IMG/VR virus record: IMGVR_UViG_2974709037_000001 | Span: 6,184-70,183 of that record | Source of the DNA: a virus | Lineage: Duplodnaviria > Caudoviricetes | Reading direction: 5' to 3' (one strand) | Length of the DNA stretch: 64,000 bases | In this document: in pieces, positions 1 through 64,000 of the stretch | How the letters are laid out: each line of letters opens with the position of its first letter | Position numbering within the stretch: position 1 is the first letter of the stretch | The notes under the pieces: model-generated | Databases searched by the model: none | Told to the model about the DNA's origin: nothing | What the model saw: the letters and a program-made list of their open reading frames with translations, nothing else | Position numbers and translations under genes: made by a program

Positions 1-764
1 GTGCTCCTTACGAGGAAACCATTCTGATTGACCCTGCCGATACGGTGCCTGCGTTCATCACGGCTGATCAGCGTATGGGTGAGTCGAACGTGCCTACGGA
101 TTCGCGGCGTCTGGTCGTGGGTTCTGCCGTGGCGGCTGCCCTAGCGAAGGATAAGCAGTTCCGTCATGCCGATTGGTCTGGCGACCAGGCTAACGCGGCT
201 CTGCGTGAGGCCCATGTGGGGCGTCTGGCTGGTATGAACGTGATCCGTTCTAACGCCATTGCGCCGGACAAGGCGTATCTGTGGCACCGTACGGCCTTCA
301 TCCTGGCTTACCGGACTCCGGTTGTGCCTGAGGGTGCTAAGGCTGGCGCTTCGTTCTCGGCTAACGGTGTGGCTCTGCGTTGGTTGGCGGACTACGACTA
401 CAGCCAGTTGGGCGACCGGACCCTGTTGGACGTGTTCACGGGCCGCAAGGTTGTGACCGAGGTCGACGGTTCGTTCGTGCGCGCGGTTGAGTTGCAGCTA
501 CAGGCTTCGGCTATCACGGTTGTGGGCGGGGCGTTCGCTCTGGCTACCACGACGGGCACGAAGCAGCTCAAGGTCCGTGACGACAACGGTACGGACGTGA
601 CGGCTCGCTGCACGTTCGTGTCGGCTACTCCGGCTAAGGCCACGGTTTCTGCCGCTGGTGTCGTGACGGGTGTTGCTGCGGGTACGTCTGACATCACGGC
701 CTCTTACGTTCCGCCTCAGGGTGGGACCGCTAAGACGGCCACGGTGACGGTCACCGTTCCGTAA
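1..764 (+). CDS. Major capsid protein, 5' end outside the window, with C-terminal Ig-like (Big_2) domain
   Basis: Coat-protein-like C-terminal half followed by KATVSAAGVVTGVAAGTSDITA; lies directly upstream of head-tail genes. Confidence 0.8.
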   Translation, partial: APYEETILIDPADTVPAFITADQRMGESNVPTDSRRLVVGSAVAAALAKDKQFRHADWSGDQANAALREAHVGRLAGMNVIRSNAIAPDKAYLWHRTAFILAYRTPVVPEGAKAGASFSANGVALRWLADYDYSQLGDRTLLDVFTGRKVVTEVDGSFVRAVELQLQASAITVVGGAFALATTTGTKQLKVRDDNGTDVTARCTFVSATPAKATVSAAGVVTGVAAGTSDITASYVPPQGGTAKTATVTVTVP

Positions 765-776
765 GCGGGGCTCCAC

Positions 777-1241
777 ATGGCGGGTCTAGCGAGTATCGAC
801 GATCTACAGACCCTCATGTCGACGGTGTTTGAGGACGATGCTCTAGAGCAGGCACAGCTTGTTCTAGACATCGTTTCCAGTTGGGCACGGGTGGTGTCGG
901 GTCAGATGTGGCCCGACGCACCCGCCAACGTTCCTGACGACGTGCGGGCTGTGGTGTTGCAGGCGTCCCGCCGGGAGCTTAAGAACCCTGACCGCGTTAT
1001 CTCGCGGCAGATGGGTCCGTTCAACGTCCAGTATTCCCAGCCGCCGGACGGGTTCTTTTACCCGGCTGAGCTGGCGATCCTCAAGCGCTTCAAGCGTTCT
1101 GGGGGACTGATGACGGTGAGCACTTCTCGCGGCGAAGAAGGACGGCCTTGGGCCGGTAAGACGGCCTATATCCGCTACGGAGACGGTTTGTTCCCGTTCT
1201 GTAGCGACGATGAGGGTTACGGAGACGTGGTGCCCTGGTGA
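777..1241 (+). CDS. Head-to-tail adaptor
   Basis: RELKNPDRVISRQMGPFNVQY motif typical of actinophage adaptors; synteny. Confidence 0.75.
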   Translation: MAGLASIDDLQTLMSTVFEDDALEQAQLVLDIVSSWARVVSGQMWPDAPANVPDDVRAVVLQASRRELKNPDRVISRQMGPFNVQYSQPPDGFFYPAELAILKRFKRSGGLMTVSTSRGEEGRPWAGKTAYIRYGDGLFPFCSDDEGYGDVVPW

Positions 1242-1576
1242 ACGACGAGACTTTGACCGTCTACCGGGGCGCTACCGACAACCGGGGAAACCCGAATAAG
1301 CAGGTCCACGGCACGGTTAAGGGCGTATTCGCCTGGGGGCCGGGGACTAGCACTAACAAGTTTGGACGCGACCGGAATTTCAAGGGTGAGAGTTCGAGCC
1401 TGACTGCGGAGCTGTATGTGAAGCGGGGCGCGGACCTCAAGGCTAGGGACCGGATCGAGCGCGCTAACGGTGAGCAGTATTCCGTTGTTGGGCACGCCTC
1501 GTGGGACCAGGGCCACCCGTTCGACGGGTTCGACTTCGGTTACATGGTGTTCCAGGTAGAGGCGGTGAACGCCTAA
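1238..1576 (+). CDS. Head-to-tail stopper
   Basis: Size, synteny, 4-bp overlap with previous gene. Confidence 0.65.
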   Translation: MNDETLTVYRGATDNRGNPNKQVHGTVKGVFAWGPGTSTNKFGRDRNFKGESSSLTAELYVKRGADLKARDRIERANGEQYSVVGHASWDQGHPFDGFDFGYMVFQVEAVNA

Positions 1577-1995
1577 TGCCCGCTGCGGGTCAAAAGATCG
1601 GGCACCGGCTGACTGACATTCAGGTACCTAAGCCAAATAAGGGCCTGGCCCAATTGCTTTTGAGCGACAACATGGAACTGCTCATGGGCATTATCGGCCA
1701 GGAGGTTGTGCTTAGGTACCGGGCGAAGGTCGCTAAGCAGACCGGGAAGCTGATGCAGACCGCTGACGCTAAGGCGATTATCGGCGGTAAGAAGCATGAC
1801 CGTTGGGTTGCTCATGTGACGGTCGGCGGCGAGGGTGCGGTGTCCTTTTGGGACAGTCCGCGTAACCCCAATCCGGGCGATCTGTTCTATTACGGCGTTC
1901 TCCATGAGTTCGGTGACGGCGGTAATCCACCTTCGGGTTGGGATTTCCCTGCCGCTAAAGACCTGGCTGCCGTAATGGGCGAGCTGTTCAATTAA
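1576..1995 (+). CDS. Neck/structural protein (hypothetical)
   Basis: ATG at 1576 overlaps the upstream stop; synteny. Confidence 0.55.
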   Translation: MPAAGQKIGHRLTDIQVPKPNKGLAQLLLSDNMELLMGIIGQEVVLRYRAKVAKQTGKLMQTADAKAIIGGKKHDRWVAHVTVGGEGAVSFWDSPRNPNPGDLFYYGVLHEFGDGGNPPSGWDFPAAKDLAAVMGELFN

Positions 1996-2007
1996 GGGGG
2001 GCTTCAT

Positions 2008-2511
2008 ATGACGGTCGTTCTTCCCGATTGGTACGAAGAAGCGTTCGTGAATGTCGAGAACCTGTTCATTGACATCTTTACGGATCTTCTACCTGATTAC
2101 GAGTCTGGTTGCTGGGCACCTGACGATTGGTTGGCTGACGAGATTGAGGTTAAGCCGACGATCTGGTTTTTCCGGCTGCCGGGTGGGCGCGTGGACTGGG
2201 ATGGCCGAAAGGACGAATGCCAGCTACAGGTCATGGTGGTCACGGGGAGCCGCGACGATTCATGGCGGCTCATGGATTTTGTACGGGCAATGCTGCTGCC
2301 GATGCAGGGTGACAAGTACAAAATGACGGACGGTTACACCGCGCAGATTCGCTGCGCTGGGGAAGTAGCCGGGCCGCAATTGCTGACCCCTGGGCAGCGT
2401 ATTGATACGCGAGTGGTCACGGCCACCTTCAAGGTTTCCGTATCAATGAAATCCGCTAAGAACTACAAGCAAAAGCTGTATGAGCTTTGGCAGTCTTTGC
2501 GCGGCTCATAA
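2008..2511 (+). CDS. Tail terminator
   Basis: RLPGG...SRDDSWRLMDFVR pattern; precedes major tail gene. Confidence 0.65.
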   Translation: MTVVLPDWYEEAFVNVENLFIDIFTDLLPDYESGCWAPDDWLADEIEVKPTIWFFRLPGGRVDWDGRKDECQLQVMVVTGSRDDSWRLMDFVRAMLLPMQGDKYKMTDGYTAQIRCAGEVAGPQLLTPGQRIDTRVVTATFKVSVSMKSAKNYKQKLYELWQSLRGS

Positions 2512-2974
2512 AGTGGGGTGTTTGGAATGCGGGGGCGTTCCAAACGGCGGTAATCGAGGGCTGTGTAAGAGATGCTACAACAAGCACTACTATGCGGGCA
2601 CCCTGGATTCCGTCGCTTTAGCGCCCCAGTCGAGGCGACGTAAACCTAAACCGTTAGGTCATCGGCGCACTGATCCTGCTTCGGGGTATGTCAATGTCAA
2701 GACTGAGCAGGGTTATGTGCGTGAGCATCGACACGTTATGGAAGCCGCGCTCGGGCGCGAATTACTTCCGAATGAGAATGTCCATCACAAAAACGGTGTT
2801 CGCTCCGACAACCGCCTAGAGAACCTTGAGCTGTGGCTAACGCATCAGCCAAAGGGTAGTCGTGTCGAGGACTTGATCGAATACGTGGTGAACAACCATT
2901 TCGACGCTGTGGTGTGTTCCTTGCATCGCAGAGAAAGACAACTGAATAGAGATGACGGATTTTTACACGATTAA
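2480..2974 (+). CDS. HNH homing endonuclease
   Basis: EHRHVME...ENVHHKNGVRSDNRLENLELW; overlaps both neighbours. Confidence 0.85.
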   Translation: MSFGSLCAAHKVGCLECGGVPNGGNRGLCKRCYNKHYYAGTLDSVALAPQSRRRKPKPLGHRRTDPASGYVNVKTEQGYVREHRHVMEAALGRELLPNENVHHKNGVRSDNRLENLELWLTHQPKGSRVEDLIEYVVNNHFDAVVCSLHRRERQLNRDDGFLHD

Positions 2975-3854
2975 GGATGCGCAGGCTGATCTAGCTATTG
3001 CGCCTCTGAACCTTACCGTGCTTCTGGCTCCGTACAGCACGACTCCTGCCCTAACGCTTGAGTCGCCTACTGACGGGTCTCTGACCATTCCACCTGGCTA
3101 TAAGTCGGTTGGTCATTTCGAGAAGCAGGCGGGTCTTACGCTCGGTAACGAGTTCGACTCGAAGGATATCGAGGCGTACGGAGAGCCTGAGCCTATCCGC
3201 ACGATTATCAACAAGCGGACCACGACGTTCGACTTTGCGATGTACCAGAACCAGCGCAACGTGCTTGAGCTGATCTGGACGCAGGACTTCTCGGACGTTC
3301 AGCCTTCGGAATTCGGTGGCATTGTTCTTGAGGCTCCTAAGGTGCCTAAGAACATCTACTACCGGGCAATTTTGGTCGGTATGGATGACCGGGGCGACCG
3401 GGAAATCTGGATGTACTGGCTGATGCCTAAGGTGAAGCTGGATAAGCTGGATAACCAGACGCTGAACGATGACAACGTTATTGAGTACAAGCCGACTCTT
3501 AAGGCTTTCCGCGATGACGTGGTTGGTTACTCGGTGGCGCAGGGCTTCGCTGGTCCGGGTTGGCGTGACATTGTGGCTACGGCTGGCTTCGGCGAGGCGT
3601 TGACCGCTCTGACGATCACGCCGGGCGCGCCTACGGTCACTGTTGCGTCGGGTGCTACGCACACGGCGCAGCTTTTGGTTGAGGGCGATAACGGCATCAA
3701 CTACACGCCTGACGTGGTGTTCACGTCGAGCGCTCCGGACAAGGCGTCTGTTTCAGCGTCGGGTCTGGTGACCGGTGTTGCGGCGGGTTCCGCGACGATC
3801 ACCGCGACGAAGGGTGCTTTGACGGCTACGGCCACGGTCACTGTCACCGCTTAA
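2952..3854 (+). CDS. Major tail protein with C-terminal Ig-like domain
   Basis: GYKSVGHFEK...GEPEPIR tail-tube pattern; KASVSASGLVTGVAAG Big_2 motif. Confidence 0.85.
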   Translation: MTDFYTIKDAQADLAIAPLNLTVLLAPYSTTPALTLESPTDGSLTIPPGYKSVGHFEKQAGLTLGNEFDSKDIEAYGEPEPIRTIINKRTTTFDFAMYQNQRNVLELIWTQDFSDVQPSEFGGIVLEAPKVPKNIYYRAILVGMDDRGDREIWMYWLMPKVKLDKLDNQTLNDDNVIEYKPTLKAFRDDVVGYSVAQGFAGPGWRDIVATAGFGEALTALTITPGAPTVTVASGATHTAQLLVEGDNGINYTPDVVFTSSAPDKASVSASGLVTGVAAGSATITATKGALTATATVTVTA

Positions 3855-3870
3855 GCGGCTTTGGGGGAAT

Positions 3871-3907
3871 GAGGGGAGCGGGATTAGTCTCGCTCCCCTC
3901 TCCCTTT
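3871..3907 (+). terminator. Hairpin after major tail gene
   Basis: GAGGGGAGCGGGA-ttag-TCTCGCTCCCCTC stem with a weak U tract. Confidence 0.5.
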
Positions 3908-3943
3908 CGTGTCACAAATAATTCCTAAGGGGGAAATATACTT

Positions 3944-4225
3944 ATGGGTGAAGCTGAACTTAGCGAGATGGTTGGTTCGCTGTTTAAGGATCTGATTGAT
4001 TCGGTGCGCGTGCCTGAGCCTCTTGAGGTTGCGCCGGGCTTGGTGGTTCATAACCCGACTAAGAAGGTCGCTAACGCGCTTATGACCGCGAAGTCAGAGG
4101 AAGAAGCTCAGCGGCTTATCTTCGGCGATGACTACGACAAGGCTATGGAGCTGTTCGATCCTCAGCCGGTCCAGGTGTGGAACGCGTTTATGGACAAGTA
4201 CAACGAGCACTTTTTTCGGAAGTAA
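3944..4225 (+). CDS. Tail assembly chaperone (G)
   Basis: Between major tail and tape measure; ends at slippery CTTTTTTC 4210-4217. Confidence 0.8.
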   Translation: MGEAELSEMVGSLFKDLIDSVRVPEPLEVAPGLVVHNPTKKVANALMTAKSEEEAQRLIFGDDYDKAMELFDPQPVQVWNAFMDKYNEHFFRK

Positions 4226-4763
4226 GTCTCAGCAACAAATTGCTTATGTCGCGGATGTAATCAAGCGCTATTGGAAGGCTCTTAACTGGGACTTTCAGCA
4301 TATCTTGAATGTGAATGTGCTTGATTACTTCTCGGCTCCGTGCCGTTGCGGCCAGTGCCGGGAGCGACATGGGGACTTCGCCGTGCGGTATGCGACCCGT
4401 CGTACGTGGGACCAGTTCGTCATCTTTTATGAGGGCCTGCTGGGGTGGCGTGGGTCGTATACGCAAGCCTTGTTCCTTACTGATCCTGAGGTTATCGACG
4501 CTCAGGCTAGAGCCTCTGACGCTGACTGGAAGCCCCAAAAGCCCGGTCTGTGGCAGTGGACTAAGGAAATGGACGCGTTGTATTTCATCGCGGACCAGGT
4601 TCAGGCTAGTCGTATCCGTAATCCGGATGACTTCAAGCCTTTTCCGAGGCCGGTTGTTCCCGCTGAGGCAGAGCGTAAGAAGCGCAAGGAACGAAAGGTT
4701 AATTCGGGGATTGAGGAAGCTTTGGCGCGTGGCGTTAAGGCTGCGGAGTGGAATTACCTATAA
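4212..4763 (+). CDS. Tail assembly chaperone frameshift extension (T part of G-T)
   Basis: Long open frame overlapping the G stop, offset +1/-2. Confidence 0.7.
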   Translation, partial: FFGSKSQQQIAYVADVIKRYWKALNWDFQHILNVNVLDYFSAPCRCGQCRERHGDFAVRYATRRTWDQFVIFYEGLLGWRGSYTQALFLTDPEVIDAQARASDADWKPQKPGLWQWTKEMDALYFIADQVQASRIRNPDDFKPFPRPVVPAEAERKKRKERKVNSGIEEALARGVKAAEWNYL

Positions 4764-4792
4764 CTGAATAACAACTTAATAGAGGGGGCACT

Positions 4793-7700
4793 GTGGCTGA
4801 ATTTGTTGCCGCCCAGGCGTCGGTGCTTATCGTGCCGACGCTTGGGAAGGGTGCCAATAGCTTCCACCAGAAGCTAAAGGAGCAACTACAGACGGTCCGT
4901 GAGTCGGTTGACGTAAAGGTCAAGGCTGATACGGCGGCGATGGTTGCCGAGGTTCAGGCCACCAAGGAAATGCTTGAGCGTGACCCAATCAATATCCGGG
5001 TCGAGACGGACAACAACGGAATCAAGGAACTCGTTAAGAACGTCACCGAGGTTCGGCATAAGTACGAGGACTTGAAGGGTGACTTTCGTCGGGGCCTGAC
5101 GCTGAACCTTAAGGTCGTTGGGCTTAGCGCGCTAACGCAGCTCGGGCCTATGTTGGCTTCACTTAACACGTCGATTGTGCAGTTGTCGCAGTCGTCGCTA
5201 TTGCTGCCCGGCATCATGTCGGGTGTCGCGTCGTCTGTGGGCGCGGCGATGGTTGGTTCTCGCGGCCTTACGGATGCGTTCAAGGCCCAGTCAGACGCGT
5301 CTAAGAACGTTGCGGAGGCTGGTAAGCAGCAGCGGGACGCAAACCGGGCTATCCGGGATTCAACGCGCGATCTGAATAACGCGATCCGTGACACTAAGCG
5401 GAACCTTGAAGATTTGAACGCCCAGCTCCGGGACGCGCCGCTGGACGAAGCGGAAGCCATGCTCAACCTGCAAGAGGCTCAGTATGAGGCTTCGCAGAAG
5501 TTCGGCAAGACGGCTTTCCAGCAGCAGCGTGACGCGCTAGGGCTGGCTAAGGCTGAATCGCAGCTTGCAGAGACTCGACGACGGAACGTCCGGCTCGGCC
5601 AGGACGTAGCCGAGGCAAACGCCAAGGGTGTCAACGGCAGTGACGCGGTTGTTGCTGCGCAGGAGCGGCTAACTAAGGCGCTTGAGGACTTGGCGATGCA
5701 GACGGGTCCGATTCGGGCTCTGAACGACGCTATGGCGAAGCTGTCGCCGAATGCGCGCGACTTTGTTGATCGGGTGAGTTCCCTCAAGGGTGTTTGGGAC
5801 GGACTGCGGTCGACGGTTCAGGACCGGCTATTCGACGGCCTAGGCGCTTCTGTGCAGACTTTGGCAGGGCAGGACTTGCCGATCCTCGAACGTGGCTTGA
5901 CGGGCATTGCAGGGGCCATTAACGGCAACCTCAAGACGGCGATGAGTCAGCTAGCGACTGACGAGAACAAGGGATTCCTTGGGCGCATCTTCGGTAACAC
6001 AGAAGAGGCTCAGAACCGGTTCTCTACGGCGCTCAAGCCGCTACTGGATTCGTTCATTCAGCTTAGCGCTGCCGGGTCGGACTATCTGCCGCGACTATCT
6101 AACGCTTTCGGCGATGTGCTTAACCGGTTCGACGGGTTCATTGAGCGCGCGGACGCGGACGGCTCACTGGACAAGTGGATCAACAACGGACTCGACTCGC
6201 TGACGCAGCTTGGTAACTCGCTGATCAACGTCGGGTCGATTATGAACACGATTTCCGAGGCTTTCACTGGTACGGGCGGTAAGGGTCTTCTGGAACTGTT
6301 GGAGACGGGCACTAAGCGTCTCGCGGATTTCCTTAAGGGTGCCGAGGGGCAGCAGAAGCTTAAGCAGTTCTTCTTGGATGCGCGTACGGAGCTGAATAAC
6401 TGGAAGCCTCTGCTTTCGCAGCTTCCGGGGCTGATTAAGAACGTGGCGACGGCGGGTCAGCAGTGGGCGAACATGGTTATGCCGTTCCTCACGACTGCGG
6501 CCAGCTTGCTTAAGGAACACCCTGGTCTGGTTATGGCGATCTTCTCCGCGTACATGACGTGGCGAACGATTAGCCCGATTATCGGGACGATCAACCTTCT
6601 GTTGAGCTCTGAGACGGGCATGGTCGGTGCGGCTAAGAAGGCCGGGCGGGCTGTCGGTAAGGGTGAGGGCCTGACGGGCAAGCTAGGTGTCCTAGCAAGC
6701 ATGGTCGGTTCCGGCGGTGTCGTGATGACTGGCCTATCTCTGGTGGCCGGGTTCCTCTTGAACGAGTGGGTCACGGCGCAGAATGAAGCGGCTGAGGCCG
6801 TTTCGTATCACGCGTCCATGATCAGCCGTCTTAAGGGCGAGATGGACGGGCTCACGGGCTCGCTGACGACGCAGGGCTTGCAGAACAAGCTTGACGCTGC
6901 GCGGCAGTGGACGGACATTCACCAGACGGACGGCAAGCCTAAGGACTTGGTTGCTGCCGCCAACTCGTTTGGTGTGGACCTGCCTACGTTCATGGGGGCC
7001 TTGACTCCGACGAACCAGGCCGCGCGTAACGCGGTGACCGGCAAGGCTCGTCAGACGGTGTTGGACGACCTGAACAAGCAGGGCTTGGAGACGGTTCTAG
7101 GCAAGGACGCCCTGAACGCGTTGAACCTGTACAACCAGAACGCCGCGCCGGATAAGAAGATCACCAACGATGTTCTGGCGGATATCGCTACGGGTGTTAA
7201 CCCTGAGTCTAAGAAGCTGTTTGAGGACGCTAAGAAGTCGAACCTAATTCACTTCAACGAGTCTGATCTGTTGTACGGCTATAACAAGCCGTGGGGCTTC
7301 ATTCCAGGTACCGATCCTTCTGGTAAGGGTCTGTCTCCGGTTGCGCGCGATGCCGCGAATGTTAGTGGGTTCGTCCTGAACGACACGGGTAACGCGTTGC
7401 AGGTCGGCTCGGATATCCGGTCGACGAATGAGGCGCTTTACGGGAAGGCCACGCTTACTCCGGCTGGTCAGCAGATGTTCGGTCCGTTCGGGTCGCCTCA
7501 GGCGTCCTTTGAGAATGGGTCGCACGACGCGGCGGTGCGGGTGGACACGACGCTACAGAACTTGCCTCCGCAGTTCGTTAAGGACGTTGAGTCCAACGGC
7601 GGGCATTTCGAGGAATTGCCTGATGGCGTGATTATCCACATGCGTAAGGACCGTGCGTCTCAGTATGTGACGCCGGGTGCGTATGCGGGTGGCGGTCTGC

Positions 7701-9886
7701 TTAGCGGGCCGGGCACGGGTCGTAGCGATTCGATGTTGGCGCGTGTGTCGAATGGTGAGTTCATCATTCGGGCTGATTCGGTGGCTAAGTACGGTCGTGA
7801 CTTCTTCTCGATGCTGAACGAAGGTCAGCTACCGAGGTTCGACGGTGGCGGTTTGGTGGACTTGATTCTGCCTGGTGGCGGGTCGAGTGTGCCGCCTCCT
7901 GCGCCTTCGCAGAGCCTTAACCCTGTTGACCTTGCGCGTGGTTTGCCGCGTGGGCCTGCCCAGAGTTCAGCTCCGGCTAATCGGTTCGATGCGCCGACGC
8001 CTCTGGACATGCTGCCTAAGCCGGTCATTCCGATGCCTGACCTTGCTAATCCGGGTCTCTACGATCCGGCGTCGGGCAAGTATGGTGCTGCGCCTGCGTC
8101 AGCGGTTCAGCAGCCGCTTAAGCCTGGTGTCGACGGAGATAAGGGTGAGGCGAGCGGGCCTAATGTGCCGCCGACTGATCCTCGTAGCCCTGGCTACAAG
8201 CAGCCAAATCACGGTTTGGGTGGGTCTCCTGGTCCGGGTAACGGCACTGCTCATTTGACGGGGCCGGGTGGGACTCCGGTTAGTCCTGGGGTTGCTTCGG
8301 CGTTGCCGTCTAACGGCGGTATTCCGGGGTTGACGCCTACGGCTACTGATCCTCTGGGCCTGAGCGGTTTGCCTAAGGAAATTCAGCCGGTGACCATCTT
8401 GGAGCAGATCGGGGAGATTCTGCTTAGCGCGGTTCTGGGGTTCTTCGGGCTTGATCCGACGTACTTCAATGTCGGTAAGCGCATCTTTACGGGCCTTACC
8501 GGAAAGAAGGATGAGCCGACAGAGGCTAACCCTGGGGTTCAGTCAATCTTGGACGGTTACCCTAATCCGCTTGCCAATGGGCAGAACCCGTACGTCGGTA
8601 CGTCGATCTATGACACGGCGTTCGATCCGGCTTCGCAGCGGGCGTCGAATATGGCCGAGCTTATGCGCGGTAAGCCGTACACGTGGGGCGGTTCAACGCT
8701 AGACGGAACTGACTGTTCCGGCCTGGTGATGTACGTCGTCGATGCCTACTCGGGTAAGGAGTTTTCTGGCCGTACCGGCGGAACTGGCGGCTTCGCGTCG
8801 TCGCTTCCAGCTAAGGGCGGTGTGATCATTTCTGATCCGTCGCAAGCGCCTCCGGGCACTCTGCGTGTGGGTTGGAATGCTTCGCATACTGCGGGGACGC
8901 TGCCAGATGGTCGGAACTTTGAGTCGAGCACGTTCGGGAAGCCGATTGCGGTCGGTGCGGGCGCGTCGGGTTACAACGATCCGCAGTTCACGAACTGGGC
9001 CTACTTCCCGGCTCCGGGTTACGCCAATGGCGGGTTCCTGAGTGGGGCTGGTACGGGCCGGTCGGATTCCATGCTGGCTCGGGTCAGTAACGGTGAGTTC
9101 ATCACGCGGGCGTCGAGTGTCGCTAAGTACGGACGCTCACTGTTCGACGCGTTGAACGCCGGGACGATTGATCCGGGCATGTTGCCGGGGTTCGCAGACG
9201 GTACACCGCCGATTCCGGGGCTGCCGGTGCCAGTTCCTCAGACGCCGCAGCAGGCCGGGCCGCTGCCTGATCCAAACGGACAGGACGCGCAGGCCGCGCA
9301 GCAGGTTACCGATACGGCAGCCAATGCGCTTGAGGGTGTGTCCGGTGCGTTGAACGGCGTGAACATGGGCTCTAGTGGGGCTATTCCTGGCGCTGAGGCT
9401 CCGGACGGTGCGCAGCAGGGTAAAGACCCACGGTCGATCCTTGGTGCGGCTCCGACGAATACAGACCACAACAACCCTGCTTTGTCTAAGGGCATTCAGG
9501 GCGCGTTTAGCACTGTTGGCTCTCTGGCGTCTATGGCGGCTTCGGCGGCGATGTCGGCAGGGACGTTCGGTGCGGGCGCGGCGGGTGCGTCTGGCGCGGC
9601 GGGGTCGGGCATTCAGGCAGGCGCGCAGATCGCGGGTCAGGTGGCAACGGGTGCGTTGAACATTCTGTCCAGCTTGCTTGTGGGTTCAGCTCCGGGTTCG
9701 ACGGGGACGACGCAGAGCGCTTACGGCGCTCCGGTGTTGCCTCAGGGGCCTCCGCAGTCAAGCGGTGGTGGACCGGCTGTGGTCAACAACTACGGCGATA
9801 TCCACACGGCTAACTACGACGAGTTCTACAAGGGACAGCAGCGTAGGGAAGCGCAGCAGCAGGCACCAATCCTGCCGCAGCGATAA
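4793..9886 (+). CDS. Tape measure protein with NlpC/P60-like peptidoglycan hydrolase motif
   Basis: 1697 aa, Ala/Gly-rich helical protein; GKPYTWGG...DCSGLV motif. Confidence 0.92.
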   Translation: MAEFVAAQASVLIVPTLGKGANSFHQKLKEQLQTVRESVDVKVKADTAAMVAEVQATKEMLERDPINIRVETDNNGIKELVKNVTEVRHKYEDLKGDFRRGLTLNLKVVGLSALTQLGPMLASLNTSIVQLSQSSLLLPGIMSGVASSVGAAMVGSRGLTDAFKAQSDASKNVAEAGKQQRDANRAIRDSTRDLNNAIRDTKRNLEDLNAQLRDAPLDEAEAMLNLQEAQYEASQKFGKTAFQQQRDALGLAKAESQLAETRRRNVRLGQDVAEANAKGVNGSDAVVAAQERLTKALEDLAMQTGPIRALNDAMAKLSPNARDFVDRVSSLKGVWDGLRSTVQDRLFDGLGASVQTLAGQDLPILERGLTGIAGAINGNLKTAMSQLATDENKGFLGRIFGNTEEAQNRFSTALKPLLDSFIQLSAAGSDYLPRLSNAFGDVLNRFDGFIERADADGSLDKWINNGLDSLTQLGNSLINVGSIMNTISEAFTGTGGKGLLELLETGTKRLADFLKGAEGQQKLKQFFLDARTELNNWKPLLSQLPGLIKNVATAGQQWANMVMPFLTTAASLLKEHPGLVMAIFSAYMTWRTISPIIGTINLLLSSETGMVGAAKKAGRAVGKGEGLTGKLGVLASMVGSGGVVMTGLSLVAGFLLNEWVTAQNEAAEAVSYHASMISRLKGEMDGLTGSLTTQGLQNKLDAARQWTDIHQTDGKPKDLVAAANSFGVDLPTFMGALTPTNQAARNAVTGKARQTVLDDLNKQGLETVLGKDALNALNLYNQNAAPDKKITNDVLADIATGVNPESKKLFEDAKKSNLIHFNESDLLYGYNKPWGFIPGTDPSGKGLSPVARDAANVSGFVLNDTGNALQVGSDIRSTNEALYGKATLTPAGQQMFGPFGSPQASFENGSHDAAVRVDTTLQNLPPQFVKDVESNGGHFEELPDGVIIHMRKDRASQYVTPGAYAGGGLLSGPGTGRSDSMLARVSNGEFIIRADSVAKYGRDFFSMLNEGQLPRFDGGGLVDLILPGGGSSVPPPAPSQSLNPVDLARGLPRGPAQSSAPANRFDAPTPLDMLPKPVIPMPDLANPGLYDPASGKYGAAPASAVQQPLKPGVDGDKGEASGPNVPPTDPRSPGYKQPNHGLGGSPGPGNGTAHLTGPGGTPVSPGVASALPSNGGIPGLTPTATDPLGLSGLPKEIQPVTILEQIGEILLSAVLGFFGLDPTYFNVGKRIFTGLTGKKDEPTEANPGVQSILDGYPNPLANGQNPYVGTSIYDTAFDPASQRASNMAELMRGKPYTWGGSTLDGTDCSGLVMYVVDAYSGKEFSGRTGGTGGFASSLPAKGGVIISDPSQAPPGTLRVGWNASHTAGTLPDGRNFESSTFGKPIAVGAGASGYNDPQFTNWAYFPAPGYANGGFLSGAGTGRSDSMLARVSNGEFITRASSVAKYGRSLFDALNAGTIDPGMLPGFADGTPPIPGLPVPVPQTPQQAGPLPDPNGQDAQAAQQVTDTAANALEGVSGALNGVNMGSSGAIPGAEAPDGAQQGKDPRSILGAAPTNTDHNNPALSKGIQGAFSTVGSLASMAASAAMSAGTFGAGAAGASGAAGSGIQAGAQIAGQVATGALNILSSLLVGSAPGSTGTTQSAYGAPVLPQGPPQSSGGGPAVVNNYGDIHTANYDEFYKGQQRREAQQQAPILPQR

Positions 9887-9976
9887 CTAAATACGGATAA
9901 CGAGGTAAGGCCCGTACGGGGGTGGTGTTAATCCACCTACCGGCGGGCCTTATCCCGTTGGAAAGACAACTGAATA

Positions 9977-10864
9977 GTGACCGATTTTCTCAAGATCGAA
10001 TTGATTGGTCGGGACGGTTCACACTGGGTGTTGTCCGGACCGGGCATGGGTCAGCAGGGCGTAACCCTGAATCCCAACTTGCAGCAGTTTTATGACGCAC
10101 CGGTTAAGACGCTTTACGTTCCGGGACCGTTTGGTGAGGAATACGCGGGTAAGCGTGTTCAGCGCCGCGAGATTGTGTTCTCAGTTCAGGCGTACGACGA
10201 AGACCCGGACACATGGAGCACCGTCGATTCCCTTTGGCGTTGGGCCTGGGATTACGACGAGGAATCAGAGCTAAGGGTTACCACGAGTGACGGCACCCGC
10301 TTTCTAAAGGTGCGCCTCATGGAGGAACCCAAGCCGTATTACGAGAAAGACCCGCATATCACTGCGGACAACCCAATCGTAATGACGGTTACCGCGACGT
10401 TCCCATATTGGCAGGACGAACCGGAAGAACTTATTTGGACGACGCTTAGCACCGAGGACATGACGCGCTTTCCGGTGAGGAATGACGGCGATGTTCCGGT
10501 GTGGCTTAAGTGGACGCTCACCGCTCCGGGTCTGTGGATTCTGCCGGACTTCTCGTGGGCGAACGACATGTACTCGCGCGGGCGTGAGGACTTGGGCCGG
10601 ACGGTCGCAATGCCGGAGCTGGTGGCCGGTGAGCACGTCTCGGTCGATTCAGACCCGCGTGTTCAGACGCTTATCGCGGTCAACGGGATGCCGACGCAGA
10701 ACCGGTGGAAGGGCAATGACCTGCTCTATCCGCTGATGCCGGGTAAGGGCGCGGAAATCCCTGTGCAGCTTAAGAACGCGCCGGAGGGCGGGGCCTGCAA
10801 GCTGACGCGTCCGCGCTGGTATTCGCGTCCGTGGTCTCGGCCAGGGGTGCGTCTCAATGGCTAA
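9977..10864 (+). CDS. Minor tail protein (distal tail-like)
   Basis: First gene after tape measure; typical size. Confidence 0.75.
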   Translation: MTDFLKIELIGRDGSHWVLSGPGMGQQGVTLNPNLQQFYDAPVKTLYVPGPFGEEYAGKRVQRREIVFSVQAYDEDPDTWSTVDSLWRWAWDYDEESELRVTTSDGTRFLKVRLMEEPKPYYEKDPHITADNPIVMTVTATFPYWQDEPEELIWTTLSTEDMTRFPVRNDGDVPVWLKWTLTAPGLWILPDFSWANDMYSRGREDLGRTVAMPELVAGEHVSVDSDPRVQTLIAVNGMPTQNRWKGNDLLYPLMPGKGAEIPVQLKNAPEGGACKLTRPRWYSRPWSRPGVRLNG

Positions 10865-12620
10865 CAACTGGACCGACATTCTCGCAGCGTCGGATGGCGA
10901 TGAGTGGGCGGCGTTCAAGACGATTGAGGCGCAGGCTGACGAGGTTCGGGCGGGGCACCAGGCGCTAAGGCGCGCTAAGCCGCTAATCCGACTTTGGATG
11001 AACAACCCGGACGGCTCGGAAGGGCTGGTGTACGTCGGGCGCGTTGACTACGACGACACGATTCGTGGTTCATTTCCGTTTAAGAACAACACTCCGTCTC
11101 AGGGAGTGTTGGAACTGCGGGATGACAACTATCTGGCGATCTGGCTTAAGCAGCTACCTAACAATCCTGAGCTTAAGAAGAACGTCGTTATCACGGTCGA
11201 CTTCTACGGCGGTAAGAAGCGGTGGAGTGGACTGCTCGATAAGTGGACGATTAAGTCAAAGGAGCACGTTAAGTATCTAGAGGTCACCTTTAACGACGAC
11301 CTCACCATGTTGCAGTACCTTTTGTGTCCACCTAATCCTGCGTTACCAATTCCGGTCCTGCAATTTCCTCGCATTTTCGGAATTGCCGGTCCCGCAAAAT
11401 GGGCTATTTCTACCCTAATTTTTATCAACCTATTTCGAGTTCAGGGGAACTTGTGGACCCTGCCGGATGACCCATTTAACTTGGAGTCTTGGGACGACAT
11501 TTTGGATTGGTCGGATTGGCAGTGTTTCGTTAAGTCTGATTCGTTCCTGCTGGACGATTCTTCTGTTTGGACGTTCCTGTCCTCGCGGATGAATCCGGTG
11601 GACTCGATTATCGCTGACGCGCTGGATGATGCGCAGTTGACGATCACTTACCGGCGTGTGCTGACTGACGACGGTGAGACCGCAGAGGGATTCCCTGGCG
11701 CTCACGGCATCAAGAACGGCGCGCTTGTCTTTGAGATTGTCGATAACAGTAACGCTACGGCTCTTGAGGGCACGTTCTTCTCGGGCACGATTGTTGACGG
11801 TTTCGCGCGGTCGGTGCTGCTTTACGGCGGCGGGTTCGTCGAGGACACGCTAAGCGTCGTTAGCGACGACCAGACGTTGCAGCCTGACGAGTATTACCAG
11901 TCTGGGTGGCTGGCGACTATGGCGAAGATGCCGTGGCTCGTGGTCCGCGACAACGAATGGACGCCTATTGAGTCGTCCGATCTGTCGTGGGGACCGGCTA
12001 AGAACGTCAGCGTCATTGTGGGTGGCGATAACCCGGCTGCGGATGCAATTGCGAAGCTCATCATTGAGACGACCGGCAACCTGCTGGGGTATTTCCTGCT
12101 AGGTGGCTTTAGCTCTGCGGGAACGATTGCCGCAGACATCATTATGCCGTTCCTGGTCGGGACTATCGCGGCGTGGTTGCAGTGGAAGAACACGGGCCGG
12201 GCGACGGAGCTTGGTTGGGTTCATTACTGGGAGCTGTACCAGCAGGGCGCGGAAAGCAATAGCTGGTCGCTAGCTGCTTTGGCCGCTTTGCGTGGCGGGT
12301 TCCTTGTGGGCCGCAGCGAGACCGTTCACCTAATGGCGCTGCATGACTCGTGGATTATTCCGGGTCTGCATATCGACATTGGTCAGCGTATGGGTTCGAC
12401 GGTCAATTCTAAGGGCGTCGAGAACATCGTTTGGGTTAACCAGCTAGAGGAAATGACCGCAGCCTGGGATAACACGGCGGGCCAGACCATGCCACTTTCT
12501 TGGGTGCTTAAGGCCGGTAAGTCGGAACGTGCCATGTCTATTGGTGAACGTATCGCGCGCTTGGCAAAGAAGATGAGCGAAGCCCTGAACAACGTGGGTG
12601 TCCACATTGTTCAGAGTTAA
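10857..12620 (+). CDS. Minor tail protein (baseplate hub-like)
   Basis: KPLIRLW...RWSGLLDKW...PNPALPIPVLQFPR, typical mycobacteriophage minor tail. Confidence 0.8.
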   Translation: MANNWTDILAASDGDEWAAFKTIEAQADEVRAGHQALRRAKPLIRLWMNNPDGSEGLVYVGRVDYDDTIRGSFPFKNNTPSQGVLELRDDNYLAIWLKQLPNNPELKKNVVITVDFYGGKKRWSGLLDKWTIKSKEHVKYLEVTFNDDLTMLQYLLCPPNPALPIPVLQFPRIFGIAGPAKWAISTLIFINLFRVQGNLWTLPDDPFNLESWDDILDWSDWQCFVKSDSFLLDDSSVWTFLSSRMNPVDSIIADALDDAQLTITYRRVLTDDGETAEGFPGAHGIKNGALVFEIVDNSNATALEGTFFSGTIVDGFARSVLLYGGGFVEDTLSVVSDDQTLQPDEYYQSGWLATMAKMPWLVVRDNEWTPIESSDLSWGPAKNVSVIVGGDNPAADAIAKLIIETTGNLLGYFLLGGFSSAGTIAADIIMPFLVGTIAAWLQWKNTGRATELGWVHYWELYQQGAESNSWSLAALAALRGGFLVGRSETVHLMALHDSWIIPGLHIDIGQRMGSTVNSKGVENIVWVNQLEEMTAAWDNTAGQTMPLSWVLKAGKSERAMSIGERIARLAKKMSEALNNVGVHIVQS

Positions 12621-12644
12621 GAAGTTTAGGGGGGTTTAGCCGAT

Positions 12645-13097
12645 ATGGCTAAAACGCAAGCAGAGTCCAATCTGGACGATCCAAAGGAAATGTTCGCGTG
12701 GATGTTCGCGGCGGGTGTTCCTGATCCTAGGAGCAACGAAAAGGTCCAGTATCCGAATCAGCCGCTAATCCCGCCACAGTGCTATCCGGCGCTTAGCGAA
12801 ATGCTCTACAAGATGGGTGCGCGTTTCGACCCGGATAAGCAAGAGCTGTGGGTGCAGGGCGCTACGGGCATTGAGCGCAACTTTGTTGTTGCGACGACGA
12901 CGGACATTAAGCCGGAGGATATCGCGCCTGATGTGGCGGCGATGGTCGCTGATCAATTCCCGGAGGTTGCGGCTCAGGTGGGGGCGGTTACTCCGGCCAC
13001 TCACCAGGAAGCGCTACAGGCTCAGGCCGACAAGCTCTTGGACAACCTTGCCCGCCTTAAGGCTGCGCGTGCGCAGATGGACGGGGGTAAGGGCTAG
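12645..13097 (+). CDS. Minor tail protein (DUF2744-like)
   Basis: DDPKEMFAWMF...LSEMLYKMGARFDP pattern. Confidence 0.6.
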   Translation: MAKTQAESNLDDPKEMFAWMFAAGVPDPRSNEKVQYPNQPLIPPQCYPALSEMLYKMGARFDPDKQELWVQGATGIERNFVVATTTDIKPEDIAPDVAAMVADQFPEVAAQVGAVTPATHQEALQAQADKLLDNLARLKAARAQMDGGKG

Positions 13098-15638
13098 ATG
13101 ACGATGCCGAATGGCTCCGGGGGGTTGGACCCCGGAGCTTGGCTCGCGCACTGGGTTAACCAGGCTGACCTTTCGGCGTTGGCTCATCGCACCGAGGCCG
13201 AGGTCCGCGCGTATTTCGAGAACCTAGTGCAATCGGATACGGGCTGGGGTGACGCGTCCAACACGTTCTTTAACGTGATCCTGGGCGGCTTTGAGAACCT
13301 TAGCCAGTTCGTGACCCTGATCGTTCAGGCGATTACCGGCGCTCCTGGCGGGCTTACCGAATTGCAGGCGTTCTTAACTGAGCGTTGGGGCGATCTAGCC
13401 GACGCGTTTCAGGCTATCGCTGATCTTATTGACGCTATCGCGGGTGAGGTCGGCTCGTCGCTAGCGGATGCCGTTGCCAAGTTGGCGACGTTCCTTACGG
13501 AGCTGTCTCCGCTTGACGCAAGCAAGCTGTTTGGCTTGATCGGCACGAACCACCTACCGCTGCTATCGGTCGCGCATATTGCGAATATCAACCCTGAGCT
13601 GCTGGTAAACGCGGGGTTTGACTCCGATGTATCGGTCGTTGATAACCCGTATTGGGATTGGGACGGCGCAGTGGGCCGGTCAACTCCGCTCGGGTCGGTC
13701 AAAGTTGTTGCGGACGGCACAATTAAGGACTTGCTGTCGGGGCCTGACGGCGTTCCAGTCGTCGAGGGGCAGAAGCTTAATGTCTCGGCGTGGTTCAAGT
13801 ACGCAGGTCTGGTTGCGGACGCGGGCTCTGGCTCGGTTCGCTTGTCGGGCACTGCGTACTCAGCGGATGGCGAGGTTGTGGCCTACCCGGACTTTGGGGG
13901 CATCGCGGACGGCACGTCGGGCAGCGCCGATTGGGCGCAGATCACCGGCCAGTATGTGGTGCCAGCAGGTGTCGCACAGTTCCGGTTACGGCTGTCTGTG
14001 CGGGACAACGCGACCGGCGGAACGGTCTGGTTTGACGACTGTTCGGTTAAGAAGGCCGGTCTGTTGCCACAGGTGTTGGTGGATGGTCTTACGCAGGCGC
14101 TTGGCGCGCTAGGCGAGTTTATCCAGCAGGTTATCGACGCCATTTTGGAAGCGCTCACAGGCATTCCCGTTGTTGGTGGGCTGATTGCCGACGTAATCAG
14201 CGAGCTTTCCGACCTGCTCCTGACATCGCAGGACGCGGCGGCGCAGGCTAGCGATGCGTTGGGCAATCTCGCAGACCTGGCCGACGACCTGCTGAATAAC
14301 ACTGGCGCTGTAGTTGGAAACATTGGTCAGACGGTTGTTGACACGGTAGGTAACACGGTTAACGATTTCCTCGACCTGCTTTGGGGGGGCCTAAAGAAGA
14401 CTCCCGGTACGGGTAAGACAGTCGATGATGTGAAGGCCGCTGCTGAGTCGGTAGCAACCGGTGTTGACGCAGCGCAGAACTCGACAATCTACCTAACGTC
14501 GCTGCTTACGCTGCCGCGTTATACGCAACGTTGGCTGTCTTCCGGGCCGCAGGACGATGCCTCCTACCCGGTGGTGATGATCAACGGGACGATAACTCCG
14601 GCTTTGGGTGAGTTGGTGCTCATTCCCGTCACGGCAGAAACTACCCGGACTTACAAATCTGTTAAGTTCGGCATGGCTGGCTCAACTATGACGAGTTTGT
14701 ATGTCGGCGTCTATGCGTATGTTTCAGGTGATCTGACGCTAGTGGCGGACCTAGGCAACGTGAAGTCTCAGCTTCTCGGGACTAAGTTGCAGGCTTTCAA
14801 TATGGCAACGGAATTGTCTGTGTCGCGTGGGCAAACGCTTTACATTGGTGTGCTGCAAGTGGGTGGTACGGCAGTGGGGATGCACTCTGCGCCTCCGGGT
14901 AGTGGCGGCATGGTGGAACCCGCGCAGGAAATTCCGAACTGGGTGTGCTCGAAGTATGGCAGTGGCCTTACTGTGTTGCCGGGCACGTTCGCGGCAACCG
15001 CAGCGACGGAGCAGAACGCTCCGGCTTGGGGCGCTCTTGGCGCTGAGGCGGGTGAGCCGCCTCCGATCATTCCGGCGTTCTACTCGGACAACTTCAACAG
15101 GTCAGATGGAACTCTAACGAGCCCTTGGACGTGGGTATCTGGTGAGGCTCCGGTCAACAACACGTTGGCAATCGTCGGTGGGCGTTGCACGTTGGCTACC
15201 TATGGCAGTTCCGCGAATGCTTTCCATACGTACGACTTGCCGTTCTCTACGACGAACCAAAGGGTTGCTGTCGACTACCAAGAGGGCTACAGCACCGCGA
15301 CTATGTACCTTCGCCGGAAGGCTGGGGTTAAGACGATGTACGTGGATTTCTATAGGAACCTTTTTGGCGGCAAGGTATTTGTGACGATCGGTCGCAACGT
15401 TGGCGGCACGAAGTGGCCTATGGCTGACAATTCGTTCTCGATTTCGTTGCCGTTTAGGATTGAGTTTAGTGCTGTCGGAAACGTCTACCGTGCGGCAATC
15501 GGGTCAAACGTTGTCGAATACACAGATACCGGCGGGGTTTTTACCTACGACGAGACTTACAACACAACGGGCCTTTATATGTCTGCCAGTAGTGGTCAGT
15601 CTTATTTCGATAACTGGGAGGCGGCAGACGTTGTTTAA
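13098..15638 (+). CDS. Minor tail protein / receptor-binding protein with carbohydrate-binding-like domain
   Basis: ELLVNAGFD...VWFDDCSVKK CBM-like domain; second domain YSDNFNR...YFDNWEA. Confidence 0.75.
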   Translation: MTMPNGSGGLDPGAWLAHWVNQADLSALAHRTEAEVRAYFENLVQSDTGWGDASNTFFNVILGGFENLSQFVTLIVQAITGAPGGLTELQAFLTERWGDLADAFQAIADLIDAIAGEVGSSLADAVAKLATFLTELSPLDASKLFGLIGTNHLPLLSVAHIANINPELLVNAGFDSDVSVVDNPYWDWDGAVGRSTPLGSVKVVADGTIKDLLSGPDGVPVVEGQKLNVSAWFKYAGLVADAGSGSVRLSGTAYSADGEVVAYPDFGGIADGTSGSADWAQITGQYVVPAGVAQFRLRLSVRDNATGGTVWFDDCSVKKAGLLPQVLVDGLTQALGALGEFIQQVIDAILEALTGIPVVGGLIADVISELSDLLLTSQDAAAQASDALGNLADLADDLLNNTGAVVGNIGQTVVDTVGNTVNDFLDLLWGGLKKTPGTGKTVDDVKAAAESVATGVDAAQNSTIYLTSLLTLPRYTQRWLSSGPQDDASYPVVMINGTITPALGELVLIPVTAETTRTYKSVKFGMAGSTMTSLYVGVYAYVSGDLTLVADLGNVKSQLLGTKLQAFNMATELSVSRGQTLYIGVLQVGGTAVGMHSAPPGSGGMVEPAQEIPNWVCSKYGSGLTVLPGTFAATAATEQNAPAWGALGAEAGEPPPIIPAFYSDNFNRSDGTLTSPWTWVSGEAPVNNTLAIVGGRCTLATYGSSANAFHTYDLPFSTTNQRVAVDYQEGYSTATMYLRRKAGVKTMYVDFYRNLFGGKVFVTIGRNVGGTKWPMADNSFSISLPFRIEFSAVGNVYRAAIGSNVVEYTDTGGVFTYDETYNTTGLYMSASSGQSYFDNWEAADVV

Positions 15639-15658
15639 TACGGGCAACAGGGGGTGTT

Positions 15659-15940
15659 ATGCCTGAGTTTACGCAAACCGTCACGGTTAAAGTGTGGCGG
15701 ATTGGCACGTTCGAGGATGGTTTTGGTGACTGGCCTGACCTGGTGAAGTGGTGCAGTGAAACCGAGGGGATGACCTGCACTATGGCGGCTAAGGTCATTA
15801 ACGGTCCGGTGCATGTCCAGGTGGAAGGTGCTACTTACCCGACCGTATACCCGCCACTGGGTAGCTATTTGGCATTTAACGGGTTCGGGTTTGAGGTTCT
15901 GACGGAAGACGAGTTCGCTAGTAAGTACGGGGCGGCGTGA
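15659..15940 (+). CDS. Small tail-region protein
   Basis: ORF with RBS in the tail operon. Confidence 0.55.
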   Translation: MPEFTQTVTVKVWRIGTFEDGFGDWPDLVKWCSETEGMTCTMAAKVINGPVHVQVEGATYPTVYPPLGSYLAFNGFGFEVLTEDEFASKYGAA

Positions 15941-17022
15941 GCTGGGCGGTGACCCCGCCCACGCTCATTACTCCCCCCGCTAAGGGATGGCTTACCGATC
16001 CCGTTGACACTCCGGCCAGCCCGGCTGCTGGCTGGTGGATTCAGTACAACGCTCTAGCTGCGGCGATCATTACGATTATCGGCACTGCGGAGGCCACTGC
16101 CGTTGCTCAGGCTGTTGCCACGCTCGGAATTACGGGCACTGGTGACACTGAGCAGTTCCATTTTGTTGAGGCTAACGCGCTTATCAACCTGGTGGCGTCC
16201 GCGTCTACGGTCGCGGTCGTTAACGGTGTGCCGGGCCTGGTTGGGCTTTCGACCAGCGGTAGCGCGGTGCCGTCGTTGGCGGCGAATATCTCGTTCGCGT
16301 TGTCGACGGCAGCGGCCCAAGCGGTTGCTGCTGTCGGCGCTAACGCGGCGCTAACAGTTAACCCAAGCGGTACGGCGCTGGCGATTGCTGATGCGGTTGC
16401 CACGCTGAACGTGCTTGCGTCCGGGGTGGCGGCGTTCCCGCCAAACGGGCCTACGTCTACGACGTATTCGGCTGTTGGCGCGTTTGCCTACCCGATTCCG
16501 TGGTGGTCCCGGTATATCGACGAGGTTTTGGTTAGCGCTGGCGGCGGTGGCTCTGGTGGTGGCGCTGCGATTGTGGGCGCTGGCGGGCAGGGCGGCGAAT
16601 GGCGTTGGCGGACTCTTGAGCGCGGCGTGGACATTCCGTGGACTCAGACGGTCATTAACGGGTCTGTGGGCACTGGTGGCGCGCGTGGAGCTGGTGGACC
16701 CTCTCCCGGTAACGGGTCGGCAGGCGGCAACACGGTAGGCACTCAGACGGCTCCTGGCGGGTCCGGTGGTGGCGGCTGGGGTGCTGGTGGGCAGACGGGT
16801 GGCGCGGTACGTGGCGGCAACGCCAGCGGTGGCCGCGACGTAACACTGAACGGTCAAACGTATGTCGGTGGTGACCAGGCCACGAACGGGCAGACCACGA
16901 CGGCGGGTGTGAACGGTAATCCGCCGGGCGGCGGCGCTCAGGGTGGCGGCTCGATCTTCTTTATCGGCCAGAACGGCGGCATTGGCGCTAACGGTCAGGC
17001 TTGGTATCGGGCTTATCAATAA
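15937..17022 (+). CDS. Glycine-rich minor tail protein
   Basis: Gly-rich C-terminus ending GANGQAWYRAYQ. Confidence 0.75.
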   Translation: MSWAVTPPTLITPPAKGWLTDPVDTPASPAAGWWIQYNALAAAIITIIGTAEATAVAQAVATLGITGTGDTEQFHFVEANALINLVASASTVAVVNGVPGLVGLSTSGSAVPSLAANISFALSTAAAQAVAAVGANAALTVNPSGTALAIADAVATLNVLASGVAAFPPNGPTSTTYSAVGAFAYPIPWWSRYIDEVLVSAGGGGSGGGAAIVGAGGQGGEWRWRTLERGVDIPWTQTVINGSVGTGGARGAGGPSPGNGSAGGNTVGTQTAPGGSGGGGWGAGGQTGGAVRGGNASGGRDVTLNGQTYVGGDQATNGQTTTAGVNGNPPGGGAQGGGSIFFIGQNGGIGANGQAWYRAYQ

Positions 17023-17042
17023 TCGAATAAGGAAAACTGAAT

Positions 17043-17384
17043 ATGGCTTTTACTACAGGCGCTAAGAACGACGCCGTTAACGCCACGGTCACGGGCTATA
17101 CGTGGATCAGTCTGCATACGGGCGACCCTGGCACGACTGGTGCTAGCGAGGCTAGCGGCGGCTCTTATGCGCGAAAGCAAACGACCTGGCCTACGTCCAC
17201 GGCGGGTGTATCGCTTGGGTCCAAGGTGTCGTTTACCAACCTTATCGCTGCTGGATACACGCATTATGGCGTGTGGTCGGCTGCTAGCGGTGGCACGTTC
17301 CGGTTTGGCAATCCGCTTTCGCCCGGTGTGACTCTTAACGGTCCTGGCGGTATTGACGTGACTCCGAAGTGTGAGTTCCCGTAA
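17043..17384 (+). CDS. Minor tail protein
   Basis: WISLHTGDPGTTGASEASGGSYARK motif. Confidence 0.7.
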   Translation: MAFTTGAKNDAVNATVTGYTWISLHTGDPGTTGASEASGGSYARKQTTWPTSTAGVSLGSKVSFTNLIAAGYTHYGVWSAASGGTFRFGNPLSPGVTLNGPGGIDVTPKCEFP

Positions 17385-18319
17385 TGCTGAGCGTCGGACC
17401 AATTATGGAGACGCTGACGCTAACGGCGGGCAGCGCATTTGAGATTCCGGGGTGGAAGCTTCGGGGGGATTACCCGGAAGGCACTACTTCACACCTGGTT
17501 TTCACAGACGCAGCGGGTGGAACGCTCGGAGAGTTTGAGGGCTCTGTTAGCGCTAAGGAAATTCACTACCTGCAAGCTCCGGAAGACGTTAAGGACATTC
17601 CGCACGGGGCGAACTTTCAACTGTTCGTGACGTATCCGATGATGCAGCCTCAGTGCTTGTATTTCGGAACAGCGATTCGTAAGGAACCTAGGTATCCGCT
17701 TAGCACGGTGGTTAGTCCTGAGGACTCGGCTGTGCAGTACAAGGCGAACTTCATTGGCGAGTACATCGGGCCTATGTGGAAGCCGATGGGTAACGGCTGG
17801 GGTTCGCTTGGTATTCACACGCACGCGCTGATTTCAGAAGACCCGTCGATGGGGCCGAACTACTCGCTGTTCTCATCTGCGGCTGCTCGGTGGCTGTGGT
17901 CAATGAATATGGACTCGGTAACCATTGTGGTCCGGGTGCTTAACGTCGGCGCAGGCAAGTTCAATGTGGTCGTTTGCGCGGACTATCAGATGCAAACCTA
18001 TCTCGGCATTCAGTTCGAGACAGGCATTAGCAACAACAAGGTTCATGTTATTACCGGGGATGGCCCGTTGGCTTGGGATTACCAAGGTGACGCGGTGAAC
18101 AACACCACGGCTAACGGTGACGTTTACACGATCAGGTACAACGATCTGCTCGACACGATTTCGTGTTACAAGGGCACGTCGTTGACGCCGCTCATTGAGG
18201 CTTCGGGGCTGGATGTTCCGCATGGTGAGGGCTTCCGTTATACGGGCTTGTCGTGGAATACGGCGCTGCTTTCTCCGGGGGTTGAACCTACGGCATGGGA
18301 AGCTAAGGACGGTGTTTAG
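17384..18319 (+). CDS. Minor tail protein
   Basis: Translationally coupled; position in tail operon. Confidence 0.6.
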   Translation: MLSVGPIMETLTLTAGSAFEIPGWKLRGDYPEGTTSHLVFTDAAGGTLGEFEGSVSAKEIHYLQAPEDVKDIPHGANFQLFVTYPMMQPQCLYFGTAIRKEPRYPLSTVVSPEDSAVQYKANFIGEYIGPMWKPMGNGWGSLGIHTHALISEDPSMGPNYSLFSSAAARWLWSMNMDSVTIVVRVLNVGAGKFNVVVCADYQMQTYLGIQFETGISNNKVHVITGDGPLAWDYQGDAVNNTTANGDVYTIRYNDLLDTISCYKGTSLTPLIEASGLDVPHGEGFRYTGLSWNTALLSPGVEPTAWEAKDGV

Positions 18320-18555
18320 TGGGATTCATTGAGTCTCTAATTGAGAAGATCGCGGTTGAGGTTGCTAAGCAAGTAGCCGCGAAGTTGGCGGATGAGCTTG
18401 GCGACCTGGCCGGGGATATCTCTAAGAAGGTTGTCGATGAGGTCGGTGACGTGGCGAGCGATATTTCCAAGTCGGTCATTTCGGAAGTTTCCGAGTCAGT
18501 GCAGGGTATTGCGGGGCAACTAATTAAGGCCGTCACCGGCGGCTTTTTTAAGTAG
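18319..18555 (+). CDS. Hypothetical protein
   Basis: Coupled ORF before lysA. Confidence 0.55.
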   Translation: MGFIESLIEKIAVEVAKQVAAKLADELGDLAGDISKKVVDEVGDVASDISKSVISEVSESVQGIAGQLIKAVTGGFFK

Positions 18556-18560
18556 GTCGC

Positions 18561-19730
18561 ATGGCTCTATTGGGACAACTGACGGTTAATTCCAGTCCCG
18601 ATGAAGTTGCGGAAGCGATTATCAAGGAAACGATTGAGCGCGGGTATACGCGTGATGAGTCGATTGCTTGCGATTCGACGCTAAGGCAGGAATCCGGGCT
18701 GCGAATGGTCTGGGACTCAAGTAAGCGTTGGTTCGGTTATGCGCAGCAGGACGCTGGCTACAAGGACCGGATGGACCCTAACGGGAATCTCCGGGGGTTC
18801 TTGGATCGGTTAGACGTTAAGCGTAAGAGCGCCGGGGCTTCGTCGGACATTTGGAAGAACATTTTTTGGCTACAGCAGAGGCCGGGGGAGCCGACCGCCG
18901 ACCTTGCCTATGCGAATGGGCGCAAGGCGTATTTGACCGAGATTAAGCAACATGTCGCGGCGGCGTCTGCTGATTATGAGAAGTATTCGGGGGGTGTTGT
19001 TGTGCCGGATAATCGGCCCGACTTTAACGAGTATCAGATTTGGAGTGCGAACTATTCATCGCGCGGTGGGGTTAAGCCGACGATGTTCCTGCTTCATACG
19101 CAGGAGGGTGATGGTAACGCGGACTCGCTAGCGAAGTATTTCACTCCGGCTAGCCAGGTTAGTTACCACTACACGATTTCTAAGGGCGCTAACGACGATG
19201 GGGTGACGGTCGTCGACTGTGTTGACACCGATTACACGTCGTGGTCGGTCGGTAACGCTAACTCAATTTCGATCAACCTGTGCTTTGCAGGGTCACGTGC
19301 GAGCTGGTCTCGTGAGCAGTGGCTAGCTAAGGCTGGCCGGGCTATTGACGTGGCCGGGTACCTGGCGGTGCAGGATGCGCAGAAGTACGGCTTCTCGACG
19401 CTGGTGGTTCCGCCTCCGTACTCGAACGGCAAGCCGGGCATTAGTGACCACAGGTGGGTCACTGACGTGTTCGGGTGGGGCACCCATACCGATGTAGGCG
19501 CGAACTTCCCTTGGGACGTTCTAGCTGCTTCTGTGGCGAAGTACAGCGGTGCCACGACGACGCCTACGACTCCGGAGTTCACGTACCCGTCTACGGACGT
19601 GATGATCCGCGAGATTTGGGAGCAGCTGCGCGGTCCGAAGGGCAAGGGTTGGCCTCAGCTCGGGCAGAACGGCAAGGGCGAAAACCTGTCGCTGGTCGAC
19701 GCTATCGCGGAGCTTAAGGCGGCGGCGTAG
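18561..19730 (+). CDS. lysA: Lysin A (N-acetylmuramoyl-L-alanine amidase domain)
   Basis: LHTQEG...SYHY...NSISINLCFAG...HTDVGANFPWD; C-terminal EIWEQLRGP..GWPQLG. Confidence 0.92.
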   Translation: MALLGQLTVNSSPDEVAEAIIKETIERGYTRDESIACDSTLRQESGLRMVWDSSKRWFGYAQQDAGYKDRMDPNGNLRGFLDRLDVKRKSAGASSDIWKNIFWLQQRPGEPTADLAYANGRKAYLTEIKQHVAAASADYEKYSGGVVVPDNRPDFNEYQIWSANYSSRGGVKPTMFLLHTQEGDGNADSLAKYFTPASQVSYHYTISKGANDDGVTVVDCVDTDYTSWSVGNANSISINLCFAGSRASWSREQWLAKAGRAIDVAGYLAVQDAQKYGFSTLVVPPPYSNGKPGISDHRWVTDVFGWGTHTDVGANFPWDVLAASVAKYSGATTTPTTPEFTYPSTDVMIREIWEQLRGPKGKGWPQLGQNGKGENLSLVDAIAELKAAA

Positions 19731-20752
19731 TGGCTGCCGGTCCGGACGGCAAGTGGATTGGCTATGGACTGGGGGACTCCGGCGTCCCAGTCCTTAACGC
19801 CATCCAGAAGCTAAAGGCGAAGTTCTCTTACGCTAAGCAGCTCCGTGAAACGACGCTCTACACGGACGAGCTGTTGCCGGTGCTTGTGGAGTATCAGCTC
19901 CGGAAGAACATTGAGTTCTGGGCTGCCGGTAAGAAGCTGCTGCGGACGGACGGCATTCTCGACTACGCCACGCAGGCGGCGCTTGGGGTGGTGGCTCCGG
20001 CTCCGTTGGTTAAGCCGCTGCTGTTCACGGTGCATGGCACGGGGCAGCCGGTGCCGGACGGGCCGGGCCTGCCTGCCGATACCGCGCGGGCGGTGCTCGA
20101 CAAGTGGGACTGGCAGCCAATCGGTAACTACCCGGCTAGCCCATTCCCAATGTGGCCGTCGATTCAGGACGGGGTTGAGGAACTTAGGGTTCAGATTCGT
20201 AAGGCTCTGGCCGCTAATCCGAATCGTAAGCTCGGTCTGGCCGGTTACTCGCAGGGTGCCATCGTGGTCTGCCTGGTGTTCAAGTTCGACTTCCAAGCGG
20301 AGGACGGCGAGTTCCACCAGGAGTATAAGAACGGGCAGCTTATCGCTGGTGTCACGTGGGGCAACCCGATGCGTGAGCGCGGCGTTCAGCACGCGGATAA
20401 CTGGAAAGAGATTGCGCCCGCTGATACGTGCGGAATCCTTGACGAACTTATGGTTGATACCCCGTCGTTCTGGCGTGAGTATGCCCATAAGAAGGACATG
20501 TACGCGGCGTGCGAGCTTGACCAGAACGGCGACAATAAGCGCGCTATCTGCAAGATCGTTATGTGGCATGACGTGTTTAAGGGCCAGAACAGCATTATTG
20601 CGCAGATCGCGGAGCTTCTACAGAAGCCGGTCCTGTACGTGATTCCGTTGTTCCAGTCGCTTATCGACGCGGGCATGTTCTTCGCGGCTGGGCTTAATTC
20701 GCCGCACGCTTACGCGATTGGCCCGGCTATTGATTATCTAAGGAGTTTCTAG
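19730..20752 (+). CDS. lysB: Lysin B (cutinase-like esterase)
   Basis: FTVHGTG, GYSQGA nucleophile motif, WGNPMR. Confidence 0.92.
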   Translation: MAAGPDGKWIGYGLGDSGVPVLNAIQKLKAKFSYAKQLRETTLYTDELLPVLVEYQLRKNIEFWAAGKKLLRTDGILDYATQAALGVVAPAPLVKPLLFTVHGTGQPVPDGPGLPADTARAVLDKWDWQPIGNYPASPFPMWPSIQDGVEELRVQIRKALAANPNRKLGLAGYSQGAIVVCLVFKFDFQAEDGEFHQEYKNGQLIAGVTWGNPMRERGVQHADNWKEIAPADTCGILDELMVDTPSFWREYAHKKDMYAACELDQNGDNKRAICKIVMWHDVFKGQNSIIAQIAELLQKPVLYVIPLFQSLIDAGMFFAAGLNSPHAYAIGPAIDYLRSF

Positions 20753-21208
20753 TTGTTGGTATATGACGAGCAGTTGCCCGTACTGGATGACAGTTTTGAG
20801 GGTGACGAGGTTGTGCTACTAGCGGTGCGGGGCGGGAGGGTCGATAAGACCTTCCGCCGTAATTATGCGTGGGCTAAGCACGCGGCTGACACCGGAAAGC
20901 TAAAGCAGATCGTTGTTGTCGTGGCGCTTGGCCGGGACAGTTGGCTCCATACGGTGAGCGCGGTGACTTCGGCGCTGTCCGGGGCGAAGCTGCACCGTAA
21001 GGCGCGGTTCAAGGTCGACTCTGAGGTTTCGGAGATTGGCGGCGACAAGCTGACGAAGGTGTTGGCTGCGCTCGACGAGCTGGCCGCTCCGAAGCTCACT
21101 TTCTCGGTGGGGAACCTCGACGAGGTTAAGGCTGTGCGGCCTAAGCCGAAGCCGCCGGTCGTAGAGCCCAAGGGCGAAGACAAGGGCGAAGCTAAGGAAG
21201 GTGAGTAA
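20753..21208 (+). CDS. Hypothetical lysis-cassette protein
   Basis: Coupled ORF between lysB and holin. Confidence 0.55.
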   Translation: MLVYDEQLPVLDDSFEGDEVVLLAVRGGRVDKTFRRNYAWAKHAADTGKLKQIVVVVALGRDSWLHTVSAVTSALSGAKLHRKARFKVDSEVSEIGGDKLTKVLAALDELAAPKLTFSVGNLDEVKAVRPKPKPPVVEPKGEDKGEAKEGE

Positions 21209-21537
21209 TGAAGATTTTCGGGCACAAGCCCAGCGAGATTCGGAAGTCGATTGCAGGATTCGCGGCTGCCCTATTGGTGCTGCTAATCGCCCTGCCTGTA
21301 GCCGGATTGCCGGTTGCGGTCACGGCTGCGGTTGCAAGTGTGACCTCATTCCTCGTGGGGCTCAGCGTCTACCTGTCAAAGCCGAACGTGGTTGCGGTCA
21401 TTGACGCTGCGGACGAGCTGCCGGGGGACTATCCGGACGACCTAGAGGAACAGTTCAGGCCGATTATCGGTGTGGCTGTCGGGGTGGCTAAGAGCATCCT
21501 GGGCCGCATTACCGGCCTTCTATCTAAGAAGCCGTAA
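21208..21537 (+). CDS. Holin
   Basis: Two N-terminal hydrophobic helices; lysis cassette position. Confidence 0.7.
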   Translation: MKIFGHKPSEIRKSIAGFAAALLVLLIALPVAGLPVAVTAAVASVTSFLVGLSVYLSKPNVVAVIDAADELPGDYPDDLEEQFRPIIGVAVGVAKSILGRITGLLSKKP

Positions 21538-21543
21538 CCGCGC

Positions 21544-21963
21544 ATGGAAGCGGAGATTGTTAGGCTCCTGACGGAGCAGTGGCCGGGCTGGTTCCTGTTG
21601 ATAATCGCGGCCTTGTTCGGGGTGTACTTGGTAGTCCGTTTCCTGTCGCTAACTTTTGAGTCGGTGGGTAGGGCGCTGGGGCCGGTCGGGAAATTCTTCC
21701 GGCGTCGGCGCGCTATCACACATGCTGAGGCAGATGACATGCGGAAGCGAATCGCTTACCTAGATGAACGGGTAACGACGATGCTTTACCGCGACCAGTG
21801 TTATTTCGCGTACGTGTTGGCGGACACGGAGTGGCATCGCAGGCATGAGCTAAAGGCTGCGGCGTTGGGCTGGGTATTTGAGCCGCACATCTCGTTCCTT
21901 GAGTTCCGCGACAAGTGGATGCGCGAGCGTGGACTAGATAAGGAATTGGACATTTGGAAGTAA
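21544..21963 (+). CDS. Membrane protein (lysis-associated)
   Basis: One TM helix followed by a coiled segment. Confidence 0.6.
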
Positions 21964-22217
21964 CGGTTTACTCACCCTCGACGCCTTGCACGGGCTGTAT
22001 GGCTACTAAGCTCGCTCTAAAGAAAGCGGGCATCCCGTTTGAGGCGGTTATCGCCAACGATGAGCAGATCGAAAGGTTTAAGGCAGATGGTCATTCCGCG
22101 TTCCCGGTGGTTGTTGTCGACTTTGGCGACGGCGCTACGTGGACGTGGAGTGGTTATCGACACGACGACATTAACCGGCTAAAGGAATTGCGGCAGGATA
22201 AGCCACTTGCGGCTTAA
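21954..22217 (+). CDS. nrdH: NrdH-like glutaredoxin
   Basis: [14 protein letters not shown]...FPVVVV...WSGYR. Confidence 0.85.
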
Positions 22218-22225
22218 AATAGACT

Positions 22226-22282
22226 CGGGCACTCGCGCTCCCCTCTTTCCCCTGGGGTTGAGCGCGGGTGCCCGTCTTTTTT
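22226..22282 (+). terminator. Intrinsic terminator ending the late operon
   Basis: CGGGCACTCGCGCTC/GAGCGCGGGTGCCCG stem followed by TCTTTTTT. Confidence 0.8.
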
Positions 22283-22406
22283 ACGTTTAGGTTAGTTTGC
22301 TAGGCTAAGGGAGAGGACCGCTCAGTGTCGGCCAACCGATCCCCTCCGTAAGCACACGTTACCGACGATCTTGTGCTTGTCAAAATGACAGCGCGTGTAC
22401 TGTGGC

Positions 22407-22736
22407 TTACGCAGAGACCGGCTTACGGCCTCTAACGACTGCTGCGCCAATGACGGTCAGCACCCCGACTCCCACTAGGCCGTAGAACACGAACCGGTAT
22501 GGCGCTAGCTTCTCGACGCACTGCCCGGCAAGGCTGTCGCCGGACGCTCCGTAGCGCATCCGGTTCTGGATGTCGCGGTTAGCGGCCTCGTCGCTCACAG
22601 GGTGGACGTAGTTGCCGCACTGAACGCTGCCGTAGTTGGTTGGCACGGACGGGCTGTACTGGCTCACGTACAGCCCTGCCGCGACGAGGATCACACCGAC
22701 GATGCCGACGAACCATCTGGGATTCATGCGGCGCAT
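22407..22736 (-). CDS. Membrane protein (2 TM)
   Basis: Hydrophobic N- and C-terminal helices, Cys pair in the loop. Confidence 0.7.
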   Translation of the reverse strand: MRRMNPRWFVGIVGVILVAAGLYVSQYSPSVPTNYGSVQCGNYVHPVSDEAANRDIQNRMRYGASGDSLAGQCVEKLAPYRFVFYGLVGVGVLTVIGAAVVRGRKPVSA

Positions 22737-23461
22737 CCTAACCGTTGCCAGGCGTCCTGATGGGTCCGAATGAGCCAGCGGTTGATCTTGGCGTAGTCGG
22801 GGTGCTCCGGGAGGCTCGTGGTGGCCTCAGCGGCTTGGATGAAGCCCCGCCAGTCCGCGATGTCCTCTAGGGCCTGTTCCTTGGGCACCTGGCCGTTGCG
22901 GACGCTCAGCAGGTAGTCGCGGCGCAGCTCTTGCATGGGCATCTGCATGTACCCGGTGGTCAGCATTTCGTGGCCCTGCATTAGTAGCCGGATAGCGTGG
23001 AACGCGGCCTTGGTGTCGTAGCCGTGCTTAGCGATCAGCTCGGGCCGGTTGGTCCGGGGAGCTTTCTGGCCGGTGAGCCGGGCAGCCATGTTGTCGGCGT
23101 ATCCGATGTGCCGGTCAACGAGCCGCTTAGACAGGAACATGTAGCGGTTAGCCTGCAAGCCGATGTGATCCGGCACCGTGAGGTTTGGGGTGTACAGCAA
23201 AGTTAAAACCGTAGGGTTGCCCTGTGCGGCGAGCTTCGCGTACTTACGCAAGCCGTAATAGGTGGTCTCACTGTCACCCGCCTCAGACTTGACGCCTTCG
23301 GGCTTGTCCCGGTCGCGCACCGCGCCAGTCTCAGCCGCGAGGCCGATTAGCGATTCCGGCGGGTCCAGATAGATGCCGATGTAGTCGTGGTCTGAGTCTT
23401 CGTTGTGCAGGCCGTGTGCGAATGACCCGATTTCGCCCACGATCACTGGATTAATCTCCAT
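22724..23461 (-). CDS. Nucleotidyltransferase (pol-beta fold, PF10127-like)
   Basis: GSFAHGLHNEDSDHDYIGIY; GNPT; GYDTKAAFHAIRLL; ATG at 23461 with GGGGAG RBS. Confidence 0.85.
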   Translation of the reverse strand: MEINPVIVGEIGSFAHGLHNEDSDHDYIGIYLDPPESLIGLAAETGAVRDRDKPEGVKSEAGDSETTYYGLRKYAKLAAQGNPTVLTLLYTPNLTVPDHIGLQANRYMFLSKRLVDRHIGYADNMAARLTGQKAPRTNRPELIAKHGYDTKAAFHAIRLLMQGHEMLTTGYMQMPMQELRRDYLLSVRNGQVPKEQALEDIADWRGFIQAAEATTSLPEHPDYAKINRWLIRTHQDAWQRLGCAA

Positions 23462-23541
23462 GTGCTCCCCCTTAACGTAAGCTGGCCCTGGTGCGCCCCC
23501 TCCCAAGAGCGACACCAGGGCCAGCGATGCGGTTGGTCCTG

Positions 23542-24003
23542 TTAAGACTGACCGGCAGCTGAAAATGCCGGTTCATCTTTCTTCACGGTCGGCGCTTTCT
23601 TCGCTGGCGCTTTCTTCGCGGGTTCCGGCTTGGCCTCCGTGATGTCGTCGCCCTCCGGTGAGCCAGCGGCTTTCCATGCCCGCACAATCTCTGCGGAGAC
23701 GCGGCCCTTTGTGCTCACGTCGGGGAAGCCGTTGCCCTTGGCCCACTTGCGGATATCTGCGAGCGGGAGGCCCGGTTCCCCTCCGGAGTGGGTAACGCTT
23801 CTGGCGCGTCGGGTCCGGCTGGATTTTCCGATGCGCTGTGCGACCTCGGTCCACTTAGCCTGGTCCGCGTCGAACTGCTTAGCGTTCTTCTCGGATAGGT
23901 CCAGGTGGTAGTCGACGCCATCCACCGTGAACTCACGTTCTACTTCGGCTTCAAGCTCCGGCTCGAAGTCGTCGAACAGGGTGACGGTGACTTTCTTACC
24001 CAT
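23542..24003 (-). CDS. lsr2: Lsr2-like DNA-bridging protein
   Basis: MGKKVTVTLFDD...FTVDGVDYHLDLSEKNA; IRKWAKGNG..VSTKGRVSAEI. Confidence 0.9.
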   Translation of the reverse strand: MGKKVTVTLFDDFEPELEAEVEREFTVDGVDYHLDLSEKNAKQFDADQAKWTEVAQRIGKSSRTRRARSVTHSGGEPGLPLADIRKWAKGNGFPDVSTKGRVSAEIVRAWKAAGSPEGDDITEAKPEPAKKAPAKKAPTVKKDEPAFSAAGQS

Positions 24004-24054
24004 GTCGCTAATCCTTTCGTGTCGAGTACGTGCTGTGTACACACACTAAGCGGG

Positions 24055-24360
24055 CTAGTTGGTGTTAGTCAACTGCTGTTGTTTACAAGTGGTGAGTTTC
24101 GCCCGTAGGAGCCGTACAGATTCCGCGCTCATGTAGCCGATTTCAACTGCGCCAAGCTTGATGGCTTCTCGCCGTTTGGTGTCGGTTACGTCATAGTGAG
24201 ATTTCCAGGTGCCGGGGTATTGCGCCCATGAGCGCCGAAGTCCCAGCTTGAAGGCGAATGCGTGAAGCTCGGCGTCGGTATCGGCCATGAGGTGTGACCA
24301 GCGTGCGTTTATGCGTCCGACGCGTGCGGGCATCCTCATGTCATCGACGTAGACGGTCAT
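24055..24360 (-). CDS. DUF4031-family protein
   Basis: VYVDD...WSHLMADTDAELHAFA...HYDVT. Confidence 0.85.
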   Translation of the reverse strand: MTVYVDDMRMPARVGRINARWSHLMADTDAELHAFAFKLGLRRSWAQYPGTWKSHYDVTDTKRREAIKLGAVEIGYMSAESVRLLRAKLTTCKQQQLTNTN

Positions 24361-24635
24361 GCGCGCGTTTGCCTCCTACCGCACTTAGGTAACCACGAGT
24401 TCTTTGAACTGTTCACTTACTCAACGTGAGTTGCGATACGAGAGAGTGTTTTAGTTCTTGTTTTCTTGACCCCGTGCTCAAGGTGACGCTAGGTGGGTTG
24501 TTGTCGTTACCTAGCCGGGAACGGTACTAGCGACGATCCCTTTACGAGGATCGGCTTTTTTGCGACCTAGCGGAAGTTATAAGAACTTTCTCATGGAACC
24601 CACAGGGTGGGGGTGCCCCACGAACGTCTCCGCAG

Positions 24636-24884
24636 GTACACGCCCTGTACGGCCCTGACCTGCATGGACGACGTTCTTAGTTGACACTTTTGTTGACACC
24701 TAGCGGCGAAAAGCCTCTGACCTGCATGTTCTTAGCCGCATCAGCGGATTAAAAGTCCGTAGAGGTGGGTGCTATCCTCCCTGTTGGGATATGTCAAACA
24801 CGCAGTTAAGCGACGTTTAGGATGCCTGTGCAGGCGGATGCAGGCACCGCGTAGTTGACACCCATTGTTGACACTAGTTGACAC
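24636..24884. other. attP: core about 24744-24762 with arm-type integrase sites
   Basis: GTTGACAC at 24680, 24692, 24854, 24867 and 24877 flank a core whose reverse complement CTACGGACTTTTAATCCGC is a tRNA-Lys(TTT) anticodon arm; next to int. Confidence 0.75.
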
Positions 24885-24898
24885 CTGGGAGGGTTCAA

Positions 24899-26206
24899 GT
24901 GGCCGAAAGCGAAGCGAAAACTAAGAGGCGTCCAAGGGGTGACGGAGGTCTCACTTTCGACCCCAAGCGCGACCTGTACATCGGCAGCGTGTGGGACAAG
25001 TGGCCGGACGGAAGGCCGCGCCAGCGCCGCGTCTCGTCAAAGAAAGAATCGGTCGCCCTAGTGAAGCTGAACAAGCTTCGCGCCGAAGTTCTCAGCGGCA
25101 AGGCAGCGACCACAAACAAGACCACAACGGTTGCCGAGTGGCTAGACGAGTGGCTGGTGATCAAAAAGGCTGAGGTTCGACCCAAGACGTACAAGAGCTA
25201 CGAACTCGCGGTCCGGCTCTACATCAAGCCGCACATCGGCCACATCCGGCTATCCAAGCTGACGGCGGCTGACGTGCGCGACATGCAGACGGCAGTCCAG
25301 AAGGGGACCAAGACCACCAAGGGGTCGACGCGGAGCGCTCAGAAGGCCCACCAGACGCTAAACATGGCCCTTGAACAAGCCGTCAGCGACGAGCGTCTGC
25401 ACCGCAACCCGTGTGTGGCTGTGAAGTTCCCCAAGCACGTAAAGAAAAAGCGCGGGGTTTTCGAGACGAGCGCGGCGGTTCACATTTTGCGGACGGCGGC
25501 GAAGCGTGACGACGAGGACAACCCTAAGCGGCCTAAGCTCGCGTCCCGGTGGGTGGCCGCGTTTATGACGGGCGCGCGTCAGGCTGAGTGCATCGGCCTA
25601 GAACTGGACCGTATCGACTTCAAGCGCGACGTTATGGACATCTCGTGGCAGTTGCAGCGGCTGGAATACGAGCACGGGTGCGGCGAGGCCGACGCTGACG
25701 GCATGTACCCGTGTAGGCGGGTGCGAGTCGGATACTGCCCGGCCCGCAAGTTCAATCCTCCACCCGGATTTGAGTACCGGCCCTGTCACCATTCGCTGTT
25801 CTGGACCCGGCCCAAGAGCTACGCCGGAGAGCGGGAGGTTCCTATGGCTCCACTGCTGAAAGAGTCACTTAAGGTCCATATCAAGATGGACAAAGACCCG
25901 AACCCTTACGGGCTGGTGTGGCATCACCGCGACGGCAGGCCGATAAGCCAAGAGGACGATAACGAGCAGTGGAACATGCTCATGGCTGCCGCTGGTGTCG
26001 ATAAGAAATCCGGTGAGGCCCTGTTGCATGAGGCCCGAAATACGTCAGCGACGATGCTTCTAGAGTCGGGTGTCGACGTTAGGGTCATCCAGCAGATTTT
26101 GGGTCACGCGTCGATCTTGCAGACGCGGGAGTATCAGCGGGTCAGTTTGGAGCTGAGCAAGAGCGCCGTGAGCAACGCGTTCGACGCTCTGCTGCCGAAC
26201 GTTTAG
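24899..26206 (+). CDS. int: Tyrosine integrase
   Basis: TGARQAE, LHEARNT, LGHASILQTREY catalytic motifs; GTG at 24899 after GGAGG. Confidence 0.95.
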   Translation: MAESEAKTKRRPRGDGGLTFDPKRDLYIGSVWDKWPDGRPRQRRVSSKKESVALVKLNKLRAEVLSGKAATTNKTTTVAEWLDEWLVIKKAEVRPKTYKSYELAVRLYIKPHIGHIRLSKLTAADVRDMQTAVQKGTKTTKGSTRSAQKAHQTLNMALEQAVSDERLHRNPCVAVKFPKHVKKKRGVFETSAAVHILRTAAKRDDEDNPKRPKLASRWVAAFMTGARQAECIGLELDRIDFKRDVMDISWQLQRLEYEHGCGEADADGMYPCRRVRVGYCPARKFNPPPGFEYRPCHHSLFWTRPKSYAGEREVPMAPLLKESLKVHIKMDKDPNPYGLVWHHRDGRPISQEDDNEQWNMLMAAAGVDKKSGEALLHEARNTSATMLLESGVDVRVIQQILGHASILQTREYQRVSLELSKSAVSNAFDALLPNV

Positions 26207-26991
26207 ACCGCGCCGTCGAGCTGCTTAGGCGCAGGGGCCTTAGCCTTGCGCTTAAGCGGCTTTTGGCGGCGGATCGTGCGCCATACGTGAGCCTTCATGT
26301 ACCGGAGCTTCCGACGCCATGAGAACGCTGAGCCGAGCATTAGCAGGATCGCGCCGATAGTGGCGAGACGCCAGCCCCAGTTATTGGTCAAGCTGAGTGA
26401 CACAACGTACCGGGAGGACCAGGCGAGAATGGCTAGGGCGAACGCAATCATGTACACGTCGACCACCAGGTGAGAGCGACTGTCGCTAGTCCGGATGCAC
26501 CACAGAAGCCAGCACACATTGCTTAGTAGCCAGATATAGCCGACGAAAACGATGGGATACACAACCCATTGATCACCCGTTACCCACGCGCCTAACAGTG
26601 TTGGCACTGCAACGGTGCTAGGAATTGAGATGCGACTGGCGATGTACCAGTGCTTCTTTTCGCCGGTCCAATCCATGCGTGCGGCCAGGTCGGTAAGGAA
26701 CGTCGCGTACGCAGCCATAAGCACGATGTGTCCGGCCATAAGTTGCGGGTAGACGTTGCCGCCATCAAGCGAATCTGGGATGAACGGGTTAAGGGCAATC
26801 AAGTTCGGGGACAATAGAACTAGAGCTACACACATGAGCGCGCCGGTAAGCGTGGCTCCGGTTTCCCACCGTATGCGCCACGTTCGCCGCCTAACGGTCT
26901 GAGACGCGATTGTGGCCGCGATGAGCAGCACCATAAGGGCTAGGTCTGCGGGAGGTACAACAGCAGCGACGTGGCTGAGTTGAGCGATCAT
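26203..26991 (-). CDS. Multi-pass membrane protein
   Basis: About seven hydrophobic segments; downstream of the repressor. Confidence 0.75.
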   Translation of the reverse strand: MIAQLSHVAAVVPPADLALMVLLIAATIASQTVRRRTWRIRWETGATLTGALMCVALVLLSPNLIALNPFIPDSLDGGNVYPQLMAGHIVLMAAYATFLTDLAARMDWTGEKKHWYIASRISIPSTVAVPTLLGAWVTGDQWVVYPIVFVGYIWLLSNVCWLLWCIRTSDSRSHLVVDVYMIAFALAILAWSSRYVVSLSLTNNWGWRLATIGAILLMLGSAFSWRRKLRYMKAHVWRTIRRQKPLKRKAKAPAPKQLDGAV

Positions 26992-27167
26992 GCGGCGTGA
27001 GCCTTTACAAACAAGGGCTTTTGTTCAGCCCGAAAGGGAGGGGAGGTAACACGTCCATCGCCTTTGCGGCTCAGTGTGTTACACGCAATGTACGCACACC
27101 CATGCGCGCCCGTCAATATGGAGTTTTCAAGTAGCGAAAAATACGGCCTGAACAGCCCGAAGGCGCG

Positions 27168-27551
27168 TCACAGAGGGGGGATATCTGTGCGCGCCTTCGG
27201 CTTATTCGTCGTCCGAGGTTTCTGTCTTCGGACCACTTTCAAGATCGTTGCCTTTGGAGGGTCCAACGTTTCCTCGTCGTCCGCGACTACTTCCCCCTCA
27301 CGCTCTAGGTAAGTGATCAACTCATCCTTAGTTAGGTGCCCGAAAAGCACCTGTAGCGCCACCTTGTCCAGGCCGAAGTAGTCGGCCACGGTCATTAGGT
27401 TGTCGAGGCTATTGAGGACGCCCTTCTCCTTCTGCTCATAGAAGGTTGAGCTGGACATTCCGAGTGCAGAGAGCATCTCCTTCATGCGTACCTGGCGGTT
27501 CAGCATCCAGGACACCGTGACTAACAGGTCTCGTTCTTCATTGGCCGACAT
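27168..27551 (-). CDS. Immunity repressor (HTH), probably leaderless
   Basis: MLSALGMSSSTFY HTH; divergent from cro-like gene; CATACT -10 seven nt before the ATG. Confidence 0.7.
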   Translation of the reverse strand: MSANEERDLLVTVSWMLNRQVRMKEMLSALGMSSSTFYEQKEKGVLNSLDNLMTVADYFGLDKVALQVLFGHLTKDELITYLEREGEVVADDEETLDPPKATILKVVRRQKPRTTNKPKARTDIPPL

Positions 27552-27563
27552 GCCGATAAGTAT

Positions 27564-27649
27564 GTCGGGTTTTCCGGACTGGCACAACCACCCCGGACCT
27601 GCAAGAACGGAACTACATCGGTGTAATTTTGTCCGGCTTTCCGGACAAA
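27564..27649. promoter_or_regulatory. Genetic-switch operators
   Basis: Palindrome TTTGTCCGG-CTTT-CCGGACAAA at 27628-27649; variant GTCGGGTTTTCCGGAC at 27564-27579. Confidence 0.7.
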
Positions 27650-27671
27650 TAGATGACGAGACCGGACCGTT

Positions 27672-27989
27672 ATGTGTATGTTTCATCTCGTGCCGATCAC
27701 AACTTCTCCCAACGCCAGCTACAAGATCGAGTGGATTCCCGAAGCTGTCGAGAACCTGCTCCACAACCACGACATTCTGAACCGAACCGAACTAGCCAAG
27801 AAGATCAATCTGTCCAGGTCAACCGTCTACGAAGCGTTCGCCGAGGATTGGTCAGGCCGGGCCAGCATGAAGGTTCTGGAAGCGATGTGTGGACACTTCC
27901 GCGTCCCCCTTAGCCGGATCGTTACGGAGCCTGGCCGAGCCAGCGCACAGGCCCGAGTGCGTCGGTCGAGTGTCCGGAAATCCGTGTGA
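27672..27989 (+). CDS. Cro-like HTH protein
   Basis: NRTELAKKINLSRSTVY HTH; divergent from repressor. Confidence 0.75.
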   Translation: MCMFHLVPITTSPNASYKIEWIPEAVENLLHNHDILNRTELAKKINLSRSTVYEAFAEDWSGRASMKVLEAMCGHFRVPLSRIVTEPGRASAQARVRRSSVRKSV

Positions 27990-28201
27990 CTGCATCCACA
28001 GCGGTACTTGCCGATGAACCGGACCGCTTACTCGTCACCCGACCGGAGGCCGCGCGAATCCTGTCCCTGAGTCTCAGGGAGGTTGACAACCTGCGGGTGA
28101 GCGGTCGCCTGATGGCTAAGAAGCACGGAGCCAAGGTGCTATTCCCGGTCAAAGAACTCGAACGCTTCGCTAACGACCTGCCCTGGGAGGTAGACCAGTG
28201 A
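27986..28201 (+). CDS. Excisionase-like HTH protein
   Basis: LLVTRPEAARILSLS...GAKVLFPVKELERF. Confidence 0.75.
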   Translation: MTASTAVLADEPDRLLVTRPEAARILSLSLREVDNLRVSGRLMAKKHGAKVLFPVKELERFANDLPWEVDQ

Positions 28202-28482
28202 CCACGAAAGTTGACGGCGATTGGCTGCCACCGTTCGCCGCCGCGCTTGACCGCATAACGCCCGGTGTCACAGTCGATGCCGACATGGAAACGTGCATGA
28301 AGCTGGACGACGGAATGTGGATCACCACAAGCGGCTTCTATATGACTTCCGCGCAGGTAGCGGATCAGCACGGACCTTACGACATTCCTGCATCTAATCC
28401 CGCTGCGGAGATTCTGGACTGGGCGCTCCCCGCCGAAGTGGACAAGTTCGTTGACGAGTACGACGAGGACAACGACGAATGA
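28198..28482 (+). CDS. Hypothetical protein
   Basis: Coupled ORF. Confidence 0.6.
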   Translation: MTTKVDGDWLPPFAAALDRITPGVTVDADMETCMKLDDGMWITTSGFYMTSAQVADQHGPYDIPASNPAAEILDWALPAEVDKFVDEYDEDNDE

Positions 28483-28841
28483 TGTCCAGCCTTACCGAAC
28501 CCGATGCCGAAGCGGTCGAAGAACTTAAGGCCGCGTTAGAGCGGTTAAGAAAGGACGGATGGAACCGTGGAAAGTTTCACGATGTCATCACAGGCAAGTG
28601 CTGTGCTCTTGGGGCGTTCGGGAACGCGTTCCCAACCGATTCACCCGGAGTCGCTTACCTCGCTTACGCAATCCGGAGCCGTAAGGGTGGGCACCCATAC
28701 CCACCGGACATGCCGGATATGTCCGTCGTCATTCGTTTCAACGATGCACACGGGCGTAAGTGGGCCGAAGTGGAAACCGTCTTTCTCGATGCAATCCGTT
28801 ACGCGGAGGGTAAGGGCGTTCACGTCCGATCAAGTGCTTAG
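28479..28841 (+). CDS. Hypothetical protein (CALGA...FND motif family)
   Basis: GW..G...KCCALGA...RFNDAHGR. Confidence 0.6.
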   Translation: MMSSLTEPDAEAVEELKAALERLRKDGWNRGKFHDVITGKCCALGAFGNAFPTDSPGVAYLAYAIRSRKGGHPYPPDMPDMSVVIRFNDAHGRKWAEVETVFLDAIRYAEGKGVHVRSSA

Positions 28842-29012
28842 AGACAACGTTGTCTGTGTGGTGTCTCTGCTGGTGCTGGTCCTGTTCGGGGCGTTCATCC
28901 TGAATGCGTGGTTCGCGGGATGGTGACCTTGAATACAGCCTATGTACTGGACTCTCGTTTAACTTCCGAAACGTCAGCCTCACCCCTAGACTGGTTTATA
29001 GAGGGGGAGGGG

Positions 29013-29336
29013 ATGAAAAAGTTTCGGGACGTGATCAACGAAACGCGAAGGGTAGTGATGACTAACCCGCTGGGCCGGAATAAGACTCCGGACTATACCA
29101 GCGCGGATGGAAAGCCTTGCTGCATCTTTGGTCACGTCTTGAAACGGCTGGGAATCGGTATCGCAGGTTGGGAACCGATTAACAGCGTCACCTTCGCTGA
29201 CCTGCCTTGGAACGATTGGGGGTTCGAGGAACCGAATGCCTATCAACTCCTTTGGATCACCAACGTTCAAGCTAACGCAGATAACGGGGATGCTTGGGTT
29301 ATCGCTGTAGCGATGGCTGACGCAACCCTGATCTAA
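29013..29336 (+). CDS. Hypothetical protein
   Basis: GGGGGAGG RBS before ATG at 29013. Confidence 0.6.
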   Translation: MKKFRDVINETRRVVMTNPLGRNKTPDYTSADGKPCCIFGHVLKRLGIGIAGWEPINSVTFADLPWNDWGFEEPNAYQLLWITNVQANADNGDAWVIAVAMADATLI

Positions 29337-29573
29337 CCAGACTCCCGAGAGCGCGGGTTATCGCTCCCGAGGCTACGGACGGTAAGCCGTGGCGGATAAA
29401 TCAAATATAGCTGTCACTTACGAATTAACTCCGTTGTCGGAGGGTCCGTGTTTAGCGTCCGGGCCGCAGAGTGGTTCGCCTGCAAGTAAGCCAGCATTGA
29501 ATACGTGTGTATATCGCACGACGAACCGGTCCCCCCACCCGCTATGGGTGGGGCAGCCGGAGAAGTGCGGGTA

Positions 29574-29682
29574 GCGATATGCGGTTGGTACCTGAGGGTG
29601 ACCGCATGAAAACGCTCTGGCGGGGTCCGTGGCCGTATCTACGGGTCAGAGCATCCAGGTTCGATTCCTGGGTATCGCACCA
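29574..29682 (+). ncRNA. Non-canonical tRNA-like RNA ending in ACCA
   Basis: Acceptor GCGATAT/GTATCGC, T-arm CCAGG-TTCGATT-CCTGG, ACCA end; D and anticodon arms replaced by other hairpins. Confidence 0.7.
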
Positions 29683-29828
29683 AGCCGGAGCGGTTGAGAC
29701 GCACAGCGCTAACGGGCATTAGCGCTTACTGGTGCGCGACGTAAGGGTGTGGCGTCTGCTGCTACCTGTTGCGCTCCCGCTCCGGCCTTCACTTCCACCT
29801 TCACCACAAACCACGAAAGGGCAGTCAG

Positions 29829-30245
29829 ATGACGGTTATTTACCTGGGTGAACCGACCGGCCCACGACTCCGCGACTTGTCCCGGTCGCAAGAGAAAGCC
29901 CTTAACGACTGGCTGACAATGGCGCTCGTTGCGCCACCTAGAAAGCGTGAAGAAGTCCCCGTCGACTTCACGCGAGCGCTTAGCGCCCTAGCTAAGCGTC
30001 GGGGTATCCGGTTCCACTTCAACAGTGACCGGATGAGGGTACGCGGCGAAGCCGTGCTCGGTAAGAACATGCCTGGCTGCGTTGGCGGCTCTAAACGAAA
30101 GGTCACCGTGACCAATGAAAGGGAATTGGCTACGAAAGCTCAACCCGCTATCCGGGTCAAAGCCCGCTCCGGAGGTTTCGTTACCGGAGGGGGAGAAGGG
30201 GTCGCGCCTTACCATGACCGCGACTGGCGGGACGACTACCTATAA
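29829..30245 (+). CDS. Hypothetical protein
   Basis: GAAAGG RBS, ATG at 29829. Confidence 0.55.
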   Translation: MTVIYLGEPTGPRLRDLSRSQEKALNDWLTMALVAPPRKREEVPVDFTRALSALAKRRGIRFHFNSDRMRVRGEAVLGKNMPGCVGGSKRKVTVTNERELATKAQPAIRVKARSGGFVTGGGEGVAPYHDRDWRDDYL

Positions 30246-31284
30246 CTATAAGCGGTGTTTACGCTGCAATGCCCTATTGACGACTAAGTACAGGAGATGT
30301 ACGGTATGCAACATGGAACCGGAACTGGCCGCGTGGGAGCAGGAACTTCTCTGGGCTGCGACTTGGGATGCGGAGCAACGTATCCGGTGGAACGGGCTTG
30401 GCAGCGGGACCTCCACCATTACGCCTCCGAAAAGGGCATTCTCCCCACCTGCGGGCGGGGTGCAGAGCGAAAGGCGCGAGCCACCCATGCTGAGGCAGCC
30501 TGAAAAGCTGATGTTGGCCGGTGATTGGCACGGGAATCTCCCGTGGGCTTTCAAGGCCATCAACTACGCGAAGGCCAACGGCGCGGACACGATTCTGCAC
30601 GTTGGCGACTTCGGCTGGTGGAAAGCCGGTGAGGCTACCTACCAGTACCTCGCTCAGGTCAACCAAGAGCTTGACTACTGCGGTATTGACCTGCTGTGGG
30701 TTGACGGGAACCACGAGGACCACGCGTTCTTAGGTTCGTTCAACGTGCCCGGCGCTGCGCCGCTCACAACCAAGTCTTATCCGCGCATTACGCACCTTCC
30801 GCGCGGGTTCCGCTGGGAATGGTGGGGTGACACGTGGATGGCCCTTGGCGGTGCTCATTCGGTCGACCGCTCATTCGCTGTTGAGGGTGAATCCTGGTGG
30901 GCGGGCGAGTGGCTTAACGACGCTCAGCTTGCCCACGCAATGCGGCCTGGCAAAGTTGACATCATCGTTGCCCACGACGCACCTACCAACGTCGATATTC
31001 CCGGTATCACACCCGGCAAAGACATTTGGTTGCGTATCGACGGTAAGCCGCGCAAGGTGCCTCAAGTCGACAAGCTTAAGGCAGAGGAACACCGCGCTCG
31101 TATTCAGCAAGTGTGCGACGCGGTTAAGCCGGTCGAGTTCTACCACGGGCATTATCACCGCGATTACAACGCGCTGTGCCGGTTGCAGGGCGGCGGCTAC
31201 ATGAACGTCCGGGGCCTCGATAAAGACGAGACCACGATGGCTAAGAACACGTATTTCATCACGGAAGGGTTGGACGACGAATGA
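30115..31284 (+). CDS. Calcineurin-like metallophosphoesterase (true start probably internal, e.g. 30487)
   Basis: GDWHG, VGDFG, DGNHE and HGHYH motifs. Confidence 0.88.
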   Translation: MKGNWLRKLNPLSGSKPAPEVSLPEGEKGSRLTMTATGGTTTYNYKRCLRCNALLTTKYRRCTVCNMEPELAAWEQELLWAATWDAEQRIRWNGLGSGTSTITPPKRAFSPPAGGVQSERREPPMLRQPEKLMLAGDWHGNLPWAFKAINYAKANGADTILHVGDFGWWKAGEATYQYLAQVNQELDYCGIDLLWVDGNHEDHAFLGSFNVPGAAPLTTKSYPRITHLPRGFRWEWWGDTWMALGGAHSVDRSFAVEGESWWAGEWLNDAQLAHAMRPGKVDIIVAHDAPTNVDIPGITPGKDIWLRIDGKPRKVPQVDKLKAEEHRARIQQVCDAVKPVEFYHGHYHRDYNALCRLQGGGYMNVRGLDKDETTMAKNTYFITEGLDDE

Positions 31285-31336
31285 ACGCCGATCTTATGGC
31301 GGCGGCGCGCTCTGACCGCCGGTTGCACGGCTCTAT

Positions 31337-31672
31337 GTGGTGGAGGTCGCGGCGATGAAGGCTAGCGAGCGGTTGACGGAGCGTAACGAGCTGCTGGAAG
31401 TCATCGCGGAAATCGACTCTGACCTTAGCGTCCTTGTCGAGGATAAGAGTTTCCGGGCTGCCCAACAGTGCCGGGAAATGTTGGACGCGCGGCGCGAGAC
31501 GGCGCGCGAGTTGAACTTGCTTGGGTTTAGCGCACCTGAGCTGGACGAAAGGTTGAGGCGGCGTGAAAGTCCTCCTGCTGCTGGTGCTGGTGATAGCGCT
31601 GGTGTTCGTGATGGCGGCGGTGATTGTGTCGTTGCAAAGCGCCGTATCGGCCCGTCGAAAGAGGCGGGCTAG
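31337..31672 (+). CDS. Hypothetical protein
   Basis: ORF in operon; boundaries uncertain. Confidence 0.4.
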   Translation: MVEVAAMKASERLTERNELLEVIAEIDSDLSVLVEDKSFRAAQQCREMLDARRETARELNLLGFSAPELDERLRRRESPPAAGAGDSAGVRDGGGDCVVAKRRIGPSKEAG

Positions 31673-31796
31673 CGATCCGCTGTTCTACCTGACGCGCCAT
31701 GAGCGGCGCGAGTATGCGCGGGCTGTCGCTAAGCGAAAGCTGTCTGAGGCTGATGACGCTTACTACCAGCGACTTAACGACATGCTCACCCGGTAG
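31563..31796 (+). CDS. Small membrane protein
   Basis: N-terminal TM helix. Confidence 0.55.
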   Translation: MKVLLLLVLVIALVFVMAAVIVSLQSAVSARRKRRASDPLFYLTRHERREYARAVAKRKLSEADDAYYQRLNDMLTR

Positions 31797-31821
31797 TACC
31801 CACAACTAAATACCCACACAT

Positions 31822-31855
31822 AAAGCCCCTGTTAGCTTCGGTTGGCAGGGGTTTT
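31822..31855 (+). terminator. Intrinsic terminator-like hairpin
   Basis: AAAGCCCCTGTTAGC-TTCG-GTTGGCAGGGGTTTT. Confidence 0.65.
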
Positions 31856-31858
31856 CCT

Positions 31859-32806
31859 ATGGAAGGAAAACCTTTGAACCGTAAGAAGATCGCGGCTATG
31901 GCCTTGGCGGCGGCTGCCGTCCTGCCTGTGGTCGCGTGTTCGACTTCGGTCCCGGCTGGCGTGACCGCTATCAAAGTGGACGACTACGCATTCGTGCCGA
32001 CTGACCCGACCGTTGAGGGCTGCATTAAGCCTGAGACGAACGAGTTCAACCCGATTGGCGGGTTCAAGGCGTACATGTACCCGGCGCGTCAGGTCAGCTA
32101 TGACGCTCTGGACCAGGAGGGCGCTGAGGCTCCGGCGACTGTCGTCGTGTCCAATGCGTCCGCTCCGGCTGAGCTTAAGGTGCCGGTAACGGTGACGTTC
32201 GACCTGACGCAGGATTGCGACAAGTTGAAGCAGTTTCACCGTGACTTCGGTACGAAGTATTCGGGCTGGCTGAATGATGACGGCTCCGTGTCTCAGGGCT
32301 GGCGTGACCTGCTGAACTACGTGGTGGGCCAGCCGTTGCAGAACACGTTGGTGTCCATCGCGCAGAAGTACGAATGGCGCAAGATCTGGAACGACGAGAC
32401 GGTGCGTGTCGAGTTCCAGAACGCTCTCCGGGAGACCCTGCCTAAGGTGTCGCAGCAACGCACCAACGGTGAGGAATACTTCGCCAACTTTCAGGTGACG
32501 GTGATGAAGCCTGACCCGGTTGACCCTGGTCTCAAGCAGGCGATCATTGCTGAGCAGCAGGCCATTGCTACGGCCCGCTCGACTGAGGCTCGGGGCGTTG
32601 CCGACGCTAAGGCTGCCGAGGCTAAGGCTAATGCGGATGTGACGGCTGCGGAGGCTCAGACGAAGGTTGCTGAGCAGGAGGCGATCAAGCGGGCTGCCGA
32701 GATTCGCGGTTTCCCGGATGTGGATTCCTACCTTAAGGACAAGGCGCTGGATAAGGGCATCACTCCGTGGCCCGCTCCGGTTATCGCGGGCGCTCCGGCT
32801 CGCTAA
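31859..32806 (+). CDS. SPFH/Band-7-like lipoprotein
   Basis: Lipobox VVAC, SPFH-like core, Ala/Glu coiled coil. Confidence 0.75.
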   Translation: MEGKPLNRKKIAAMALAAAAVLPVVACSTSVPAGVTAIKVDDYAFVPTDPTVEGCIKPETNEFNPIGGFKAYMYPARQVSYDALDQEGAEAPATVVVSNASAPAELKVPVTVTFDLTQDCDKLKQFHRDFGTKYSGWLNDDGSVSQGWRDLLNYVVGQPLQNTLVSIAQKYEWRKIWNDETVRVEFQNALRETLPKVSQQRTNGEEYFANFQVTVMKPDPVDPGLKQAIIAEQQAIATARSTEARGVADAKAAEAKANADVTAAEAQTKVAEQEAIKRAAEIRGFPDVDSYLKDKALDKGITPWPAPVIAGAPAR

Positions 32807-33001
32807 AGGTGTAAGCCGGGGTAGCGGCTGAAACCCTCCCGTCCGTACGCCAGGAGAGGGGAAAGCGGCGTGGATTCGGATTCGTACGGTCGGACACACG
32901 ATCACGCTTGCACTACTCAATAACTCTCCCTAGGTGGGGCGCGCATACCTAGGGGTGATTAACGCACGCGCACCCTAACCCTCTTTAACAAAGGATTCGT
33001 C

Positions 33002-33415
33002 ATGTCGAAAAAGAGCCTGTTCAAGCAACCAGGTATCGAACAATTGCTTCCCGGTCACGATCTGCCAGTAGGCGTTAAGGTCACCGGTCGCAACATGCAC
33101 GCGGTCACGTTGCTGGTGTCGGCGTCCGGCGAAGCGAACGGTAGCCGGTCTACCGCGACGGCCTTCTTTGAGAGCGACGGTTCGCTGTCGCATGTCAAGT
33201 TGACCGACAACACGGGATCGGTCGACGTAAAGGCCGGTGAGTACCTGGTCCTCAGCGACGACCTTAAGACCGTCGTGGTTGCGGGGACAGAGGACTACGA
33301 GTTCCTCAAGGTGCTGCTCCCGCTGCTCGTCGCGGTGGACACAGCTTTCGACTCACTGGCTGAGAGCTTGGGCGGTCTCGATCTGTCGAACGTGTCGGGC
33401 CTCTTCGGTCTGTGA
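33002..33415 (+). CDS. Hypothetical protein
   Basis: AAGGA RBS. Confidence 0.6.
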   Translation: MSKKSLFKQPGIEQLLPGHDLPVGVKVTGRNMHAVTLLVSASGEANGSRSTATAFFESDGSLSHVKLTDNTGSVDVKAGEYLVLSDDLKTVVVAGTEDYEFLKVLLPLLVAVDTAFDSLAESLGGLDLSNVSGLFGL

Positions 33416-33636
33416 AGCACCTTCTGAGGCACCTTGCCGCGCTCCACTACTTCCGTAGGGAGCGCGGCAGGTTGCCCACCATTAAGGAACTACGCGATGA
33501 CTCTAAGACTTAAAGTCTTCGGTTTTGAGGTTGTCCGGGTGGAGTTGGAAATCCCGGAAGTCGACTCCCGAAGCGTTACCCCGATTCAGCGGGTCGTTAA
33601 AGGCACTAGCAACTGGTGGGTTAAGAGGATGAACGC

Positions 33637-33861
33637 ATGAGCGTTAAGAAGCGCACACCCGAACAAGGCCGAATCGTAGTCACACTCGAATACTCGATGC
33701 CCCGCGTGTACTGGCCTGAGTACGCGGATGGTGGAAAGCGAATCATTACGGATGCGGTCGACTGCCTCAGGCAGAACGTCCAAGACTTCCGTGATGGCGC
33801 GCTTTCCCTTGGAGACCTAATTCAAGGTGCCGACGAAATCCACGTCGAAGCCACTAAGTAA
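33637..33861 (+). CDS. Hypothetical protein
   Basis: GAGGA RBS, coupled. Confidence 0.55.
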   Translation: MSVKKRTPEQGRIVVTLEYSMPRVYWPEYADGGKRIITDAVDCLRQNVQDFRDGALSLGDLIQGADEIHVEATK

Positions 33862-33873
33862 GAGAGGGTAAGC

Positions 33874-35295
33874 ATGACTACCTTTTTGCAGAGCTTGCAG
33901 TCCCAGTTCAACACCACTCGCACGGAGAACGGCGACAAGGCGCACAAGTCGAGCCTTGATCCGGTGGTGGATTACTTCGGCCTGGCGGGCGCTATGCGTG
34001 ACCGCGCGGAGGCATCTGCCGACCTGTTAGAGAAGGCGTTCCGTGTTGACCCACAGGCCGCTGTGCGAACCCTGTTCTATCTGCGGGACGTGCGCGGGGG
34101 CCAGGGCGAGCGTGACGTGTTCCGGGCGGGCCTCAAGCGGCTTCTGAACAAGTACCCCGGTCTGGACTGGTCGGTGCTCAAGCATGTTCCGTTCTACGGG
34201 CGTTGGGACGACCTGTTCTACGACGGTGCGACGGTCACGCCGCCTGTGGCGCGGATTCTCCACAATCAGTGGGCCGCTGACGTGGCGGCTTACGAGCGTG
34301 GCGATCAGGTGTCGCTAATGGCTAAGTGGCTGCCGTCCGACAAGAGCAAGTCGCGCCCGGAGCTGGCTATCGCGGTCCGTCAGGCGCTCGGCCTGACTCA
34401 GCGTGAGTACCGGCAGACCCTTACGGCGCTTAGGGGCCGGATTGGTCTCGTCGAGCACGACATGTCGGAGCGCACGTACGAGCACATCGACTACTCGAAG
34501 CTCCCGGCGCAGGCGCACCGTAAGCACGTTAAGGCGTTCCGGCGCAACGACGGTGAGCGGTACCAGGCGTTCCTTGACGCTGTGCAGCGCGGCGAGGCGA
34601 AGGTGAACACGTCGACTCTGTATCCGTACGAACTGTTCGATCTGTGCCGGTCGGACCCGCAGGCGGCAGACGCGCTGTGGAAGAACCTGCCTGACTACAC
34701 GCAGCCGGGCCAAGACGCGCTTGTCTTGCCGGACGTTTCCGGTTCGATGTATGGCCGTCCCATCTCGGTGTCTGTGTCTTTGGCGCTGTACTTCGCGGAG
34801 CGCAACACTGGTCCGTACCAGGGCTATTTCCTGTCGTTCGACACCACGCCAAAGCTGGTTAAGGTGCCGGAGTCGGGCGACCTGGCGCAGAAGTTGTCGG
34901 CGGTCGAGTACCACACGAACAACTCCGGTTCGACCAACTTGGAGGCCGCATTCGCTGCGATCCTCCGGGCGGGTGTCCAGTCGGGCTCGGTTCCTGGCGT
35001 GCTCTACGTCGTTTCGGACATGCAGTTCAACCAGGCCCTTAATCACGCCGATCTGAGCGTGTTCGAGTCGGCCAAGCTCGCGTTCCGTTCGCACGGCTTG
35101 GAGTTGCCGCACGTGGTGTTCTGGAACGTCAATGCGCGGCATGATCAGTTGCCCGCGACGGCTATGGACGGCAACGTGACTTTGGTTTCCGGGCTGGCTG
35201 CGACGACGTTTGCGCTGGCCGTGGAGGGTAAGTCGCCGCGTGAGCTGGTGGACGACGTAATCAATTCGGAGCGATACGCAAATATCGTTCTGTAA
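33874..35295 (+). CDS. DUF2828-type Ro60/TROVE-like RNA-binding protein with vWA domain
   Basis: TENG, RDVRGGQGER, YGRWDDL, AKWLPS in a helical N-terminus; MIDAS DVSGSM, STN, SDMQF and VFWNV in the vWA domain. Confidence 0.85.
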   Translation: MTTFLQSLQSQFNTTRTENGDKAHKSSLDPVVDYFGLAGAMRDRAEASADLLEKAFRVDPQAAVRTLFYLRDVRGGQGERDVFRAGLKRLLNKYPGLDWSVLKHVPFYGRWDDLFYDGATVTPPVARILHNQWAADVAAYERGDQVSLMAKWLPSDKSKSRPELAIAVRQALGLTQREYRQTLTALRGRIGLVEHDMSERTYEHIDYSKLPAQAHRKHVKAFRRNDGERYQAFLDAVQRGEAKVNTSTLYPYELFDLCRSDPQAADALWKNLPDYTQPGQDALVLPDVSGSMYGRPISVSVSLALYFAERNTGPYQGYFLSFDTTPKLVKVPESGDLAQKLSAVEYHTNNSGSTNLEAAFAAILRAGVQSGSVPGVLYVVSDMQFNQALNHADLSVFESAKLAFRSHGLELPHVVFWNVNARHDQLPATAMDGNVTLVSGLAATTFALAVEGKSPRELVDDVINSERYANIVL

Positions 35296-35338
35296 AACTT
35301 CCATCCTGCCCGGCTAGGCCGGTAAGGTTGGTAACAGG

Positions 35339-35599
35339 TGGACGCGAACAGCAATTAAACTTCTTCTGCTAAAGAAACAAAATGCGTCCAGTACAAAACC
35401 TGTGGACCCCCACAGCAATTACCTACATTCCATGATAAGGACGAGGCGCGGGTTCGATTCCTGCCATATCAGGGCCGTAAGGTGCCTGTTGTAGCTCAGA
35501 GGTAGAGCGCGTATGTAAACCAAGGGGTCCAGTACATAGCGGCTGTGGACACGAACAGCAATTCTAACTCTTTCAAATGGTGAAAATAGAATGTGTCCA
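35339..35599 (+). ncRNA. Array of three Y-RNA-like hairpin units (35339-35390, 35403-35531, 35546-35599)
   Basis: Each reads TGGACnn..ACAGCAATT...nnGTCCAGT with compensatory stem changes; unit 2 contains tRNA T and D arms in permuted order. Confidence 0.8.
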
Positions 35600-35613
35600 G
35601 TTCCGCCGCGTTT

Positions 35614-35654
35614 AGCCCGCCCCGCGCTTTTATGACTGCGGGGCGGGCTTTTTT
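35614..35654 (+). terminator. Intrinsic terminator closing the Ro-like/ncRNA unit
   Basis: AGCCCGCCCCGCG/TGCGGGGCGGGCT stem followed by a T run. Confidence 0.85.
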
Positions 35655-35797
35655 GTGCCCTGAAAGGACTTAAACATGCCAGGACCAATGTCCGCGCCTA
35701 ACGGCAACAAGCTGATCACGGTGAGCGCGGAAGCCCGTAAGAAAGCCGGTCGGACCGGCAAGACGGAGCTGGTGCGCGAGCGGAAAGGCAACAAGAA

Positions 35798-36133
35798 ATG
35801 AAGGCTCTCGTTATCGTGGCGGCGGTCGCGGTCGGCCTGTCCATGTCTGGCTGCGCTACGCAGAACCAGCATTGGGAGACGGGCTGCAAGGTCACGTCGA
35901 AAGACATGATCTATAGCAGCACTGATGGAAACTCGTCACGTAAGAAGCGGATTAGCACGTCGTGCGGCGCTTTCGATGTCGAGGACGCCTGGGAAGCGGG
36001 TTCGTTCAGCTCATACGACCTGTGGTCAAAGCTAGAGGTTGGTAAGACCTACGACCTCAAGGTGGGCGGCATCCGGAACGGGTTCTTCTCGATGTTCCAG
36101 ACCGTCTTGGAGGTTAAAGAATCGAATGGCTAG
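35798..36133 (+). CDS. Lipoprotein
   Basis: Signal peptide with MSGC lipobox. Confidence 0.7.
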   Translation: MKALVIVAAVAVGLSMSGCATQNQHWETGCKVTSKDMIYSSTDGNSSRKKRISTSCGAFDVEDAWEAGSFSSYDLWSKLEVGKTYDLKVGGIRNGFFSMFQTVLEVKESNG

Positions 36134-36443
36134 CAAGCTGGTTGTAGAGGCTGTCGCTAAGTACCTCGAAGCGAAGGGCGATTCGTCGAACGCGGACCGG
36201 TTCTATCCGGTGCCTAACCGCGCGATGCGTCGCGCTTTGCGGTTCAGCGGTAACCGGCAGTTGATTCCCGGTGCTAACGGGAAGCCTGCCACGTTCTATC
36301 AGCCGCAGCGGTCGCGGATTCAGAGGGGTATTTCGCGGCCCGGCGTGCGCGGCAAGGTGCTTACCGAGGGGCTTAAGCCGATCTTCGTTGACGGTGACGA
36401 CCGTATGGACCTGAGCGAGTTCTACGAGCAGGCGGCGGCGTGA
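36126..36443 (+). CDS. Hypothetical protein
   Basis: GGAGG RBS, ATG at 36126. Confidence 0.55.
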   Translation: MASKLVVEAVAKYLEAKGDSSNADRFYPVPNRAMRRALRFSGNRQLIPGANGKPATFYQPQRSRIQRGISRPGVRGKVLTEGLKPIFVDGDDRMDLSEFYEQAAA

Positions 36444-36796
36444 CGTACCGCGTTGAAATCGGGCTAAAGGAACAGCCCATATTTGCCGTTATTGCTGTGG
36501 CTGAGCCGGAGGTTTCTCACAACGGCATTTTGCAAGTCACGCTCAAAGACGGCTACCTGGTCTATGCGCCGGGTTACTGGCAGAGCTACGGAGTTAAGGA
36601 AAACAAAGATGGCTAAGCCTGTTGGCACCGTCATGTACAAGGCGTACGAGCACGAACTGTTGCCTCCCATGTTTGACGTTGCCGTTCATACGAACAAGGG
36701 ATGGTTCATCACTGACCAGGACAGCACCTATCCGAGTAGGGAGCCTGCCGGGCCGGGGTGGACTGAAATTCAGTTGCTCTCGAAGGTTAGCGAGGA

Positions 36797-37783
36797 CTGA
36801 TCACTGACTATCAAGTAAAGCGTGACTACTGGGACCGGCCCATTGTTTACCCCGAAGGATTCACCTTTAAGGGTAGTGGCCCGCCTGGGGAGTGGCGGGA
36901 AGGTAGGGGCCGTGACGGAAAGCAAAAGCGGTGGTGGTACACCAAAGACGGCAAAGGCTACAGCCGGTCGTCCGGTGCTGGCAAAGGGCTCGACACCAAA
37001 GACGGGCTCATTGACTGGGCGGCGTGTCAAGCAGCCGTTGGAATCCTCTTGGACGCCTCCGCGCGCTCAGAGGTCGCAACGCTTATCAATGAGTACGACG
37101 CCGATCCCTGGTACAAAGGCGACGACGGCGGAACCCGCTCAGGCAAAGAGCGGCTTAAAGCTGCTGTTGAGAAAGCGCGTAACACTGCCGGTCAGCACAC
37201 TGCTGCTTCTGCTGGCACTGAGTTCCATAAGCTCGGCGAACTTCGCAATAAGGGCGAGAGCCCGCGCGTGGTCCAGGACCACCTAAAGGAACCGCTAGCG
37301 CAGTACGACCGCGCCGTGGAACCTATCGAGTTCCTAGAGCAAGAAATGCTGGTCGTTAATGACCACTTAGAGCTTTGCGGTTCGGTCGATTACCTCATGG
37401 GCTTGCCGCCGGGGATTACCACTCCGGATGGTGAATACCATGAGGATTCTTTGGTAGTAGTTGGCGATCTTAAGACGGGTCGCTGGGACGCTAAGCGTCC
37501 AATGAGTGTGACTTGCCAGTTGACCGCTTACGGGACTGGCGTCCGCTATGACCAGGAGACGAATACACGTACTCCGCTGCATCCCCGCATTAACAACAAA
37601 TGGGGTGTCATGGTCCATTTTCCGATTATGACTAAGAACCCGAAAGTCAAATTCTACTGGGTGGATTTGACGCTGGGGTTGAAGGCTTCACTTCTCGCTA
37701 AAGAGGTTGAGGCCATGCGGCGGACCTTCAATTCTAAGGATTCCGACTTGAAGGAACTGAACCTAGATCACTACCAGTGGTGA
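36797..37783 (+). CDS. PD-(D/E)xK (Cas4/RecB-like) exonuclease; possible CTG start
   Basis: GTEFH, CGSVD, GDLKTG, QLTAY; frame open back to 36791. Confidence 0.75.
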   Translation: MITDYQVKRDYWDRPIVYPEGFTFKGSGPPGEWREGRGRDGKQKRWWYTKDGKGYSRSSGAGKGLDTKDGLIDWAACQAAVGILLDASARSEVATLINEYDADPWYKGDDGGTRSGKERLKAAVEKARNTAGQHTAASAGTEFHKLGELRNKGESPRVVQDHLKEPLAQYDRAVEPIEFLEQEMLVVNDHLELCGSVDYLMGLPPGITTPDGEYHEDSLVVVGDLKTGRWDAKRPMSVTCQLTAYGTGVRYDQETNTRTPLHPRINNKWGVMVHFPIMTKNPKVKFYWVDLTLGLKASLLAKEVEAMRRTFNSKDSDLKELNLDHYQW

Positions 37784-38217
37784 CCGCTGCCCGCCGTAAG
37801 CGCGGAAGTACCTTGCGGCGGGACGAGCGTGGCCTAAAGCAGTGCATTGGGTGTGTGGAATGGCTGCCTGAGGCTAGGTTCTGGAAATCGCCTACAGCGA
37901 TGGATGGGCTAAAAAGCCGGTGCAATCGGTGCCTAAACCTACGAAGCTTTTACAAGCTTGAGTATCACCAGTTTATGGCAATGGTTGCTAGTCAGGGTTA
38001 TTGCTGCAAATTATGCAGTGACCGGCTGGACCTTAGCTCGCAAAGAAAATACAACATTGACCACGATCACAAGTGTTGTCCGCGTGCTATCACATGCGGG
38101 AAGTGCATTAGAAGCATTCTGTGCAGCAATTGCAACACGTCACTTGGACGGTTCAATGACGATCCCGCCTTGCTCCGTAAGGCGGCTAGATACGTTGAAT
38201 TAGGAGGGTCTATATGA
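37777..38217 (+). CDS. Endonuclease VII-like HNH nuclease
   Basis: IDHDH..C...CGKCIRSILCSNCNTSLG..NDD. Confidence 0.85.
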   Translation: MVTAARRKRGSTLRRDERGLKQCIGCVEWLPEARFWKSPTAMDGLKSRCNRCLNLRSFYKLEYHQFMAMVASQGYCCKLCSDRLDLSSQRKYNIDHDHKCCPRAITCGKCIRSILCSNCNTSLGRFNDDPALLRKAARYVELGGSI

Positions 38218-38513
38218 CCACTGATACGAGTTTGGCGGCGTGGGAGTCGTTGGATAAGGACTATCTGCGGGAGTCGCAGCGCGCGGTCCTTAAGGCGCTG
38301 GGGCGTCTGCGTAAGGGCGGTACCGATACGGATATCGCTCGGGTCTACAACCGGTCCAAGTGGGGTGCGGTGCTGCCGCAGTCGCCTTCGGGTTTGCGTA
38401 CTCGCCGGGCTGAGCTGGTGAAGCAGGGCTTCGTGAAGGACACGGGTGTTCGTAAGCGTCTGCCGTCTGGCCGCTTGTCAGTCGTCTGGACCAAGGCAAA
38501 GAGCGGGGCCTAG
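38214..38513 (+). CDS. Hypothetical DNA-binding protein
   Basis: SPSGLRTRRAELVKQGFV..TG winged-helix-like pattern. Confidence 0.6.
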   Translation: MTTDTSLAAWESLDKDYLRESQRAVLKALGRLRKGGTDTDIARVYNRSKWGAVLPQSPSGLRTRRAELVKQGFVKDTGVRKRLPSGRLSVVWTKAKSGA

Positions 38514-39275
38514 TTGACGGCAACTAAGGCTGATCTTGAGGCGGCTCTAGCGGAGTCGGACGCCAAGATCGCGGAGCTTGAGGAAGAACTGAAAAACGCG
38601 CCTAAGTGGGACGACGCAGGCAAGCCCACTGTTTACGAGGCGTGGAACCGCGTTATGCGCGATGTCCAGTTCATTAGTAAGAACTCGCGTAACGAGCAGC
38701 AGAAGTTCAACTTCCGTGGCATTGACGCGGTGATGAATGCGGTTGGTCCGGTTCTGCGTGAGCACGGCGTGATTGTCGTTCCGACTGGCGCTGAGCATGA
38801 GGCTGAGCGGTACTTGTCGAAGAACGGCGGGCAGATGTGTAACCGCACCGCCGAGATGAGCTACCGCGTCTACGGCCCGGCTGGCGACCATTTCGACGGT
38901 GTTGCGGTCGGTGAGGCTGCGGACTCTGGCGACAAGTCGATGACTAAGGCTGAGTCGGTTGCTCTGCGTACGTTCCTGCTGCAATCGCTGATGTTGCCGA
39001 CCGATGACCCGGACCCGGATGCCAGTTCACATGAACGCGCCGTGCCGGTTCGGACTCAGGCGCAGGCCCAGCCGATGCCAGCTCCGGACGATAACCCGGA
39101 GTCCCGCGAGGCGCGCGGCGCTCTTAGGGCTAAGGCGCAAGAGCACGGCTGGAATTTGGGCGCAATTGCCGACAAGTTCGCTAAGGACAACAAAGGCAAG
39201 GCGCTTAAGGATGCCACGGCTGCCGAGGTCGAGGCTTATACGAACCTTCTAGCGACAGGGGCGGTTACCGTCTAA
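38514..39275 (+). CDS. ERF-family ssDNA annealing recombinase
   Basis: FNFRGIDAVMNA...GEAADSGDKSMTKA...DPD. Confidence 0.85.
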   Translation: MTATKADLEAALAESDAKIAELEEELKNAPKWDDAGKPTVYEAWNRVMRDVQFISKNSRNEQQKFNFRGIDAVMNAVGPVLREHGVIVVPTGAEHEAERYLSKNGGQMCNRTAEMSYRVYGPAGDHFDGVAVGEAADSGDKSMTKAESVALRTFLLQSLMLPTDDPDPDASSHERAVPVRTQAQAQPMPAPDDNPESREARGALRAKAQEHGWNLGAIADKFAKDNKGKALKDATAAEVEAYTNLLATGAVTV

Positions 39276-39471
39276 TGTTCAACAACACAATTGCGGGTAT
39301 CCCCGTGGAGCTGGTCGACGCTCCACGGGGCATTTGGGTTCCGTGCGAATTGTGCTTCGTTAAAGAAGCCGCGTTCGCGGTGGGCTCGCACGATCACAAA
39401 CTGCTCTGTGAGGGCTGCCTTGATTACGGGGACTCGCGCCGTTTCTGGAACTTGGAACCGAGGCAGGCTCT

Positions 39472-39750
39472 GTGACTGATGTTCTACCCGAAACTCAGGT
39501 GTTCGACGCGGACACATTCATTAGCATCTTCCAGCCGGGCGACAGCGATCACGGCTGGCCTAACGAGCTGCAATACCTCTGGACAGCGGACCAGCCACGC
39601 ACCTTGGCGCTGCTCGACGAGGTTATCTCGGCGGGTGGCATCACTAAGCCGGTATCGGTTGGCCCGGATAAGCGGGTTTGGGACGGGCATCACCGCGTAG
39701 CTATCGCATTGGCGCTGCGCCTTCCGCTGCCTGTGGAGTTCGTCAAGTAG
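39472..39750 (+). CDS. ParB/Srx-like domain protein
   Basis: GITKPV...VWDGHHRVAIA. Confidence 0.7.
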   Translation: MTDVLPETQVFDADTFISIFQPGDSDHGWPNELQYLWTADQPRTLALLDEVISAGGITKPVSVGPDKRVWDGHHRVAIALALRLPLPVEFVK

Positions 39751-39762
39751 TAAGGGGGAGCT

Positions 39763-40122
39763 TTGAGTGAATACAATCCGGTCTCCGTAGAGCAGGACAT
39801 CTTAGCGACGGTTAACGAAATCTCGCAGGGTGTGATTACCGCGCGGGACGCTCACGAAAAGCATCTTGAGTCTGAGCGTGAGTACAAGCGCGCTTATGCG
39901 CGGGCGTTCATGGCCCATAAGGGTCCGCAGACTGAGAAGAAAGTCGCCGCGAACATTGTCCCGGAGGTTATGGAAGCCGAGGACATGCGGGACGCGTGGG
40001 ACGTGGCTTACACGTACGCGAAGGAAAGCAACAAGGCGCTTAGCTCAAAGCTGGATGCTATTCGTTCGGTCGGCGCTTCTGTGCGTCAGGCATACGCGAA
40101 CGCTGGCCGTGGCGAGTGGTGA
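39763..40122 (+). CDS. Hypothetical coiled-coil protein
   Basis: GGGGAG RBS with TTG start. Confidence 0.6.
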   Translation: MSEYNPVSVEQDILATVNEISQGVITARDAHEKHLESEREYKRAYARAFMAHKGPQTEKKVAANIVPEVMEAEDMRDAWDVAYTYAKESNKALSSKLDAIRSVGASVRQAYANAGRGEW

Positions 40123-40513
40123 GGCTGCCTGCCGTCGTCTGATCAAGCCGCGCTCTGAGGGCTTCTGTGAAAGGTGTACCCGCTGGGGCGGGCTGACACT
40201 CCATCACCGACAGAAACGCTCTCAGGGCGGCTTGTGGACGGCTGAAAACTGCGTCCTGGTGTGCGGCCACGGTACGACCGGCTGCCACGGGTGGATTGAG
40301 CATCACCCGGACGCGGCAGAGCTACAGGGCTGGCATATCCGGCCTTGGCTAAACCCGGCTGACGTTCCGCTGCTTTGGCGCGGGTCTGACTGGGTTCTGT
40401 TAACGAGTGACGGAGGAATGAAGCATGTCCAAAAGCCTCAGGGCGCTCCTAGTAGCTGGCGGGATAGCGCTGGCGTTGACCGGCTGCCAACCGAGCGCGG
40501 AGAACGGGGTTAG
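40109..40513 (+). CDS. HNH endonuclease
   Basis: CERC...HHRQKRSQGG...ENCVLVCG...GCHGWIE. Confidence 0.8.
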   Translation: MASGEAACRRLIKPRSEGFCERCTRWGGLTLHHRQKRSQGGLWTAENCVLVCGHGTTGCHGWIEHHPDAAELQGWHIRPWLNPADVPLLWRGSDWVLLTSDGGMKHVQKPQGAPSSWRDSAGVDRLPTERGERG

Positions 40514-40658
40514 CACCGATCCCGGCGCGGTCGACCCCGGCGGGTCCGGCTTGGTGATAAGTCCCCGGAGCGGCGGAATCGGGTTCGACATGGGCGGCGG
40601 CATGTACCTAGACCCTGCTACCGGCCAGATCGGCTTTGGGGGTCTCCCGCTGGGATGA
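40425..40658 (+). CDS. Small lipoprotein
   Basis: LALTGC lipobox. Confidence 0.55.
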   Translation: MSKSLRALLVAGGIALALTGCQPSAENGVSTDPGAVDPGGSGLVISPRSGGIGFDMGGGMYLDPATGQIGFGGLPLG

Positions 40659-41335
40659 GCGACTTCGGGAAAATCCACCGGAAGTTCTGGGACCACCCGA
40701 AGGCTAAGCAGGCCGGTAACGCTGCGCTTGGCCTTTGGGTCAAGGCGAACGCGTGGACTCGGGACAACCGTTCCGGCGGGTTCGTTCCGCGCGAAGTGGC
40801 CCTAGAGCTGGGAACGCTCGACGAGGTTAACGCGCTGCTTGACGCCCGACTGTGGAAAAAGGTTATCCGCGATGGCGTGGTGATCGGTGCGCAGTTCAAC
40901 GACTATGACCAATGGAACGACGACGTTGAGCCGAACACTGAGGCGGGCAATCTTGTTCGCAAGGTGATCCCGGAATCGCAGCCGGTCAGCATTCGTAAGC
41001 AGCTCGTTAAGAAGTCAACGGACCTACTGCGCGAGGGTATCGACCCGGAAATCTTGGAGCGAGCGCTTAACCTCTGGCTCGCTAAGGACTTCGGGCCGGG
41101 CATTCTGCCGAACTTGGTTAGTGAGGCGCAGAAAGAGGCGCAACGCGCGGCCACGCTCAGAAACACAATCACTGAGTGCCTTAAGACGGGGCAGGTGTCA
41201 CCGCTTAAGGCGTACGGATTCATCTTTTCGCCGCCTGTACCGCCGGATGGGCTCGATGTGCAACAGCGTCGGGCATGGATGGCCGGTGCTAAGCGGGATT
41301 GGTTGAACGAACTTAGAGGGAGAGTTGCTGCTTGA
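40655..41335 (+). CDS. Replication initiator / helicase loader-like protein
   Basis: FWDHPK...ALGLW..A...G.VP N-terminus; directly upstream of helicase. Confidence 0.55.
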   Translation: MSDFGKIHRKFWDHPKAKQAGNAALGLWVKANAWTRDNRSGGFVPREVALELGTLDEVNALLDARLWKKVIRDGVVIGAQFNDYDQWNDDVEPNTEAGNLVRKVIPESQPVSIRKQLVKKSTDLLREGIDPEILERALNLWLAKDFGPGILPNLVSEAQKEAQRAATLRNTITECLKTGQVSPLKAYGFIFSPPVPPDGLDVQQRRAWMAGAKRDWLNELRGRVAA

Positions 41336-42630
41336 CGGAGCCTGACGAGTATCCGCCTGACGAGGACTACGGCGCACAGCCGCCAAGCGATCTGGGCGCG
41401 GAGCAATGCGTTATTGGATCGGTTCTGCTGTCAACAAAGGCGCTTAACTCACTAACAGCGCTGATCACTGCCGGGGACTTCTACCGGCCTATCCACGGTG
41501 ACATTTACACGGCAGCTCAGGCCCTAGCGTCAGCCGGTGAGCCGGTCGACGCGATGACGGTTGCCAAAGAGCTTGAGAAGCGCGGCCAACTCAAGCGGGT
41601 TGGTGGGGCACCGTACCTGCTGACCTGTATGGAGAACACGCCTACAGCCACTAACGCTGAGGCGTACGCGCGGATGGTCCTCGACAAGGCGAAGCTTCGG
41701 CGGCTCGACGAGCTGGGCACCCGGCTTAAGGCGCTGGCGTACTCCGAGGCCACGACGAGCGACGACGTTAACGCTCTGATGGGCCAGGGTGAGAAGTTCT
41801 TCCGGTCGCAGCATGAGCCGGATGACACTGCGGTGTCGTTCGAGGGAATGATTGCCTCGTGGGAGGAATGGCAGGCCACTGACGTTGGGTCGATCCCGAC
41901 GCCTTGGGAGGCCCTGAATGCTCGTCTGAATGGCGGGCTACAGCGCGGGCGGCTGTACACCATAGCTGCCAGGCCGGGTGTCGGTAAAAGTGTTGCAGCG
42001 TTGCAGATGGCGGCTTTTGCGGCCCACTGGGGTTTCCCTGCGGCGTTCTTCACATTGGAAATGTCCAAGGATGAGGTTACGTCGCGGCTTATCTCTGCCG
42101 GGTCAAACACGGACTTTAGCCGCATCATGCAAAAGCGTTTGGACCTAGAGGACCGCGAGAAGATTGACCGGTACCTAAAGGACAGTCGCAATCAGCCGTT
42201 GCAGACCGTCGACCGGTCAAGGGTCACGGTTGAGCAGATCGTGGCGCACTGCCGGTCGCTAGGAAAGCTCGACGTGTTGGTGGTCGACTACCTACAGCTC
42301 ATGTCGGCAACGGACACCAAGGCGTCTCGTGAGCAGCAGGTAGCTCACATGTCGCGTTCCTTGAAGATTGCGGCTAAGGAACTGGACGTGGCGGTAATCG
42401 CGTGTTCGCAGTTGAACCGTGGTCCCGTTAAGGACGGTAAGCCGCGTGCGCCGACGATTGGCGATCTGCGCGAGTCGGGAGCGATTGAACAGGATAGCGA
42501 TGTCGTTCTGTTGCTGCATACCGACGAGGACGATCCGGGGATTATCCAAATGATTATCGGTAAGAACCGTAATGGCCGGATGGGGGACTTGATGTTCAAC
42601 TTTGAGGGCCACTATCAGCGCATCACATGA
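41332..42630 (+). CDS. dnaB: DnaB-like replicative helicase
   Basis: AARPGVGKS, VDYLQL, SQLNR, DLRESGAIEQDSD, KNRNG. Confidence 0.95.
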   Translation: MTEPDEYPPDEDYGAQPPSDLGAEQCVIGSVLLSTKALNSLTALITAGDFYRPIHGDIYTAAQALASAGEPVDAMTVAKELEKRGQLKRVGGAPYLLTCMENTPTATNAEAYARMVLDKAKLRRLDELGTRLKALAYSEATTSDDVNALMGQGEKFFRSQHEPDDTAVSFEGMIASWEEWQATDVGSIPTPWEALNARLNGGLQRGRLYTIAARPGVGKSVAALQMAAFAAHWGFPAAFFTLEMSKDEVTSRLISAGSNTDFSRIMQKRLDLEDREKIDRYLKDSRNQPLQTVDRSRVTVEQIVAHCRSLGKLDVLVVDYLQLMSATDTKASREQQVAHMSRSLKIAAKELDVAVIACSQLNRGPVKDGKPRAPTIGDLRESGAIEQDSDVVLLLHTDEDDPGIIQMIIGKNRNGRMGDLMFNFEGHYQRIT

Positions 42631-42884
42631 GCGCTGAGATTAAGGCGCTTATGTCGCCTAAGCCTTTGCATTGGACGGATGAAGCGCTATGCCACGATGA
42701 CGACCGTTTTACTGGTCGTCGGGAATGGCTCACGTTGGCAGATAGGCGCGATATGCGCGCTAAGTGCGGCGTATGTCCGGTCTTTGACGAATGCTGGCGG
42801 TGGGCGCGGGATGAACAAGTAATCGAGGTATTCGCAGCGGGGTATTGGAGGAACCCGGATGGACGCGTTACTGAATCGGATTAA
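42627..42884 (+). CDS. WhiB-like protein (divergent)
   Basis: W...ALC...CGVCPVFDEC. Confidence 0.65.
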   Translation: MSAEIKALMSPKPLHWTDEALCHDDDRFTGRREWLTLADRRDMRAKCGVCPVFDECWRWARDEQVIEVFAAGYWRNPDGRVTESD

Positions 42885-43110
42885 CCGGCATGGCTGCGCG
42901 GGTTGTGGTCAGTCGGTCTATTTCACCCGTCACGGCGCTTGCGAGCGTTGCGAGGGCGGCTACGACGACGACGAGGACTACCCACGTGATTGAGCCGGAC
43001 GAGGATTACGAAAACCCGATTGGCGAAGTGCTGGACGAAGACACGGTAGACGAGCTTTCAAAGTCGCACCTGGTCTACAGCATTTCTAAGTTCCTTGGGT
43101 TGGGGGACAA

Positions 43111-43977
43111 GTGGCCGTTCATCTAAGGGCTTATAACGAGAAGCTGGGCACCGTCCGAGATGTGGCGGTGCCCTTTCAGTTTCCGGGCGGCGAATGGGAC
43201 TTGAAGAACGTCCACGAGTTCGACAACCGGGTTACGTGGGTTGCCGACGTTCGCGGCGCTGACCTTAACGACCTTATGGCGGCGGCTCTGCTGTCTAACG
43301 TCGCGGTGCAGCGTGGCGAGGACTTCGTTCTCATGGTTCCGTACCTGCCTGCTGCACGGGCCGACCGGGGGCACCCGACTGGCTGTGTGGTGTATGCCGA
43401 TCTGCTGGCCGCGATGCACACAACGAACATCATTACCGTTGACCCGCATTCGTACCGGATGCCCGATTACCTGCGGGCCACGGCGGGCGCTGTCGCGGCG
43501 CTGGACCCGCTGCCACTGCTGGACCGGGCTTTGGAGAGCCAGGGGCATTGGCGGTACGACGCAATCATTGCGCCAGATAAGGGCGCGGTGGATCGCGCCG
43601 GGGCAATCGCTAAGCACTACGGGCTGGACCTGGTTGTGTGCGACAAGGAACGCGATTTCGACACGGGCCGGATTACCAAGTACAGGGTGCCGATCCTGTC
43701 CACTAAGGGTAAGTACCTGGTGGTCGATGACATTTGCGACGGCGGCGGAACGTTTGCGCTGCTGGCTAGCGAAGCGCTCATCTCTAAGCCGAACCTAGAC
43801 CTTTGGGTTACGCACGGCATTTTCTCGGGCAAAGCAACCATGCTGCCGAGTTACTACGGACGCATTATGACGACTGACTCACACCCCGGCCATAACCGGG
43901 TTGGTGTCGCTACGTCGATTGTGCCCACTTTCACCTATATGCACGAAACGATGGTTAAGGGGCTTAGTGATGACTAA
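43111..43977 (+). CDS. PRPP-synthetase-like protein (NARP1 Adps-like)
   Basis: FPGGE, PYLPAARADR, VDPHS, PDKGA, VVDDICDGGGTF, VTHGIFS. Confidence 0.88.
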   Translation: MAVHLRAYNEKLGTVRDVAVPFQFPGGEWDLKNVHEFDNRVTWVADVRGADLNDLMAAALLSNVAVQRGEDFVLMVPYLPAARADRGHPTGCVVYADLLAAMHTTNIITVDPHSYRMPDYLRATAGAVAALDPLPLLDRALESQGHWRYDAIIAPDKGAVDRAGAIAKHYGLDLVVCDKERDFDTGRITKYRVPILSTKGKYLVVDDICDGGGTFALLASEALISKPNLDLWVTHGIFSGKATMLPSYYGRIMTTDSHPGHNRVGVATSIVPTFTYMHETMVKGLSDD

Positions 43978-45454
43978 GTTTGCGCCCGTTGCGGCGCTCT
44001 TTCAGACGGACGCGTACAAGCTGGGGCACATTGACCAGTACGCGCTTAGCGGGGAAGTAACCCGCGTCTATTCCAACTGGACTAACCGCAAGTCGCGCCT
44101 GCCGGGCGTCGATAAGGTGGTTCACTTCGGATTGCAGGCTTATATCCAAGCCCACCTGGTGGACGCATTCGAGCCGTTCTTTAAGACGCTCGACGAGGAC
44201 CAGGTAGCGGAGCTGTACGAGGAACGGGTTGCGCAGATTCTCGGGCCTGACGCGGCTAAGAGCATCGGCAGCGATCACATTCGCAAGCTGCACCGGCTGG
44301 GGTACCTGCCGCTGCGGTTCAGCGCGGTTCCGGAGGGCACGGCGGTGCCTATCGGTGTGCCGTCGTTCACGGTGGAGAACACGCATCCCGACTTCTACTG
44401 GCTCACGAACTACGTAGAGACCGGCCTGAGTGCCGGGGTGTGGCAGGCCAGCACGTCCGCGACCATTGCGCGCGAGTACCGCAAGGTGCTTGACGCGGCG
44501 GCTAAGCGCACTGGCGCTGACCCGGCTGGCGTCGACTGGCAGTGCCATGACTTCTCTTACCGGGGCATGTCGTCGCACGAGTCGGCGGCGGCGTCCGGGG
44601 CCGCGCACCTGTTGAGCTTCACAGGGACGGATTCGCTGGTGGCGCTCGACTGGATTGACCGCTACTACGGCGGCGAGTACGTAGCCGGGTCGGTGCCCGC
44701 TACCGAGCACTCGGTGATGTGTACCGGTATCGAGACGGTCGGGGAGCTTGAGACGTTCAAGCGGCTGCTGGACCTGTACCCGTCCGGAATCGTCAGCGTC
44801 GTTAGCGACACGTTCGACCTGTGGAAGGTGCTTACCCGCTACCTGCCGACTCTCTACGGGCAGATCGTGGGCCGGGACGGCAAGCTGGTCATTCGGCCCG
44901 ACTCGGGCGATCCGGAGAAGATCATTTGCGGTGATCCCAACGCGCCTAAGGGTTCTAACGAGTGGTGGGGCGCTCTTAACTTGCTGTACGACACGTTCGG
45001 CGGGGTTAAGAACGACGCGGGCTACATCGAGCTGGACTCGCACGTGGGCCTGATCTATGGCGACTCGATCACCTTGGATCGCGCTAAGAGCATCACTGAC
45101 CGCATGGAGAAGCTGGGCTTTGCCTCGTCGAACGTGGTGTTCGGTGTCGGGTCGTTCACGTACCAGCACAACACGCGTGACACGTTCGGGTCCGCGATGA
45201 AAGCGACGTGGGCTGAGGTCGACGGCAGGGGCTACAACCTGCTCAAGAACCCGGTGACCGACGACGGGACCAAGAAGTCCGCTACCGGGCGGCTGGCGGT
45301 GCTGCGTGACCTGCAAGGGGAGCTAGTGCTTGTCCAGAATGCCGACCAGTACGACGAGTTCGCGTCTGAGCTGCGTCCGGTTTGGGAGAACGGGAAGTTC
45401 GTCTTCCGGCAGTCATTCGCCGGGGTCAGGGGCACTTTAGCTCAGCAGGGATAG
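43970..45454 (+). CDS. Nicotinamide phosphoribosyltransferase-like protein (NARP1 Namat-like)
   Basis: TDAYKLGH, HDFSYRG, VPATEHSVM, SVVSDT, VIRPDSGDP, TRDTFG. Confidence 0.92.
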   Translation: MTKFAPVAALFQTDAYKLGHIDQYALSGEVTRVYSNWTNRKSRLPGVDKVVHFGLQAYIQAHLVDAFEPFFKTLDEDQVAELYEERVAQILGPDAAKSIGSDHIRKLHRLGYLPLRFSAVPEGTAVPIGVPSFTVENTHPDFYWLTNYVETGLSAGVWQASTSATIAREYRKVLDAAAKRTGADPAGVDWQCHDFSYRGMSSHESAAASGAAHLLSFTGTDSLVALDWIDRYYGGEYVAGSVPATEHSVMCTGIETVGELETFKRLLDLYPSGIVSVVSDTFDLWKVLTRYLPTLYGQIVGRDGKLVIRPDSGDPEKIICGDPNAPKGSNEWWGALNLLYDTFGGVKNDAGYIELDSHVGLIYGDSITLDRAKSITDRMEKLGFASSNVVFGVGSFTYQHNTRDTFGSAMKATWAEVDGRGYNLLKNPVTDDGTKKSATGRLAVLRDLQGELVLVQNADQYDEFASELRPVWENGKFVFRQSFAGVRGTLAQQG

Positions 45455-45555
45455 CCGGTTAGTTCCGGCTTTCCGGACATTTTCGTGGGTGTTGGGTACA
45501 TGCGACGTACTGTTTTGTGTGTGCCCAACAGCCCGACGAACGAAAGGGGGTTGAA

Positions 45556-46494
45556 ATGACCTTGACTCTTACAGCAATGCGCGGTTATCCGGCTTCGGGT
45601 AAGTCGACTACGGCGCGCACCATTGCAAACAACACGGGCGCGGTTGTGGTTTGTCGTGACGAGTTGCGGAACATGCTGCACGGCGTGTACTTCAACGATG
45701 GCTCTAACCACCCTAAGTCACCTAAGGACTTTGAGGATCAGGTGACCATCGCGGAGCGTGCGCAGGTGGCGGCGTTCCTTAAGGCTGGGGTGTCGGTGGT
45801 TGTCGACGCTACACACTTGGAGCCGTCTTATCTGCGCAAGTGGGCCAAGATGGCTGCGCAGTACGGCGCTGAGTTCGTCCGCGTTGATCATTTCCCACCG
45901 GTTGAGGAATGCCGGAGGCGGGACCATGCGCGGATGCTGGCTGGTGGCCGGTACGTCGGGGACCAGGTTATTGAGCGGATGGCGAAGCGTCACCCGGTGA
46001 AGAACTGGCCGGACATTCAAGCGCCGCCGACGTTCGTACCTGAGCCTGTCGAATGGATCGACGGGTTGCCTGAGGTGGTCGTTGTCGATATAGACGGCAC
46101 GTTGGCGCACATGACGGGGCGTTCGCCATACGACTACTCGCAGGTCCATACAGACACCGTTGACGAGCAAATCAAGCGGCTAGTTAACGACATGTGGGAG
46201 CTGTGCGTAGGTGTTCTGATCGTTACTGGCCGGGACGACGAGTGTCGTGAGCCCACTGAGAAGTGGCTGGTTGACAACGGCATCGGCTACGACGAGCTGC
46301 ACATGCGTCCTACCGGCGCTAAGGACAACCACGGAAACAAGCTGCCCGACTACCTGGTCAAGTACGACCTGTTCAACGCCAATATCAGGGGTAAATACAA
46401 TGTCAGGTTCGTCTTAGACGACCGTGACCAAGTTGTAAATCTTTGGCGTGCGCTTGGGCTTAAGTGTCTGCAAGTGCAGCCCGGAGATTTTTAG
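45556..46494 (+). CDS. Polynucleotide kinase/3'-phosphatase (T4 PseT-like)
   Basis: GYPASGKST P-loop; HAD motifs DIDGTLA and LDDR. Confidence 0.92.
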   Translation: MTLTLTAMRGYPASGKSTTARTIANNTGAVVVCRDELRNMLHGVYFNDGSNHPKSPKDFEDQVTIAERAQVAAFLKAGVSVVVDATHLEPSYLRKWAKMAAQYGAEFVRVDHFPPVEECRRRDHARMLAGGRYVGDQVIERMAKRHPVKNWPDIQAPPTFVPEPVEWIDGLPEVVVVDIDGTLAHMTGRSPYDYSQVHTDTVDEQIKRLVNDMWELCVGVLIVTGRDDECREPTEKWLVDNGIGYDELHMRPTGAKDNHGNKLPDYLVKYDLFNANIRGKYNVRFVLDDRDQVVNLWRALGLKCLQVQPGDF

Positions 46495-46818
46495 TTGCGT
46501 TGGACGAACTGGTCGGACCCGGAAAGCGTTCGGAAGGTCGGACTATCGGGCGCACATAGCCGGGTAGCTCGGCTCTGGGGTCGTGCCGCCGATTATGACT
46601 GCTACGTGTGTGGCGGCGTAGCTGCGCAGTGGGCCTACGACGGGTCGGACCCGTCGCAGTTGCTTGGAGTTAAGGACACATCGAACACGGTTCCCATGTG
46701 GTATTCGGCGTACCCGGAGTTCTACGCGCCGATGTGCTTCAAGTGTCACAAGCTGAAAGACCGGGCGCTTATGTACCGGGAATTAACTGAATATAGGCAG
46801 GCCAAGGTGCGGAGCTAG
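46495..46818 (+). CDS. HNH-like Zn-binding protein, WAYDG family copy 1
   Basis: AHSRV..LWG.A..Y.C..C...WAYDGSDP...PEFYAPMCFKCH. Confidence 0.6.
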   Translation: MRWTNWSDPESVRKVGLSGAHSRVARLWGRAADYDCYVCGGVAAQWAYDGSDPSQLLGVKDTSNTVPMWYSAYPEFYAPMCFKCHKLKDRALMYRELTEYRQAKVRS

Positions 46819-47205
46819 TTGGAGCACCTGCTAACGGTGCCTATGCCGCGACCGCCAATGAGCGCTAACGATCAGCGGAGAATGCACTGGGCGGCGCAGG
46901 CTAAGGCTAAGAAGCAAGTCGGAGAAGCAGTAACAAAGCTGGCACGGCAGGCGGGTCTATCAGACCTAGGCCCGTCTGTTGTGTCGGTCACCTGGTACGC
47001 GCCGGATAAGCGTAGGCGTGATACCGACTCACTAGGGCCGTTTCTTAAAGCAGCGTTGGACGGCTTAGTTCAGGCTGGCGTGTGGCCCGACGACCATTCC
47101 GATTACGTCGTTGAAACACGCATGGCGATTAACAAATTGCAGGTACGAAACCCGCGAATCGAGATAAAGGTAATTGAAACAGATGCACGATCCGAATTGG
47201 CGTGA
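46819..47205 (+). CDS. rusA: RusA-like Holliday junction resolvase
   Basis: RRRDTDSL...KAALDGLV.AGVWPDD. Confidence 0.85.
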   Translation: MEHLLTVPMPRPPMSANDQRRMHWAAQAKAKKQVGEAVTKLARQAGLSDLGPSVVSVTWYAPDKRRRDTDSLGPFLKAALDGLVQAGVWPDDHSDYVVETRMAINKLQVRNPRIEIKVIETDARSELA

Positions 47206-47467
47206 ACTGGCTGTATGCCAGTTTATCGACCCTGAAATGTTCTTCCCATCTAAGGGCGGCGCAACACAAGAGCCGAAGCGTGTTTGCAACACGATGTGCC
47301 CGGTGCGTACGGACTGCCTAGATGCCGCGATGCAAGAGGAATACGGCTTAAGCAGAAATTTGCGCTTCGGTATCCGTGGTGGGTTAGTGCCGAATAGCCG
47401 TCACCAACTGGCTTGTGAGCGTGGCGAGATTCCTACTCAGGACGAGATTCTAGGAGACGTTGCGTGA
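47183..47467 (+). CDS. whiB: WhiB-family transcription factor
   Basis: W...AVC...DPEMFFP...C..CPVRTDCL...GIRGG. Confidence 0.9.
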   Translation: MHDPNWRELAVCQFIDPEMFFPSKGGATQEPKRVCNTMCPVRTDCLDAAMQEEYGLSRNLRFGIRGGLVPNSRHQLACERGEIPTQDEILGDVA

Positions 47468-47835
47468 GCAAGACACCGGGCCGGATTAGCGAACGAATGG
47501 GACTTTCACGCGCGACAGTCCCGGTCACAAACGTTAGCGGCATTCGCACACGCGTTATCCCAGAGTTGGCGATTCCAGACCTGCCGGGCGCGCTCTGCAA
47601 GGGCGTAGACGATCCGGACATGTTCTTTCCGTCGCAGCGCAAGGGAGGCCGCAAGGCTGCCATTGAGGCTCGCAAGATGTGCGAACGCTGCCCAATTCAG
47701 AAGCGCTGCTTGGACTGGGCGCTCGACTGGAACCGCGACCATCCGGATTACTACGACCAGTTGGAAGGCATCTGGGGTGGGACGAATGAAGCGGAGCGCC
47801 GGGAAATCCTTAAGGGGGGAAACAATGCTGCTTAG
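47464..47835 (+). CDS. whiB: WhiB-family transcription factor
   Basis: ALC...DPDMFFP...CERCPIQKRCL...GIWGGTNEAER. Confidence 0.9.
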   Translation: MSKTPGRISERMGLSRATVPVTNVSGIRTRVIPELAIPDLPGALCKGVDDPDMFFPSQRKGGRKAAIEARKMCERCPIQKRCLDWALDWNRDHPDYYDQLEGIWGGTNEAERREILKGGNNAA

Positions 47836-48055
47836 CACCACGATAAAGCTTAACTGTGGAGTCTTGGAGTACGGGTTTAATCCGGCACATAACTACCACC
47901 TGGTGATGGTCTCCAAGGGTTGTACCAGGGGGTTCCGCCGGGAGCTGTATCGGTTGCCGGGTGAGGCGATTAACGCGCTGCTCCCGTACCGCGAGGAGAA
48001 CACGGAGGTTGCTTCTCTGATCCGCTGGTTGTCGCGCTTCCCGCGCGATGCGTAA
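47825..48055 (+). CDS. Hypothetical protein
   Basis: GGGGG RBS. Confidence 0.45.
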   Translation: MLLSTTIKLNCGVLEYGFNPAHNYHLVMVSKGCTRGFRRELYRLPGEAINALLPYREENTEVASLIRWLSRFPRDA

Positions 48056-48130
48056 GCGGCGTAAGTGCCGAAACTGGCGGCGGTTCCTGAGTGACATGTT
48101 TGATGCATTTCTAGAAGGGCTGATTGACGC

Positions 48131-48700
48131 ATGGGATTAGAGCCGCGTTGCCGGTCGGGTAAAAAATGTGTTTCTCGTACGCCTGATGGCCCGGCGATAG
48201 TAGCGCTGCGCCCGCTCTGCGACGGCTGCATTAAGGACATTCAGAAGTGCCTAGACGAGCTGCCCGCTTATGCAGGTCTGCTCGAAAAGTACAAGGGCTA
48301 TGTGCCCGGTTCGGTTGGTCAGTCAAAGGTCAGTTCATCGGCTGAACCTAAGTCACCGCTGAACCTGACGGTTATCGACCTGATAGGGCAGATCGGCGCG
48401 GTTATCCGCCGGGCTGAGGGCTACCAGGTGCGTGACCTAATCACGCTAAGCGGTGGCTTAGAAGTGGCGCTCGATATCCGGTCGGTCTATTCAAAGTCGG
48501 ACGGGATTATCGGCCTGCAAAGGGTGTGGGAGCGGCGACGTGTCCCATGCCCGGAATGCAACTTGCCAACGCTGGGAGCGTGGGTTGGTGAGGATCGCAT
48601 TTACTGCACGAATAGTGATTGTGCGACCACGCTAAGCAAGTCTGAGTATGAGGACTACTGCGCCGATAAGGCAAGGGCTAAGCGTGGCGGTATTCGCTAA
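48131..48700 (+). CDS. Zn-finger hypothetical protein
   Basis: Multiple CxxC motifs. Confidence 0.6.
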   Translation: MGLEPRCRSGKKCVSRTPDGPAIVALRPLCDGCIKDIQKCLDELPAYAGLLEKYKGYVPGSVGQSKVSSSAEPKSPLNLTVIDLIGQIGAVIRRAEGYQVRDLITLSGGLEVALDIRSVYSKSDGIIGLQRVWERRRVPCPECNLPTLGAWVGEDRIYCTNSDCATTLSKSEYEDYCADKARAKRGGIR

Positions 48701-49058
48701 GGTTCCGATGCACAAACGGGGGAGTCCACGGACCTCTGGCGGATGCCATGACCGGGTGCGGGAAACGTGGGGTAAGGCCGATCAATACGCCTGTGCCGAG
48801 TGTGGCGACAAGGCGAAGGACTGGGCATATGACGGTACCGATCCGGGCGAGCTTTACCTAAAGCCAGCGGGTAAGCCCTATTCGGTGATGTGTTCGCAGT
48901 GGCCTGAGTTCTATATGCCGCTGTGTCGCTCATGTCACCGGGTTAGGGACGCTCGTCTATTGCAGGACGAGCTTACCGAATATCGGAAGTTCAAGCAGCG
49001 TACCGGGCTGACGCTAAAAGAAGTAGAAGAAATGATAAAGGAGAAGATTAGTGCCTAA
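48684..49058 (+). CDS. HNH-like protein, WAYDG family copy 2
   Basis: CHDRV..TWGKA.QYACAEC...WAYDGTDP...PEFYMPLCRSCH. Confidence 0.6.
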   Translation: MAVFAKVPMHKRGSPRTSGGCHDRVRETWGKADQYACAECGDKAKDWAYDGTDPGELYLKPAGKPYSVMCSQWPEFYMPLCRSCHRVRDARLLQDELTEYRKFKQRTGLTLKEVEEMIKEKISA

Positions 49059-49461
49059 CGCTGAAATTACGATTCAGGGAAACCTTACTGCTGATCCGGA
49101 GCTGCGGTTCCTTGACTCTGGCGTGGCGGTAGCTCAGTTCTCGGTGGCCTCTACGCCGCGCGTTAAGAAGGGCGACGAGTGGGTGGACGGCGAGACCGTG
49201 TTCCTGCGTACGTCCATTTGGCGTGAGCTGGCTGAGGGCGCGGCTGATGCCCTTAAGAAGGGTGATTCGGTCGTGGTGATCGGGAAGCTCAAGCAGCGGT
49301 CTTACACGAAGGACGGCGAGAAGCGGACCGTCTTTGAGATTGACGGCGAGTTCGTCGGCAAGAGCGTTCGTAAGCGTCGTGAGCGTGACAGCGGCTACTC
49401 GAGTGGGGGCAATTCGGGCGGCGGCAATTGGGGTGGCGGGGAAGACGCTCCTCCGTTCTAA
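49051..49461 (+). CDS. ssb: Single-stranded DNA-binding protein
   Basis: GNLTADPELRF...; acidic EDAPPF tail. Confidence 0.95.
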   Translation: MPNAEITIQGNLTADPELRFLDSGVAVAQFSVASTPRVKKGDEWVDGETVFLRTSIWRELAEGAADALKKGDSVVVIGKLKQRSYTKDGEKRTVFEIDGEFVGKSVRKRRERDSGYSSGGNSGGGNWGGGEDAPPF

Positions 49462-49492
49462 ACCCGACTTAACCGCTACGAAAGGTTTACGC

Positions 49493-49711
49493 GTGTCTCA
49501 CGAAAAAACTTCCGTGGTTTTGCGGAAGATTGATAGGGCTGCTCGGGTCCGGGGGATGACTTTTGTCCTCCGGCGTCCCGGCGGCAATCACAGCATTTAT
49601 GACCTCGACGGTCACATGGTGACTATTCCGAATGGGTCCAAGGTGACGCGGGTTGAGGCGACTTACCGGCAGTTACAGGACAAATTGGGAAGGGGCTGGT
49701 GGCGGGAATGA
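49493..49711 (+). CDS. HicA-like toxin / RNase
   Basis: GGNHSIY...VTIP; GAAAGG RBS before GTG at 49493. Confidence 0.6.
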   Translation: MSHEKTSVVLRKIDRAARVRGMTFVLRRPGGNHSIYDLDGHMVTIPNGSKVTRVEATYRQLQDKLGRGWWRE

Positions 49712-49850
49712 GAGAACGTTGGGGCGTCCGCTATCCGATCAGCGGAGTTCACACCTGCCCATTCGGTCGGAAACAGGCCGACATGATTCACCTGCTAGCG
49801 CTTATGAATGGCGTTACTGAGGCGGTGGTTGTTGTCGATGACGGCGACGG

Positions 49851-50282
49851 TTGGAGGGTCGTTTGACAACTAGGCGAATCTTAGTAACGGGTTCCCGCGA
49901 CTGGACTGACAGGAATAGGGTGTTCGTCACTCTGTCAATTCATATGGTCGGCGTCGATTCGGCGGTGATCGTTCACGGCTATTGCCCTACGGGTGCTGAT
50001 CTGTTCGCGGACGACTTCGGGGTGCGCCATCCACGCTGCACGGTGGAGCCTCATCCAGCGGATTGGTTCAAGGCTTGCACTGACAAGTGCTATCACAAGC
50101 CGCGCTTTAAGGACGGTAAGCCGTACTGCCCGGTTCAAGGGTTTATCCGGAATCAAAAGATGGTCGACCTTGGCGCGGACGTATGCCTGGCTTTCCCACT
50201 TGGAAAATCGCCGGGCACCCGTGACTGTATGGCTCGCGCTAAGAAAGCGGGCATTCACGTAATCAACTGTGGAGACGAATAA
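49851..50282 (+). CDS. SLOG/DUF2493 (YspA-like) protein
   Basis: ILVTGSRDW...VHG...GAD...RNQKMVD.GAD..LAFP...GT. Confidence 0.8.
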   Translation: MEGRLTTRRILVTGSRDWTDRNRVFVTLSIHMVGVDSAVIVHGYCPTGADLFADDFGVRHPRCTVEPHPADWFKACTDKCYHKPRFKDGKPYCPVQGFIRNQKMVDLGADVCLAFPLGKSPGTRDCMARAKKAGIHVINCGDE

Positions 50283-51557
50283 ATGAGCTTAGACGCGCCA
50301 GAAAGCGTTAACTATGCGGCCACTATTGTTCAGGTGCCAGAGCCGCTGTCTGTGGTCGGTCTGGACAACCTGCTGGCCGTCCCGCTGTTCGGGTACCAGG
50401 CGCTCACGCAGAAGGGCATTAAGGCCGGTGACCTCCGGGTGCTGTTCTTCGCTGAGACGCAGCTTGACACCGAGTATGCGCGGGAGAACAACCTGTTTCG
50501 CGAGGCCACGCTGAACCAGGACGCCAGCGAGACCGGATACCTAGAGCCGAACGCCCGTGTCAAGGCGATCCGGCTGCGTAAGAACCAGTCGGACGCGTTG
50601 CTGATGCCGTTGGAGTCGCTGGCCTACACCGGCTACGACGTGTCCGCACTCAAGCCGGGCGACGTGTTCGACAAGCTGAATGGGCACACGATCTGCCGCA
50701 AGTACATCGCCAAGGGTAAGAAGCAAGCCACGCAGGGTCAGCCTAAGGTGCGTAAGCAGGTTGACGAGCGCCTGTTCCCGAAGCATCTGGACACGGAGCA
50801 CCTGTTCCGGAACCTGCACTACTTCCGGAACGCGCGCCGCGTCGTGGTGACTCAGAAGCTTCACGGCACGAGCTGGCGGGGCGGCAATATCCCGGTCAAC
50901 CGGACTAAGGGCCGCGTCGAGCGGTTCATCAACTGGCTGGGCTGGTTTACCCACGACACCGAGTACAAGCACGTCTACGGCTCTCGGAATGTGGTTAAGG
51001 GCCGGTCGGAGAACAACCACTACTACGACACGGACCTTTGGGCCGAATACGGTAAGCAGCTTGAGGGCAAGATTCCCGAAAACTTCATCGTCTACGGCGA
51101 GCTGATCGGGTGGGTGGATAACGACACGCCGATTCAGAAGGGCTACACGTACAACCTGCCTCCGGGCCAGTGCGAGCTTTACGTGTACCGGGTGGCGACG
51201 GTGAACCCGAAGGGTGTCATTGCCGATCTGTCCTGGGAAGGCGTTAAGGACTTCTGCGCGAGCTTGGACCTTAAGACGGTGCCTGAGCTGTGGCTAGGGA
51301 AGATCCATTCTCCGAACAGTGATTCAGACGCGAATCTGACAAACGTGTACGCGGATGAGTTCCTAGATCGGAAGCTGTTTGACGACGGCAATTCGACCGC
51401 GCTTCCGCTGTCTGATCCTAAGACGGTTGACGAGGGTATCTGCGTCCGTATCGAGGGCCAGATTCCGCACGTGTTCAAAGCGAAGTCGCCACTGTTCCTG
51501 CTACATGAAAGCAAGGCGCTAGACGCTGGGGTTGCCGACGTTGAGTCAGCCGCCTGA
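50283..51557 (+). CDS. RNA ligase (Rnl2-like)
   Basis: TQKLHGTS (motif I), YGELIG, DEGICVR, FKAKS. Confidence 0.85.
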   Translation: MSLDAPESVNYAATIVQVPEPLSVVGLDNLLAVPLFGYQALTQKGIKAGDLRVLFFAETQLDTEYARENNLFREATLNQDASETGYLEPNARVKAIRLRKNQSDALLMPLESLAYTGYDVSALKPGDVFDKLNGHTICRKYIAKGKKQATQGQPKVRKQVDERLFPKHLDTEHLFRNLHYFRNARRVVVTQKLHGTSWRGGNIPVNRTKGRVERFINWLGWFTHDTEYKHVYGSRNVVKGRSENNHYYDTDLWAEYGKQLEGKIPENFIVYGELIGWVDNDTPIQKGYTYNLPPGQCELYVYRVATVNPKGVIADLSWEGVKDFCASLDLKTVPELWLGKIHSPNSDSDANLTNVYADEFLDRKLFDDGNSTALPLSDPKTVDEGICVRIEGQIPHVFKAKSPLFLLHESKALDAGVADVESAA

Positions 51558-52095
51558 GTGTGTTATTGAGTGGTGCTCTAGGCCAGTAAGGACAGCTCCT
51601 TACTGCCTAGGGCACTACCAGCGTAGCCGCAAGGGTAAAGATATGAATAAGCCCTTCAAGCGGATAGGCGACGGCCCGGTTTGCACAATTGATGGGTGCA
51701 AAGGCGCTAGAAAGGCGCTTGGTTTGTGCGCCGCGCATTACCATCAGCGGCGATACGTTCGGACCCCGCTGCGAACCGATATCTCATACAACGCCGCGCA
51801 TTCCCGGGTTAAGGCGCTGTGGGGTCCAGCCAGGCAGTACGGGTGTGTCACGTGCGACTGTCGGGCGGCGCATTGGGCGTACGACGGCACCGACCCAGAG
51901 CAGCGTTACGGTCCCGCCTCCGGCGGCGAATCGTTCATGTATTACTCGGCATTTCCAGAGTTTTACATGCCTATGTGTAAGAACTGCCACCTGAGGATGG
52001 ATGGCCGCTTGGCGGCGGAAGAACTGCGCGAATACCGCGAATGGAAACTAAGGACCGGTATGACCCTTAGGGATTTAGAAAGGATGACTGCGTGA
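51532..52095 (+). CDS. HNH-like protein, WAYDG family copy 3, with N-terminal Zn repeats
   Basis: Two C-x4-C...C..HY repeats followed by the WAYDGTDP domain. Confidence 0.6.
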   Translation: MPTLSQPPECVIEWCSRPVRTAPYCLGHYQRSRKGKDMNKPFKRIGDGPVCTIDGCKGARKALGLCAAHYHQRRYVRTPLRTDISYNAAHSRVKALWGPARQYGCVTCDCRAAHWAYDGTDPEQRYGPASGGESFMYYSAFPEFYMPMCKNCHLRMDGRLAAEELREYREWKLRTGMTLRDLERMTA

Positions 52096-52748
52096 CGGTC
52101 GATATTAAGGACGCTTTCAAGGCTGCTAAGCTGCGGGAGGCTGAGGCTAAGGCTGATCTTGCGGTGTTGCAGACCGGCCAGGCGCAGCGGGCCGAGCGTC
52201 ATTTCATGGCGACTGACGACATGCAGCGCCAGCACTATTTCATCGGCGGTGTGGATAGCGCCAACGTGAACAGTGCTGCTCAGCACCTTGAGTTTTGGCA
52301 TCGGGTGGACCCGACGTGCGACATGAACATTGAGATTCACTCCGGCGGCGGGTCCGCGCTGGCGGGAATCAACCTGTTCGACACGCTTACGCGTTACTCG
52401 CTGCGGGGCGGTGGTCAGCACAAGTTGACTATCACTGTGCGCGGCTTGGCGGCGTCTATGGCGACGGTGCTTGTGCAGGCGGCTGACGAGCGGGTCATTG
52501 GCCCTGAGTCGTTCTTCATGGTTCACGAATTGTCCGGCCAGACGGCGGGCAAGATCGGCGAAATGGAAGACACCATGAAGTTCTACGCGAAGCTAAACAC
52601 TCGCATTGGTGAGATTTACGCGGAGCGTTCGGGCGGTAAATGCACCGTTGAGCAGTTTAGGGCTCTGTGGACGCGTCAGGACGTTTGGCTGAATGCCCGC
52701 GAGGCGTTTGAGCTTGGGTTTGTGGATCGGATTGAGGGGACTAGCTAG
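52092..52748 (+). CDS. clpP: ClpP-like protease
   Basis: IHSGGGS, GLAASMAT, FMVH, WLNAREAFELGFVD. Confidence 0.9.
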   Translation: MTVDIKDAFKAAKLREAEAKADLAVLQTGQAQRAERHFMATDDMQRQHYFIGGVDSANVNSAAQHLEFWHRVDPTCDMNIEIHSGGGSALAGINLFDTLTRYSLRGGGQHKLTITVRGLAASMATVLVQAADERVIGPESFFMVHELSGQTAGKIGEMEDTMKFYAKLNTRIGEIYAERSGGKCTVEQFRALWTRQDVWLNAREAFELGFVDRIEGTS

Positions 52749-53284
52749 TGGCATATGACGATTACTTTGGGGGCGTGAAGGCTCCGACGTTGAGCGAGAC
52801 CCCGCGCGCTTACACGCGGCCTGTGCGTTTGGATAACGAGCGCGCCGTTCCGCCCGCCCCGGAGGGTGTGAGCCGGGTTCAGCAGGTTAAGGCTCTGCGG
52901 ACGGAGTTTCCGGGCATGGGCTTGAAAGAGGCCGTCGATATTGTTGACGGCAAGAAGCCGCGTCCGGATGACCCTGCCTCGGGGGAGCTGGTGGAGTTGA
53001 GCGACGCCGAAGCTAAGGCGGCGGCTAAGGCGCTCCGTGAAAACACTGGCCGGGTGTTCGACTTGCAGGTTAACGCGGTTGTAGCCGCGATCAACCAGGT
53101 GCGGTCGAACGATCCGGTGGGCACGCTGCGTAAGTCGGTGGCCGGGCAGTTCGCTTTCGCTATCGCGCCGGGCCAGTACCTCGTGATCGAGACTGGCGAG
53201 CGTCCGCGTTTTAAGGCCGCTGACCCGTCAGAGACCACGGGCATTAAGCAGTCGTGGAAGGTGTTGCACGCGGCTAATGGCTGA
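52748..53284 (+). CDS. Hypothetical protein with ribosomal L7/L12 C-terminal-like motif
   Basis: VQQVKALRTEFPGMGLKEAVDIVD. Confidence 0.55.
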   Translation: MAYDDYFGGVKAPTLSETPRAYTRPVRLDNERAVPPAPEGVSRVQQVKALRTEFPGMGLKEAVDIVDGKKPRPDDPASGELVELSDAEAKAAAKALRENTGRVFDLQVNAVVAAINQVRSNDPVGTLRKSVAGQFAFAIAPGQYLVIETGERPRFKAADPSETTGIKQSWKVLHAANG

Positions 53285-53377
53285 TCGGTTTGCATGGTGG
53301 TTCGTGGGCGCGGCTATGGGGGCCGCGCTCACGTTCTACCTATTCGGTAAAGGCTTTATCAGTGTAGGTGGGGACGA

Positions 53378-53683
53378 ATGAGGTACACGCTTCTAGCTGG
53401 GGCTAAGGAATTGGCCCTGATCATGCACGAAGACGGCTCCGTGTTCCGTTACAACCTTGGTCGGCGGGACGGGATTGTCTTCTACCAGGACGCGGACCAC
53501 GCGGCGGCGCTGAATCCAGGTGAGAACCTGTCGTGGACGTACTACGGCAAGACGTTCGATGGTATGCCCGCGCTACGGGCCTGGTGGGATTACGTGCGGC
53601 TGCCGGGCGGGCAGGGTGAGCGGGAGTTCGCCAAGCGCCGGGTAGACAAGGCCCTGGCTGACCTCCTGGCCGATGTCGCCTAG
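53378..53683 (+). CDS. Hypothetical protein
   Basis: ORF with RBS. Confidence 0.55.
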   Translation: MRYTLLAGAKELALIMHEDGSVFRYNLGRRDGIVFYQDADHAAALNPGENLSWTYYGKTFDGMPALRAWWDYVRLPGGQGEREFAKRRVDKALADLLADVA

Positions 53684-54026
53684 GTGGCCGTGGCCTGAGG
53701 ACACTAAGGACGACCGATACCGCCGGATTATCGACCACTACCGGACAGCTCTGGCGGATATCGACCTTGAGGCGTGCTTAGTTGTCGATAAGAAGATGGC
53801 CGAGTATGGGCAGCCGTGGGTATCCGATAACTCGATTATCGACGTGAACGAGATGCTGAGCGCTAAGCAGCTGGCGGAGCGGTTCGGGCTCTCTGAGTGG
53901 AATGTGCGCGATTGGGCGCGCCGTCATCCTGGGCGGATTCGCAAGCATAAGGCCGCTAACGGTCGCACGCTATTCCGCGTTGGGGACGTGCTCACGTACC
54001 ACGCGACAAAGGGGAGTAATGGCTAG
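53673..54026 (+). CDS. HTH DNA-binding protein
   Basis: LSAKQLAERFGLSEWNVRDWARR. Confidence 0.7.
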   Translation: MSPRWPWPEDTKDDRYRRIIDHYRTALADIDLEACLVVDKKMAEYGQPWVSDNSIIDVNEMLSAKQLAERFGLSEWNVRDWARRHPGRIRKHKAANGRTLFRVGDVLTYHATKGSNG

Positions 54027-54229
54027 CTTGGAACTTAAGCACCAGAGCAAGGAGTTCCTGAACAACTTGCGGGCGATCAGTGCGCTTAAGGATGACGTGG
54101 AGTCGCAGAAGGTTTACACGCTCATCGAAATTGCACGGTCGTTGGACCGCATTGCCGTGATGCTTGAGAAGCCTCTCTAAAGGGAACTCGTGAGCGTGCT
54201 TTAATTAATGAGGGGAGAACTTTACCCAA

Positions 54230-54637
54230 ATGTGGATTGATAGCCCGCTCGTGCCTGGTATTCAGGTGTCCGATCAGGGCAAGATCAAGGGTCCACGAAA
54301 GGAACTCTCCCAGTGGACTGACGACCGGGGCTGTAAGCGCGTCAAAGCGAACGGGAGGCCCTGGGCGGTACATATCCTGGTGTTGACGGCGTTCGTTGGC
54401 CCTAGGCCCGATGGGGCCGCTCCAAAGTGGCTCAATGGTGATCCAACGGACAACCGGCTTGTCAATCTCAAGTGGCAACTGCCGGACGACCCGGAGGTTC
54501 AGACGCGGGTCAATCGCTGCCGTAACGGTCATGTGTATTCACGAGAGAACACAAAGGTATGGGGTTCGGGTCACCGGATTTGTTTGGACTGCGAGAAAGG
54601 TAGTCCTCCGGTGACTCAGCTTCCAGAAGTGATTTAG
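54230..54637 (+). CDS. NUMOD4/HNH-like endonuclease (possibly degenerate)
   Basis: VHILVLTAFVGPRP...LNGDPTDNRLVNLKW; the expected His is replaced. Confidence 0.7.
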   Translation: MWIDSPLVPGIQVSDQGKIKGPRKELSQWTDDRGCKRVKANGRPWAVHILVLTAFVGPRPDGAAPKWLNGDPTDNRLVNLKWQLPDDPEVQTRVNRCRNGHVYSRENTKVWGSGHRICLDCEKGSPPVTQLPEVI

Positions 54638-54724
54638 CGCGCCCGCCTTGGGGCGGTTCTGGCTGCGCTAGGCGGTGTCCCTGCTACGGGAGAGGTAGCG
54701 GGGGCACCGCTTTCTCGTAGGGGG

Positions 54725-54970
54725 GTGACCGTGAAGCCGTCAGACTTTGCATGGTTAGCGCTTGCTATCGGCATTATCTCGTATGAGGTTGCGGCTCCAC
54801 CTGGCGAACTAATGAGTGAGGGCTGGGACCGCTACTTGCAGAGATTCCCGGTAACCGCGCGGGTGTTTCCGCTGCTGCTGACTCTGCACGTAATTAACGC
54901 GTTGCCTGACCGCTATGACCCGGTTCATCGCCTGGCTGTGTGGTTGGGAACGCTTGGGGGAAAGAATTGA
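54725..54970 (+). CDS. Small membrane protein
   Basis: AWLALAIGIISYE...ELMSEG.DRY...HVIN.LP..YDP. Confidence 0.6.
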   Translation: MTVKPSDFAWLALAIGIISYEVAAPPGELMSEGWDRYLQRFPVTARVFPLLLTLHVINALPDRYDPVHRLAVWLGTLGGKN

Positions 54971-55305
54971 CCACTAAGGACGCTATTAACCCATCGCATT
55001 ACAAGGATGGCTGGTCGGATGGTGCTGAGCTAATCAGCATTACTGAGAACCTGAACTTTAATCGCGGCAACGCGGTCAAGTACACCGCTCGGGCCGGTAA
55101 GAAAGACCCGGCCACTGAGCTGCAAGACCTAAAGAAAGCTCTCTGGTACCTAGAGCGCGAGATTAAGCGACTTAAGGCGCGCAAGCCTGCCGCAGTTAAG
55201 CCGGTCCTGCTCGGTGAGCAGATGTACACCATTAACGTCGGGCCGAACGCAGTTGACTACATGCAGGCTATGGCCGTTGCTAAGCACCCTCGGGCGTTCG
55301 CGTGA
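54967..55305 (+). CDS. DUF3310-family protein
   Basis: INPSHY...GNAVKYTARAGKK...DLKKALWYL. Confidence 0.85.
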   Translation: MTTKDAINPSHYKDGWSDGAELISITENLNFNRGNAVKYTARAGKKDPATELQDLKKALWYLEREIKRLKARKPAAVKPVLLGEQMYTINVGPNAVDYMQAMAVAKHPRAFA

Positions 55306-56084
55306 GCGCCCGCGTCCTGATCCTCGATATCGAGACGCAGCGCGCCATTGTCGAAACTTTCGGGCTGTTCAAGCAGTTCATCGGTATTGACCAGGTGCAG
55401 ACCCCTACGCGGGTGCTGTGCTTCGCGGCCAAGTGGCGCGATGAAGACAAGGTGATCTTCAAAGCTGCCTGGGCCGACGACGACGAGGACGCGTACCTGC
55501 GGATGATGCAGGCCGCGTGGGATTTGCTGAACGAAGCCGATATCGTGATCACTTGGAACGGAGACCGCTTTGACCTGCAATGGTTCGAGGCTGAGTTCCT
55601 TAGGGTGGGCCTGAGCCGGCCTTTGCCGTACAAGTCGATTGACTTGATTAAGACGGTTAGGCGTTGGTTTAAGGGCGGGCTGATGAGCATGAAGCTCGAT
55701 TGGTCGTCCCGCATGATCCTTAAGGACCGCAAGGTTCCTCACGGCGGTACGGACCTTTGGTGGGATATCCGGCACGGTACGCGTGCTGAGCAGCGCGCGG
55801 CGCAGAAGCTCATGCGTGAGTACAACGAGCATGACGTAGTTCTCACAGGTCGGCTGTTTGAGAAGCATCTGCCGTATATCAACGTGAACTTGTCGCTGTA
55901 TGAGGAAACGGTGGACGACGGCGAAATGCATTGCACTAAGTGCAACTCTACGAATCTTAAGAAAGACGGCGTGAAAGCTTACGTCACTGCTGCGGGTGTT
56001 TATCAGATGTACCGCTGCAAGGACTGTGATGCGACTTCGCGCGGTAAGCGTATTTCAGGTACTACGGAATTGAGGCCAGTCTAA
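55302..56084 (+). CDS. RNase H-like / DnaQ-type exonuclease
   Basis: ILDIET, TWNGDRFD, YNEHDV; C-terminal Zn ribbon. Confidence 0.85.
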   Translation: MSARVLILDIETQRAIVETFGLFKQFIGIDQVQTPTRVLCFAAKWRDEDKVIFKAAWADDDEDAYLRMMQAAWDLLNEADIVITWNGDRFDLQWFEAEFLRVGLSRPLPYKSIDLIKTVRRWFKGGLMSMKLDWSSRMILKDRKVPHGGTDLWWDIRHGTRAEQRAAQKLMREYNEHDVVLTGRLFEKHLPYINVNLSLYEETVDDGEMHCTKCNSTNLKKDGVKAYVTAAGVYQMYRCKDCDATSRGKRISGTTELRPV

Positions 56085-56253
56085 TGAAGCCGGTTGCGCA
56101 GCCTAACTTGCTGCACCAGATTATCTTGGGCCATCTTGTGGATAACAAGCAGGTGTATGTGCCTGTTAAGGATGGTCAGGGGTACTGGCGTGGCACGTTG
56201 GCGAACAACGTGTCTGAGCGGAATGTGGACCTCGCGGCTCGTCGCTGGATCAA

Positions 56254-56538
56254 GTGATGTCCGGCCCGAAGTTTGGTGTCCTGGCCGGGACGCGGGAGCG
56301 CGCTAAGGCGGTGTTCCGGCAGCTCGGCTGGGAGCAGGGCCACGACAGGGCGTTCGCGCTGAGCAAGTGGGGCGAAGACGCTCGCGGCATCCAGCTCGAC
56401 GTGCTCCTGGTCGACGAGACGGCGTTGCCGATTGATCGCAGTACGTGGGAGAGCTACGCGCCGTGCTTGAAGGCGCGGAATGGCGTTGCGTACGCGTTGC
56501 AGTCGCTTGGTCCTGAGCACGTTAGGCCGTCCTGGTGA
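56254..56538 (+). CDS. Hypothetical protein
   Basis: RGIQLDVLLVDE Walker-B-like fragment. Confidence 0.5.
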   Translation: MMSGPKFGVLAGTRERAKAVFRQLGWEQGHDRAFALSKWGEDARGIQLDVLLVDETALPIDRSTWESYAPCLKARNGVAYALQSLGPEHVRPSW

Positions 56539-56670
56539 GTAAGAGGGCAGCCACGGCGCGGCAGGAATTGCGCCGGTCGAACGCGGCGGTACCGCATAAG
56601 AACCAGCACACGGAACGAAAGCTCGGGAAAGGTAAGTACGGACGGCAGGCGATAGCGGAGGGGGTGGCGG

Positions 56671-57090
56671 ATGCCAGGGAATCTCCGCAAAAAGTCGGGA
56701 GCCGGGAAGACAGAGCGTGACTACCTTAGGGCGCGTAGGCGTGTTCTGAGGCAGTCGCAGATTTGTGCTCACCCGCATTGCCGTAAGGCTATCGACTTGA
56801 ACCTTAAGCCTATCTGCCAGTTTGTGGACACGTCGTTGTACGCAGTGGAGTCCGCGCATTTGATTCCGCTCACTTGTGGCCCTGAGTGCCGTGAGCTGAA
56901 ACATGCGCGTAAGGCTAACCCTTGGTCGGCTTCGGCTAACCATAAAATCCCGGTTTCGCAGTTGCCGCCGGATTCAAACATGCTCGCCAGTGCAAAGAAC
57001 TTGGAGCCTATGCACCTTAAGTGCAATCAGGCCCTTGGAGATGGCGACCTTAAGCCGAGGAACAAGACCTCGCGGGACTGGTTTGCGTGA
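56671..57090 (+). CDS. HNH endonuclease
   Basis: SANHKIPVS...NLEPMHLKCNQ. Confidence 0.75.
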   Translation: MPGNLRKKSGAGKTERDYLRARRRVLRQSQICAHPHCRKAIDLNLKPICQFVDTSLYAVESAHLIPLTCGPECRELKHARKANPWSASANHKIPVSQLPPDSNMLASAKNLEPMHLKCNQALGDGDLKPRNKTSRDWFA

Positions 57091-57503
57091 GGCAACCCAC
57101 GTCACTAATTAGAAATGGTGATGGGCACAAGAAATGCAACTGGTGCGGTAACTGGCTAGCTGAAAGCGAGTTCTCTAAGTCGAGTTCGACGTTAGACAAG
57201 CTCTCGTCACGCTGTAGGGCCTGCCTGTCAGGCAGTCGCTACGGCCTTACCCGCAATGACCTAACGCGCCTGCTGAATGAATGCGGGTGGAAGTGTCCTA
57301 TCTGTTCCCGTGATATTGGGTTCGGGACGCGCGGCCTACATGTTGACCATGACCACTCTTGCTGCGCTGGCAACAAGAGCTGCGGTCGGTGTCTCCGTGG
57401 CGTTACCTGCGGGCACTGCAATAAGGGTTTGGGCTACTTCCGCGACGATCCTGACGCACTGCTAGCGGCGGTCAAATACTTAAAGAAGAAACGGGACGCT
57501 TAA
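57087..57503 (+). CDS. Endonuclease VII-like HNH nuclease
   Basis: CPIC...VDHDH...CGRCLRGVTCGHCNKGLGYFRDD. Confidence 0.85.
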   Translation: MRQPTSLIRNGDGHKKCNWCGNWLAESEFSKSSSTLDKLSSRCRACLSGSRYGLTRNDLTRLLNECGWKCPICSRDIGFGTRGLHVDHDHSCCAGNKSCGRCLRGVTCGHCNKGLGYFRDDPDALLAAVKYLKKKRDA

Positions 57504-57727
57504 TGTCTGACGAATACGATCCTGACAACGACCAGGGTAGCAACATTCTGGTTCGTGAGCTTCGCATCATTCAGTACATCGACGAGGATGGTTCGCTTAA
57601 CACGGTGGACTTTTCGCAGGGTACTAATGGTGCTGAGCTTGACGACGATGGCTATGCGATCCTGACTGATTGGGCGCAGGCTTTTGCGTTGTCGTCTAAG
57701 GTCGCGGCGATTCTCGCTGATGAGTGA
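57503..57727 (+). CDS. Hypothetical acidic protein
   Basis: Coupled ORF. Confidence 0.55.
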   Translation: MSDEYDPDNDQGSNILVRELRIIQYIDEDGSLNTVDFSQGTNGAELDDDGYAILTDWAQAFALSSKVAAILADE

Positions 57728-57822
57728 GGTTTACAAGTCGGACGTTGAGTGCCGTTGTATGGATTGTGACGACATGATTCGTCTTGGCGATGAGGTTATC
57801 GAGTACGCGGGAGAGATGTTCC

Positions 57823-58080
57823 ATGCCGAATGCACTTAACTTTTGGGGTCCGCTGCCGACGCGGGAGCAGTGCGAGGAACTGGTAAACGCGATTGGCTAC
57901 GACTATGAGGCCGGGGAGTACCCGGACGACATGTCAGACTTCGCTAAGTCGGTGTTCGACCAGCCGGACGGCGGGTTCCTGGTGGCGTTCTCATGGCTCA
58001 AGCGGGCAGTATCGCTGATCCCAGCGGGTACCTGTACGGCTAAGGATTGCAGCGTGTGCAACTGCTGCGAGGGGGAGTAA
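57823..58080 (+). CDS. Hypothetical protein
   Basis: GGAGAG RBS, ATG at 57823. Confidence 0.5.
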   Translation: MPNALNFWGPLPTREQCEELVNAIGYDYEAGEYPDDMSDFAKSVFDQPDGGFLVAFSWLKRAVSLIPAGTCTAKDCSVCNCCEGE

Positions 58081-58477
58081 TGGCGTTCGATGAAGCTGCC
58101 TACGATCAGGCGGTACACGATTTCGCGGAGCAGAACGGTTACTTGCCGGTGCTGACTGCGATTAATGCCTTGAGCGCGTTTACCGCACAGTATCTCGCTG
58201 ACCACGTTAACGACTAATGAAGTACCTAGCCGAGTGTTTGCATTGCGGAACACGGGCTATGTGATCCGTGTTGTGTGTGTGGTGAGCCTGAGGGTTTGAA
58301 TGACCGTGAGGATTGGGTTGTGACTAACCCGTTGCCGTCGCGGATTAAGAAGAAGCGGGTTATTAACAATCCGTGGCCGCAGGAGAAGCGGTGAGCGCGT
58401 GCCTGGTCGGGTATGACCAGAATGAAGACGTGTTTGTGTATGTGGTCTTTAGTGATCACATGTGCCGAGAATTTGAC

Positions 58478-58560
58478 GGTCTCGTGGCGGAATTGGAAGA
58501 CGCGCCAGCCTCAAAAGCTGGTGGGCTAAGCCCGTGTGGGTTCGAGTCCCACCGAGACTA
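58478..58560 (+). tRNA. tRNA-Leu(CAA)
   Basis: Cloverleaf; CCAGC-CTCAAAA-GCTGG; long variable arm. Confidence 0.9.
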
Positions 58561-58561
58561 C

Positions 58562-58633
58562 GCCACCTTAGCTCAGCGGTAGAGCAGCCCCTTCGTAACG
58601 GGCAGGTCAACGGTTCAATTCCGTTAGGTGGCT
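58562..58633 (+). tRNA. tRNA-Thr(CGT)
   Basis: Cloverleaf; anticodon loop TTCGTAA. Confidence 0.9.
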
Positions 58634-58634
58634 C

Positions 58635-58901
58635 GTGAGTATTCAGAAGCCCGCAGTTGGGCGCATTGTGCATTATCAGTCGTATGGAACGCCTAAGGGT
58701 GAGTACCTGCCTGAGCCGCGCGCAGCGGTGATCACCGCGATTCCGGAACTGTTGCCTGAGCAGCCGAATAGCGGCCCTGAGGGGTACGTGCCTTCGGTGA
58801 GCTTGGCGATTCTCAATCCTACGGGCATGTTCTTTAACGAGTATGTGCCTTATGCGGATGAGCCGACGCCGGGCCATTGGAATTGGCCTCCGCGTGTATA
58901 A
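58635..58901 (+). CDS. Conserved phage protein (PAVGRIVHY...W.WPPRV)
   Basis: Recognisable small phage protein motif. Confidence 0.7.
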   Translation: MSIQKPAVGRIVHYQSYGTPKGEYLPEPRAAVITAIPELLPEQPNSGPEGYVPSVSLAILNPTGMFFNEYVPYADEPTPGHWNWPPRV

Positions 58902-58919
58902 CTAAATAAGGAGATTGTT

Positions 58920-59069
58920 GTGGGTTTGATTTCTGATCCGGTTGAGGTTGATCCGATTCAGGTTGGCCGGGATGAGGCTGGTTGGGTGCAGGAACTTCGG
59001 GACCGTGAGGCGTGGCCTAAGCAGGAGGTTCCGGAGCAGGCTAAGACGCCCGCGAAGGTCGGCAACTAG
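58920..59069 (+). CDS. Small hypothetical protein (49 aa)
   Basis: AAGGAG RBS, GTG start. Confidence 0.5.
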   Translation: MGLISDPVEVDPIQVGRDEAGWVQELRDREAWPKQEVPEQAKTPAKVGN

Positions 59070-59132
59070 TTCGTAAGCTCTATAGACATTGCCAAGGCTA
59101 TGCTTTGAGTATCCTCAAACCGGCAATGCAAT

Positions 59133-59206
59133 CTGGCTGTAGTTCAATTTGGGAGAACGCTGGCTTTGGGTGCCAGTGGTTGCAGGTTCAAATCCTGCCA
59201 GCCAGA
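59133..59206 (+). tRNA. tRNA-Pro(TGG)
   Basis: CTGGC-TTTGGGT-GCCAG; T-arm GCAGGTTCAAATCCTGC. Confidence 0.9.
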
Positions 59207-59210
59207 CCTA

Positions 59211-59498
59211 GGGAAGCATCGGACCCGTACAGTCCGGTGTTGTGGTGACAGAGTGTGAAGTTCGTAGCCGGACTTCAATGTGGCGTGAAGCTCCTAAGCG
59301 GGGGCGGATGGAATCGGTTAGCTACCGTAGCGCGCTGGACTGAGCTTGATGGGGACACATAGCCTACGGTTACCCCTGTTTTGTTTGGACTCGGAGGCTG
59401 GAATACCTCCCCACTTTCCCGTTTTCTTAAGGGAGCACCCTTGCCTTGTGGGCTTGCGGTCCCTTCGGTATGCCATCACCGACTGAACGAGGCTGTAT
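59211..59498 (+). ncRNA. Probable structured ncRNA between tRNA-Pro and tRNA-Trp
   Basis: Dense nested hairpins and no credible ORF. Confidence 0.5.
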
Positions 59499-59571
59499 AG
59501 CTCGGTAGCTCAACTGGTAGAGCAGTGGTCTCCAAAGCCACCGGTTGCAGGTTCGACTCCTGTCCGGGTTG
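59499..59571 (+). tRNA. tRNA-Trp(CCA)
   Basis: GTGGT-CTCCAAA-GCCAC. Confidence 0.9.
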
Positions 59572-59572
59572 C

Positions 59573-59654
59573 GCGGCGGTTGGGCTTGTTGGTTGGCCCG
59601 CCTGACTGTAAATCAGGTGTTTCGACATCGGGGGTTCGATTCCCTCTCGCCGTA
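59573..59654 (+). tRNA. tRNA-Tyr(GTA)
   Basis: CCTGA-CTGTAAA-TCAGG; variable arm. Confidence 0.85.
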
Positions 59655-59657
59655 CGT

Positions 59658-59686
59658 TTGACAGACACGTACAGCCCGTGTACTGT
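59658..59686 (+). promoter_or_regulatory. SigA-like promoter overlapped by GTACA-N5-TGTAC palindrome
   Basis: TTGACA-17 nt-TACTGT. Confidence 0.7.
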
Positions 59687-59725
59687 GATTGAAGGTTGAT
59701 CGCAACGACAGGGAGTTGGGTAGCA

Positions 59726-59962
59726 ATGTCTACGTTCACAATTACCGCGACCATCGTGTTTGAGGTCGAGGCAGATAGCAGCGAGGACGCAGCCGTTAAG
59801 GCTTTCGCGGGTATCGAGTTCCACGCTGAGGATCACAGGCCGGAGAATATTCAGGTCTGGGACTCTGAGCCTGGGCACTGGTTTGCCGACCGGTACACGT
59901 ACGCCAATCCGCCCGTACTCATCGAGTACAAGTCGAACGTGCCTGCCAGCGCTGTGACGTAA
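59726..59962 (+). CDS. Hypothetical protein
   Basis: GGGAG RBS downstream of the promoter. Confidence 0.6.
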   Translation: MSTFTITATIVFEVEADSSEDAAVKAFAGIEFHAEDHRPENIQVWDSEPGHWFADRYTYANPPVLIEYKSNVPASAVT

Positions 59963-59975
59963 GGCAGATTCATCC

Positions 59976-60049
59976 GGAACCGTAGCCCAATTGGCAGAGG
60001 CAATAGGCTTAGACCCTATCCAGTGTGCGTTCGAGTCGCACCGGTTCTA
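59976..60049 (+). tRNA. tRNA-Leu(TAG), short variable loop
   Basis: ATAGG-CTTAGAC-CCTAT. Confidence 0.85.
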
Positions 60050-60120
60050 CGCTAAGTAGCTTAATGGTAAAGCGCCCGGTTGTGGTCCGGGTGATTCCGG
60101 TTCGACTCCGGGCTTAAGCC
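60050..60120 (+). tRNA. tRNA-His(GTG), irregular acceptor stem
   Basis: CCCGG-TTGTGGT-CCGGG. Confidence 0.75.
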
Positions 60121-60122
60121 AC

Positions 60123-60195
60123 GCGCGGGTAGCTCAGTGGTTAGAGCGCTGCTCTGATAAGGCAGGGGTCCGTGGTTCAAATCCACGTTCGCGCA
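60123..60195 (+). tRNA. tRNA-Ile(GAT)
   Basis: CTGCT-CTGATAA-GGCAG. Confidence 0.9.
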
Positions 60196-60259
60196 CGTAT
60201 CACACCTTGTTTAGTTTTGTCAAACAACCAAACGGGCCGAAATGGCATTTTGGTTGTAT

Positions 60260-60331
60260 TGCCTGGTCTTCTAATTGGCAGGATGCCGGAATCTGACTCC
60301 GGTGGTTGAGGTTCGAGTCCTTGCCGGGCAG
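60260..60331 (+). tRNA. tRNA-Gln(CTG)
   Basis: CCGGA-ATCTGAC-TCCGG. Confidence 0.8.
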
Positions 60332-60332
60332 C

Positions 60333-60406
60333 GTGCTAGTAACCCATGTTGGCCGGGTACCTGCCTTCCAAGCAGGGTTTCGCGGGTTCGATTCCTGTCT
60401 AGCACA
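60333..60406 (+). tRNA. tRNA-Gly(TCC)
   Basis: CCTGC-CTTCCAA-GCAGG. Confidence 0.85.
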
Positions 60407-60455
60407 CACTGCCCCCTTCTAAGCCTCTCAGCGATGCTCAAATGGGAGGGGCCTT

Positions 60456-60528
60456 GCCTCGTTAGCTCAGTTGGTAGAGCAGCGCACTCTTAATGCGCGG
60501 GTCGGCGGTTCGAGTCCGTCACGGGGTA
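60456..60528 (+). tRNA. tRNA-Lys(CTT)
   Basis: GCGCA-CTCTTAA-TGCGC. Confidence 0.92.
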
Positions 60529-60529
60529 C

Positions 60530-60700
60530 GTGAATGATCAACGTTGGATCGGTGGTATCGACACCGGTAAGCCTTGTGTGGGCTGTGGTAATCCGCCCGA
60601 TAGGGGTTATGCGTGGAGCTTTTACTGCTCACTGCATGGTGGTTCGTGTGGAGAGTGCAAGCGTATATCGGGCGTGATCGCGTGCCCAATTGTTCATTGA
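60530..60700 (+). CDS. Small Cys-rich protein (56 aa)
   Basis: GTG start; CVGC, CSLH and CGEC motifs. Confidence 0.4.
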   Translation: MNDQRWIGGIDTGKPCVGCGNPPDRGYAWSFYCSLHGGSCGECKRISGVIACPIVH

Positions 60701-60735
60701 TTTAACACACACGTATTCGATGCTGGCTTACGTCA

Positions 60736-60824
60736 GGAAAGTAAAGCAGGCCAATAGGGTGCCGACCGGTCTTGAAAACCGGGTAGCCGTCATGGAGCTT
60801 GGGGTGCGAGTCCTCTGCTTTCCG
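60736..60824 (+). tRNA. tRNA-Ser(TGA), atypical D arm and T loop
   Basis: GGAAAGT/GCTTTCC acceptor; CCGGT-CTTGAAA-ACCGG; T loop TGCGAGT. Confidence 0.7.
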
Positions 60825-60830
60825 CTTTCA

Positions 60831-60902
60831 GGGGTTATAGCTTAGTTGGTAAAGCACCGGTCTTGCACACCGGAGTCCGGGGTTCGATTCCCCGTTTCTC
60901 CA
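60831..60902 (+). tRNA. tRNA-Ala(TGC)
   Basis: G3:U70 pair; CCGGT-CTTGCAC-ACCGG; two U-U mismatches in the acceptor stem. Confidence 0.8.
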
Positions 60903-60916
60903 CTTAAGGGGGTTAA

Positions 60917-61606
60917 GTGTCTGAGGTTAAGAGCCTTTACGGCACGCGTACCTCGAAATACTGGGAGGCCGCTCCGGCGAAGATGGACGCGCTGAATCTG
61001 CGCATGATCTTCCCGTCGAGCAATCGTTATGGCTTCCCGGACTTGGCGCTGTGTGATTGGGTGCCGGACTGCTTGGGTGCGTGGCATCTGCCGCGTCAGC
61101 GGGATCGTGCTGCGGCTAATAACGGCGCTGTGCATTTCTTTTTGGATGACTACCGCTTTGAGACTGCGTTTAGTAGCCCTGAGAGGACCGTGGGCCGAGT
61201 TTTGGCGGTCGGTGGGGCACTGACACCCGATTTCAGTTTGTGGCGTGATATGCCGCGTGCTGGGCAGCTTTGGAATGTGTACCGGTCGCGTTGGTGCGGG
61301 GCGTTCTGGCAGGGCCAGGGCGTGAGGGTCATTCCTACGGCCTGCTGGGCTCGCTCGGACACGTTCGACTTCTGTTTCGACGGGCTCCCGGAGGGCGGGC
61401 CGGTGGCGGTCTCAGCGCTCGGTGTGCGGGCGAATGGTGAGGATCGCGGCGTGTTCCGGGACGGCCTGGCTGAGTTGGTGGCTCGTGTGCGGCCTTCGCG
61501 CATCTTGAGCTATGGACGGCTGGTGCATGTCGACGGGCTTGATCTGCCGCCGGTTCGTGAGTTTCCGACCTTTTGGGATGAGCGTCGTAAGGCGGTTGAG
61601 GCTTAA
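60917..61606 (+). CDS. DUF4417-family protein
   Basis: VHFFLDDYRFE, LTPDFSL, NVYRSRW.G, VIPT, FCFDGLP. Confidence 0.85.
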   Translation: MSEVKSLYGTRTSKYWEAAPAKMDALNLRMIFPSSNRYGFPDLALCDWVPDCLGAWHLPRQRDRAAANNGAVHFFLDDYRFETAFSSPERTVGRVLAVGGALTPDFSLWRDMPRAGQLWNVYRSRWCGAFWQGQGVRVIPTACWARSDTFDFCFDGLPEGGPVAVSALGVRANGEDRGVFRDGLAELVARVRPSRILSYGRLVHVDGLDLPPVREFPTFWDERRKAVEA

Positions 61607-61616
61607 GGGGGTTCTG

Positions 61617-62009
61617 GTGGGCGGTCGCGGTGGTGGTGGCGGTGGCCCGGCTAGTTCCCGGTCGGGCATGGTGAGGTTGTATCACCGGACGCGGGATTGG
61701 GAAGACGCTAAGGCCATCGTTGAGGGTGGTTTCAGTCCGACGTACACCAAGGGCAATAAGGCTACTGCTGATGACTGGTATAAGGAGTCTCAGGGCCAGT
61801 ACGGGTTCTTCACGAAGCGTGTGAGTGGTCAGGATGGTTATGGCCGTCATGTGGTGGCTGTGGACGTGCCTAAGAGTGCTGTTGAGCGTGATCCGTGGTC
61901 GGGGCATGTGCGGGTGAAGACTGAGCATCTTAAGGGTGCTCAGTTTCGGCATCATGCGGGTATGGATCACGAGTATTACGAAGCTAAGCGGCGTAAGAAG
62001 AAAAAGTAA
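61617..62009 (+). CDS. MGGRG-start protein with possible ADP-ribosyltransferase fold
   Basis: GGRGGGGG leader; RLYHRT...GGF...YGFFT...YG. Confidence 0.5.
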   Translation: MGGRGGGGGGPASSRSGMVRLYHRTRDWEDAKAIVEGGFSPTYTKGNKATADDWYKESQGQYGFFTKRVSGQDGYGRHVVAVDVPKSAVERDPWSGHVRVKTEHLKGAQFRHHAGMDHEYYEAKRRKKKK

Positions 62010-62047
62010 AAGCCCCACCCGGCTATGTGCGCGGGTAGGGCTTTTTT
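62008..62047. terminator. Bidirectional terminator between convergent genes
   Basis: AAAAGCCC...GGGCTTTTTT. Confidence 0.75.
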
Positions 62048-62059
62048 CGGAAGAGCGTG

Positions 62060-62341
62060 TTACGGCATGGGAGCGTTCGAGAACGCCTTCTCCCAGCTGC
62101 CACCGATGCCGCCAATGCCGGTGGTGCCGCTGTCTTTGCCGGGCCAGATTTTCTCCCAGATGCCGCCGTTTACGTGTTTGACGGCGCGTTCCCATGCTCC
62201 GGCGAATGGGTTGTTAATGGTGGGCGTTTTGACGGTGCAGGTGCCGGAGCAGCTTACGGTGCCGGGTTGGGCGTTGGCTGCGGGGGCGGCGGCGAGGCTG
62301 ATGGCTGCGGCTGCCATGATGGCTGCGGCGATTTTGTTCAT
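62060..62341 (-). CDS. Small secreted protein
   Basis: MNKIAAAIMAAAAISLAAAPAANA signal peptide; GGAAAGG RBS. Confidence 0.7.
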   Translation of the reverse strand: MNKIAAAIMAAAAISLAAAPAANAQPGTVSCSGTCTVKTPTINNPFAGAWERAVKHVNGGIWEKIWPGKDSGTTGIGGIGGSWEKAFSNAPMP

Positions 62342-62586
62342 GTTGTGTACCTTTCCTGGTTGGGTACAGCTAGTGTACCCGGTACAGGGCATGTACGCAA
62401 CTGTTTGTGTTTTGTAGTTGCTTAGGTGCGCCACTCGCTCATTCTTCCTCCATCCACACGTTAGCGTCGGGCAGGATGCCTTTAAGGTTTTTGACGAGAC
62501 TGCTTGCTTGTGCGTGGTTGAGTCCGTCGAGGACGAACCTGTCGTCGTCTATTGCGTCTTTCATCCAAACAACCCACATGCGTTAT

Positions 62587-62657
62587 TCCTCTGTCGTTCA
62601 ATGGCAGGACGGCTGACTGTTGATCAGCTTATGGTGGTTCGAGTCCATCCAGGGGAG
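62587..62657 (+). tRNA. tRNA-Asn(GTT)
   Basis: GCTGA-CTGTTGA-TCAGC. Confidence 0.85.
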
Positions 62658-62773
62658 CTTATTGGCGATAAATCGTCACCGTGGCCGTAAGGCCGTGCTT
62701 CTCGATTTCGTGCTGTACCGCTTCGGCGGCTAGTTCCCTTATGAAGGTCTTAGCGGTGAGCGGGCCGACTAGC

Positions 62774-63103
62774 TTAAAGTCCTCTATCCACTTGTCTAGG
62801 TCGGTTGTGCACGTCCGCGTCGGACATGGCGCGCTGAGCCGTAGCAATGGCGCTCTGTGCGTATCCGACCTTGCTGGACATGTATGCCCGGTCAAGTAGT
62901 CCGTGAGCGCGGCGCATGAACCGGCTAAAGGACTCGTCAGCTTTGGCACGCTCAGCCCATGCGTGCATCTCTACAATGTCGTCCGCTGTGGGAATTGCGT
63001 CAGGGTCGCTGTGGTCCGCGTACTCGGTGCCGTTGTGTGGAATGCCGAACAGTTCCTTAAGCGTGGCAAGTCCGTCAGCGAGTACGTAAGGGTGTGCGGT
63101 CAT
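62774..63103 (-). CDS. Hypothetical protein
   Basis: GGAG RBS and upstream TTGCGC-17-TACTGT promoter on the minus strand. Confidence 0.6.
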   Translation of the reverse strand: MTAHPYVLADGLATLKELFGIPHNGTEYADHSDPDAIPTADDIVEMHAWAERAKADESFSRFMRRAHGLLDRAYMSSKVGYAQSAIATAQRAMSDADVHNRPRQVDRGL

Positions 63104-63239
63104 GGTGGTTACTCCGTTCGGGGTAGGTGGTTGTGGTGTACCCGTCACAGTACGCGCCATGTACCTAATGCGCAAGCCTTAGCGCTTAGCGATTGTTAGG
63201 GCAGTGGCACTGGTACGAAACCAAGCAGCTTTTTGATCA

Positions 63240-63750
63240 ATCCACACACAGCCCACAACCCACACGCGGCCATCGCCCACAGGGCAACCCATGCCATACG
63301 CCAGGGCACACCACACAGCCCACAGCAGCCATATCCACACATATCCACACACCACACACAGCGCAGCGCTCACAGGGCACACAGCAGCCCGCTAGCAGCC
63401 ACACACAGCCATCCATAGCGCTACGCCATGCCATCGCATAGGGCAGCGCTTAGAGACACACACAGAGCGTCACAGCCACGCGGCCACACACAGCCAGGGC
63501 AGCGCACACCACAGGGCAAGCCACACACACAGCGGCCATAGGGCACACACAGCCCACAGGGCACACCTAAGCCATCACTACCCACACCCACTAGGCAGCG
63601 CCAAGGACACACAGCCACACACACCACAGGGCAGCGCTAAGCCTATGCCCTAAGGCACACACCCATGAGCAACACAAGGCCATCCCCTAAGGGTGCGACA
63701 CACCAGACACACGACACACCGCAACAGTTGACACGCACCATACACACCAT
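63240..63750. repeat. CA-rich low-complexity degenerate repeat region
   Basis: Recurrent CACACAGCC and ACAGGGCA units; strong strand bias. Confidence 0.8.
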
Positions 63751-63990
63751 GTACCATGCCCCACCTTACGGTCGAGCTAACAACATCAAGTGTTTGCTGG
63801 ACACACCCTAACGCATTGTTTCAACTGACACCCGTCAACAAGGCTGTGACCTGCGACGATAGTTAGTGCTTAGGTGTCGAAAACTGTGACTAACCAGGCC
63901 GCTTAGACGTTGCCACAGCGCAGCAAACACGCTCTGACCTGCACAAATGACCCCCTGGGGGGTATCTCGTGACGTTAGCCGGAGCCCTCC

Positions 63991-64000
63991 TCGATCAGCC
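63991..64000 (+). other. Probable right genome end (10-nt 3' cos overhang TCGATCAGCC)
   Basis: Window ends in the sequence I recall as the cluster L overhang; follows a non-coding terminus. Confidence 0.6.

Follow-up and report, generated by a model that had tools for sequence, protein, structure and literature searches.

A phage DUF2828 gene with a predicted Ro60 fold and three ACAGCAA-handle RNAs: a probable second kind of Ro/Y-type ribonucleoprotein

Introduction

Ro60 and Y RNAs make up a classic RNA-surveillance particle, and Ro60 is a lupus autoantigen. Salmonella carries an rsr-yrlBA-rtcBA operon. YrlA RNAs have been reported in 22 phages by Chen et al. (2014, PMC4201824), who gathered genomes by TROVE annotation, proposed GNCGAA(N)G near the 5' end as the Ro60 contact of YrlA, and described a canonical Rsr/YrlA of Mycobacterium smegmatis itself. 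The Thermus phage phiLo is reported to have a Ro60 with Yrl1/Yrl2 (PMC12135203), and in both accounts the canonical Y RNAs occupy like positions beside the Ro60 genes (PMC4201824; PMC12135203). The Bas63 protein gp130, whose gene adjoins tRNA genes, is described as having high structural similarity to Ro60; its authors propose tRNA-like Y RNA partners and report countering of the ppl defence (10.1101/2024.10.10.617714).

RNAs of comparable layout have been described in dictyostelids. The Class I RNAs of about 60 nt are reported to have ends joined by a short covarying stem of 6 bp, with a conserved, largely unpaired 11-nt motif adjoining its 5' strand; the rest is variable except for a conserved 3' tail (Kjellin et al. 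2021, PMC7919456). Positions 3, 6, 9, 10 and 11 of the motif are given as T, C, C, A and A; the sole direct binder reported in that account is the RRM protein Rnp1A, and a search by its authors for Class I RNAs beyond Dictyostelia gave none (PMC7919456).

Papers naming DUF2828 concern plants and a tardigrade genome, which places the domain in eukaryotes as well, and overexpression of the homologue gp53 of LeBron is reported to be toxic (PMC13148394). A literature search that took in Chen et al. (2014), apart from their list of the 22 phages, turned up neither an RNA partner for DUF2828 proteins nor any account of an ACAGCAA handle. Here we report the computational analysis of a phage locus in which a DUF2828 gene is followed by three such RNAs.

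Results

A DUF2828 protein with a predicted Ro60 fold

The locus lies in the window, the whole 64-kb stretch of phage DNA that was analysed. Its RNAs were scored with R1, a covariance model of the handle that defines the ACAGCAA-handle RNA family as a 7-bp stem, a 2-nt linker, ACAGCAA, a variable module and a 3' G. The features are as follows.

33874-35295, plus strand: gene for a 473-aa protein of predicted Ro60 fold, with a DUF2828 helical ring and a vWA-type DUF7788 domain (open reading frame, Pfam, AF2 model)
35301-35331, plus strand: hairpin between the stop codon and the array (-16.3 kcal/mol, z -2.0)
35339-35390, with the G at 35391, plus strand: handle RNA unit 1 (R1 match 53.2 bits, E 5e-11)
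35403-35531, part extending to 35532, plus strand: handle RNA unit 2, with a tRNA-like body (R1 match 23.8 bits, E 0.0012)
35546-35599, part extending to 35600, plus strand: handle RNA unit 3 (R1 match 57 bits, E 6e-12)
35614-35655, plus strand: intrinsic terminator of the gene and RNA array (13-bp G+C-rich stem 35614-35626 / 35637-35649, U6 at 35650-35655)

The open reading frame ends with a TAA stop codon at 35293-35295. Pfam analysis of the 473-aa protein revealed matches to DUF2828 (3.5e-30, 105.6 bits; curated cut-off 29) and DUF7788 (7.9e-27, 94.4 bits; curated cut-off 27.1), together with weak matches to VWA_CoxE and VWA_2, and phrog_850, annotated as 'RNA-binding protein', matched at 2.4e-153. 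No TROVE (PF05731) match to the protein was detected in Pfam at E<=1, and none in a six-frame search of the whole phage genome at the same threshold, in which the D. radiodurans and B. thetaiotaomicron controls both matched. A Pfam match to vWA_Ro60 (PF25045) was also absent from the protein, with DUF7788 in its place.

The original prediction had described a divergent helical plus vWA protein and proposed comparing an AlphaFold model with Ro60. Besides the DUF2828 and vWA-type domains seen in the sequence, the AF2 model (pLDDT 86, pTM 0.86) bears this out, adopting a Ro60 fold: its best structural match was Ro60 2i91_A (Z 22.1, rmsd 3.8, 402/473 residues, span 9-453; VIA-align). Ranks 1-10 were all Ro60 entries, further matches being Ro60 1yvp (Z 21.8), the Ro60 of phage phiLo (Z 14-15) and Rsr (Z 13.5), while the next unrelated class, vWA-only structures, reached just Z 8.4. 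Foldseek against the PDB likewise returned Ro60 for all of the top 13 matches (1yvr, E 1.3e-8). The DxSxS...T...D metal-site pattern is intact, with no variation at D287, S289, S291, T354 or D382 among 21 sequences.

Alignment of profiles with hhalign matched the vWA domain to that of Bxz1 Ro60 (probability 82%, E 1e-5, 156 columns). For the helical half, no sequence similarity to TROVE was detected by Pfam, by a profile search of PDB sequences or by hhalign with Bxz1 Ro60, in which the vWA half alone aligned; the PDB-sequence search returned no Ro60 and weak vWA matches only. Since the helical half has no TROVE sequence similarity, common descent of the ring with Ro60 rests on the predicted fold. 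As modelled, the protein has the Ro60 architecture, yet it belongs to a different sequence family, DUF2828/DUF7788. This family is found across many bacterial phyla and many phages; the protein is matched by 5660 cluster representatives (50% identity) at E<=1e-3, of which 2112 reach E<=1e-30.

Three handle RNAs and a terminator follow the gene

Direct reading of the sequence confirmed that the DUF2828 gene is followed by an array of three units and one strong terminator, at the positions first assigned to them. Each unit has a closing stem of 7-8 bp, with ACAGCAA in the part that the stem encloses and GT after the 3' strand, as had been predicted. The closing stems differ yet stay paired, again as proposed: the sixth pair is G-C, C-G and A-U in units 1, 2 and 3.

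Unit 1 begins 43 nt past the stop codon and reads TGGACGC, GA, ACAGCAATT and the closing strand GCGTCCA, with the stem formed by 35339-35345 and 35384-35390, the linker GA, and ACAGCAA at 35348-35354. Unit 3 is built in the same way, from TGGACAC, GA, ACAGCAATT and the closing strand GTGTCCA, with 35546-35552 paired to 35593-35599, the linker GA, and ACAGCAA at 35555-35561. All of the interior hairpins that had been named exist, with one qualification. The module of unit 3, two stacked helices (ATTCTA/TAGAAT and TTTCA/TGAAA) with the loop AATGG, is the minimum-free-energy fold, whereas the small hairpin of unit 1 (TTCTT / CTGCTA / AAGAA) is an alternative to the minimum-free-energy fold of that unit. 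The unit-1 module stem is kept in relatives by compensatory changes (TTCTT/AAGAA vs TGTT/AACA), and the TTTCA-loop-TGAAA module of unit 3 recurs in distant loci including L002, L015, L020, L022, L028 and L044.

Unit 2 reads TGGACCCC, C, ACAGCAATT and the closing strand GGGGTCCA. Its handle stem (35403-35410 / 35524-35531) and ACAGCAA (35412-35418) are followed by an inner, enclosing helix (35424-35428 / 35513-35517), which contains a small hairpin with the 7-nt loop AUGAUAA (35429-35441), a T-arm (35448-35464), a closed acceptor-like hairpin (35466-35492) and a D-arm (35494-35508). Alignment of 16 relatives revealed two-sided changes in the T-stem and in the handle stem, together with a conserved D-arm. 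ARAGORN called no tRNA at unit 2.

The terminator folds at -32.8 kcal/mol (z -4.4), with 0 of 200 shuffles folding as well, and its position is conserved in relatives, with compensatory changes. It was judged by its fold, the terminator rule of the promoter scan having missed 35614-35655 (loop >8 nt). Weak Rfam matches to Betaproteobacteria toxic sRNA and anti-hemB cover the terminator hairpin only, and matches in the region to mir-4865, snoZ185 and tmRNA (E 0.04-7.6) reflect chance or a partial T-arm. The promoter scan detected no sigma-70-like promoter in 33400-35900; no promoter-like site lies between the gene and the array, which are probably co-transcribed. The hairpin at 35301-35331 has a counterpart at the equivalent position in six cluster-L relatives, where the alignment shows other sequence with pairing kept, and may act as a processing site or protect the mRNA 3' end.

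In a search for RNA evidence, one run, a metatranscriptome, contained 10% of the sequence words searched. A 279-nt contig assembled from the RNA library (depth 26.7) covers 35346-35416 and 35524-35625, has 106 other letters in place of the 107 nt separating them, and includes no coding sequence from 34900 onward. The contig is from a relative with another unit-2 body; being assembled, possibly from DNA carry-over, and showing neither RNA ends nor strand, it is a weak hint of transcription.

The handle defines a covarying RNA family

Searching the whole 64-kb window with R1 on both strands, with filters off, gave three significant matches, which are units 1-3; the next scored 12.1 bits (E 1.1). 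The stem, linker, ACAGCAA, module and 3' G are present in all three. Across the family, the third, fifth and seventh stem pairs are almost always G-C, C-G and C-G, the linker of two free nucleotides is unconstrained, and ACAGCAA is single-stranded. A perfect 7-bp stem in fixed register is carried by 94 of 124 ACAGCAA sites on the gene strand (45 loci), compared with 1170 of 18000 random positions (6.5%) and 0 of 6 ACAGCAA sites on the opposite strand. A G follows the 3' arm in 76/76 distinct units.

Covariation of the handle, another of the proposed checks, was found at every stem position. In viral units, all seven pairs change on both sides (111 cells; score 0.735 vs 0.20 shuffled), and the same all-seven-pair covariation was seen in 60 bacterial matches outside the training set of R1 (73 cells; 0.532 vs 0.177), among which ACAGCAA is exact in 56 and the G after the stem is present in all 60. 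Units picked by script had to pair, making their 100% pairing circular; the only informative measures are the covariation counts and the control with random positions. These alignments place the three window RNAs in a single conserved family, characterised by a stem that covaries and an ACAGCAA that is invariant.

The novelty of the family against Rfam also held: a cmscan-type check gave a sub-threshold YrlA match and no strong match, and Rfam 15 contained no family covering the handle RNAs, either in the window region or in 10 bacterial loci, where nothing overlapped the handle matches.

The handle accompanies DUF2828 genes

The original prediction had called for a covariance search of the flanks of DUF2828 genes. 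In bacterial loci with homologues, R1 gave 99 matches at E<=0.1, distributed over 57 of 80 loci and all on the gene strand, and of the 23 loci without an R1 match, about 12 showed variant handles with a relaxed script. Neither method detected a handle in bacterial loci including L061, L067, L070, L081, L117, L126, L129 and L132, several of which are short contigs. Among 44 viral loci, the six giant-virus-like loci L037-L040, L042 and L043 (about 29% protein identity) had no handle by R1, and the relaxed script found none in L037, L038, L040 and L042.

In five whole bacterial genomes, all six matches at E<=0.01 lay upstream of a DUF2828 gene, no further from it than about 720 nt. Within one bacterial family, 61 sampled genomes included four with DUF2828; the handle was found beside the gene in the same four and in none of the 57 others, in agreement with the predicted enrichment of the motif beside DUF2828. 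In the genomes searched, the handle family accompanies DUF2828 genes and nothing else.

A rival reading makes the handles cis-acting elements of the DUF2828 mRNA, bound by the protein itself or by another factor in the manner of ribosomal-protein leaders so as to control translation, stability or processing, with no free particle. Most bacterial units do lie in the 5' leader, directly upstream of the gene and in its orientation, and in many cases they stop 18-30 nt short of the start codon (e.g. L128, L072, L110, L056 and L093), a position that would suit a cis-acting regulatory element; the lack of a promoter-like site between gene and array in the window fits as well. The array of the window phage and its relatives, however, follows the stop codon, and in L031, L044, L054 and L100 there are units at a distance of 0.5-1.4 kb from the gene. 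A locus has several copies, whose modules differ from one another, are each conserved and include whole tRNA-like bodies about 100 nt long, which exceeds what an operator needs. Units also abut tRNA genes: in L097 a tRNA gene ends one base before the unit, and in L107 one starts five bases after it, so tRNA processing would set unit ends next to the handle and free the units. Canonical Y RNAs are reported to sit likewise beside Ro60 genes (PMC4201824; PMC12135203). Taken together, we consider a purely cis-acting role unlikely, and favour free small RNAs that would join the DUF2828 protein in a particle.

Modules resemble tRNA parts, and RNA-repair genes lie nearby

A tRNA-like domain had been predicted within unit 2. 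Its T-arm and D-arm indeed match model positions 30-81 of Rfam YrlA (RF02553) at 22.5 bits, below the gathering score of 69. Ordinary tRNA pairs elsewhere in the phage score similarly, so the YrlA match of unit 2 alone proves nothing. The 69-bit threshold is harsh for phages, since the YrlA-like RNA beside the Ro60 gene of Bxz1, at 32.5 bits, does not reach it either. Within an enclosing stem, unit 2 has the YrlA order of T-arm, closed acceptor-like hairpin and D-arm. GNCGAA(N)G is absent near its 5' end, where the sequence reads TGGACCCC-C-ACAGCAATT.

Bxz1 provides a canonical comparison. Its gp220 matches TROVE (9.4e-50) and vWA_Ro60, and the adjacent YrlA-like RNA contains a motif of the GCCGAGAG type but lacks ACAGCAA. 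R1 detected no handle at this locus (best 11.1 bits, E 1.5). The claim that the handle is unlike the canonical Y-RNA stem stands in both respects: ACAGCAA replaces GNCGAA(N)G, and the handle is missing beside the TROVE Ro60 of Bxz1.

These comparisons bear on whether the locus is simply the mycobacteriophage Ro60/YrlA system already known, with unit 2 as YrlA and units 1 and 3 as YrlB-like RNAs. GenBank relatives of the gene are annotated 'Ro-like RNA binding protein', unit 2 shares the YrlA module order, and cluster L may be among the 22 phages with YrlA RNAs reported by Chen et al. (2014, PMC4201824). Yet those genomes were gathered by TROVE annotation, and the window protein has neither a TROVE nor a vWA_Ro60 Pfam match; the proposed YrlA contact motif is replaced by ACAGCAA, the YrlA score is at the level of ordinary tRNA pairs, and R1 finds nothing at the canonical locus. 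In the deposited relative Douge, moreover, the 376-nt gap holding the RNA array of about 300 nt is unannotated. Identity with the known system is highly unlikely, and a distinct, DUF2828-based system accounts better for these observations.

The prediction of interchangeable modules was supported across loci, where units carry different modules that are often parts of tRNAs. T-loop-like motifs occur in 9 of the 60 bacterial handle RNAs, at about 8 times the background rate. By their sequences, the handle RNA modules are interchangeable and often tRNA parts.

RtcB is the commonest nearest neighbour of the gene in bacteria (9 of 136 ORFs), followed by RNA_lig_T4_1 (2), AAA_33 (2) and RlaP (1). 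The window phage encodes an Rnl2-type RNA ligase and 13 tRNA genes, RtcB was not found in it, and Douge, an 89%-identical relative, is annotated with a polynucleotide kinase. The frequency of RtcB and other RNA-repair neighbours, and the resemblance of the modules to tRNA parts that many enzymes recognise, would suit a handle recognised by some other factor, such as a host or phage nuclease, tRNA-modifying enzyme or ligase, with the RNAs sharing a pathway with DUF2828 and the protein not being the binder. Against this, the co-occurrence is with DUF2828 itself (4/4 vs 0/57 genomes; 6/6 whole-genome matches beside the gene), and the window phage lacks a detectable RtcB. Only the handle is constant among the parts of the RNAs and only DUF2828 among the protein neighbours, and the predicted fold of the protein is that of a known stem-binding RNA chaperone. 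Recognition by another factor is improbable on this evidence, and the DUF2828 protein is the preferred candidate for the handle binder.

Discussion

The fold, the RNA family, its covariation and the exclusive gene linkage were obtained by computation, and from them we infer handle binding, processing and a biological role for the particle. The locus probably encodes a Ro/Y-type ribonucleoprotein of a second, uncatalogued kind. In the proposed pathway, the gene and the three RNAs would be co-transcribed as far as the terminator at 35614-35655, and cleavage of the transcript would release three small RNAs, about 55, 130 and 57 nt long. The protein would then recognise the constant handle, just as the conserved Y-RNA stem is the recognition site for Ro60. 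The variable modules, in the window two small hairpins and one YrlA-like tRNA mimic, may present tRNA-like surfaces to tRNA-binding, RNA-repair or RNA-decay factors; alternatively, they could serve as decoys for tRNA-targeting host nucleases during infection.

A broader reading may be entertained tentatively. The stem-plus-ACAGCAA handle could be the universal adaptor of an ancient Ro-like particle in phages, bacteria, giant viruses and eukaryotes, with DUF2828 as its dedicated binder, Class I RNAs as its eukaryotic branch, and the phage modules (anticodon-like hairpins, T-arms and sealed tRNA bodies) as decoys or baits in a contest over tRNA cleavage and repair, independent of host Rsr/YrlA. 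We find this extension rather unlikely, and keep to the narrower reading of a Ro/Y-type particle of a second kind.

The evidence points to a second Ro/Y-type branch, unrelated in sequence and with an RNA handle of its own. The variable modules are largely tRNA look-alikes and RtcB and RNA ligases lie nearby, which suggests a link to the struggle of phage and host around the cleavage and repair of tRNAs. Mycobacteriophages of cluster L can be grown on M. smegmatis, and their engineering is routine; the lineage of the window phage, cultivable on this host, is an experimentally convenient case. Since M. smegmatis has its own Rsr/YrlA, binding specificity, independence of the particle and infection phenotypes are testable there. 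The annotation of Douge could be corrected to include the array.

The locus differs from the canonical systems in both of its components. Unlike Ro60, the window protein is of the DUF2828/DUF7788 type, without a TROVE or vWA_Ro60 match. Unlike in YrlA, the handle consists of a 7-bp stem, NN, ACAGCAA and a 3' G, in place of GNCGAA(N)G or GGUCCGA, and it is missing at the canonical Bxz1 locus and has no Rfam family. Bas63 gp130, by its published description, resembles the window protein as a Ro60-like phage protein; the passages on gp130 in that account give no RNA motif, in contrast to the ACAGCAA handle here (10.1101/2024.10.10.617714).

Dictyostelid Class I RNAs, compared with the handle RNAs through their published description only, share the combination of a stem, an unpaired motif and a variable part. 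The 11-nt motif presumably ends in the same seven letters as the window handle, which would fit the published positions, and we take the stem-to-motif spacing to differ by about 3 nt.

The resemblance to Ro60/YrlA extends over protein, RNA and gene order. The window protein is predicted to be a helical-repeat ring with a vWA domain and metal site (Z 22), several small RNAs lie beside its gene on the same strand, and these RNAs are modular, combining a conserved terminal stem with a variable module, one per locus having a tRNA-like domain. In bacteria, RtcB adjoins the DUF2828 gene, as in the rsr operon of Salmonella.

Locus organisation and the handle RNAs

The window makes up most of a 70-kb virus record. 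Its nearest relatives among deposited sequences are phages of Mycobacterium smegmatis: each of the 91 phage records that match belongs to a Mycobacterium phage, with Douge, Chaser and DyoEdafos matching best at 88–89% identity. The DUF2828 gene, whose product is labelled 'Ro-like RNA binding protein' in the deposited relatives, is followed by 381 nt that carry no annotated feature in Douge, with the downstream gene beginning at 35677. Direct reading of this interval agreed exactly with the original description of an array of hairpin units with closing stems, a shared motif and a terminator.

Elements of the DUF2828 locus (window coordinates)
33874-35295, + strand: DUF2828 open reading frame, 473 aa; stop codon 35293-35295
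35301-35331: hairpin directly 3' of the DUF2828 stop codon (sequence reading)
35339-35390: unit 1 (sequence reading)
35403-35531: unit 2 (sequence reading)
35546-35599: unit 3 (sequence reading)
35614-35626 / 35637-35649: stem of the intrinsic terminator, the last element, with U6; -32.8 kcal/mol, z -4.4

Each unit has a closing stem of 7-8 bp, in which the 5' strand is followed after 1-2 nt by ACAGCAATT and the 3' strand by GT. One pair differs among the three stems (G-C, C-G, A-U), with pairing kept in all. We refer to the 7-bp stem, the linker, the single-stranded ACAGCAA and the G after the 3' strand as the handle. The hairpin at 35301-35331 recurs at the same place in six relatives from cluster L, its sequence changed and its pairing retained. 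Its lack of a U-run means that it is no terminator; a role in processing or stabilisation is possible.

A protein with a predicted Ro60-like structure

Pfam analysis of the 473-aa protein revealed matches to DUF2828 (3.5e-30) and DUF7788 (7.9e-27) and weak generic vWA matches, with no match to TROVE, and the PHROGs match was phrog_850, 'RNA-binding protein'. Translating the whole phage in six frames likewise revealed no TROVE domain, while control genomes did match, and a 21-sequence profile did not retrieve Ro60 from the PDB. By sequence definition, the protein is thus placed outside the TROVE family. The DxSxS...T...D pattern of the vWA metal site (D287, S289, S291, T354, D382), which we take to be a MIDAS, is invariant in the alignment.

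An AlphaFold2 model was calculated from the 21-sequence alignment (pLDDT 86, pTM 0.86). In a Foldseek search with this model, ranks 1-13 were all Ro60 entries (1yvr, E 1.3e-8), and VIA-align gave Z 22.1 and rmsd 3.8 Å against 2i91_A with 402 of 473 residues aligned, Z 14-15 against the Ro60 of Thermus phage phiLo and Z 13.5 against Deinococcus Rsr; vWA domains on their own, the class that came next, did not exceed Z 8.4. The predicted fold is structurally like Ro60, in line with the divergent helical and vWA protein originally proposed, and these matches suggest that the protein would work, structurally, like Ro60. For comparison, the canonical phage Ro60, gp220 of Bxz1, matches TROVE (9.4e-50) and vWA_Ro60 (4.3e-54), and its alignment with our protein profile is confined to the vWA half (probability 82%). 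The family is large, with 5660 representatives at 50% identity matching at E<=1e-3 and 2112 at E<=1e-30.

Conservation of the handle in viral loci

The viral sample comprised 44 loci encoding relatives with 29-91% protein identity. In nearly every viral locus with a protein identity of 39% or more, ACAGCAA adjoins the gene on the gene strand; occurrences on the opposite strand are very rare. A perfect 7-bp stem, allowing at most one G-U and with the 5' strand ending exactly two nt before the motif, was present at 94 of 124 gene-strand ACAGCAA sites in 45 loci. The same fixed-register test succeeded at 6.5% of 18000 random positions and at none of six opposite-strand ACAGCAA sites. All 76 distinct units have a G directly after the 3' strand. 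Stem pair 1 is U-A, A-U or G-C, pair 2 is G-C, A-U or C-G, pair 4 is A-U, G-C or U-A, and pair 6 takes all four Watson-Crick forms, while departures from G-C, C-G and C-G are rare at pairs 3, 5 and 7, respectively. Alignment of 58 short units revealed double-sided changes at all seven pairs (111 cells), as expected for the covarying stem claimed from the window alone, and a covariation score of 0.735, compared with 0.20 for shuffles and <=0.13 for slid partners. The figure of 100% paired among these units is circular because they were chosen by their pairing; the random-position control and the bacterial test described below are free of this circularity. Six giant-virus-like homologues (L037-L040, L042, L043; ~29% identity, 534-544 aa, one of them labelled GVMAG) gave no match to R1, a covariance model of the handle, and a relaxed script found no handle in the four of them searched (L037, L038, L040, L042).

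Independent tests in bacteria and at genome scale

Over the whole window, on both strands and with filters off, R1 gave three significant matches, the units themselves, at 57, 53.2 and 23.8 bits; the next-best match scored 12.1 bits (E 1.1). Other candidate structured-RNA stretches, at 29337-29682 and 59211-59498, gave no match, and in the whole phage record the only two matches at E<=1 were units 1 and 3.

A scan of prokaryotes, with one genome per species, yielded 435 stretches encoding protein relatives. The best 80 loci, none of which contributed to building R1, came from Bacillota, Synergistota, Chloroflexota, spirochaetes, Pseudomonadota, Actinomycetota, Saccharibacteria and others. At E<=0.1, R1 gave 99 matches in 57 of these 80 loci, all 99 on the gene strand, and a relaxed script added about 12 of the remaining 23 loci, with gene-strand handles that differ by one motif change. 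Among the 60 best matches, ACAGCAA is exact in 56 and the G after the stem is present in all; double changes occur at 7/7 pairs (73 cells), with a covariation of 0.532 versus 0.177 when shuffled. We conclude that the units are a real, conserved RNA family. The bacterial matches lie mostly within 400 nt before the start codon, and units 1-3 of the window lie 3' of the gene. We regard a cis-regulatory role for the handles as an improbable reading.

At genome scale, all six R1 matches at E<=0.01 in five bacterial genomes of 2.6-4.2 Mb, complete or draft, adjoin DUF2828 genes. Of 61 sampled genomes of a single bacterial family, four contain DUF2828 (G004, G009, G022, G063), and R1 matched in exactly these four, on the same contig and strand and 75-1550 nt upstream of the gene, with no match in the remaining 57. 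The motif is therefore enriched beside DUF2828 genes, as a Ro/Y-RNA-type system had been predicted to require. That the handle is read by another factor seems about as improbable as the cis-regulatory role.

Interchangeable modules

The interior of unit 2 is tRNA-like, with the domain architecture of YrlA.

Elements of unit 2 (window coordinates)
35424-35428 / 35513-35517: enclosing helix
35429-35441: small hairpin, loop AUGAUAA
35448-35464: T-arm
35466-35492: acceptor-like helix closed by a loop
35494-35508: D-arm

Comparison of unit 2 in 16 relatives showed covariation in the T-stem and handle stem, together with a conserved T-loop and D-arm. In the 7-nt loop of the small hairpin, most relatives keep the U of position 2 and the AA of positions 6-7, with varying middle letters (GAU, GGU, GUU, AGU), and the 5-nt stretch 3' of the hairpin resembles a variable loop, so that the hairpin can be read as an anticodon arm. 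It may be this, or the 'V' arm of YrlA, the topology being identical for both. In the deposited relative Zakai, a tRNA-Thr is annotated under the unit 2 region.

In keeping with the original proposal of interchangeable modules, the tRNA mimic is replaced in a close relative's metatranscriptome contig, over the stretch corresponding to window 35417-35523, by a wholly different body of 106 nt; the flanks are near-identical, indicating module swapping between very close relatives. The same contig has one extra A at window 35365-35370, giving a 7-nt unit 1 loop. Hairpin types are conserved across loci: the unit 1 module TTCTT/AAGAA corresponds to TGTT/AACA in relatives, and the TTTCA-loop-TGAAA hairpin of unit 3 also occurs in metagenomic phages that are rich in A+T and whose homologues of the protein are only 40-45% identical. 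The bacterial modules include bare T-arm look-alikes (9/60 units, roughly eightfold over background), larger bodies, and hairpins in which the loop measures 7 nt.

Hints of discrete RNAs

In two bacterial loci, a handle RNA abuts a tRNA gene.

Handle RNAs abutting tRNA genes (locus coordinates)
L097 2224-2359: Enterococcus; tRNA ends 2293, unit begins 2294
L107 2262-2445: Sarcina; unit ends 2369, tRNA begins 2374

Ordinary tRNA end-processing would thus cut beside the handle. The sole public RNA-library record found holds the metatranscriptome contig described above, 279 nt long, which runs from unit 1 to the terminator with no coding sequence and carries no information on ends, strand or RNA origin. 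Both are hints of discrete RNAs. Separately, a Saccharibacteria-binned contig that is probably a phage has its DUF2828 gene immediately downstream of >20 tRNA genes (L077 153-2412).

Gene neighbourhood

Among 136 ORFs near bacterial DUF2828 genes, the commonest nearest neighbour is RtcB (9), followed by WYL (4), SmpB (3), RNA_lig_T4_1 (2), AAA_33 kinase (2) and RlaP (1). RtcB was not found in the window's phage, which encodes the following.

RNA-related genes elsewhere in the window
50838-51482: Rnl2-type RNA ligase (Pfam RNA_ligase PF09414, 47.3 bits), inside a 424-aa open frame
58478-62658: cluster of 13 tRNA genes (Leu, Thr, Pro, Trp, Tyr, Leu, His, Ile, Gln, Gly, Lys, Ala, Asn)

Together with the polynucleotide kinase annotated in Douge, the ligase gives a T4-like RNA-repair pair. 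The homologue gp53 of the cluster L phage LeBron is described as toxic to M. smegmatis when overproduced (PMC13148394), and, according to a preprint (10.1101/2024.10.10.617714), a Ro60-like protein of coliphage Bas63 counters a defence system. The setting fits, without proving, a particle in RNA repair, RNA surveillance or a tRNA-centred phage-host contest.

Relation to Ro60 and Y RNAs

Searches of Rfam 15 gave nothing for units 1 and 3, and at ten bacterial loci no Rfam family overlaps the handle matches. For unit 2 the only match was YrlA, at the T and D arms, with 22.5 bits, below the gathering score of 69 and equalled by ordinary tRNA pairs of the phage, so no strong match removes the novelty proposed originally. 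The Rfam threshold does miss phage YrlA RNAs of the kind in Chen et al. 2014: upstream of the TROVE Ro60 gene of Bxz1 (cluster C; L137 29980-30056), whose canonical locus served as both positive and negative control, a YrlA-like RNA scores 32.5 bits against 69. The terminal stem of this RNA is long, and its motif is of the GCCGAGAG type. A motif of the GNCGAA(N)G type has been proposed as the Ro60 contact (Chen et al. 2014, PMC4201824). R1 found no handle in 49 kb around the Bxz1 locus (best 11.1 bits, E 1.5), indicating that the two protein types have two different RNA handles. That the system is the already known YrlA is very improbable. Chen et al. 2014 gathered genomes by TROVE annotation and list 22 phages (PMC4201824). 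Our full-text search of the literature found no description of an RNA partner of DUF2828 proteins or of the ACAGCAA handle. Kinship of the handle RNAs with amoebal Class I RNAs is possible.

As far as computation can reach, the original observation stands and its interpretation is supported. We consider a Ro/Y-like ribonucleoprotein the likely reading. The DUF2828 protein would bind the ACAGCAA handle of each unit, and the handle-tagged RNAs would present interchangeable, largely tRNA-like modules. The window supplies a cultivable, engineerable phage-host pair for testing this DUF2828-handle system. The system appears to work like Ro60 and its Y RNAs, but its protein and RNAs fall outside TROVE and YrlA as defined by sequence, and we therefore class it as a variant of the Ro60/Y RNA kind.

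Follow-up and report, generated by a model that had tools for sequence, protein, structure and literature searches.

The window, the whole 64,000-nt stretch of DNA considered here, comes from a cluster L mycobacteriophage. Between a Ro-like gene and a terminator it carries an array of three tandem, co-oriented Y-RNA-like modules:

33874-35295, plus strand: gene for an RNA-binding protein that is Ro-like, of 473 aa, with a helical-repeat ring and a vWA domain
35339-35390, plus strand: Y-RNA-like module 1, without a tRNA-like core; closing stem 35339-45 / 35384-90; CAGCAA at 35349-54, preceded by CGAA
35403-35531, plus strand: Y-RNA-like module 2, a YrlA-type tRNA mimic of 129 nt (from sequence, a partial Rfam match, a module scan, and covariance model R1)
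35546-35599, plus strand: Y-RNA-like module 3, without a tRNA-like core; closing stem 35546-52 / 35593-99; CAGCAA at 35556-61, preceded by CGAA
35615-35654, plus strand: intrinsic terminator; 11-bp G+C stem 35615-25 / 35638-48, then a T tract at 35649-54

All three modules contain a closing stem and a CAGCAA motif. The middle module begins 108 nt past the stop codon of the same-strand Ro-like gene and is a YrlA-type Y RNA, in which a T arm, a closed acceptor arm, and a D arm follow one another in permuted order. Module 1 is kept in the relatives Chaser and Gardann, and module 3 is the only part of the array matched by BLAST in L1 phages such as LeBron. GenBank records leave such RNAs unannotated or, as in Gardann, mis-call them as tRNA.

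The terminator escaped a simple terminator scan because of its 12-nt loop, and partial Rfam matches to terminator-like sRNA models coincide with it. A simple promoter scan found no sigma-70-like promoter in 33600-35800. The three modules are probably transcribed with the Ro-like gene or just after it, and ended by this one strong terminator. A weak hint of array expression comes from a 279-nt RNA-library contig from a close relative, which reveals neither RNA ends nor the strand and spans just the array (35346-35416 and 35524-35625); its lack of coverage in the flanks carries no weight. Metatranscriptome word sampling recovered one fifth of the sampled words in one run and none in two sister runs.

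The Ro-fold partner and the spread of CAGCAA arrays

The partner protein matches Pfam families DUF2828 (3.5e-30) and DUF7788 (7.9e-27) and belongs to PHROG 850 ('RNA-binding protein'), and Pfam gives no TROVE match in it even at E ≤ 10. Its AlphaFold2 model has a pLDDT of 87.5 and a pTM of 0.86. The top 12 Foldseek matches of this model in the PDB are all Ro60/TROVE structures (TM 0.33-0.60), with the Ro60 of Thermus phage phiLo in second place, while phmmer against PDB sequences did not find Ro60, which fold comparison alone detected. On the predicted model, the partner has the Ro60 fold, though profiles assign it to DUF2828/DUF7788 and not to TROVE. The Chaser homologue bears the annotation 'Ro-like RNA binding protein'.

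Bacterial genomes commonly carry relatives of this protein: of 479 candidate stretches, tblastn confirmed 435, and the best 80 were kept. A literature search found no text that links DUF2828 with RNA. These proteins appear to be a Ro-fold family, unseen by the TROVE profile, that is accompanied by its own CAGCAA-marked Y-like RNA arrays. At least one same-strand module with a closing stem and CAGCAA occurs in 109 of 124 protein-anchored loci, and across these loci 300 such modules lie on the same strand versus 31 on the opposite strand. The stem and motif also enclose modules that are not tRNA-like, 3' of Ro-like genes across phyla. In one group of loci with close relatives of the Ro-like protein (L010-L015), the middle module has no tRNA-like core at all, and one L2 phage is reported to lack the whole region (PMC12714340); the tRNA-like domain is therefore dispensable.

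Anatomy of the tRNA-like module

Module 2 contains the following elements, with tRNA positions in parentheses where they apply:

35403-35410, paired with 35524-35531, plus strand: closing stem of 8 bp (RNAalifold in 10 relatives)
35413-35418, plus strand: CAGCAA motif, the presumed Ro-like docking signal, found in all three window modules
35424-35428, paired with AUGUA at 35513-35517, plus strand: linker helix UACAU (covariation judged by eye)
35429-35441, plus strand: cis hairpin with UCC at 35429-31 (29-31), the 7-nt loop AUGAUAA at 35432-38 (32-38), and GGA at 35439-41 (39-41) (sequence, covariation)
35442-35443, plus strand: CG (42-43), pairing in trans with C35510-G35511 (27-28) (partner-swap test, covariation)
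35444-35447, plus strand: variable loop AGGC; C35447 (48) is the Levitt partner of G15 (35499)
35448-35464, plus strand: T arm GCGGG-UUCGAUU-CCUGC (partial matches to the Rfam YrlA and tmRNA models, covariation)
35465-35491, plus strand: closed acceptor-like arm with a GUAA-capped extension (GCC-GTAA-GGT at 35474-83)
35492-35509, plus strand: U8-A9 (TA at 35492-93), D arm GCUC-AGAGGUA-GAGC (35494-508), and G26 (35509)

The 5' side of the module reads GGACCCCCACAGCAAUU. On the 3' side, CGT at 35510-12 follows G26 and precedes the AUGUA of the linker helix. There are no unpaired bases between the linker helix and the hairpin, and strand 39-43 runs through the cis and trans helices without a break. 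The acceptor arm is irregular, with seven pairs, two single-base bulges, and a 3-bp extension. A contiguous cloverleaf with free 5' and 3' acceptor ends is absent from 35403-35531, as a capped hairpin closes the acceptor end. The nucleotides that make tertiary contacts in tRNA are in place, including U8, A14, G15-C48, G18G19, and a UUCGA T loop.

Every element named by the initial annotation is found on direct reading of the sequence, and the normal tRNA-Ile(gat) that it reported elsewhere in the phage lies at 60123-60196. Its description of the RNA as a tRNA mimic of the YrlA type, with T before D and the acceptor end sealed, agrees with the order of the elements, the partial Rfam match, and the covariation of the stems.

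Conservation and covariation of the composite stem

Covariance model R1, built from 12 related modules, scores module 2 at 67.2 bits (E 1.6e-19) and the window's own tandem tRNAs at no more than 36.4 bits, with partial coverage. The same model recovers the YrlA RNAs of phage Bxz1 (47.9 bits) and Mycolicibacterium (51.1 bits), both over the full model length. Neither ARAGORN nor the Rfam tRNA model calls a tRNA at 35403-35531, and no Rfam family matches there at its gathering cut-off. The Rfam YrlA model (RF02553) reaches 22.5 bits in the window against a gathering score of 69 and covers model positions 30-81 only, the T-acceptor-D core. Because the Bxz1 YrlA likewise falls below this threshold (32.5 bits), the threshold is a poor test for phage members; no canonical YrlA above it was found in 41 genomes of one Mycolicibacterium-type genus.

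Alignments of relatives contain covariation in the T, D, acceptor, and closing stems. In the closing stem, two of the eight pairs are changed on both sides and a third on one side (C-G to U-G). The acceptor pairing CAGG/CCUG becomes CGGG/CCCG in relative L005, together with a change of the cap from GUAA to GUGA. The linker helix reads UACUU/AAGUA in Chaser, UGC/GCA in the Gardann and Crossroads types, UUCU/AGAA in L004, and GAU/AUC in the L017 group. Among 41 distinct modules, the Levitt pair 15-48 is A-U in 22, G-C in 16, and another combination in 3.

Across the same 41 modules, the trans helix has a mean of 2.61 consecutive pairs, compared with 1.18 ± 0.16 (maximum 1.78) when the 3' partners are swapped. 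At least three consecutive trans pairs form in 26 modules, versus a mean of 6.9 and a maximum of 16 in 2000 swaps. A perfect 5-bp composite stem is possible in 34 modules (shuffles: mean 15.9, maximum 23), and it carries a 7-nt loop in 23 (shuffles: mean 7.0, maximum 15); the loop has 8 nt in the other 11 composite modules, except for one with 6 nt. The 19 distinct 7-nt loops have U33 in 16 cases, A37 in 15, and A38 in 13. In nine modules all five pairs of the stem form in cis, around a loop of 7 or 8 nt. The 41|42 junction never contains a free base, and the remaining two junctions hold 0-3 free bases. Five of the 46 modules detected (L141, L084, L092, L103:1187, and L107) were left out of these statistics because they were tRNA dimers or had 'acceptor' spacers too long to be plausible, and the window module was entered by hand, as its bulged acceptor failed the module filter.

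The partner-swap result upholds the earlier proposal that the anticodon stem is split within its 5' strand, with positions 27-28 (or 27-29) supplied from 3' of the D arm and 29-31 (or 30-31) from the hairpin. The split stem is upheld across relatives, in which the trans pairs covary. The composite stem is missing in 7 of 41 modules, including those of the L1 phage DirkDirk and of L029.

The cis helix is paired in 88.9% of cells in alignment A4 and 90.2% in A5, with several pair types, and the trans helix in 87.5% and 88.2%, with GC, CG, AU, and GU pairs; the subsets behind these figures, A4 included, were picked by fit and A5 was fitted to the model, so both are biased towards the structure. 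The trans pair type switches between lineages (C-G, G-C, A-U, and G-U). Within cluster L both trans pairs are invariant (CG/CG), so the trans covariation comes only from more distant lineages. A4 is a 12-module subset that replaced the mixed alignment A2 (27 modules), in which modules with a 4-nt variable loop and those with a 5-nt one had their hairpins misaligned against each other. A 5-bp hairpin formed wholly in cis suits A4 less well than the split stem, with 80% pairing and one pair unpaired in 6 of 12 modules. RNAalifold on the MAFFT alignment A3 of 10 relatives returns only the closing, T, acceptor, and D helices and does not recover the hairpin, linker, or trans helix; inconsistent MAFFT gaps in the hairpin region make A3 unusable for testing the hairpin.

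The predicted thermodynamics of module 2 are unremarkable. Its minimum free energy structure (-42.4 kcal/mol) is not the cloverleaf, for which the proposed structure gives -31.1 kcal/mol, and its minimum free energy is no better than that of shuffles (z-score -0.90; 36 of 200 shuffles fold equally well). This would suit a resemblance that arose by chance, or an inert leftover of tandem tRNA genes, without an RNA product of its own, as would the fact that the Rfam YrlA model rates tRNA dimers of the same genome as high as module 2. Such an origin is nevertheless extremely improbable, given conservation with compensatory changes that reaches beyond cluster L phages into prophage-like loci of other phyla, a constant position and strand beside the Ro-like gene, a terminator directly downstream, and an RNA-library contig confined to the array.

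Relation to known Y RNAs and candidate roles

To our knowledge, Y RNAs are known as tRNA mimics without the anticodon end. The S. Typhimurium YrlA (RF02553) resembles module 2 in being a T-before-D mimic with a closed acceptor stem (10.1101/312249), and it too has a short helix between the bases that follow the D arm and those that precede the variable loop. Unlike the window, the Rfam YrlA consensus lacks a hairpin on the 5' side of the T arm, and a second helix continues its 'anticodon stem' of 4 bp. The S. Typhimurium authors state that 'YrlA lacks the anticodon loop' and mention circularly permuted tRNA genes as a comparison (10.1101/312249). In algae and archaea, such genes yield a mature tRNA that can be charged, by way of a circular intermediate.

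The YrlA RNAs of cluster C phages (Bxz1/ET08 type) and of actinobacteria such as M. smegmatis are closer. Like module 2, they are same-strand neighbors of a Ro-fold gene (PMC4201824), and they share its closing stem, its order of T arm, closed acceptor arm, and D arm, and its covarying Levitt pair. The TROVE-linked YrlA RNAs of Bxz1 (CUC-AUUGCAA-GAG plus CU/AG) and Mycolicibacterium (CCA-CUACGGA-UGG plus CU/AG) also share the 3-bp hairpin with a 7-nt loop, the two trans pairs, and a 4-5-nt variable loop. The YrlA kind of Y RNA is thus already known, and the hairpin is not peculiar to the window phage but is present in published relatives. Retention of the loop, which the initial annotation called unusual, is ordinary within this family and unusual only relative to the S. 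Typhimurium YrlA and the Rfam consensus, both of which are hairpin-less.

The window departs from these RNAs in several respects. The partner is a TROVE protein in Bxz1 and a DUF2828/DUF7788 protein in the window. The 5' motif is CAGCAA in the window, compared with GNCGAAN0-1G with GUCGGUUACC in the Bxz1 and Mycolicibacterium YrlA RNAs; this canonical Ro-binding motif is absent near the 5' end of module 2, and modules 1 and 3 have only the CGAA before CAGCAA. The window RNAs, unlike the Bxz1 and actinobacterial ones, lie downstream of the gene in a three-module array, and the acceptor arm is bulged and extended versus a clean 7 bp. YrlA RNAs are encoded within a few kb of a Ro60 ortholog on the same strand, as module 2 is with respect to its Ro-like gene; it has the T-before-D order and the Levitt pair of the class and lacks a TROVE-recognisable partner. 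Binding by the Ro protein and tRNA modifications (pseudouridine 55 and dihydrouridine) are further marks of the class.

Two other systems are more distant. For D. radiodurans Yrn1, a potential 'anticodon arm' with a 5-bp stem has been proposed, but as described in that source Yrn1 differs from the window in having a 6-nt loop and no full D arm and in orienting T and D the other way round with respect to its ends, and it is of separate origin (PMC4201824). Thermus phage phiLo, like the window phage, encodes a Ro-fold protein with adjacent Y-like RNAs, Yrl1 and Yrl2, and its Ro60 binds these RNAs and host PNPase (PMC12135203). The phiLo RNAs, unlike those of the window, lie upstream of the gene and are described as stem-bulge-stem structures with a CGAA motif, and the main text of that paper uses neither 'tRNA-like' nor 'anticodon' (PMC12135203).

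Chen et al. 2014 label the hairpin upstream of the T arm the 'V stem-loop' and describe a conserved YUAY at the start of its loop, which the CUAC of the Mycolicibacterium loop fits (PMC4201824). With this geometry, the hairpin would be a side arm, the trans helix would stack on the linker helix to form a continuous 'anticodon stem' leading to the Ro-docking stem, and the loop would have no anticodon-like role. The continuous, kinked anticodon stem in the S. Typhimurium YrlA crystal structure (10.1101/312249) agrees with such an arrangement, as do the 8- or 6-nt loops in 11 of the 34 composite modules and the fact that the linker-hairpin junction of the window has no unpaired bases either. This side-arm geometry is improbable, although it carries more weight than any of the other alternatives. 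A tRNA variable arm lies between positions 45 and 48, between the 3' anticodon strand and the T stem, whereas the hairpin sits inside the stem, 5' of positions 42-43, the pairing partners of 27-28. A separate variable loop of normal size (4-5 nt) comes next, and its final base covaries with position 15. Natural variable arms tend to have short loops. Further points against a side arm are the nine modules with the whole stem in cis, the 41|42 junction that is always continuous while the other two vary, and the U33/A37/A38 signature, which is that of anticodon loops. The literature search found no text on cluster L Y RNAs or on an anticodon-arm reading of the V stem-loop; the supplement of Chen et al. 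2014 (22 phages, drawn structures) lay outside its scope and may bear on this point.

The likely explanation of the locus as a whole is a YrlA-type Y RNA within an array, combining Ro docking with a tRNA L-shape and a composite anticodon arm. The anatomy, the conservation and covariation, the gene linkage, and the Ro fold of the neighboring protein are what the analysis shows, from which transcription, binding, and role are inferred. The closing stem and the single-stranded CAGCAA would form the docking site for the Ro-like ring protein, and the interior of module 2 would fold as a tRNA L-shape with its acceptor end sealed. Three cis pairs and two trans pairs (27-28 with 42-43) would make up the anticodon-arm equivalent, with a 7-nt loop containing U33, A37, and A38. 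The Ro-docking stem would connect sideways through a nick in the 5' strand of the anticodon-like stem. More generally, the little-discussed V stem-loop and two trans pairs would rebuild a 5-bp stem with a U33/A37/A38 loop of 7 nt in actinobacterial and phage Y RNAs, resulting in a whole tRNA silhouette with the Ro-docking stem attached at its side.

The rejoined halves of module 2 form a full cloverleaf with correct tertiary positions, which also fits a tRNA-Ile gene that is truly circularly permuted. In this reading, the phage Pnk and RNA ligase would join the ends left by excision of the closing stem and linker, and RNase P and a 3' processing enzyme would open the cap to give a working tRNA. 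With an acceptor stem of 7 bp, the M. smegmatis YrlA is cleaved by RNase P and acquires CCA (PMC4201824), and L2-type relatives of the window have an acceptor of exactly 7 bp with a 5-nt loop. A gene of this kind is nonetheless very unlikely here: two bulges and an extension mark the window's acceptor arm, non-tRNA modules behind Ro-like genes across phyla are enclosed by the same closing stem and CAGCAA, near relatives have 8-nt loops and changing 'anticodons', and the phage already carries a tRNA-Ile(gat). We know of no bacterial pathway for excising such an insert.

The hairpin loop of module 2 differs from that of the phage's own tRNA-Ile (CUGAUAA) solely at position 32, and loops elsewhere in the family resemble natural anticodon loops of varied identity (CUGUAAA, CUCGAAA, CUGUCAC, CUGUUAA, and CUCUUAA). 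The loop may act as a decoy, an idea of the initial annotation, or as bait, shown to anticodon-directed host nucleases or modification enzymes, with the Ro-like protein, Pnk, and RNA ligase handling the outcome. Consistent with this, genes for a polynucleotide kinase and an RNA ligase are present in the relative Chaser; overexpression of the Ro-like protein, RNA ligase, or Pnk of LeBron is reported to be toxic in each case (PMC13148394); and the Salmonella RNA-repair operon contains Ro/Y-RNA genes (PMC4201824; PMC7790460). However, the 'anticodon' varies among close relatives (GAU, GUU, and GGU), several loops have 8 nt, and relatives without the hairpin or without the whole core exist. Chaser combines a GAU loop with an annotated tRNA set that lacks tRNA-Ile, which leaves no consistent link between the loop and the tRNAs that a phage carries. 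A decoy function is doubtful on this evidence, and close relatives with GUU, or with 8-nt loops carrying GAU or GGU, argue against strict tRNA-Ile mimicry in particular.

A wider reading joins this proposal to the protein family. Y RNAs with a genuine anticodon-arm mimic and a phage-specific 'anticodon' (GAU, GUU, GGU, GCU, UGC, and others) would let a Ro-like particle present particular anticodon loops, either to lure or to sense host nucleases or modification enzymes that target anticodons, in a counter-defence with the phage Pnk and RNA ligase. DUF2828-type Ro-like proteins and CAGCAA arrays would then make up a second Ro/Y-RNA system, widespread among phages and prophages but undescribed. 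This combination is speculative and unlikely as a whole, if slightly less so than a decoy function taken by itself.

For the YrlA-type RNA with a composite anticodon arm, the most likely role of the tRNA-shaped domain is to recruit or occupy a host factor that binds tRNA, on behalf of the Ro-like protein, or else to gate this protein, in early lytic growth, by analogy with the Ro60/Y-RNA particles of D. radiodurans, S. Typhimurium, and Thermus phage phiLo. A rebuilt anticodon arm widens the candidate partners to proteins that read anticodon arms. Since the M. smegmatis host and its phages are easily manipulated, the role of a Y RNA's tRNA-like domain is directly testable in this system.

Anatomy and split anticodon stem of module 2

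Module 2 (35403-35531) is the middle member of a three-module array, and its structural reading as a YrlA-type RNA with a split anticodon stem is supported. Every element listed in the initial annotation lies at its given position in the sequence of 35200-35750.

Elements of module 2 as read from the sequence
35403-35410 with 35524-35531, + strand: closing stem, 8 bp
35424-35428 (UACAU) with 35513-35517 (AUGUA), + strand: linker, 5 bp
35429-35441, + strand: hairpin UCC-AUGAUAA-GGA
35442-35443, + strand: CG, directly 3' of the hairpin
35444-35447, + strand: AGGC, between this CG and the T arm
35448-35464, + strand: T arm
35465-35491, + strand: acceptor-like arm, closed, with a GUAA cap
UA, then 35494-35508, + strand: D arm, followed by G35509 and CGU (35510-35512)

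ARAGORN reports 13 tRNAs in the window, all between 58.4 and 62.7 kb and none at module 2; the ordinary tRNA-Ile(gat) noted earlier is located at 60123-60196 by ARAGORN/Rfam. Rfam has no match at this locus at gathering thresholds, and a permissive scan gives YrlA as the sole meaningful match (22.5 bits, E 0.026; model positions 30-81 of 114), spanning the T, acceptor, and D arms. The minimum free energy (MFE) fold of the single sequence (-43.2 kcal/mol, z -0.90) does not produce the cloverleaf, and the proposed dot-bracket fold of the 129-mer scores -31.1 versus an MFE of -42.4 kcal/mol.

A rule-based scan for a T arm followed by a D arm, with an upstream CAGCAA-like word, gave 46 distinct modules, including the window module, whose bulged acceptor arm did not pass the scan filter and which was therefore included manually. 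Five were left out, being either tRNA dimers or modules with spacers too long to be plausible, and 41 were analysed. The trans helix (27-28/42-43 in tRNA numbering) was measured as the uninterrupted run of pairs that the bases following position 26 form with those just 5' of the variable loop. It averages 2.61 pairs, with at least two in 35 of 41 modules and at least three in 26. Exchanging 3' partners between modules in 2000 permutations gave a mean of 1.18 +/- 0.16 (maximum 1.78), and modules with at least three pairs averaged 6.9 (maximum 16). Shifting the 3' strand by -1, +1, +2, and +3 gave means of 0.68, 1.44, 0.73, and 1.02. Trans pairs are invariant inside cluster L, as CG(U)/(A)CG, and take the forms C[U/C]G/CGG in loci L017-L028, GG/CC in L064, and GC/GC plus AC/GU in L108.

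The composite 5-bp stem, defined as at least two cis pairs plus trans pairs, is perfect in 34 of 41 modules, with a loop of 7 nt in 23; when the 5' part was shuffled 500 times, the means were 15.9 (maximum 23) and 7.0 (maximum 15), respectively. Among 19 distinct 7-nt loops, U occupies position 2 in 16, A position 6 in 15, and A position 7 in 13. The Levitt pair 15-48 covaries across the 41 modules (A-U 22, G-C 16, other 3). Nine modules have all five stem pairs in cis.

In A4, a fixed-column alignment of 12 modules chosen by fit (4-nt variable loop, 7-nt loop), the split model pairs 94.4% of cells, compared with 68.6% when shuffled. By helix, pairing is 88.9% (cis) and 87.5% (trans), with two-sided changes in both trans pairs. 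An all-cis stem does worse, at 80%. R1, the covariance model built from A4, scores the window module at 67.2 bits and the window's tandem tRNAs at no more than 36.4 bits with partial coverage. In A5, the alignment of 78 R1 matches (72 distinct rows), which is itself fitted to the model, cis and trans helices are 90.2% and 88.2% paired. Partner swapping and covariation support the anticodon-stem opening first proposed.

Relation to published YrlA RNAs

Bxz1, a cluster C phage, has a TROVE gene with an Rfam-YrlA match just upstream that scores only 32.5 bits. Its YrlA carries a hairpin (CUC-AUUGCAA-GAG) that is followed by AG and AGGUC up to the T arm; G-CU comes next to the D arm on its 3' side. 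A Mycolicibacterium YrlA, which contains the canonical GGCCGAAUG motif, similarly has CCA-CUACGGA-UGG with AG behind it, and its D arm is followed by A-CU. R1 matches both at full length (47.9 and 51.1 bits, respectively). Chen et al. (PMC4201824) describe a V stem-loop whose loop begins with a conserved YUAY, and CUAC in the Mycolicibacterium loop agrees with this. The hairpin matches that description and is therefore already in print, named V. Unlike module 2, the Rfam YrlA consensus lacks this hairpin by alignment, and Wang et al. (10.1101/312249) describe S. Typhimurium YrlA as having no anticodon loop. The claim that a retained loop is unusual consequently stands against these two, but not against the Bxz1 and Mycolicibacterium RNAs, which share it.

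This analysis adds the assignment of the hairpin to the anticodon arm of the cloverleaf rather than the variable arm. The sequence supports this reading because the hairpin lies 5' of 42-43, strand 39-43 runs continuously through hairpin and trans helix, and the next element is a normal variable loop. No such reading of the V stem-loop was found in the body texts of the literature searched. Unlike published YrlA RNAs, the window RNAs lie downstream of their protein gene as an array, and their partner protein has a Ro fold but falls outside TROVE. Their 5' motif also differs, being CAGCAA; GNCGAAN0-1G is absent from module 2, and modules 1 and 3 have only CGAA ahead of CAGCAA.

The Ro-like gene and the array

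The window derives from a cluster L mycobacteriophage; every one of the 90 BLAST records comes from a Mycobacterium phage, the best being Chaser (86%). The ORF at 33874-35295 (+), directly upstream of the modules on the same strand, contains Pfam DUF2828 and DUF7788 and has no match to the TROVE profile even at E<=10. The AlphaFold2 model of its product, built on 21 relatives, has a pLDDT of 87.5, and its 12 best Foldseek matches are all Ro60/TROVE structures (TM 0.33-0.60), including Xenopus and human Ro60, D. radiodurans Rsr, and Thermus phage phiLo Ro60. A homologue is called 'Ro-like RNA binding protein' in phage-community annotation. LeBron gp53 shows moderate toxicity when overexpressed, according to the LeBron paper (PMC13148394), which contains 0 occurrences of 'Y RNA' or 'noncoding'; the searched papers on cluster L phages mention the Ro-like protein and not Y RNAs. 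An L2 phage without the region is viable (PMC12714340). Chaser encodes both polynucleotide kinase and RNA ligase. Elsewhere in the window, an Rfam abiF RNA motif (RF03085; 60415-60451, +; 40.5 bits against a gathering score of 37) sits between tRNA-Gly and tRNA-Lys in the phage tRNA array.

The array and its downstream hairpin
35339-35390, + strand: module 1, closing stem, CAGCAA 2-3 bases after the 5' strand
35403-35531, + strand: module 2, same frame
35546-35599, + strand: module 3, same frame
35615-35654, + strand: hairpin with an 11-bp G+C stem, then a T tract

Only the middle of the three modules has a tRNA-like core. A small hairpin (CCGGC-UAG-GCCGG) within 35300-35338, between the Ro-like stop codon and module 1, is partially conserved in Chaser.

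An IMG/VR scan with the Ro-like protein gave 44 loci (29-91% identity). In GTDB representative genomes, a profile scan flagged 479 candidate stretches; 435 of them were confirmed by tblastn, and the 80 best of these were used. At least one same-strand module (exact closing stem of at least 6 bp plus CAGCAA) occurs in 109 of 124 loci within 1.5-kb flanks; same-strand modules number 300 and opposite-strand modules 31. On the + strand of the entire 64-kb window there are four, and the array accounts for three of these. In L031, L038, L064, L068, L079, L088, L108, and others, the closing stems share a common pattern, with changes that compensate each other in different phyla (UGGAC/GUCCA, UAGAC/GUCUA, AAGGC/GCCUU, AAAGC/GCUUU), and on the 3' side they often run on as UUG or UAG. 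The shared pattern suggests a conserved protein-recognition helix. Rfam families do not match the window's closing-stem copies.

By analogy with Ro60/Y-RNA particles (PMC4201824), the closing stem and motif probably dock the Ro-like ring protein, and the tRNA-shaped domain would engage a tRNA-binding factor or gate the ring. A phage Ro60 is reported to bind phage Y-like RNAs and host PNPase (PMC12135203). That the module is instead a permuted-tRNA gene is very improbable, since its acceptor arm contains bulges, its frame also encloses non-tRNA modules, linkage to the Ro-like gene persists across phyla, and loop lengths vary.

Some loci carry from two to at least four tandem tRNA-like modules beside the Ro-like gene, with all anticodon-like loops different (CUCGAAA, UUGCUAA, and UUCUUAA in L108).

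Tandem tRNA-like modules
L031: 3100-3560
L038: 3180-3900
L079: 2930-3410
L088: 450-1450
L108: 400-920

In Gardann (L001 2569-2639; NC_031124.1 42089-42159), a tRNA-Asn is annotated over the 5' part of a Y-RNA-like module, spanning the closing stem, a hairpin with loop CUGUUAA, and the T arm. ARAGORN finds no tRNA at this site, and the annotation looks like a mis-call caused by the T arm coming after an anticodon-like hairpin.

An optional, exchangeable core

The resemblance of the hairpin loops to natural anticodon loops makes a decoy role, with the loop as bait, attractive, and the window loop differs from that of the phage's own tRNA-Ile at position 32 only. In close relatives, however, the loop reads GUU or is 8 nt long with GAU or GGU, and the Chaser loop reads GAU although no tRNA-Ile is annotated in that phage, leaving the decoy role unlikely.

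The tRNA-like core is optional in the array. The T-loop motif was not found in L010-L015, L020, L021, L035, and L043, where protein identity is 57-59% and the three-module array is kept; the four of these 10 loci that were read (L010, L015, L020, L035) have a short middle module with neither T nor D arm. The full core is present in their sister group, L017-L028. DirkDirk (an L1 phage, L009) and L019 have no convincing hairpin.

The Chaser acceptor arm is wholly different from that of the window. In one metatranscriptome run, 20% of sampled words were present. One RNA-library contig of 279 nt (depth 26.7) covers 35346-35416 and 35524-35625 with a near-exact match to modules 1 and 3, and 106 other letters replace the tRNA-like core. 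Its differing core indicates the array of a relative, so that the core is swapped among close relatives, and the modules on either side of it remain constant. The contig also gives a weak hint that the array is expressed in that relative.
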